A DNA stretch of 63,781 bases, filler included, from Collodictyon triciliatum (Eukaryota), in assembly GCA_043381765.1 (NCBI GenBank). It is 6 parts of 6 records of this genome, joined end to end, with 100 filler letters (N's around TTAATTAATTAA, not from the genome) between each part and the next. Parts side by side here need not be neighbours in the genome. Positions count along the whole stretch, not along the records: positions 13,193 to 26,281 come from JBHJMP010002053.1; 5 more parts are not named here. One strand, given 5' to 3'. Positions 1 to 63,781 of the stretch are shown here, in pieces. The stretch's first letter is position 1. Each line of letters opens with the position of its first letter. The translations under genes were made by a program, and so were the position numbers. The notes below the pieces were generated by a model that saw nothing but the letters and a program-made list of their open reading frames with translations, did not search any database and was not told the DNA's origin.

Positions 1-411
1 GTCTTCGTCTTTGAAGAGTTCGTTCTCGATCGCACTTTTTAATCGTGGTACGTCAGCCACGAATGATCGATCGGGAGGTTCCGTTTCCCGATGCAAGCTC
101 GACCCTGCACGAGGCTGACTGTCGCCAGCCTCGCGCCTGGTCTCACTGGAGTCCATCGATGGTTGAATTAAACCAGCCGAGATCGAAGAGGACCTCGCTG
201 CACTTTTAATCGAATAAAGGAAAAAAACATGCCTTGGAGTGAATAACATGATTGGAATATCAATAATTACCAAAGTATAAAGACTGATTAAAAATATAAT
301 GAATGGAAACTGTTGAAAAATAAAGAAAATAATTAAATACACTCCAATGTTGTAAGTTTCTAAAGAGAATGATATAATCATTGATTTATGTTTGTTTAAT
401 CTTTGTATTGA

Positions 412-3400
412 TTAATCCAACAACGGATCAGATAATCGTTTTCCATTCTTCAGATTTTTCATATTGACCAATTTTCGCTTGATTTCGCCACTTCTGAATA
501 AAGGAATCACAAAAGCGGTTGACGTAAAATAAAGCAGCCATAGTGAGTTCGCTCCAATTAACAAAACTGTAATCCAAGATTGCGAGTCAAAAAGAGCTGA
601 CATGAGCGAAAGGAAGAAGGACAAAAAAATAATGTAGAGGCTGGACAACTCCATCTGATTTTCAATTTTCGAGTTGTAAGGCTTATACTCTTTTTGCATC
701 CAAATTGAGCCCTAATAGTTTGTGCTTGATTTAATATTAATTTTCAAAAATATTATCCCATATTGCACCATATAAATAAATATTTAATCAACCTGAATAA
801 CGATGATGAGAAGCACGAAGAAAACCGCTGGGCTTGTGTATGGAATGACACTGAGAACAAACGAAAAAGCGATGCGGCGTGCGACTATGACAAACTCCCA
901 ATACCTGAAGGTCTAAATAATGTTATTCTCATAAATAATTCCCAATTGATAATGCAAAAAGAAGAAAATTGAATTCAGTACCTCTTTGTATGGCAAGTAA
1001 AGGAATCCATATCGCGCTCCTGGTTCGTATCCAGGTCTTTCTGCCATGATTTTCACTTTCCAAAGAACAAAAGCAGGCAGACCGACCAAGAAAAGAAAGA
1101 AAACCGGAACAGATATTGCAAGCAGGTTTTGATATTCATCCAAAGCTGGGCTGCATTGAATCCAGGGCTTGAAATTCAGATACCATTTATTCACACCTTC
1201 GTCATAAACAGTGCATCCAAAAACACCAAACACCTCTCTTGCAACCGAGTAGTATATAAAAAACAGAAGATTCAAAGTAATGAAAACAGCCTGCAATAAG
1301 TTATTAATTTAGTACTACTAAAGATGAAGCTGAAACAAATATGAAAAATTTATAATTGAACATTATCTTTTCATCCTTACTTTGTTCTGCTTGTGTCCAT
1401 ATCCAAAATAGTACGTGGCTGAGCCAACAACGATAAAGATTGGTATTCTTGCAAAACTGAACATCAGAGAAGCAAACACATCGTCTACTCCAAGGACACA
1501 GGAAAGGTTGGGAAATTGGATTGAACCAATTGACGATGAAACATCAATGAAACTGTTTGCATCTTCTGAAAGAACGAGTCCACTAGAAACAATCGACAGT
1601 GTTTGCATGTGGAACATTATAATTCTGAGTTTCGCTACAAAAAATATTCTGATTAATTTAAGAGGAATCAAGTGAAAATAATTTAGTAACATCTACCTGA
1701 TTTTGATGTCTCTGTGAAATACAGATAGCTAATGAACATAAAAAATCCAATCGAACCAATACTCAGGGTTGAATAAATCGTTCTTTTATCGCATTTCACA
1801 CACGACCTGCCTTGACTTCCGTATCCATTCTGACATTTTGAACAGGCATTACCTTCATAGCCCTCTTGACACAGGTCTATGATTTCGACCGTCGTATTTG
1901 AATTCGAAATTTTCTCTGGAATCGACACATCACATGACTCGCGACGTGGACATGGCAGTATTGATTTCACAGAGGTAATGCTTGGTGAAGCATGGCATAA
2001 TTTCAATGACGTTCCATCAAGGCAATCACATCCTCTTGGGCATTGAACACAATTATTTCCAAAGCCAAAATATCCAGGTAAACATTTACAAAATTCAAAA
2101 TCATAATATTCTGGATTCAAGTCAACCTCCAACTCAATCAGACCAGATTTCGAGACTATGGAAGGACAAAGGTAGCGTTTCATTTCATCTTGTAGATTGA
2201 AAGATGTCGTAAAATTCATGAAATCAGGAAGAAAATTGGCTGTTCCGTGATTCATCGATGTTTTATTTAATCCCAGATACTCAAGCTTTGAAAATCCTAT
2301 GTACGATTCAGGAATGTTCCCAACAATCGGATTTCCAGTGAGGTCAAGGGAAGTCCATCTCAACAGATTTGTAAGTTCATCAAGCTTAGTGATGTTGTTG
2401 TTTTTAAGACTTAATGTTTTAACGTTAATGACATAGTTAGAAATCCTATAATTCAATGCTCCATTCAATTGGTTGTCATCAAGCAAAATATTTTCATAAA
2501 AGTAATCGTAATTTACTGAAGCTGGAACAATAAAAGCACCAACGTCTCCTGAAAATGAGTTATTTCTCAAATCAATGGTGACTAGATTCGGCAGATTCCA
2601 GAATAAATCAGGCATGCCTCCAGACAAATTATTATGGGACAAAACAAGTGATTTCAGTTCTGACAGTCCCTGAAAATAGGTTGGGACTGTGCCGTTCATT
2701 TTGTTCCAAGACAAGTCGATGTATTTAATTGAAGGCAATGACCAGTAATTGGGAATAGAGCCAGTGATTTGGTTTTCGCTCACATCTAGTCTTGTCAGAT
2801 TCTTAAGGTTGAACATGGGCAATGTGCCTGTCAACTTATTTCGGAACAATACTATTTCCTTGATTTTTTCGCAATATTTGAAATCTGGAACATATCCCTC
2901 CAACCGATTATCAAAAATAGATAAAAATTCCAGTTTAAGCATATTTGAAAAGTTTGGAATTGCGCCTAAAATTACTCATTAATGCTTGAGGAAATATGAA
3001 AATCAAAAGAAATAGAAAGGGAAAATAAGTAGAAATCACCATTAAGTCTATTTCTGTCAAAGTAAATTCTTAAAACGTTCGGAATTTCATTGAAGTTTGG
3101 AACTGTTCCTGTAATGTAAAGTTAGCTTCTTTTTATATTAATAATACGTGAAATAATGATTAAAACGTACCAGTCAACTGATTGTTGGAAAGATAAATTC
3201 TTGAAACATTCGGAATGTAACTGAAGTTTGGAACAGATTCTGTAATAAAAAGTTAGTTTTTCATCAATATTACATGAAATAATGATTAAAACTTACCAGT
3301 CAACTGATTGTTGGAAAGATAAATTCTTTCAAGATTAGGAATTCCACTGAAATTTGGAACTGTTCCTGTAATATAAAGTTAGCTCTGCATCAATAATGCA

Positions 3401-4799
3401 TGGAATTATAATAAAACTTACCATTCAATTGATTGCTGAAAAGATATATCTCAAAAACATTTGGAATCCCACTGAAGTTTGGAATTATTCCTGTAATATA
3501 AATTTAGCTTTGTACTTATAATATATGAGACAATAACAAAATTTACCGGTCAACTGGTTGCTGGAAATATCAATTATTTCAACATTTGGAATTCCACGGA
3601 AGTTTGGAACTGTTCCTGTAATAAGTATAAAAAATTAGTACTTGTATGCCATCATATATCATTACATAAAAAACAAACCATGAACTTTGCAGCTATAAAT
3701 CCAAAGAATCTGAACATTTGGCAACGCTGAGAAGTCAGGAAGAGTTCCTGACATGAAAAAATCATTAGAATTCAGAATAAATCATATTGGATGTTACTTG
3801 ATACCTGCGATTTTTTCGCTATCGCCAATGTATAATATCTTAAGCGACTGTATTCCAGAAAAATCCGGTATTGTTCCTTCCAATTCATTCCCATCAATAT
3901 CAAGGTAATCAATATTCGGCATTCCTTGAAAGTCTGGAATCGTTCCGGTGATTCGATTCACATAGAGATTCAGATACGTAATACTTGGGAGATTAAAATC
4001 TGGAAGATTTCCGTAAATGAAGTTGTATCTCATGTCCAAGGAATCCAACAATTGGAACTTCTCAAAAATAGCCGAGGCAGCTTCAATGTCACCGTTAAGG
4101 TTGTTTCCTGATATCCTGATTCTGAATATGGGACATGTGTTGTTCTACAAATATAAAGGAAATATGTTAAAAATGAAATCAAAAGAGTTTATCCTCATAC
4201 TGGGAATACCTTATAGTCTTCATCCGAACAGCTCTGATGGCATGATATTCCATACCAATCACAAATTGGAATAGTTTCATTCTTCCATCCGGTGTTCCGA
4301 AACCAATTATCGCCGCCAAGTGAATCGTAAAGTTGGACAAGCAGTTCGTATTGGGTCCCAGTATTTCCATCGGCCACACTTCGGTTCTCTCTATTCTCCA
4401 ACCCTCGTTCCCTGTTTCCACTTCGTTTTGGCGAATGAATTTCTTTGTAGAAGTCAGCCTTCCTAGATGTTAGTTTTCTTCCATAATTCCATTCAGCACC
4501 ATGTCCATTTTCTAGCGAGTATTCCCCATCTTTGCAGCCATTCATCAACCCTGGAAAGTTATCCTCACTCTCTTTTAACAAAGGACATGTCTCATCGTAG
4601 TAGCTCAACAGAATTTGGAATGCGTCTTCGACTTTCATGGAAAGCAACTCATCTCTTGAATACTGGCATCTGTTTTCCTTGTTTGAGTCATAAGCGTCCT
4701 CTATTAATATTCATAAATCAAAATATACCTTTGACGTAGATGAATTGAGGATGCCGCTGAAACAATGAAAACGATGGAAACAAAGGCAGTCAGAAGCAT
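412..4799 (-). CDS. Multi-exon LRR receptor-like protein: signal peptide, LRRNT cap, many LRRs, Cys-rich EGF-like region, C-terminal multi-pass (about 7TM) membrane domain
   Basis: MLLTAFVSIVFIVSAASS signal peptide at 4799; LRRNT-like 'QLYDSLGGDNW..GW..CDWYGISC'; extracellular LRR consensus (LxxLxLSxNxLxGxIP) in 1683-4140; CxC..C repeats; hydrophobic exons 412-1750; GT-AG introns. The exon1/2 junction phase is not cleanly resolved. Confidence 0.88.
3040..3747 (-). repeat. Six tandem 69-nt exons each encoding one 23-aa LRR (3040-3108, 3171-3239, 3297-3365, 3422-3490, 3547-3615, 3679-3747)
   Basis: About 125-132 bp period; e.g. GTVPNFSGIPNLERIYLSNNQLT; all introns phase 1 with GT..AG and partly similar intron sequence. 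Confidence 0.9.
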
Positions 4800-7700
4800 C
4801 GAATTTCTGGTTATATATTTAAATAAAGACTAATTAATCAAATATATTTATCACAGATTGAATTATGAAACGCACGTTGCAGGAATTTTGGGAGATGTAA
4901 TTCTCGATTCGAAGAAATTATCGCGTCGGAAATTAGTTTTTTTTTCATCTGGTGAGTGCATTCCTATCCTATTGCAACCTATTTCTCAGTATAAGTTGAA
5001 TATTATCAGTTCTACTGATATTTTATCCACCAAACATATGAATGTTCAGCAAATTTCATTTCAAGAATATTCAGTATTAAAGGAATTCTCTAATGGAAGT
5101 TTAATTTTGTGTCAATTTATCAAATATTATTGATTTTTCATGTGATATAATGTTGATACAATGAAAATAATGCATTATTTATAAAAATAAATCAACACAA
5201 ACATATTGCGTAGGAAAAAATGAATGAATTTTTCAGTGCACAATTTATTTTTCAATTCTATTTCATAATTTTTTACATTAACTGTCTTATTTATATTTTT
5301 AACTTTCCTTGTAATAAATCAATCTCATATTCGTAAACCACTTGTCTTTTTGTACACTCATATATCTTGATTCAGTATTTATAATCCTCTCTCATATTCA
5401 ACTTCATATAAACCAGGTAAATAATCTATTATTCAGTATCTCGAGATATTCACCGATAAGCTAAAACGTACAATTGCATATAAAAATGAATTTTGATAGA
5501 TAAGAGTACCATGAGTTTGTGCTTCATATGAGTTGAATCACGAATAAAATTATTTAAAAGAGAATGGAACTATTTGCATATAATCATTGTGACGGCTAGA
5601 ACTTAAGTCATTCCTAAAATTATAAATGCCAGTTCCAAATTTTAAAAAAAATATGTTCTTGGTTGTTGCATTCGTATAAATTATTATTCATTATCAAAAT
5701 GAAAAAAATGTTAGGATAAGAAGAACCATTTATTTGAATCCTCTTAGTGTTAACCATATAGTTACACAGTAATTAATCAAGCAATCAGAGGTTAAAACAA
5801 CCATATTATCAGATAATTTATATTAAATCATTTATTAAAGAAACCCTGTTTGCTTGACAATATCGAATAATTATTGTATGAGAAAAATGAAATCGTCCTT
5901 GAACATAGCTTCCGATAAAATTTGTTCTGGATTTAAAAGTCTAAAATTGAGTTTTTATGAAATCTTCCTTCAGTTAGCTGGATAACTAATTGTTTTAAGA
6001 CTATGCTTACTCATGAAGCACAACCATATGTGTATGGAAATGGCCAAGCGATGAGTGACATCCTAATATTCGGCAAACTCTCATAAACAACTGATTGAAA
6101 CACCAAAATATGTTTTGTGAGAGCTGGGTATCATCTCTAAGAGATTCAGTGATAAGCAATAAGTTTCACTATAGATTTGCATGTATTCATCTGTTTCATC
6201 GTGATTATTTCATTCTCTATAAAAAGGCTCTCAATTGTGGATTCTAATCAACCAACTCCCTTAAAAATCCAATCGTATGTCTGTTTCCATATTAATATTA
6301 TTCATTAAATCAAATCCAAAGCACTAATTAGTTATATCGATCAAAAATTGACTATGTTCTTTTGACTATTAATGGCGATATGTTTTATGTAAATCTTATA
6401 TTTCATTGAACTCTAAAACATGTCATTTTTAAGTTTTTTTGGAACCCAAGATAAAATCAGTGTTTATAAAAAGCTAAAACTCATTATGATACAAGAATAA
6501 AAAAGGTATTGATATTATTCAATTTTCAATCACAATCATTTCAAGAGATATTTTAGAACTGAAAGTTTAGCTATTCAATTGGTTTACATTTCTATCAATG
6601 CAGAAAAATTGAATCCTAGTATTCGAATATTTGATAGAAAAAAGATTAATTTAGATTATCAATATAATTGTATATGCATTAATACTTGTACTCGGCCATA
6701 TTTTGACCAAACAGGAATAAATAGAACAATATCAAGTATTTATTAATAAGATAGAATCACCAATATGAAACAATCATAGAAGACATACTGTATGTGGTGG
6801 ATTAAATAAATAAATCATCATATAAACCAACACAAATATACGACAATATAATTTATGCATAAAAAGGATTTTTTTAATATATTTGAACAATGGTAATCGT
6901 AAAACAACAAAAGGGCGCGAACTGTCTACCAAATCCTCGGTTAGTCGGGGGAACATAAAAATAATACATATCACAAATACCTTTTCATTACCTCTGATTG
7001 ATTTGGAATTGGAAGGGGGAGGGGTGGGTTTGTTGGATTTGATAAATCGACATCTAAATCTTTAAGGGAGAAAATTAAACTAATTTAGATGATATAACAA
7101 GATTAATTATCAAACGTTTCTTTATTGAGCGGTAAACTCACAAATCATTTCACTTGGAGAAACTAACAAGGTCTAGTTAGGTGAGGGATATGGGCGTGAA
7201 GCTGTGGACAAAAGATTGCAGGTCTGTCAAGGGGGAGGGGTGGTGTATCATTCAGCGGCAAACTGGTTTTTGCGGGATATGGTATGTGTTTTTCGATTTG
7301 GATATTATAATGGTTCATATGTAGGTTAGTTGGTTTTTTTAAATTCACATTTGATGCAAAAGTGTATCTATTGATTTAATTAAAACGGAATCTAAAATAC
7401 GGATACCAAGAGTCTGCAGATAATTAAGCTTCTCTAGAAGATACGCAATTTAAAGATTTTTTTTGTAGATTAAATATTCATGAGGTGATACGTAATACGA
7501 TTATTGAAAAATTAACGACGTAGCATGACTATTCCGTAGGCAGACCATTCATCTTGATTAAAATTTATTAGCGAATATATAGCTGATATTATTGTAAGTA
7601 CTACAATATTGATTTCATGTATTTTATGGTAGGATAAAATCTATCAACTGAATAATAAAATAACTAGGATGGCCAGACTCCGATGATAATTCTTAATTTT

Positions 7701-8800
7701 ATAGATTTTGTTCTATCATTAGTAATAGTTTTACAACTGAAATATTTTTAATTAAAACTATTCGACTTTATACATGCTGTATTTATTTTGGTAAATAGGT
7801 AACGTTTTCAAATTAAATAAAGTCTCCTTACCACAAAAAGGATACATGACTTTTGATTACAGAAATTTACAACCAATAATATTTATTTTTTTTTACTTTT
7901 TGGTCGGGAATGACTGGACAAAGACATACTCACTTCCACACACAACACAACCCAACACCAACACCGTACGTTCTTAGACCTTTACTTAAGACCATCGGGA
8001 AAACATGGAGCCGCCGATCCATCGCCCCTTCCCCCTCCTCCAAGTAGTAGATCGAAACAGTTCCCTTTCCCACGGATTTTGTCTTTTGTACCTTCCAATT
8101 GAAACTGTATCTGAGTTTTGTCCATGACTTTAGTAAGAACATTCTCCGATTCAAGATGAATGATTAATTCTTAATATGATATATTGAAAAAAATAATGCG
8201 ATTTTTCAGCTAGTCCATTAATTTGTCAGATTAAACCATTTATCAAAACGAGACCTATATTGAGAATGAAGTTTGATTGATAATCTGCTAAAAATTAGGC
8301 TTTATAAACATGTACTTAAAATGTGCGTATTTGGTTTTTCTATCGTTGAATATCAATAATGTGACGAATTTTCTGTCATACAAATTTAAATTTTTTTGTG
8401 TTTTCAATTATGATGAGAATTAGAAGGTAAAATTAGACGAGAATCATACTTTTTTAGTATCAGAATCTTGGTCAATCTGTCCCAAAGATTGCACTATTCT
8501 TTGTAATGCCCTCAAAATTTTGATTATAAGTTTTGATTATAAGTTTTTTTATTAATACAAAAATTAGATTAATGGTACTTGAAACCTTGAAATAAATTTC
8601 ATTTCGATGCTATGAATTGGCTTGGTCAAATTACTGTGTAACTTATTTATCACCAAAAAAATGAAAGCTCCAGAGTTCTTTGTAAGATGAAATGGTATGA
8701 CAGATGGGCCCTTTCTGAAAGTTCATGCAGTGCTTTATAAATGGTTTTTTTATTTCATCCTGAGAAATAATCAAAATATTTAAGTAGTTGAAAATTTTGT

Positions 8801-8980
8801 CCGGGTCTTCCTTATCCAAGCACAAGACCCAGACTACAGGCCAAACCGCAGGATGCAATTCCTGAATACCGACTACTTCTACGCCACCCGACCACCAAGT
8901 AGCGTCCATGCAAACGATGGCCAGCGAACCAAAGCCAATATCTCCACCGTCCTGCACAAAATGGAATGGAAGAAAAAAAA
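8801..8980 (+). mobile_element. 5'-truncated non-LTR retrotransposon (LINE) 3' end with A-tail and target-site duplication
   Basis: Closely matches the reverse complement of ~12520-12635 (shared ctacaggccaaaccgcaggatgcaattcctga); ends in an A8 run; flanked by tagttgaaaattttgt (8785-8800) and tagtcgaaaatattgt (8981-8996), 14/16 identical. Confidence 0.8.
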
Positions 8981-11900
8981 TAGTCGAAAATATTGTATTG
9001 ATTGTGTATATATTTTTATATTTCAGTGAAACCCCCTTTTTGACATCGTTGAAATTAACTCATGATTGATTTTATCCAACTTGGCTATTTTTCATTCATA
9101 CATTATTCAATATCATTTACGCCTTATGAAATGTAAAGGTAAAAATTAACTAGGATAGTAAAGAATCAGAATCTACTGTTTATTTGGAATAATAAAAATA
9201 CATGTAGAGATTTTCCCAAACATGTGTCATAAATGAATCTGGTTGATTAAAGTATGATTTTGAGATTCAAGGAGTCAAGTTGAACGGACGACGGTCTTCA
9301 GACTATTAGAACGGATAATTCATTATTTATGTATCCAAAATTGAGTAATACTGTAGTTGCTAATTCAAAAAAAAAATAAAGGTATGTTTCTCCAGAGTCT
9401 GCAAAAATAATTTACAATATTCTTGCCGGTTCCGCTAATGCCTATGCTGAAGAAGTTATGCTGGTTTGCCGGCTGCTATATGTTATCCGTTGAATACTAG
9501 ACATACATAAGTCAAGGATATTGGATTTGGAGTCGAATAGAATGAACGAATAGTAGGAATCTGATAGTAAAGGAGAGCAGGGTAGTCGCGTGTACTTTCG
9601 CCTCCAGGGATAATTTGGCCTCCGATCAAATTGAAGTCAGAGCCCTTGGTAGTCGCACCTCTTATAGGTTGTAACTATTCTCGACCCATCAATTGCATAT
9701 TGATGAGCCAAAAATCCAGATTCCATACGCTGCTGGCCTGAACTTCTCAACCGAAACGTGTCACTGCTTTCAACCAAGATGCAACAACTACGGCGTTCTG
9801 TAAATTTTTTTAACCACTTCATTCACTTGTACCGAATAAAGGAAAATATGTATAAACGAGGGATTTTTTTTTCCACCAATAGGCGAATCCCATGAAAAAG
9901 GCCGAGTTGAGAAGAGAAAAGCAAACAGATCAACAACCAACCTGAAAGCTAATCCAAGATCTAAGAGACGTTCTTAAAGTCTACGTTTGAAGGATCTCCA
10001 TCGAAGTGATCTTACTGTGGGCAGAGCAACCAGAGATTCAATCCCCCCCGAAGCTCTTGGCAAGAATCGCAAACTGTATGAGATTGGAATATAATTCACT
10101 TAAAATTCTTGGTAACAGCAAAATGAAAAGTCGGCTAAAGCTTCGATAAAATAAAAAATAGAATCAAGGGGTATTTCATATAGTGTGGATGCATGGCCAA
10201 CAATGCTTTGCAATATAAAGGCTCGGAAATCCGGAAGATGCCCAGCTCTCCTTGGCTCGCGAATATTTGTAATGATAAGGGCCCTAAACCCTTTGCAGGA
10301 AGCAGGAATAGTTGAATCTAATGTTATTTGGATATCTAAATAAGTTTTCATGTGTTTTGAGTTTTGGTCGGTTCGTGCGCAACATAACCCAGGGATTATG
10401 CTGGGCAAGACTAGAGCCAATCACATAAAGTTTTGTTGAAGGGACTCATCTCTGGCCCGTTCTTGTTTCTTTTATTTTATTTTTATTTGCCAGCTTTTGA
10501 TAGACTACCCCATTCTCGATCAAGTCTTTTGACTTTCTGACATAGGTAAAAGACTTGCTTAGGTTTAAACCTCCGCTTTTTATAGAAAATAAAAGTATGT
10601 TTTCATGTTAGGTTATTCAGTTTGCTTGACCTTATGTTGAACGGTGGCTTTTTTATTTGTGTTTTGTTAAAAATAATAAGTGTCCAAGCAAAAGGGATTC
10701 AATAGATCAGTTGTGTTGTGTTGGTCTTTGGCTTTTGTTCTTGACTGTTTGTGTGCTTTCGTTGGTGGAGATGTGCTTGTGCTGATGTTGGGGGTGTAGG
10801 TGTTTTCAATGTGTGCTTATGATTCGAGTCTGAAATTGTTCTTGCCGATTTGAAAAAGAGTTGGTCGGAGGTTGGAGGAGAAAGACATAGGTAAATTTAG
10901 TTTTCTTATTACAAACTCTAGCCGCGCAGAGAAATCCAAATCAAAAAATCATAGGAAAGTGATGGACGGAGCGAAGGGGAAAAAATGGGGCTAGTGTCTT
11001 GGTTAACTGAATAAGCGGTTTAGTGACTATATCCAAAGTAAATATAGCCAGGAATATATATATTGTTTTCTAATACTGCAACCCAATCCATCTCTTCCGT
11101 CACACTATCAACTCTTCGTCGATTATTCATTTTTTTTTGTAACGGCCTTTGAACAGAGGGAAATATTGCAACTGCACATAATAAAATGCGTACCTATGGA
11201 AAGTACATTCGCATTAACATCAACATTATCATATACATAACAAGAAACAAAAGCACTAGAACATCGCATTGTATCAGTTGAAGAGAAAAGCACATTATGC
11301 GCAACGAATGGCCCACATATCGACCTTATCCAATCAGGTATCTGATGGAAAGGGATGCAGTCCGTGATCTAAAAAACCAGTAAATCAAAGCACTTTGGTA
11401 CATTTCACTGCTGATTGTTGCTCTTGAAAGCACTGCAGGCGCATATCGCTATTGGAATCCAAAGTCTAGTTTACTAGCCTGTTAACTTCTTTCTTCTTTT
11501 CTTTCTTTTTTCAAAAGTTTATTGATCAAACACATCGCCAAAGATGAATACCGTTTCTTTTAAATGTATGTTTTTTGAAAAGGCTGATACTTGATGCGGG
11601 GTTAAGTGACGCGCACCACCTTTCGAGTATCTTTACTGACTCATTATAATGGCTTACAAAACCCAACACAAAGCAAAGGTTTGTGCTATAATCTTACTTT
11701 TTTTACTTTTCGAAAGGTATACATGATATTATTGGATATTCTGTAAAAACAATAACTAAGGAGATCACTGCTAGAAATCTCTTTTTTTTTTTTTTTGTAA
11801 GTTTCTGATCTCACACTGTCGCTAAGGTCAATGTGGCGCACTGATTTTTCCTTTTATATTTAGTTTAAAGAAAGTGTTTTATTATGATCCTACAGCCCGC

Positions 11901-12449
11901 CCTAGTTGTTGCGCCTTGGTTGAAAGCACGAACGCGTTTTGGATTCACATGCAGGTCGATGTAGTATAGAAACAAAATTCATGACTCATCTAAATATATA
12001 TCTATCGTGGGTCGAGCTTCATACAATCCTTAAAAGTTGTAATTACCAAAGGCCTGACTTGGATTCAATCCGAGGCCTAGCTTCCGGCAAAGTCTAAGTG
12101 TCGCAGCTGATTTAAATCAGACAATTAATGCGCAACCAGTAGACGCAACATGTAAAAGTCGCTAATTTTATTTAAAAAAAAGAACATTCAATTTGGATAT
12201 AATGCTGTATATTTGATTTTTTTGTATTGTTATTTGATTGAATGCCGTTTGCCCGTGATGAATATATGTATCTGAACTATGCTGACTCACTACAACTCAT
12301 TTCCTGAGTAACCCCATTCCACCATTTGATGCAAAGCTCTGTTTAAATGCATCGTCCAAAGAATCCATCGCGTTCGATTAACTTATTTTTCCACGAAGCC
12401 GAAGTCAAAGCCAATTTACTCTGCTTATAAACCCATCTTACCGGGCCAT

Positions 12450-13092
12450 TTTTTGCCATTTTATTTTGTTTATTTTTCTTTGCGTATGGAGATGGAGTTC
12501 CTGTCTCCAAGGCGGCAGCCATTGTTTGCATGGGCGCTACTTGTTGGCCGGGTGGCGAAGAAGTAGTCGGTAATCAGGAATTGCATCCTGCGGTTTGGCC
12601 TGTAGCCTGGGTTTTGTGCTTTCATGAAAAATACAAGGCGAGGTTGAATCTCTTTCTCAGCTTCTTTCCACGTGTCTCTTCTCACAGGGTCTGAGTAGTA
12701 GAGGACGTACATGTCGCGAAGAAAGCTATTGAGGAAAGAGATTTGTTTGATGTCATCCATCCTGCTATCGGGAATGGGTGGCTGGTTGTTGAATCTTGCT
12801 TTGCGTGAGTATATGCGTGCTATCCATATAGTCCATAGCAAATGGCCTCGCGCCACTGCCCATAATCTTCTTTCGCATCTGGATGCAGCTGTTGCAGAGG
12901 CCCAAATATCGCCTGGATTGGGCCAACAGCCGCAGCTGTCTTGAGTGTCAGCCGAAAAATCTCACCGGCTGTTTCGCACAGGTTTTGAGCGAAGGGACAT
13001 TGCACAAATGTGTGCTCAATGGATTCATCACCGTTGCTGCAAAGTGTGCATTGTTGGGAGACTTTGCCAGCTTTTGCCGCGCGTGTGCCTAT
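12450..13092 (-). mobile_element. LINE ORF2 C-terminal fragment with CCHC zinc-binding (zf-RVT-type) domain; frameshifted and cut by the scaffold end
   Basis: The minus strand reads CTLCSNGDESIEHTFVQCPFAQNL, followed after a frameshift near 12840 by LLWTIWIAR..RF, typical of the L1/Tx1-like ORF2 C-terminus. Confidence 0.82.
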
Positions 13093-13192
13093 NNNNNNNN
13101 NNNNNNNNNNNNNNNNNNNNNNNNNNNNNNNNNNNNTTAATTAATTAANNNNNNNNNNNNNNNNNNNNNNNNNNNNNNNNNNNNNNNNNNNN
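13093..13192. other. Artificial scaffold linker (N44-TTAATTAATTAA-N44); same linker at 26282-26381, 39468-39567, 52639-52738, 62446-62545
   Basis: Identical 100-nt spacer with stops in all six frames; segment lengths decrease along the window (13092, 13089, 13086, 13071, 9707). Confidence 0.97.
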
Positions 13193-13884
13193 TTTTCGTC
13201 TTCTTTTATTTCTTCTTCTTCTTCTTCTTGTTCAGTTTGTGCAATGTCCATATCACTCGGGGCTGGTCCTTCACTTGGTGCTACTCCTTGTAAATTTTGT
13301 GCGTCTTTATCAAATGGGTATTTGTCTGCTGATTCAAATTCATCTTCTTGTTGTTCAGGTGACATCTTTCTTGAAGGGGCTGCTGTACTAGGCTCGCTTA
13401 CGGCTTCTGGAAGAGCAGCACTTTTTTGAGGTGTGCGTGCCGGAGCTGAAGGTTGTACCTCAGGGGGTGCCATCGATTTTTTAGGCATAGAAGGAAGTCG
13501 CTCATCAGAGTATGTCCATATTTCTATTAGCTTCTGTTTGAGATTTTCAATGTCTGGGGTTTGTTGACTTTCCATTCCTAACTTAAATTTTATCCTTTCG
13601 TTTCTGTCGGCTCCATAAGGATACCCTGGAGATCCAACACCCGAAATTGAGTCGATTCTGTTCATTAATGTATATTCTATACTCGCATTTTCTGATTCAT
13701 ATCGAATTTCATCACTATATCCTGATTTTTTGACTGGTAAACCTAATACATACTCTGTAAGCTTACTATCTAGTTTTTCAGGTTTGGCTTTACCGCCTGG
13801 TCTATACATAGAATTAACATACTCTGTAATTCTTTCCCTTCTTTCTTCTAGTTTTTTCCTACTATGCCCCCCTTGTTTGCTCAT
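13193..13884 (-). CDS. Viral hypothetical protein (basic N-terminus, Pro/Ala/Glu-rich C-terminal part), 3'-truncated
   Basis: Open frame from MSKQGGHSRKK (ATG at 13884) into the linker; preceded by the TCT-N10-ATG motif. Confidence 0.65.
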
Positions 13885-13916
13885 GCTATACCCTAGATTT
13901 TTATCTGTGCCCCAGT
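13885..13916. promoter_or_regulatory. Putative bidirectional viral promoter (AGATTTTTATCT core, 13895-13906)
   Basis: Each strand presents TCT exactly 10 nt before an ATG (13884 minus, 13917 plus). Confidence 0.6.
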
Positions 13917-14276
13917 ATGATCGTAAACTACGCGCAACGGGGAGCACGAGGGGTAGGGCGGTTTCTTACTACATCAACTGACAGAGCGATACGACGACTA
14001 GAGGGGCTCAACGACGCATATGTGAGACTTGACGATGCCAGCATGGGACTCGTCGACAATCTGTTGACTAGTACCGGAGTAAAGCCCGCCATCCAGACCA
14101 TCACCAACCCCCTGGTCAGCACTATCAAGGCAGCCAATTACCTCGGTAGGGGGCTGAGCACTCTGGGGGACCTGGACATGAAGAAAATGAATACAAAGAG
14201 TTTAGGCTCTGGCATACACGACCTGGGTCAGGCTTATGCGCTGGCCACTCACGGGCGGGAGCTGCGCTTCAGGTAA
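13917..14276 (+). CDS. Viral hypothetical 119-aa protein, predicted amphipathic helical (possible virion core/membrane-active protein)
   Basis: ATG..TAA ORF divergent from the 13884 gene, upstream of the capsid gene, with the TCT-N10-ATG motif. Confidence 0.65.
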   Translation: MIVNYAQRGARGVGRFLTTSTDRAIRRLEGLNDAYVRLDDASMGLVDNLLTSTGVKPAIQTITNPLVSTIKAANYLGRGLSTLGDLDMKKMNTKSLGSGIHDLGQAYALATHGRELRFR

Positions 14277-14559
14277 AATTCTTCTTCCGCCTCCCCCTTT
14301 ACGAACTATGTGCAAGTATGTGCAAAGTATGTGCAACCAACAAAATTCAGGTTCTTCAAAATCCTTACTTCTTTATGTCTCATTTTATATTTATCTATTA
14401 ACTAAATATACTAAATCACATACTTAACATACTTAACATACTTATTTTTGATTTGTAGTAGGAAAAGGGAATGCAAACATGTTTTCAAAAATCCCCATAC
14501 AGAATAATTTGAGGTCCAACTGTGTGCAACTATGTGGGGGGAGGGAAGAAGAATTTTAC
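14273..14559. repeat. Inverted-repeat-bounded intergenic element with internal short tandem repeats (origin-like or MITE-like)
   Basis: Perfect 16-bp IR gtaaaattcttcttcc (14273-14288) / ggaagaagaattttac (14544-14559); inside are 3x (a)gtatgtgcaa-like, 3x catactta(a) and 2x caact(g/a)tgtg. Confidence 0.8.
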
Positions 14560-14604
14560 AAAGGGGGAGTGCGTTTGATCTGAAATTAATTTCTTGGCAT
14601 ATGC

Positions 14605-16164
14605 ATGGAGTATCCTAGCGAGGCAAAGTACATGAAGATTCGGAACTACAATGACAAAGTTCTGGCCCGTCACACCACCAAAGTAACCCCATTCAATGGC
14701 GGAGAATTCGGCCCTACCCGAGTAGACAGAATCCTGTGGAATATTCCTAGCGAGACTGGCATGGAAATAGACATGGACACATTGATGATTCACTTTGACG
14801 TCACCATTAATCCAGGAACGGGGACAGCTGGCACGCACGATTATTATTTTAATAACTCGATTGAATCGATTATCCAAGCACTTCGGATCAGGAAAGGAAC
14901 GTCTTTTCTCTTGGAAGACATACAGCGGTATAACTACCTCGATTCAATCTTTATGAACTATGTCGCAGATGATTACAACAAATGTGTCGGTGCGGCATTG
15001 ATGGGAATAGGTAATGCTTATGACCGAATTAAAAATCATCGCACAACGGCAACTGACTTTAATTCAGCGTTGGCTGTTAGAAATTATTCGGTTCCTTTGA
15101 GGCTATCAGGAATTTCACAGTATTCGGGTTTGATCAGTACTAGTTTGATTGACAGTGTCGCAGCGTTTCAGATTGAGATAGAACTAGCACCAGCTAACCA
15201 ATGTATGCAGGCATACAATCGAGGCTCAAATGCTAATGCTGGACTAGGAAGCCCGGATGCGACAGCTACTTATACATTATCTAGTTGTTATATTACTTAT
15301 GACTTGGTAAGGATGGCGCCAGAGTATCACGCACAACTTCAATCATCTATATCCCGAGGTGTACCACTTCAGATTCCCTATAAGACGTGGAGAACAAGTT
15401 TGTATAGTTTGGCAGCCAACACCCCCTCTATTGTGTATAATATTAATGACACTGTGAAATCTTTGAATGCTGTATATGTGGCATTTTTTGACACTAATGA
15501 ACAAGGAAAGATAATGATTCCAGGTCGAGACAGAAAACATTTTCCTACGAATCTGAAAACAGCACAACTTCAGTTAGGTTCTTTCTATTATCCTCTCCAG
15601 CCGATGGATTGTAAAAACGGAGCAAGTTAAGTTTTTCTAGAGGTACAGAAGGCAATGGGTCTAACATTTGTACGTAGTGAATATACTGGCCCTTATGGCT
15701 TCAATGGATACGAGTTTGCTAAACCGCCTGTTGATCGCCAATTTGATTTGACTGTAGGATTTACTGATACTCAACCAGTTGCACAAACATTGGGTGGTGT
15801 TAATATTGTGGCACCGTATGGTCGTGTAGGAGTTGAATTTGTTGATACTACGTACAGTCAATTAGAACAAGGAGACGATACGGCATTAGAAAATGACGAT
15901 AAACCAATTGTAGCTAGATTTTTGCGCGAGGGTGTACAGAATCCTTGTGAGTTTATGTTAGCTTTTAACTTGCGTAAAGTATTGGACGTAGCTGAAGGGG
16001 AAATAGTCGGTACAGATATCCAGAGTAGCGGGTCAGGGCTAATGTCTCTAAGATTAGAATTTGAGGGCAACAGCGGAGCAAAGTCATACAATGTTGTGGT
16101 GGCTAGTCTGTACGATGCCGTTCTAGAAATTCAGAGCAACCAGCAAACGTTCCGAGTGGAATAA
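14605..16164 (+). pseudogene. PLV-type major capsid protein (double jelly-roll), about 519 codons, interrupted by one in-frame TAA at 15628-15630
   Basis: The 341-aa and 169-aa ORFs are in the same frame (GAS*VFLEVQKAMG). Motifs: 'PFNGGEFGP..ILWNIP..ID..IHFDV', 'SIIQALRI..LLEDIQRYNYL', 'LQIPYKTW..KSLNAVY', 'FMLAFNL..GTDI..LRLEF..YDAVLEI'; beta-strand-like alternation throughout. Confidence 0.8.
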
Positions 16165-16314
16165 ATTATTGACTAAGTTATGAAAAGAAAATGTGGGTGT
16201 TTTATGATGTGTCTATGTTGGCTTTTTGCTTTACGATTTATTTCTGTATTGCGTCAGGCGTTGGCTTATGTAATTTATTTATGTAAAAAGCTATAATAAT
16301 TTCTCAGTGTATGT

Positions 16315-16464
16315 ATGGAACCAATTACTATTATATCTTTGTTGATGACTTGCATTTTAGTCCTTGAGAGAGTCTGGAAATACACAGTCGATCATTTGAA
16401 GCGGTCAAGTTGTTGCGGGGGTAGTGTTGAATTTAAAAGTGAAAAGGATTTATTACATCCGTAG
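16315..16464 (+). CDS. 49-aa single-pass membrane protein with KRSSCCG motif (virus-type small protein; below the ORF-track cutoff)
   Basis: MEPITIISLLMTCILVLERVWKYTVDHLKRSSCCGGSVEFKSEKDLLHP*; preceded by ATAATTTCT-N10-ATG. Confidence 0.7.
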   Translation: MEPITIISLLMTCILVLERVWKYTVDHLKRSSCCGGSVEFKSEKDLLHP

Positions 16465-16531
16465 GTATAAAATTGAAATGTTGTATAATATTATACCACA
16501 TATCAAAACCTTAGACAGTCAATCAATTACA

Positions 16532-16942
16532 ATGTCCCACGAAAGAATAATTGCTAAAGACGATTATGTGTTTATCGACACTGTATATAATACGGGCACA
16601 AATGATTACGAGATTAAGTTCATAGACGGTGAATGTGACGGCTACACAATTAAGTGGGAAGACTATGCGAAACTTACAGTGTCGAATGGCACCACTAAAG
16701 CAAGGTGGAGGACAACATTTGAAGATGTCATTCAGGTGCATTTACGTTTTAATGGTACTGGCCCAGATGATGTTACTGAAGAAAGAATAAAAGGATGTAT
16801 GGCGACTACCCGAAGTGCTGTTTGGAATATTTTCAATGTGCCGGAGGGAGTATCCGACAGCATGAAGCGCGATAATTTTATGGCGACCAAGATGATGCTT
16901 ATTCGTCTTGTGATGATGCTGCGAGAATTCCACGCTGAATAA
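16532..16942 (+). CDS. Viral hypothetical protein (136 aa from MSHERII)
   Basis: Intronless ORF within the element; AAAATTGA at 16469-16476 upstream; converges with the next ORF across a 6-nt gap. Confidence 0.6.
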   Translation: MSHERIIAKDDYVFIDTVYNTGTNDYEIKFIDGECDGYTIKWEDYAKLTVSNGTTKARWRTTFEDVIQVHLRFNGTGPDDVTEERIKGCMATTRSAVWNIFNVPEGVSDSMKRDNFMATKMMLIRLVMMLREFHAE

Positions 16943-16948
16943 ACTCTG

Positions 16949-17242
16949 TTACCATAAATAATGGTACGCCCAATAACCTGGTGTGTTAGGATCGTCTATG
17001 TTATCCTTTGCGTGTCTTTGTCTGTAGCGTTGTCTTTGTTCTTTGTCGTTAGTGTCTAGATTGCTGTAAAAGCCAAGCTTGTCTTTGTAGTGATTATATC
17101 TTTTGTCGCCAAAGTGAATAGGTTGATAGAGTGTGTCATCTTTGTCCATTAAGTACGCAGTGTACTTTTTGTTTTTCAATTTGGAGACCTTGACGCAATA
17201 CTTAACGCCATTAATCTTAACAATCTTTTTCCATTCGTTCAT
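16949..17242 (-). CDS. Small basic protein of the 'KKY..IHFG..Y..Y.D..R..YR.RH..PGYWA..LW' type seen in giant viruses and PLVs (DUF5754-like, unconfirmed)
   Basis: Motif recognisable in the 97-aa ORF; preceded by TTTTCT-N11-ATG. Confidence 0.75.
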   Translation of the reverse strand: MNEWKKIVKINGVKYCVKVSKLKNKKYTAYLMDKDDTLYQPIHFGDKRYNHYKDKLGFYSNLDTNDKEQRQRYRQRHAKDNIDDPNTPGYWAYHYLW

Positions 17243-17363
17243 ACCTATTTAGGAGAAAAGAATATTCTAGAACCGTCTAGAACATTCCATCTATATCTGG
17301 AATTAACCATATATAGATAGGGATATGTGTATATAAAGGCGAAAAAGCGGGGTTGAGGGGCTG

Positions 17364-17410
17364 GCTGTCGTATTATCACCTATATAATATAGAGGTGATA
17401 ATACGACAGC
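17364..17410. repeat. Perfect 18-bp inverted repeat/hairpin with 11-nt AT-rich loop
   Basis: gctgtcgtattatcacct (17364-17381) + atataatatag + aggtgataatacgacagc (17393-17410). Confidence 0.92.
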
Positions 17411-18199
17411 AATTAATATTAAAATATCAATTATTTCAGAAAAAGGGAAAAAGGGAGGACGAAAAGCTGTTTTATTTATTTACATACCCGGAAAATATAA
17501 TATGCAATCATTTGCTTTGTCACTTGACCACAAATCACAATACAATGCACAGATATGGACACACGTATTGAATTTACTATTATCATAGTAATATCTGCAT
17601 GAAAATACAAAGAATTAGTCACCTACCCTTGTTTTCAACCATTATGCAACACCCATATCAAGCTTGTGTTTTTTTTTCGACATGTGAATGTTGCTCTCGT
17701 TTTATTTTTCAGCCGTTACATTCCAAACTCTTTGACTGGGCAATACACCCAGCCGTCCAAGCGCCTTGAGGTCAAGCCGACAAGTTGTAGTGACGTTCAT
17801 GCTGCATCATGCTGTCCTTTGTTTTAGTCGGTTAGGGGGTTTGGCTTATTTCGCGCTTTTTCCTTTTATATTTGTGTATTTCTTTTGTCTTTTCACGTCT
17901 GCATCATTCTGTGAGTTAATATTGTGACTAGAGCTTTTATTCGAATCATTAATATATGAACTTTTGAGTTGTCCTGAAGCTCATAGAAACTAAACAAACC
18001 TCATATACAGAAGGCTTTAAAACTTGCATCCAGTTCTTCTGGTTCCAACGCTGTAAAGGAAAAACTCCGAGTCGCACGCAAATCCAAGTAAAACCGTGCA
18101 AGGAAGCCGCCTGCAAGTCTGTCAGAGCGGACAGTATTTTTCACACGGGTCGAGAAAGTCGTTTAAAACAAAACACAAAACCCACAGACTCACAGATGC

Positions 18200-18915
18200 G
18201 TCCGCCTCCTTCTTGAAAGCGAACAAACTTTGGGAATAGTCCATCCAATTGCGCTTATCGGATAGCGAAGGCCTTTGCCTGATCGCCTTCCACACTGCAG
18301 AAAACGCCCGAAAGCTTCTGGAGCTGAAGCAAATAAGTTTGAGAGATATTATGACCAACTTCAGCAGAGGCAAACCGACAGAGACCTCGGCGATGTTCTA
18401 CGAACTACCGCTGGGTATGTGGCCGCAACTCCTTCGTGAAGAGCTGAAGCCGTTCAGACCGACCCACATAAACATATAAAAAAGGACAAAGGCTTCTTCA
18501 AAGACACAGCCGTGGTGAAGCTTCTTTGCCAAAAGAACCAGCTCACTGCAAAGTTTACGGTCATGGGCAAAATGAGTCCAAAGCGCATCCTCAAAGAGCG
18601 TCCGCCAGCTGCAAACAAGAAGTGACGAGTAAACGCCTCGCAAAAGAATACACTCGCCAAGCAGGCAAGCAGCAACAGGTCAAGAAGGCCAAGACAGGCA
18701 ATATCAGAGTCCGCAGGACTCACAACAGACACGCGCATACAGCGACAGCGACGATGACATGGAAGGAAATCTCAGTTCCTCTTCAAAAAAATCTCGCATT
18801 CGAGCCCTCCACTGCCAACACCGGACAAGCCTACACATCGCAAGGCTTGGAAGCGCATCCCTCACTTGAAAGTCGCACAAAACCAGAGGTCGCATTCGGG
18901 TCAACATATGGCTAG
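18200..18915 (+). mobile_element. Possible decayed ORF1/Gag-like remnant of a non-LTR retrotransposon
   Basis: GC-richer island; RRM-like 'LIAFHTAENARKLLELKQI..FYELPLGM..LLREELKPF' then degenerate knuckle 'HCKVYGH'; stops and frameshifts. Confidence 0.4.
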
Positions 18916-19493
18916 AAGCGTTTGTGCATGGAGAGCATGCCACCATCATTATTATATTTTCCCCTACTTACCATTCTTCTACTCATCGATGAGAATAAAT
19001 CCCAACAATAGGTTGTATTGACATTCTTTGCCTAAACTAAAGCCCTTTTTGAAACATAGGGAGTGATGCAGTCTCAGCTTTTCTTTCACAATAATAAATA
19101 TTGAAATAGAATGGCTTGTGCATCTTTGTCTTATTATTAATTGAGTTAAAAGAATGGAAGAAAAATGTAATAAGTTCAAATAATTACAAGCTCTCTTCTT
19201 TTTTTTGCTACTCCGAACATGACATCACACCATGAAGAACAGGTGATTATTAAATCGCCCGATGGAGGCAACTGTATGGAGCTTCCTTTTTTTGTTGGAA
19301 AACTATATGAAACAAAGCTGTATTTTGACCATATACACAATTATTTCTCAATTTTAATGACGTTGTGCCTTATACTAATATCAGTAGAGATTAGTGGAAA
19401 TTCCGTTTATTCAAAATTTGAAAGTTGACGGATGATTTCCGTGTGTAAAAGTGAGTTTGAGTTTGAGTTTGAGTCTGAGAATCAGCAAAAGTA

Positions 19494-22400
19494 TTATAGA
19501 GCTATAATCTCTCTCAGATGTGTGATTCTAATCTCGATATCTTGTTTGTGAGGATGTTCCAAACCATAGAAAATCTGAAAGATATCATTCGCCCTCTTGA
19601 AAACTTCCAACGCCTGGGGGTATTTATTTTGAGCCTCCAAGATGATTCCTATGTTATACAAGGACATCGCAACATCGGGATGTGCTTCGCCAAAAACGCC
19701 CAACCGAATCTCGAGTGATTCTTGAGAATAAGCCAGGGCCTTTTCGTTCCTATTAGATTTTGTGTAATTAATGTGGTAGCTAACATATTTATTTTGAAGA
19801 AAACATACATTTTCAGGATACCGTAGACTATTCCGATATTGTTATATAGCATCCCAACATCAGGGTGCATCTTCCCAAACAGCTTTGTTTGAATTTCAAG
19901 TGACTTGTGGTAATATTCCAATGCCTTTTCAAATCTGNNNNNNNNNNNNNNNNNNNNNNNNNNNNNNNNNNNNNNNNNNNNNNNNNNNNNNNNNNNNNNN
20001 NNNNNNNNNNNNNNNNNNNNNNNNNNNNNNNNNNNNNNNNNNNNNNNNNNNNNNNNNNNNNNNNNNNNNNNNNNNNNNNNNNNNNNNNNNNNNNNNNNNN
20101 NNNNNNNNNNNNNNNNNNNNNNNNNNNNNNNNNNNNNNNNNNNNNNNNNNNNNNNNNNNNNNNNNNNNNNNNNNNNNNNNNNNNNNNNNNNNNNNNNNNN
20201 NNNNNNNNNNNNNNNNNNNNNNNNNNNNNNNNNNNNNNNNNNNNNNNNNNNNNNNNNNNNNNNNNNNNNNNNNNNNNNNNNNNNNNNNNNNNNNNNNNNN
20301 NNNNNNNNNNNNNNNNNNNNNNNNNNNNNNNNNNNNNNNNNNNNNNNNNNNNNNNNNNNNNNNNNNNNNNNNNNNNNNNNNNNNNNNNNNNNNNNNNNNN
20401 NNNNNNNNNNNAGTGCTTCTTCATATCTATGATAATAAGGTTAGATAAAATTAAGCCATCTACGTTTTATATCCACTTTTACCTTTCCAAGTCTTTGAAA
20501 ACGTCCCCAATATTTTTATTTGTTGCTGCAACATGATGGCTTGTCTCCCCATATACATCTTTTTGAATTTTTAGTGACGCATAATATAATTCCAGGGCCT
20601 TTTCATGCCTATTGAGCGTTTACATTACTTTCTCTCTTTGCTTCTCTACTAGGGAAAATACATGAAATAATCAAGTATAAAAAAGGGGCAAACTTTCCAA
20701 GACTAGCGTACACAACTCCAATATTGTTTAAAGATGATGCAACATCTGGATGCATCTCCCCAAACATTTTCAATCGGATTTCTAGAGACTTGTTGTAGTG
20801 TTCCAGAGCTTTTTCGAATCTAGATGAATGGTCACATATTTTAACTCTCCAAATTTAACAAACGAAATGATAATAATTTTTTTTTTTTTGGAAATTAACA
20901 GACTCTTGAAGGCCGTAGTAAACCATCCCGATGTTATTATATGAAATCGAAACATCTGGTAGATTATCTCCAGAAATTTTGGACTGAATTTCAAGTGATT
21001 TTTGGTGGTATTGCAGAGCTTGTTCATACCTATCAAAAGATTGTTACAAGTATTTGATAGCTAATTTTAAACCCTAATCAGCTTACTTTCCAAGTTCATT
21101 GTAAATTGTCCCGATATTATTGTACGATGCCACAATGTCAGGGTGTATCTCTTCCAGTACTTGTTGTTGAATTTGAAGCGCTTTTTGATAACACTCTAGA
21201 GCCTCCTCATAACTAATAATCAATCAGATAACCTAAAAGTTCTAGTTATGATTCATTCTATGATATCAATAAAAGAACCTTCCAGCTTCAATGTAAACAG
21301 TTCCAATATTTCCATAAGATGCCGCAACATCTGGATGCATATCACCAAAGACAGTAAGGCGAATTTGAAGAGACTTTTTAAAATACTCCAGAGCCTTTTC
21401 GTGTCTAAAAATGTAGCATATATGATTAAATAAAAAGTGAACAACTGTGCTTTTTTTTAAAAAAACCATTTTCTTGTAAGAAAGCTTAGATGATTATAAA
21501 AACGGCCTTATGTTTGTTTGTAAATAGAAACAATTCAACACACCTTCCAAGGTTCTTATATATAGGTCCCATATGATTGTAGGATGATGCAATATCAGGG
21601 TGGATTTCTCCATACATTTTTTTCCCAAGTTCCAGTGACTTTTGAAATGATTCCAAAGCTTTTTCATTTCTATTATGGTAGCACACTTCAGTGATTCATT
21701 CTGCAATATTTCAGAAATTCAAAGGTACCTCCCCATGAAAGTATATCCACTTCCGATTGTGCGATAAGATGCAATAATATCACGATGAAGCTCTCCAAAA
21801 ACTTTCCGTTTGACATCTAGAGATTTTTGATACCATTCGATCGCCTTTTCATGCCTAATATACCATGATGAAAACTTGTTTACATTCCGAATTAAAATAA
21901 TTTTTATGTGAATAATATATACTCTCCAACGTTTCTGTAGGCATTTCCCAAGGAATTCATATTCTCGCTATTCCAACCTAAATGCTTCACTAGATAAATG
22001 CTTCTCTCTCTCTATTTTTTTTTATCAATTATTGAAAAGTGAACAAACCTTCATCGGTCTCAGTAGAAAGACGGTGATGCAGAATCGGTATCAAAAATGC
22101 ATCCTCTTTGATGTCTTCAAAGTAACGAACCAGTGCATAACCCGTGGAATTCAAAAGCTAAGGAGTAAATTTTAAGCATCTTTTTTTATGATAATTTATT
22201 TTTGTCCTTTGCAAGGACCTAAAACTTACCTTCACCATATCATTGTAAAGGCATTTTTGATCAAATCCGTTCTTATTCAGATATCTCCAACATTCAACAA
22301 ACTCGTGTCGATGGTCTCCGTCCAGCATATTTTCGACCACCTTTAATGGCACGTGAAGTTAAATTAAGTCAATTAATACAACACTTATAACAAACCTGCT

Positions 22401-49700: not shown

Positions 49701-51905
49701 AAAAAAAAAGGAGACATGTTAAATAGAACTCTATTGCTAATCAGGTAAATGAATGGCTACATATATTGGTTCTTAACACTGAAAGTGACACCAAAGGCAG
49801 GAAAAAAAAAGCACCTTCTATAGAAACCACATTTAAGAACTTCTTTGCGAACATAATCAGGATATCTCTCCAAAGCTTTTAAAGTTTTTAAGGCCTTTTC
49901 CAATAGAGCCAAATCATCCTCAGTCCTTGAACTTGGACTAATACAATTATAATTCTTATTACACAACCCAAATATTGTGCATATGTCAAAGATACAGGGT
50001 AAATATGTGAGTGTATGACTAAAAAATGGTATTATATTGGCCAAATATATGGAGGTATGGTAACAAAAGTTGAAGATGTTACTTAATGACACTGAAATAA
50101 CCCCAAATAATATTAAATTAAGCACACAATACTTTTTTCGGAGAACCTCCACTACTTCTTCAGTAAGGTAATGTAAAGCCTTTCCGAAATCCATAACTGT
50201 TCCTCTCCGTTCTGTGAGAATAACTGTCGGATGGGGTGCTTCTTCCTACGATTAACGATGATTGAATTTGTATCGTTCAGCGATTTGAGTCTTTCATAAA
50301 TGGGGTTATTTGGAGATAAAATCTCAAATTCACCCCTTTTTTTCGATATTGCAAATATGATGTTTATTTATGATATGCAACGACTCTACACTCACTAAAT
50401 AGTGGTATAATCAAAACAACAAGATTAATAAAATGGCTATTTGGAGTCTAGTCAGGTACAGTTTCCATCGCATGCGATGGTATTCTTTTGGGAGAAAAAA
50501 AACTAGACGCACCGGAATCCCCTCGATGCCTTTTTCATATAGCTCACTTTCAAAGGATGGCTTGTCCAACTCAGTTTGCTTGAGAGAGATCGATGACTTT
50601 CTTCTTTGTCTTGGAACTCCGACAAAGCTTGAAACTTCGACTGGAGCTTCATTTAACGATAAAGAACTATTTTATGCCAAGATATCGTTAAGAAAACATT
50701 CTGCACTGGAAGAAAAAGACCAAATACCCTAAACCAAACTTACATATTATTGCAATAGATACTTTAGCAACCAAATATACACAAACAATTATTGAAAATG
50801 ATAAATAGCATATGTGACATAATCTGATATAATCCATGGAATGATATCATAATATGGTGTAAAATTAAGGCTATTCGACCGGAGCTTTATATTTTGGTGA
50901 AGCTGATCGATTGTCTGTGTTGTGCTCGGTGTCCTTTGTGACTGATATTTGGTTTTGATTCGTATAATTACAAATCATGAATATAGTATGCGAAGTTTGT
51001 TGCTATTTGTTTGCATATTGATTTATTCATTGATTTATTGTTATTCATTTATTCATTATTATTGTTTTTGACCTAACTGTTTTATGTGCTTCATTTCAGC
51101 TTTATATTGTGGTATTTTGAGGCTTCGCATGTGGGTAAGATTGCAATTCGAATTATGTGTTAAAGGAACTGCTATATGTAACATACTTCATCATCCATGG
51201 TAAGGGGCTGTACACCAGGAGTTGGAGGACGGAGTGCCGGAGACGGAAGGGACAGTCCTGAAGCCGACCCATTGGTGGTGTTGAGGTTCGTCACTATGCT
51301 TGGGGTTCGCCCAGAACGGCGTGGCCTCGGCAACAGCTCTTGGCTCCCTCCCTTCAGCAATAAGGCAGAATTTAAGATGTATCAACATCCGAGCAACCAT
51401 GTTTAAGAACACTGTCTATGGAATAATAGTGCTTCATAAAAAAAGGAAGAAAGGAAAAGGAAAAAGAGGAAGGTCATCAAGAGCAAAAAGTAGAGTAGGT
51501 TTAGGCCATTCTTTTTTTCTTTTTTTCTTTTTTTCTTTTTTTCTTTTTTTCTTTTTTTCTTTTTTTCTTTTTTCCTTTTTTCCTTTTTTCCTTTTTTCCT
51601 TTTTTCCTTTTTTCCTTTTTTCCTTTTTTCCTTTTTTCCTTTTTTCCTTTTTTCCTTTTTTCCTTTTTTCCTCTTTTTTCCTCTTTTTTCTTTTTTCCTC
51701 TTTTTCTTTTTTTTCTTCTTTTCATACATTAGGCTCTTACTTTTGAATTACTTCCATCGCTGGCAAAGGATTCGTTTGGATCGCCGCTCTTGTTCCTGTC
51801 ACCTGTCGTGCTCATCGCGAGTGCCTTGCTGTGGATGGTTGCGGCGCATAGGAAAGAAAGGAATCCGTTTTGCAGTTTTCGTTTTGCCAAGAACTGCTGA
51901 ATCAT
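46734..51905 (-). CDS. Cyclic nucleotide-binding domain protein, CNBD2-like (multi-exon); start codon uncertain
   Basis: RTEDDL..LERYPDYVR; VFKQGDLSENFYIIIEG; GDCFGEVGL; YFYVRGTKRTATII; C-terminal YPTDDELRKAF..QRKWADFK. Confidence 0.78.
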
Positions 51906-52805
51906 GTCATTTTTGGAATTTAAATGTTTTTACTAAAAAATGTTATAGAGCAACTGGAGTGGACAGTGTGTGTATCTTGACTCTCCAATAATCTATTAAT
52001 TAGTACAATTGATTTCTTGCGCCATTTGTATTAACTATCTATCATTATTTTGATAACAAGAAGGCGCAAGAGAATGCTTTCCACATGTCTTAAGGGATTA
52101 AAATGGCTTGTGGCCTTTTACCTAAATATACTACTTATTATGTACATCTTATTCAATCAAACTATGACGCGATCCTGCCTTCCTTTGCTCCAAACCGATC
52201 TGGCAATCAAAAAAAAAAAAAAAAAAGAGAATATTGTAGTGGCAGAAACACAACGCAACGCGAAACAACACAAAAACATAACGCCTGCGATATCAAATAT
52301 AGAATAACGAACAAAGCAGGCCGCAATCAAAGACTCACTTGTGGTTGCGGCTCTTTTCTTAATTTCTTGATCGTTAGGCGAGAGAGTTGCACATATGCTG
52401 CGCGAGCGGATCTCTTTATTTAAAAGCACCGACCAACAAACGGCAAAATGTGTTTAAAAAAACAAGGGAAAAGAAAAGAGGAGTTGCTTTGTACAAAGAA
52501 AAGAATGCTTGTAAACCACCGAAGTTTGTCTGTCATTTTCTCTTCAGTTGCAAAATGGCAGTCAGCCAAGAGATTGTTTTTGAGCACAACAACCAAAAAA
52601 AAAAAAAAAAACCAAAAAAAAAAAAAAAAAAAAAAAAANNNNNNNNNNNNNNNNNNNNNNNNNNNNNNNNNNNNNNNNNNNNTTAATTAATTAANNNNNN
52701 NNNNNNNNNNNNNNNNNNNNNNNNNNNNNNNNNNNNNNATTAAAAATTTTTTTTCTTGCTCCATTACTAACCCAAAAAATTAGAAAAAAAAAAAAAATTT
52801 CTTTG

Positions 52806-52838
<33 letters not shown>

Positions 52839-52840
<2 letters not shown>

Positions 52841-55800
52841 AATAAAATTGTGCACCGTAAATTATGTCTCCATCAGAATTGACATCACCTTCTGTATTGC
52901 TTCTATGATAAGTCAACCCGACTGCAGTGCTTTCAGTGTAAGCGTCGCCCTCCAAGGAACCAACGCTTCGGGATGCTTTCACGCGTTCTGATGTCTTAAT
53001 TCTTTGTGCCTCCTTATAACCCTGATTTTTAACTCCCGTAGCAATTTTTGAGGTCGAGAATCGAGACCCAACTCTCTGTCTTTCAGGTGAAATCTGGGTT
53101 ATTTCTTCAGACCGGACGCGCGTTTCACCAAGCGGCTTGGGTTCTATATCAGTTGGTGGGGCTAATGAAGGCTCACTGTTGTAAGATCTCATCTGGACTT
53201 CATCAGTCATCTGCTGGTCTAGAGACAATTTGTCGCTTTCCATAGCAATTGTATCGATATCTTTACTTTCAAACTGGACATTGGGTTGCAGCTGTGGATG
53301 AACTAGGGATAAAACAGCCGGCTCTTTTTGTTTGGTCAGCTTCTTTGGTGATTCAACCGTGGATTTTGAGATTGTTTCTGTGTTGCTTGCGATGGAATCT
53401 GTGGGCGAGTTCTTAAGAGAGAGTGTCTGTTGGTTTTCAGTAGAATTTGTCAGGCGCTTCGAATCAGAGCGAGAACTTCGCGGTGTTGTGGCTCGCGAGT
53501 TTGGTGGCTGTGGCTGAGATTTTTGTCCGGGGGCGTCTGTGATTCGCTTTACTGTGGCATTTGATCCACTTTCATTTGTCGTAGAGGACTGGAGGCTTTG
53601 GTCTCGCAATCTTTGATTGTGACAAAGTGGGTCAAAAGCATAAGACGGAGTAGTGATGACAATGCCAGGAAATTGTATACGTTATATTTAATTTTGGTAT
53701 CAATATTGTAAAAGAATTTGTATCGTACGTTGTTGAAGGGCTATTCGTCAGTCTGCTCTGGGTTAACGACTTTCCATCCTAATTGCCGATATGAGTAATA
53801 ATGCATATATCATTTCAGTTCGCTATTTTCGTGGGCTAATACAGTAAATTTGATTTTTATTTGTTGGGATATCATCCTTTTTATCCTGAGTTTATGATAG
53901 CAGCTAAATTTTATATGATAAACGAATACATCTCTTGGTGTGTTCCGCGCAGTCAATTGAGGCGACATCTCTGGCTTTCTTGAAAGTGGTGGCCTCGATG
54001 AAACAATGACCTTAATAGATGGGTCGATAGCCTTTTGGTGTGTATCAGTATCAATTCTCCTAAGATGATAGGTATGTTGAATGAGAATTTCATGCAATTA
54101 TTTGTATGTGTCATGGGTAAGGCAATATAAATAAACCCATATAATGGTCCTTGTGAATTGCCTTCGCCCTGTAATTTCATGCACTTTAGTTTAAAACATA
54201 ATTTTGATTCATTTTTTAAACAATCACCTCATTATGACTTTTTTTTAAAGTCAGAGTAATTCATGAATCCAGGGGCATTGCATGTTTAAAAAAAAATACG
54301 AGGGTGAAAGTTTTATACGTCGACTAGTTGAGTGCGGTCCTCTCCATGTAAGTGCGAAGCTTTTTGGTGAATTGAGGATGGTCTGGATGATGAACGAGAT
54401 GACAATTTACCTAAGTATTTAGAGAAAAGTAGGATACTTTATGTTTACAATTTTAGGTTGGTTTCATATAAAACAATTGATTAATGACAAAATGTGCCTG
54501 TAAAANNNNNNNNNNNNNNNNNNNNNNNNNNNNNNNNNNNNNNNNNNNNNNNNNNNNNNNNNNNNNNNNNNNNNNAAAAAAAAAGAGAAGGCAATATGCA
54601 AACAAATAAATTCAAATAATCGACTAGGAATGGGTTAAAAAGAGCAGATGGCTCATTTATGAGAGTTAGACTTTCTAAAATTAACACTAACTTCTTGGCG
54701 AAACGTTTGGCGAGGGAGATTTGACCGCCTTGGCATCCACCCCGGAAGAATCATCATCAAGAGGTCCTGACTTCATGGAGTTTCTTCGACTTCCTGGAGC
54801 CTCTGATTCCTTTATTTCAATGTTGTTAAATATGAAAATAAAAATACATACAAACGTGATTATATGCATACATTCATTTGAATTTAGTTGGGGCAAATTT
54901 TTCTATTACTGATAACGTGTTGTTTGGGTTTTGATAATAGTTTCCCAATAAGAATTCATCGTCTGCAGCAGAGCGTTCTGATCTACGAGAGGAGTCGCGA
55001 TCCAAATATTGGGACGATTCAAACCCTCGCAAATCAATTGATATCGGGTCGTCAATTCCAAAGGCAATAGGCTTGTAAAAAAAAAAAGTAGAGAACTGTT
55101 GTTATTCCATATTAAGCTAGTGTTGTTTGAACGATCACATGATATGAAAAATCAAATAAAAATGTGATGCCGTTGGAAAGTGATGTGTTTATAAACCATT
55201 TGTGATTTTTTATTTCCCTCTTGTAATTTCACGTTTCACATAAATTCAATACGGCCCTGCATCGAAAAAATATAATACCTCGACAGATATGTCTGTCTGT
55301 GCAAAAGATTCAGACATTTCTACTCTGCGAATAATATTTCCGGTATATTTCATATTCGTATCCCCCTCTGTCTCACTTCCCAAAGTTCCATACATGTCTG
55401 CTGCTCCAAATGGCTTGATAAAACTGAGCCCTTCTTGAATACTAACGTCCATTTTTTCGACAATATTCTCGACTATTGTGAAAAAAGAGCATTCATTATA
55501 CAATAAAAATTTTTTGAAGGGAATGGAAAGGATCTAAATTGAAGGAGACGATTTAAAAAAAAACGAAAAAGAAACGAAAAAGAAATCAATGGTAAATATA
55601 AAATATAGCCCTGGCAGGTTTTCTTTCTAAACCAGTAGAAGATTGGAATACCCATGGTAAATTTCCCAGATATCTTTGGTGGTATTTGTATGTCAGTAGT
55701 AGTTGAGGCTGCCACATAAACGCATGGTTCCTATTATGTAAAAAAGCAGCGAATGGGAAAAGATATGAGTGAGTCGGATATCATCAATTTTTTCAAACTA

Positions 55801-58800
55801 TATGGTGTTTTACTTTTCCAGTTATCTTCGGTATTATATGAATAATGATGGCACCTTTGATATTAGTCTACGGACGATATCCAGTTCGTTGTTAAGAGAA
55901 GAAACCTTGTCTTTCAATGCCTGTTCGAAATTATGTTTATGAAAAATGAATTCACATTAAATTATTATATTTTTTTGCCCCAAGTAATATTGCCTACTGC
56001 AACGAATTTTTTAAAAATAAATAAAGAAAGAAAGAAAGAAATCGATTAATTACATCAGATTCGAATTGAATAGTTCTCAGTGCGCTGCTGTTCCTAATCA
56101 GTCTGGATCGGTAATCCTAATATGAATTCATTCAATTAAAAATTGTACACCCGAAATGATAAATTACTCCAGTCATCGTACGTAAATGTGTCTCCATATT
56201 TATTGTCACGTAAGCACCTCTGCCATCATCGCGACATTTTCGAAAACTTCAAATGAGATAGAGGGCAAATCAGTCTGCTTTTTGGACTTTGCTTCATTTT
56301 CCATCTGTAGTTTTTCCAGCCTTTACAGAAAAAAATAAGTAAATAAGAGGAACATCGAATGTTAAATGAGAAAGGACTAGAAAAATTAAATGTCAAAAAA
56401 TTAATAATTAAGGAAATATTATACCTCTCGTCCAAACACAGACATGTGCAAATGTAAGGGCTATTCATTATTATTAATTTTTTTAAAAAAGGAGGCCAAT
56501 AGACTTATTCATCACCTTTTTGTGACCAAAAGAAGATCCCCTGTGAGAGATTGAATCTCTTCTTTAGCACGAGAATAATCCATTTCTGCCTGTTTCAATT
56601 TCTAGATTGGCAACAGTCCGATTAAACAATGAATCGCGAATATGTAATGCAACAAATTAGAAACAATACTTTTAATGCCGAGAAACAAACAAAAAAAAAA
56701 TAATTAAAAATTCCGGTAGATAAAGAATCGATTAGTGTGTATGTAGAAATTGACCTGGTCAAAAATCGTATTTTTATTGGCGAGTTCGCATAACTTTGTT
56801 ATTTCTTCAATCTGCGTGTTCCTATGTGTCGGCTAGATGGTAGTTTTTGTCGAGTGGAAATTAAAGAAAATCTTTTCAATAATACTTATAATTAGATGGT
56901 CATTGTCTTCAACAAATATTTTCACTCTGTAATACATGATGAAATAAAATTAAAAGTTCATATATAATTTGATGAGAGAAAAATTACATCAAACGCCATT
57001 TTTCTGTACTTTTCATCCTGTGTAATTTATTTTGTTTCATTAATATAGGAAAAATTAATTGACAAATAAATAAAAGAAAGAATTAAAGGTGTTAAGGTTA
57101 TCAGTGTTATGATGGACGGTAATTAAATGATATTTAAAAACGCTAATCAAATGTGACAAGAAATTGACCATAGGTATTTGAACATCAGGCCCGTACAGGC
57201 CTTGAGAAAATATGTTTTCAATTTTGTTCAAATGAGCAACGGTAGACTCTAATACATGTTTTGTTGCCTTGTGTGAGGATATTTCCTGTATAAAAATTAA
57301 TAAAATATTATTTACATAATATCAATATATTATTTTATAACCATTTTAAATATTTGTTAGTCTTCTACCAGAAATTTTTTTCCAAAAACAAAAAAAAAAA
57401 AATACTTTTGTGAGAGAGTCGTTGAAGGATTGTTCCTTGGCTTTAATTAACAGCAACTTGTCATATTCAAATTTTTCATCACACTGTATTAAGTTCCATA
57501 ATTGTCAGATGTTTTAATTAGAAATCGTCTGATTTTAGAATATTTGGCTCAAAAAAAGAAAGAAATACAATCCACTTATACACGAGTGTTCATTACGAAT
57601 GATTCATAATATTGGTTTCTACCATATATGGAGTATGAGGGTTACCTCTTTTTTTGTTCGATCGATAGCTTTATCGATTTCATCGGCCTGCCTATGCCTT
57701 AGCTTATCCATTTCTTTGCTGTATTCATATGAAGAAAAAGACATATATTATAGCAATCCCTGCCATTCCTTAAAAAAATACAATATAGGTAGAAGCTGTT
57801 TGAAGTCATCTGCTATTGTTTTACTTGAGCTTATCAACCGTTTCTGCTACTGCTGGGGCAATAATATATTCATCGATCAAAGAGTAAGGGTCGTTGCTGT
57901 CTGAATGGAACATTCTTCCTGATGGTGAGATGTAAATACTAAGTAGGTGTGTATATATAAAAAAATGAAAAGATAAAAAGAGTAAGCTAAATATTTTTCG
58001 ATTAGTGATTTTTTCGAGAAAAAAAACCTGCTTTCCGGGCCCTAGCAAGATTAATTGCAAACTATCAATGTATACATGGATACACAAAGAAAAATGCTTT
58101 AATTGAGTTGTATAGGTTTTAATCGATAAGAATAGAATAAATAATACATATGTCTTTAGTTTCATAAGTGTATTGATCATTAATCAAGAACATACTCACA
58201 TGAAAGCAAATCAATTATAATTATTTGTAGGCAGTTAAAAAAAAAAAAACGGTATTTCATGTATGCCATATGAAATTATTTCTTTACCTGTCGAATATCA
58301 ACCACTTCTTTTTTCTTTCCCAATTCTTCTTGACTTTAAAAGATTAAATCAGATAAACAAACCTTGAAGTACCATGAAACAAACGGAATGATGTCATAGT
58401 AGTTAGATGATAAATTAAGCAGTATACCTTGCTTTCAGTTTTTTTTCCAAGTCCTGAATGAAAAAATACAAGAAATTGAATTATTTATTTATTTTTTCTT
58501 TAAAAAAAAAAGGGATTGATTTGATGATATTGGAACAAAATACAACCTCAATCTGGCCAAGAAGCTCTGCGACTTTTGATAGAAGAATTTTTTCATGTTC
58601 TTTAAGACGTTGTAGTTCTTGGACATTAAATGCTTTCTTTTCTTCAAAGTATTTTTCTATTTCCTGTAATCATGCGTATGATTAATTTGGGAACATTGGA
58701 TTATGTTGTTGGATATAAGCTTTTTTTAAGAAAAAATGGAAATGTCAATGACACAAACATCTATTTTGGAACGAATATAGTCATCTCTGGTCTCATTCAA

Positions 58801-60428
58801 TTCCCGCAAGGCCTGAGTCCTTCGGGAAATTTCTTCCTTTAGTGAAGCCTCCATTAAGCCGTATTTTCTATTTTACAGTATAAATTAGTATTTGATAAAA
58901 GATAAGCCTTACTTAAGAGTATATTTTTGTTTATAAAAAAAATCTTAAAAAAAAAAAAAGAACAGTGGGTTTGGGTGTTTACTGAGATATTTTTTCTTCC
59001 AGTGATGCCAGCAAGGCTTCATATTGTTGGCGAAGGTTTTCCATTCTCAGGAATCCTTCTCTATCGATCTCGATGGCCTTCCTGTCAAGTTCTTCGATCT
59101 TGGCCTCTTTGGCAGAAAGCTCTTCCTGTAGAAAAAAATTAGGAATTAGCAATTTTAAGAGAATAAAACGAAGCACTTTATCAAAATTCACATTTTTTTG
59201 TAATTGTTATAATTATCATTATTTTAGTATGATCGAGAAATCGAGCATTCTTAAATATGAGAATTTTTCTCGTTGCCTGATGATTATATTTTAAAACTCT
59301 TATTTCTTCGGCCATTCGAAGTCTGAGTCTAAAAGTATTAAATAATTTAAGCTATTATGCATATTCTTCATAGGTATGGATTTCTATTCAGAATCGTAAC
59401 TTGGCATAACTCTAACTCTTTATATATTTACTATTACTACTAATTTCATCCACATTATCGTTTGATTATTAGTTAACTAATGATAATGGTAAATCATCAA
59501 ACCTAGTAGTCATTTGTCTGAGAAGTAGTTTTGATTGCTCATCCATGCTCTCTGTACTTTTCTCGTCATAGTATAGTAATGAACCCCTGTCAAAGAATTA
59601 ATATTTAACATCACATGAAATTTGATGGAATAAAATTTTATTAGTTTGTAGTAGAGTTCCAAAAGAAAAACGTGATAAAGAGATAGTTATCATGATAGTT
59701 TCAAATATATATGTGTGCGTGACTTACCAATCGTCTCCCTGGTATGAGTCTCCCTTTTTCATTTTCTGATATAACTGTAGGGGGAAAAGTGGCAGCATGA
59801 ATCGTGAGTTTTGTGGAATAGAATATTGGCATCGAACTGCGTCAAGTTCATTCTTTTTTTTTGTTTATACTTTGGATGATCTTTTAGAAGGTATTTAATG
59901 AAGGTATACAATACCATCTCTTTTAATATTTGTAGTTCTCTTAAATATGCCGAACGTTGCTCACTCAACAAACCATCCCGACGAACAATTGCACCTGTAA
60001 AAAAAAAAACGATACATTTGGTTTTATTTTATCACATAGGCTTTTTTTTAATTAAAACCGGTCACTATTTGGTGAAATGAAGAGCTGTGGAGATATTTGG
60101 GCATTCGTCATGGACAAGGGGAGCACTATTAAGATAGGTGAGTCGCAAACCTTTCAAATCGCTAACCTCAGAAATCTCTCCCTCTAAGAATATCAAAGTT
60201 TTCTGAATGGATGTGTGCATATCATGTTAGTATGAGCTGTAAGTATGATAGTCTATGATAGTTATGAAGAGTATAAATATTAATATTAATATTTTAATCA
60301 CCAGTAGAATTATTATGCGATGGCTCTTTAAACTAAATATGCTTCACGAACCTCTAGTCTCGAACGAACATCATCTGAAATGTGGACCATCTTTTCCAAC
60401 TCTTTTTTGTAATGGGAACTTAACTGTG

Positions 60429-60517
<89 letters not shown>

Positions 60518-62152
60518 TGTATTGTGGAATGAGCTTTTAAAAGTCACACATACTATAGGCGATGGAAATTTCTTATGAATATGATTTATAAAATACTTGT
60601 TTTCTTCAAGAATCGGAGAAGGACTGGTAAGCTTTTTTTTTTTTACATAGGTTAAAAAAGAAAAGAAAAAGACTAACGGCATGATCGTGATGACTTCTAC
60701 TGCTTCGCGTCTCTTTTTTTAATTTCCCTGGAAAAAAATTACATCATTTCTTAATCGATATTGATGTGTTAAAAATCAAGATGAGTTGATAAAAAATAAT
60801 GAGCAATAAAAAGATCATCGAATGAGGATTGCTTCCTGATTGGTTGTAATCTATTTTCGGCCTATCTGATATCGTTGATTTAATTCTTCTTACCTTCGTC
60901 CTCTTCTTCTTTATGCGATTGACGTAACTTAATGTCACGCAGTAGAGACTCTACAAAGTGGTCGAATATTGCGTTCACTCTGTTTTGGTGATCAGATGGA
61001 GACATCAGCTTTTTCAATGCCTCATAGGTGGGAAGGGTGGGCAATGGTGGGTGAGTCTGCGAAATCATATGTGTTTGTGATTGAGGCGATGCTGACAGAG
61101 GGGAGTTCGTTTCCTTGGTGAGAATAGACGGCTTTGATGAAAAGCTCGATGAAGGCAGTCTGCGAGACGTCTACATATGTATTGGCGATTGAGGAGATTG
61201 GAATTGATTGGATTTCTTGGCAATAATTTGTATATTTAAAACAGATTTATATGAATCGGGCTCATGTCTTGCTATGTACCTGTGATTTTGTTTGCGAGAG
61301 CATTAAATCACTGATGTTAGGTTGTGGGGTTGGAATAAACTTGTCCAACCCAGCATTTTCAAGAGAAACCTTAATTTTAGAAGAAGAAAAATATAGAAAA
61401 GTGACGAATTTTACAGTTTTTATACATATAAAGAAACACAAATATACCTGTCAGCGAAACGATCTTATATGTATGTGTATGTGAAGCGAAATTATAATTA
61501 TGATTTTTTTAAAAAAAAAAAATAAAGAGGCTCATAACTACGATAAATGAACAAGCAGAGGAATATGGAAGGGAAAAGGAATGAGGAAGGGGTAAACAAA
61601 TCAAGACGGGATGTGCAAATGCCATTAAACACAGCAGAGCAGAGCAAAGCAATGGGGAGACTCAAAACAAGGACCAAGAACCCGAACCTTGTAGAGATTG
61701 CCAAGCTGCTCTTTGGTATCTTGCAGCCGCCTGTACAGATCCTCCAAGGCAAACTCTTCGTGGAATAGATCACTTATATGCACACGACGAGGAATAGCGC
61801 TCAGAGGCGACTCGACAAAAGCCCGCGTTGTGATTGTCTGCTGCGGATGTGTGTGAGGATGTGTCTCGTGCGTCGGAGACGAAGCGGCTGCACTTGTAAT
61901 TGCGCTTGTGTTTGCGCTTGTGTTCGTCTCTGTGTTTGTGTTTGTGTTTGTGTTTGTATGTGGGTTTGTGTTTGCGTTTGCGACGGCAACTGAGTCTGTC
62001 GTCTGTGAAGCGCTTGTGCTCATGGCCTCCTGCAAAAGAACCAGTGCTGGTATTAATAGCCGATCGTCGTGTTCTGTAACCCGCCTCTGATCGCCGCGTT
62101 TCTTTTCAGTCTCCACAATCTGCTCCAAGCGCGGCAGTGTTTCATGTCCCAA
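52839..62152 (-). CDS. Large multi-exon coiled-coil protein with Ser/Thr/Pro-rich low-complexity C-terminal region; ends uncertain, unidentified
   Basis: Series of minus-strand GT-AG-bounded exons with E/K/Q-rich heptads (EELSAKEAKIEELDRK; RSAYLRELQILKEM; LEDLYRRLQDTKEQL). Confidence 0.6.
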
Positions 62153-62220
62153 CCTTTGGAAGAGATAGAGGAGGCAACGATTCTTCTCTGTTCCTTTTCT
62201 TTCTTTTTTTTTCTTTTTCT

Positions 62221-62262
<42 letters not shown>

Positions 62263-62371
62263 CGACTCACTCGTGCAAGTGATTGGTTTTCCGTTACAAC
62301 TCTTGTCATTCCCACAGTTACAAGGCTTTTTTTGTATTTTCTTTTTTTTTTCCCATGCTTTTTTTTTTTAG

Positions 62372-62445
<74 letters not shown>

Positions 62446-62546
62446 NNNNNNNNNNNNNNNNNNNNNNNNNNNNNNNNNNNNNNNNNNNNTTAATTAATTA
62501 ANNNNNNNNNNNNNNNNNNNNNNNNNNNNNNNNNNNNNNNNNNNNT

Positions 62547-62583
<37 letters not shown>

Positions 62584-63599
62584 TAAAATGAATATTGACA
62601 GAGCCGACTTGGACCGTGCGAGCGGAAAGCGTATAGTTCCTCAGGTTCTTCTCGATGGAGCTTATTTTGGGGTAATCAAACATATATGTGGTGCATATCA
62701 TCTCTATGTTTTATCAACTTTGTTTGATTCAAAATGTTCATTATTTCTCCCACGATCTTCAAATCTTATTCTATGTTGAGTCACAGACCCTAAAGAGAAT
62801 ATTTGGTCTTTTCTATCATTTAGCTATTTGGTAGTCGATGCACCTATGAATATTTTTTTTTTAGCCTCATTTCATTTTTTTCTATTCCAATTCATTATCT
62901 CGTATTTATTGATATTTCCCTCGTTTTACCCCTACCCCAATACCCCTCCATGGCAAATCATTCTACAGAATGCCGATGAGCTACAGTTGATGGAGGATGA
63001 CGGTATCCTGGATTCCAAACTTGCCAATGGTAACAATTGTCTCATAATCACATCCTACAATATATATATATTTGGGTATGCATACATTTATTCGAACTGT
63101 AAATTCTACTCGCATTAGTTCCTCGCAAGTAAGAGCGACTCCAAAATCTTGAGTTTTAGGCTCGATTCCCAAGAGAATAAAATGATCCCCACATGACCGA
63201 AAAAAAAAATCATAATAAGACTTTTCCTTTTTTAATAATAATTTTTGAATGTAAAAAAGACAATATTTTTTGCTGTTGGGATGCCTTTTCTATTTCACTT
63301 TTATTTGTATTTCATTATCATTAAACTTTTTCTCATCCACTATTTTTCTTGTGGGGTTCTACGTGCCGAGGTTGTCATGCGACTTGAGTTATTGTCGAAA
63401 ATTCCTAAAAGAGATGCATTTCAAGCCCCCAGCCTACCCCTAGAACTGACATCCTGTGTTTGGATGCACAATACCAAATGACCCACGACTCTAGAATACT
63501 CTGGGCATTCACAAGGGGACATATGCTGTGGTCCTTATGGAGTGTGCGTACATTCTCTCGCTCCAGTCATTCATCCGAACGAGAAATCAATATATCCTG

Positions 63600-63730
63600 C
63601 TTGAAAGCCTCGTGCCATACAGCTTCCTGAACAGCCTGCTGAAACACGCTCGCATTCTTCGCTACTCTGACTGCAAGCGAAGAGAGATGTGGGAATGTGT
63701 CGTGCGATATCTCCCACAGCATATCCAACC
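63600..63730 (-). mobile_element. Possible hAT transposase C-terminal dimerisation-domain remnant
   Basis: LWEISHDTFPHLSSLAVRV followed in a shifted frame by SSEECERV(FS), resembling W..FPxLxxLA..SSAxxERxFS. Confidence 0.35.
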
Positions 63731-63781
63731 TTTGCTACCTACGCAGCCAATCAACCAGACGGGTCGCCCACTCGACCAACT

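What the first reader, a model, noticed from the sequence alone, without database searches (positions are those of the whole stretch)
13885..17256. Shared W-rich-TCT-N10/11-ATG motif upstream of five viral genes: candidate late promoter read by a helper giant virus
Seen: aaaaaTCT-N10-ATG (13884, minus), tttttaTCT-N10-ATG (13917), taattTCT-N10-ATG (capsid, 14605), taattTCT-N10-ATG (16315) and tttTCT-N11-ATG (17242, minus). The spacing is nearly fixed. Knowledge: the virophage mavirus shares an AT-flanked TCTA late promoter just upstream of start codons with its helper CroV. Inference: this element may be transcribed by a co-infecting giant virus, i.e. it may be a dormant virophage-like parasite or defence element.
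Basis: partly seen in the sequence, partly recalled or inferred. Interest (0 to 1): 0.8.

Follow-up and report, generated by a model that had tools for sequence, protein, structure and literature searches.

The report
Conserved start-proximal promoter of a polinton-like virus
A short A/T-rich signal ending in TCT sits exactly 10-11 bases before the start of nearly every gene in this decayed virus fragment and in its free-living freshwater relatives, so it is a real gene-switch signal of a kind already known from virophages, but which polymerase reads it is not shown.

Summary
In the viral fragment (13193-17420) the motif ([>=4 of 5 W]TCT-N10/11-ATG) marks 5 of 6 gene starts and 0 of 153 other ATGs. 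The rest of the window has it at 47 of 2243 ATGs.

It replicates in six metagenome relatives (capsid 53-77% identical): 13 of 24 gene starts against 7 of 764 other ATGs. TCT peaks sharply at -13.

The divergent gene pair shares a 31-33-nt spacer with a central AGA-W5/6-TCT palindrome in three genomes.

The genes belong to a polinton-like virus: the capsid protein folds as a double jelly-roll.

This copy is decayed: nonsense codon in the capsid gene, a 287-bp insert, and truncation by the scaffold end.

Best reading: a lineage-conserved core promoter/initiator of the TCTA class known from mavirus/CroV. Reading by a giant virus is plausible but untested. The exact form is absent from 80 IMG/VR loci, giant-virus bins included. 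A looser TCT N10-14 form is only about twofold enriched in 17 large mimivirid-like contigs.

The scan noted similar signals before, in e1-7200804 (same genome) and e1-7769700 (another genome).

The parts
13193..13884 (-). N-terminal 230 codons of a large, low-complexity protein ('big(-)'). Its far end is cut by the scaffold edge and N spacer.
   Evidence: ORF. Spacer N44-TTAATTAATTAA-N44 at 13093-13192. Same position and orientation as the 414-1015-aa genes in L004-L007. No Pfam or PHROG family.
13885..13916 (.). 32-nt bidirectional intergenic promoter. AGA (13895-97) and TCT (13904-06) flank T5A, and each lies 10 nt from its ATG.
   Evidence: Read from the sequence. Same layout in L005 (AGAAAATTTCT, 31 nt) and L006 (AGAAATATTTCT, 33 nt).
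13917..14276 (+). orf119, a conserved small protein always just upstream of the capsid gene.
   Evidence: Homologues of 114-122 aa in L005, L006 and L007. No Pfam family.
14273..14559 (.). 287-bp insert with 24-nt inverted ends (88% complementary), between the end of orf119 and the capsid promoter.
   Evidence: Inverted repeat I8. In L005, L006 and L007 the gap from orf119 to the capsid gene is about 20-24 nt. A 93%-capsid relative has 272 other letters at this place (table 5).
14584..14604 (+). Capsid-gene promoter: aattaatt-TCT (14592-94) then N10.
   Evidence: TCT-N10-ATG precedes the capsid gene in 5 of 5 genomes whose upstream DNA is held (WIN, L004-L007).
14605..16164 (+). Major capsid protein gene (519 codons) with an in-frame TAA at 15628-15630.
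   Evidence: 41 homologues, most 510-552 aa, covering 100% of the query. 28 of 29 aligned homologues have Q at position 342 and one has H. AF2 model of the 93% homologue: pLDDT 79.3, pTM 0.82. Foldseek hits to SGIV, PBCV-1, mavirus and Sputnik capsid proteins, E 1e-15 to 1e-11.
16290..16314 (+). orf49 promoter: ataataatt-TCT (16302-04) then N10.
   Evidence: Same motif before the orf49 homologues in L002 and L005.
16315..16464 (+). orf49, a small protein with a hydrophobic N-terminus and a CCGG motif.
   Evidence: Conserved in L002, L003, L005 and L006.
16478..16942 (+). orf154, the only gene without the motif. The likely true start is ATG 16532, judged from the L003 homologue.
   Evidence: Motif absent in 0 of 3 homologues.
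16949..17242 (-). DUF5754-family protein (97 aa).
   Evidence: Pfam PF19058, E 3.3e-5, 24.3 bits, below the 27.4-bit cut-off. Profile search: 387 clusters at E<=0.001. Homologues in 80 IMG/VR loci.
17243..17262 (-). DUF5754 promoter: on the minus strand tattctttTCT then N11 then ATG (AGA at 17254-56 on the + strand).
17263..17410 (.). Non-coding end region homologous to the end of contig L005, closing with a 23+23-nt palindrome at 17364-17410. Probable end of the viral DNA.
   Evidence: Alignment with L005. Palindrome I7.

Best explanation
The motif is a genuine core promoter/initiator element, conserved in one lineage of freshwater polinton-like viruses (PLVs).

Anatomy, shown here:
- An A/T-rich tract at about -23 to -14 runs into T-T-T-C-T (sometimes T-G-T) at -15 to -11.
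- A spacer of 10 nt (sometimes 11) follows, then the ATG.
- Each gene has its own copy, even where intergenic spacers are only 16-33 nt.
- The divergent gene pair uses two copies fused into a palindrome, AGA-W5/6-TCT.

Mechanism, inferred:
- The element places an RNA polymerase so that transcription starts at or just after TCT, giving leaders of about 10 nt.
- orf154, which lacks the motif, is probably co-transcribed with orf49.

Who reads it, inferred by analogy with mavirus/CroV and from the very compact, gene-by-gene layout:
- Most likely the transcription machinery of a co-infecting giant virus. I put this at about 45%.
- Host RNA polymerase II is at about 35%.

The copy in the window is an endogenous, decaying fragment, not an intact provirus. 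The confidence given (0.8) is for promoter/initiator function, not for the giant-virus sub-claim.
For: Chance and specificity:
- Window: 5 of 6 gene starts against 0 of 153 other ATGs. Background is 47 of 2243. The look-elsewhere Monte Carlo gives P = 0.0016.

Replication in relatives L002-L007:
- 12 of 23 gene starts against 8 of 765 other ATGs, p = 1.4e-15.
- 13 of 24 against 7 of 764 after adding the L005 orf119 start.
- 16 of 24 if TGT is allowed as the core.
- TCT begins at -13 in 10 of 23 relatives' starts, at -14 in 2, and nowhere else more than twice.
- Positions -21 to -14 are at least 86% A/T in 29 starts.

By gene family (T[C/G]T form): big(-) 5 of 5, orf119 4 of 4, capsid 5 of 5, orf49 3 of 5, orf154 0 of 3, DUF5754 1 of 2. 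The motif persists although the capsid proteins are only 53-77% identical.

Layout:
- Palindromic bidirectional spacer in WIN, L005 and L006.

Negative control:
- The same pipeline on 80 unrelated IMG/VR loci gives 18 of 839 gene starts against 464 of 28334 other ATGs.

Same architecture with other spacings in other small viruses:
- L030 12 of 12, L026 11 of 11, L029 10 of 11 and L025 6 of 6 gene starts carry A-rich-TCT at N13-17.
- The distant PLV L001 has it at 5 of 9 starts at N14-18, against 7 of 271 other ATGs.

Giant-virus plausibility:
- In 17 contigs of 43-170 kb, the mimivirid early motif AAAATTGA lies within 60 nt of 45 of 209 gene starts, against 52 of 5000 random 60-mers.
- In the same contigs W-rich TCT at N10-14 precedes 20 of 209 gene starts, against 332 of 7364 other ATGs (p = 0.0017).

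Literature, passages read: virophage promoters match the late promoter of their giant virus, and only the endogenous elements with the CroV motif are reactivated by CroV (PMC8547959, PMC10945749).
Against: - No transcription start was mapped.
- The only RNA-library evidence is one assembled contig of a relative (2610 nt, run X6). It runs 107 nt beyond 14571, about 141 nt upstream of the capsid ATG, and spans three genes. That does not fit a single start at -13, and DNA in the library is not excluded.
- No giant virus with the N10/11 form was found.
- The twofold enrichment in large contigs was picked from six spacing bins. It includes near-duplicate contigs (L077/L079; L086/L089/L090), so it is weak.
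- A follows TCT in only 8 of 18 hits, so this is not the CroV tetramer.
- 8 of 24 relatives' gene starts have neither TCT nor TGT at the right place.
- Two capsid starts (L004, L005) were set by alignment to other capsid N-termini instead of by the first ATG. Without them the first count is 10 of 23.
- Some PLVs express capsid genes with no giant virus detected (PMC12220804, passages), so a host polymerase can drive PLV genes.
Confidence: 0.8

Rival explanations
1. The element is read by host RNA polymerase II. It would be an initiator-type core promoter with very short leaders, and the virus would replicate autonomously in the nucleus like Tetraselmis virus TsV-N1.
For: - Capsid genes of endogenous PLVs are transcribed in cultures with no detectable giant virus (PMC12220804 and PMC10120064, passages read).
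- The exact motif was not found in any giant-virus contig examined.
- The element lies in a host scaffold next to intron-split TPR exons.
Against: - An A/T tract ending 11 nt before the ATG leaves no room for a TATA-to-start distance of 25-30 nt.
- Two promoters share 31-33 nt in the divergent pair, which is very tight for two pre-initiation complexes (established knowledge, inference).
- Outside the viral fragment the motif shows no link to ORF starts: 5 of 200. True host gene starts could not be identified, however.
Confidence: 0.35
2. The conserved block is not a promoter. It would act at the RNA level, as a leader or translation signal, or as a processing or termination signal of the upstream gene.
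For: - The distance is fixed relative to the ATG, not to any mapped transcription start.
- In the orf49 case the A/T tract overlaps the capsid gene's stop codon (gaaTAAatttct).
- The RNA-library contig reads through three genes.
Against: - The motif occurs on both strands of the divergent spacer, where no upstream gene ends.
- The palindromic DNA symmetry AGA-W-TCT argues for a DNA-level signal.
- The N10 spacer itself is poorly conserved.
Confidence: 0.07
3. Chance or base-composition artefact of AT-rich intergenic DNA.
For: - TCT with A/T flanks is a low-information pattern, seen at 2.1% of ATGs in this window.
- Closely related loci share ancestry, so the counts are not fully independent.
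Against: - 0 of 153 other ATGs in the fragment carry it.
- The Monte Carlo gives P = 0.0016.
- It replicates at p = 2.7e-17.
- It recurs before non-homologous genes within one genome: five families in the window.
- AT-richer viral loci do not show it: 18 of 839 gene starts, and 0 of 16 in the 36-41% capsid clade L008-L012.
Confidence: 0.01

Closest known systems
Mavirus / type-4 endogenous mavirus-like elements and the CroV late promoter 'TCTA' flanked by AT-rich DNA (PMC8547959, PMC10945749, PMC5294985; passages read)
   Same: A short TCT-centred core with A/T flanks lies directly upstream of the start codons of most genes of a small capsid-encoding virus that can sit in a protist genome.
   Different: - The core is TTTCT or T[C/G]T; A follows TCT in only 8 of 18 sites.
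- The spacing to the ATG is strict, at 10-11 nt.
- The virus is a PLV with a different capsid lineage, not a lavidavirus.
- No helper virus is known.
- I could not read the distance of TCTA from the ATG in CroV, because the CroV paper is not held.
Type-specific promoter motifs of other endogenous mavirus-like element types in Cafeteria (PMC8547959, passage; its figure supplement was not seen)
   Same: Each lineage of small integrated viruses carries its own conserved upstream motif, taken to reflect a specific giant-virus partner.
   Different: The host and virus lineage differ. Whether any of those motifs equals this one could not be checked, because figures and supplements were not seen.
Gezel-14T (PgVV) PLV using the mimivirid early motif AAAATTGA (bioRxiv 10.1101/2022.07.28.501842, passages read)
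   Same: A PLV whose gene promoters copy a giant-virus promoter.
   Different: That motif is the early octamer and is found before only 5 genes. Here AAAATTGA occurs once (16469), which is chance level: 14 in the whole window. It is not conserved in L002 or L003.
Poxvirus late promoters: T-rich core, short spacer, TAAAT initiator at the start codon (PMC5294985, passage read)
   Same: A bipartite, very compact, gene-by-gene promoter that abuts the ATG and gives minimal leaders.
   Different: The initiator sequence is different, and the poxvirus initiator overlaps the ATG. The resemblance is in how it works, not in membership.
Uncultured small viruses in IMG/VR (L025, L026, L029, L030; also L034, L020, L001), found here
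   Same: W-rich tract, then TCT, then a fixed spacer, then ATG, before nearly every gene: 39 of 40 starts in the first four. The first six carry DUF5754; L001 was fetched with the capsid profile. One 477-aa protein sits in capsid-like Preplasmiviricota clusters, which is a feature-search lead only.
   Different: The upstream tract is poly-A, the spacer is 13-17 nt, and the capsid proteins are unrelated at profile level (hhalign probability 0.1).

Membership tests
Polinton-like virus (genome fragment) | Double jelly-roll major capsid protein | tested here: met
   AF2 model pLDDT 79.3, pTM 0.82. Foldseek probability 1.00 to iridovirus, PBCV-1, mavirus and Sputnik capsid proteins.
Polinton-like virus (genome fragment) | Relatives on small (about 15-40 kb) virus-like contigs with conserved gene order | tested here: met
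   41 homologues on contigs up to 17,215 nt. The same gene order big(-)/orf119/capsid/orf49/orf154/DUF5754 appears across L002-L007.
Polinton-like virus (genome fragment) | Other hallmark genes (penton, A32-type ATPase, protease, replication and integration genes) | tested here: inconclusive
   None lies in the 4.2 kb visible, and Pfam finds none in L003, L005 or L006 proteins beyond a weak GIY-YIG match. The element is cut at 13193.
CroV/mavirus-type late promoter | TCTA tetramer core | tested here: not met
   TCT is present, but the next base is A8, T4, C4, G2 among 18 hits.
CroV/mavirus-type late promoter | A/T-rich flanks, placed directly upstream of most start codons | tested here: met
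CroV/mavirus-type late promoter | Same motif before late genes of the helper giant virus | tested here: inconclusive
   No helper is known. The exact form is not enriched in 80 IMG/VR loci. The looser form precedes 20 of 209 gene starts against 332 of 7364 other ATGs in 17 large contigs.
CroV/mavirus-type late promoter | Expression switched on by giant-virus infection | not testable with these tools
   Only assembled contigs of public runs were available.
Mimivirid early promoter (AAAATTGA), as in Gezel-14T | Octamer upstream of several genes | tested here: not met
   One copy in the fragment, not conserved in relatives.

The most novel reading that the evidence does not exclude
This PLV lineage is the virophage-like partner of an undiscovered giant virus of a poorly studied freshwater protist. 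That virus's late genes would carry W-rich TTTCT about 10 nt before the ATG, and endogenous copies would act, or once acted, as an inducible anti-giant-virus defence. The motif would then serve as a search key for that giant virus in freshwater metagenomes.
Probability: 0.3. Interest if true: 0.7.

Novelty: new member of a known kind. Interest (0 to 1): 0.4.

Why it matters
Lineage-specific promoters are the best sequence clue to which giant virus a virophage or PLV depends on. In Cafeteria they decide which endogenous elements wake up on infection (PMC10945749, passages read).

A sharply defined motif for an uncharacterised freshwater PLV clade gives three things:
- a concrete key for pairing it with giant-virus bins;
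- a concrete key for annotating true start codons in such viruses;
- a simple target for transcription-start mapping.

The principle itself is already established, and this particular copy is a fossil.

Tried and rejected
Searches for more relatives or context:
- The window's own genome is not held.
- The capsid protein found no close relative in IMG/VR. Its profile found one distant relative and none in prokaryote genome contigs.
- DUF5754 as a single protein and as a 3-sequence alignment found no IMG/VR locus. A 48-sequence alignment was too diverse for the tool. A 14-sequence one worked.

Pattern scan:
- The bidirectional promoter pattern was first rejected for having too few specified bases.
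- The stricter AGAAAWWTTTCT form found 2 matches, both inside long ORFs, so they are chance.

RNA evidence:
- Public runs hold only small shares of the stretch.
- Laid contigs cannot show a transcript start. The X6 contig is therefore neither for nor against a start at TCT.
- Parts without cover mean nothing.

Family and structure libraries:
- No Rfam family in 13193-17600, so the insert is not a recognisable group I intron of the kind reported upstream of capsid genes in Rhodomonas PLVs (PMC12220804).
- The capsid profile has no sequence match in the PDB.
- Pfam gave no match at or above its curated cut-off for any of the 7 proteins, and no match at all for 5 of them. PHROGs gave no match at E<=0.001 for 6 of 7.

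Other readings considered:
- Reading TAA as Q (code 6) to rescue the capsid gene is rejected. The gene also ends in TAA where all homologues end. Code 6 opens frames on both strands at random. Host ORFs of 419 and 660 aa are open under the standard code.
- AAAATTGA at 16469 is at chance level.

Papers:
- The CroV genome paper is not held.
- Searches, and the passages read from them, gave no description of a TTTCT-N10 motif in PLVs.
- Their figures and supplements were not seen and may list similar motifs: EMALE Figure 3 supplement 5, Halocafeteria Fig. S7/Table S6, and Antarctic Supplementary data 3.
Full report
WHAT THE WINDOW IS

The window is a chain of separate scaffolds joined by N44-TTAATTAATTAA-N44 spacers. 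The finding lies at the very start of the scaffold 13193-26281, so the viral DNA is cut at 13193.

From 13193 to about 17410 there are six tightly packed genes:
- a large low-complexity protein on the minus strand, of which only the first 230 codons are present;
- orf119;
- a 519-codon capsid gene;
- orf49;
- orf154;
- a 97-aa DUF5754 protein on the minus strand (Pfam E 3.3e-5, below the curated cut-off).

Further along the same contiguous stretch lie TPR exons split by introns (19497-21469). The fragment therefore sits in eukaryotic DNA. I did not test that.

IS IT VIRAL

The capsid protein has 41 homologues, most 510-552 aa long, on metagenome contigs of up to 17.2 kb. Pfam and the PDB give no sequence match.

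An AlphaFold2 model of the 93%-identical intact homologue has pLDDT 79.3 and pTM 0.82. It matches double jelly-roll capsid proteins of an iridovirus, PBCV-1, mavirus and Sputnik at Foldseek E 1e-15 to 1e-11.

Gene order is conserved in six metagenome loci, L002-L007, whose capsid proteins are 53-77% identical to the window's. This is a polinton-like virus (PLV) lineage, seen mainly in freshwater metagenome runs.

THE OBSERVATION

All five sites are exactly as described.
- It marks 5 of 6 gene starts and 0 of the 153 other ATGs in the fragment (Fisher p = 7.5e-9).
- It marks 47 of 2243 ATGs (2.1%) in the rest of the window, and 5 of 200 first ATGs of ORFs >=45 aa there.
- The outside hits are scattered and mostly open ORFs of a few codons.

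The motif was chosen after looking, so I ran a look-elsewhere control. Among 20,000 random sets of six ATGs, any 3-mer at any offset (+-1) was shared by >=5 of 6 in 31 sets (P = 0.0016).

REPLICATION IN RELATIVES

Gene starts in L002-L007 were taken as the first ATG of non-overlapping ORFs >=45 aa, with an in-frame stop upstream and >=40 nt of upstream DNA.

Rows dropped:
- the 5'-cut capsid ORFs of L002 and L003;
- the 5'-open ORF L006:112-267;
- in the window, the second half of the capsid gene.

For L004 and L005 I used the capsid ATG that aligns with the other capsid N-termini, not an in-frame ATG 36 and 69 nt upstream.

Results:
- 12 of 23 gene starts against 8 of 765 other ATGs (p = 1.4e-15). 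Without the two corrected starts this would be 10 of 23.
- After adding the L005 orf119 start, found later: 13 of 24 against 7 of 764 (p = 2.7e-17).
- TCT begins at -13 in 10 of the 23 starts, at -14 in 2, and at no other offset more than twice.
- Three more starts have TGT at the same place, giving 16 of 24.

By gene family, in the T[C/G]T form:
- large minus-strand gene 5 of 5;
- orf119 4 of 4;
- capsid 5 of 5;
- orf49 3 of 5;
- orf154 0 of 3;
- DUF5754 1 of 2. The L005 copy has TCT six nt before its second ATG.

Positions -21 to -14 are at least 86% A/T, followed by TTTCT.

A NEW DETAIL: THE BIDIRECTIONAL SPACER

The divergent pair, large gene and orf119, is separated by only 31-33 nt in the window, L005 and L006. 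The centre of that spacer is AGA-W5/6-TCT:
- AGATTTTTATCT in the window;
- AGAAAATTTCT in L005;
- AGAAATATTTCT in L006.

Each half lies 10-11 nt from its own ATG. This DNA-level symmetry, and the recurrence before unrelated genes in one genome, argue for a promoter and not for an RNA signal or inherited sequence.

SPECIFICITY, AND THE SAME ARCHITECTURE ELSEWHERE

- The more distant capsid clade (L008-L012, 36-41% identity) has the motif at 0 of 16 starts.
- The DUF5754 family is large: 387 clusters.
- 80 IMG/VR loci that encode DUF5754, including giant-virus bins, served as an unrelated test set. The N10/11 motif is not enriched there: 18 of 839 gene starts against 464 of 28334 other ATGs.

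A scan over all spacings showed that several small viral contigs use the same design with a longer spacer. A poly-A tract, TCT, 13-17 nt and then ATG precede 12 of 12 (L030), 11 of 11 (L026), 10 of 11 (L029) and 6 of 6 (L025) gene starts. L034 (6 of 9) and L020 (6 of 13) show it more weakly. The IMG/VR PLV L001, whose capsid is 25% identical, has W-rich TCT at N14-18 before 5 of 9 starts, against 7 of 271 other ATGs.

So 'A/T tract + TCT + fixed spacer + ATG' is a recurrent promoter design in small capsid-encoding viruses of protists. Mavirus's TCTA is the published example (PMC8547959, PMC5294985, passages).

WHO READS IT

This is the untested part.

For a giant virus:
- the analogy with mavirus/CroV, and the finding that only endogenous elements with the CroV motif respond to CroV (PMC10945749, passages);
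- the extreme compactness, which leaves no room for a TATA-type Pol II promoter (inference);
- a weak signal in 17 large contigs (43-170 kb). These are mimivirid-like, since AAAATTGA lies within 60 nt of 45 of 209 gene starts against 52 of 5000 random 60-mers. In them, W-rich TCT at N10-14 precedes 20 of 209 gene starts against 332 of 7364 other ATGs (p = 0.0017). This includes the DUF5754 genes of L086, L089 and L090.

That bin was chosen from six, and several contigs are near-duplicates, so the signal only shows that such motifs exist in giant viruses.

Against a giant virus:
- no giant virus with the exact motif was found;
- PLV capsid genes can be transcribed without a detectable giant virus (PMC12220804, PMC10120064, passages);
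- the only RNA-library evidence is one 2610-nt contig of a relative. It covers capsid-orf49-orf154 and reaches about 141 nt upstream of the capsid ATG. It cannot show a start and may contain DNA.

My odds are: promoter/initiator function 0.8; read by a giant virus 0.45; read by host Pol II 0.35.

STATE OF THIS COPY

- The capsid gene has TAA at codon 342, where 28 of 29 aligned homologues have Q and one has H.
- A variant genetic code does not explain this.
- A 287-bp segment with 24-nt inverted ends (14273-14559) separates orf119 from the capsid promoter. L005, L006 and L007 have about 20-24 nt there.
- The 93% relative has 272 different letters at the same place, so this is a variable insert. 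It matches no Rfam family.
- The other four complete genes have the lengths of their homologues.

The copy is better called a decaying endogenous fragment than a dormant provirus.

COMPARISON AND NOVELTY

The principle is known: small viruses of protists carry lineage-specific, start-proximal promoters that may mirror those of a giant virus. My searches and the passages read gave no description of this TTTCT-N10 form or of the palindromic bidirectional spacer. Figures and supplements of those papers were not seen.

The scan itself noted similar signals before on other DNA: e1-7200804 in the same genome and e1-7769700 in another genome. I did not test either note.

VERDICT

It is a new member of a known kind. 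Interest 0.4.

Noticed in passing
window 13093-13192, 26282-26381, 39468-39567, 52639-52738, 62446-62545: The window is a chain of separate scaffolds joined by N44-TTAATTAATTAA-N44 spacers. Features on either side of a spacer are unlinked.
   Followed up: yes
window 15628-15630: In-frame TAA in the capsid gene, where 28 of 29 aligned homologues have Q and one has H. A single-base difference from CAA would give it, and no variant genetic code is indicated.
   Followed up: yes
window 14273-14559: 287-bp AT-rich insert with 24-nt inverted ends and TA on both flanks, containing short repeats (tatgtgcaa, catacttaa). It is absent from L005-L007 and replaced by 272 unlike letters in a 93%-capsid relative. 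A near-identical copy of both junctions occurs in run X1. No Rfam match.
   Followed up: partly
window 17364-17410: 23+23-nt palindrome at the point where the homologous contig L005 ends, so it may be the viral genome terminus. A 1913-nt contig of run X2 holds the palindrome alone in another context, so it may be a repeat.
   Followed up: partly
window 17263-17290 and L005 about 6137-6148: GAATGTTCTAGA, containing the palindrome TTCTAGAA (present twice in the window), lies about 35-45 nt upstream of the DUF5754 gene in both genomes. It may be a second regulatory or terminal element.
   Followed up: no
window 16165-16314: About 135 extra bases lie between the capsid stop and orf49; relatives have 16-17 nt there. 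They hold a 38-codon Cys-rich ORF (16180-16296) whose ATG sits in the context that precedes orf49 in L006.
   Followed up: no
window 16469-16476: One copy of the mimivirid early octamer AAAATTGA, 56 nt upstream of the probable true start of orf154, the only gene without the TCT motif. It is at chance level (14 copies in the window) and not conserved in L002 or L003.
   Followed up: yes
L025, L026, L029, L030 (IMG/VR contigs of 4-23 kb): A family of small viruses with a strongly conserved promoter, A8-10 TCT (T/A) then about 13-16 A/T-rich nt then ATG, before 39 of 40 gene starts. It has two paralogous genes of about 470 aa that a feature search places among capsid-like Preplasmiviricota clusters.
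   Followed up: partly
L085, L086, L089, L090 (contigs of 32-80 kb, three of them labelled giant-virus bins): The DUF5754 homologue and a neighbouring 118-aa gene are each preceded by W-rich TCT 11-13 nt before the ATG.
   Followed up: partly
window 19497-21469: Intron-split TPR_10/TPR_12 repeat exons on the minus strand form a 132-nt direct-repeat family. This is the host gene next to the viral fragment.
   Followed up: partly
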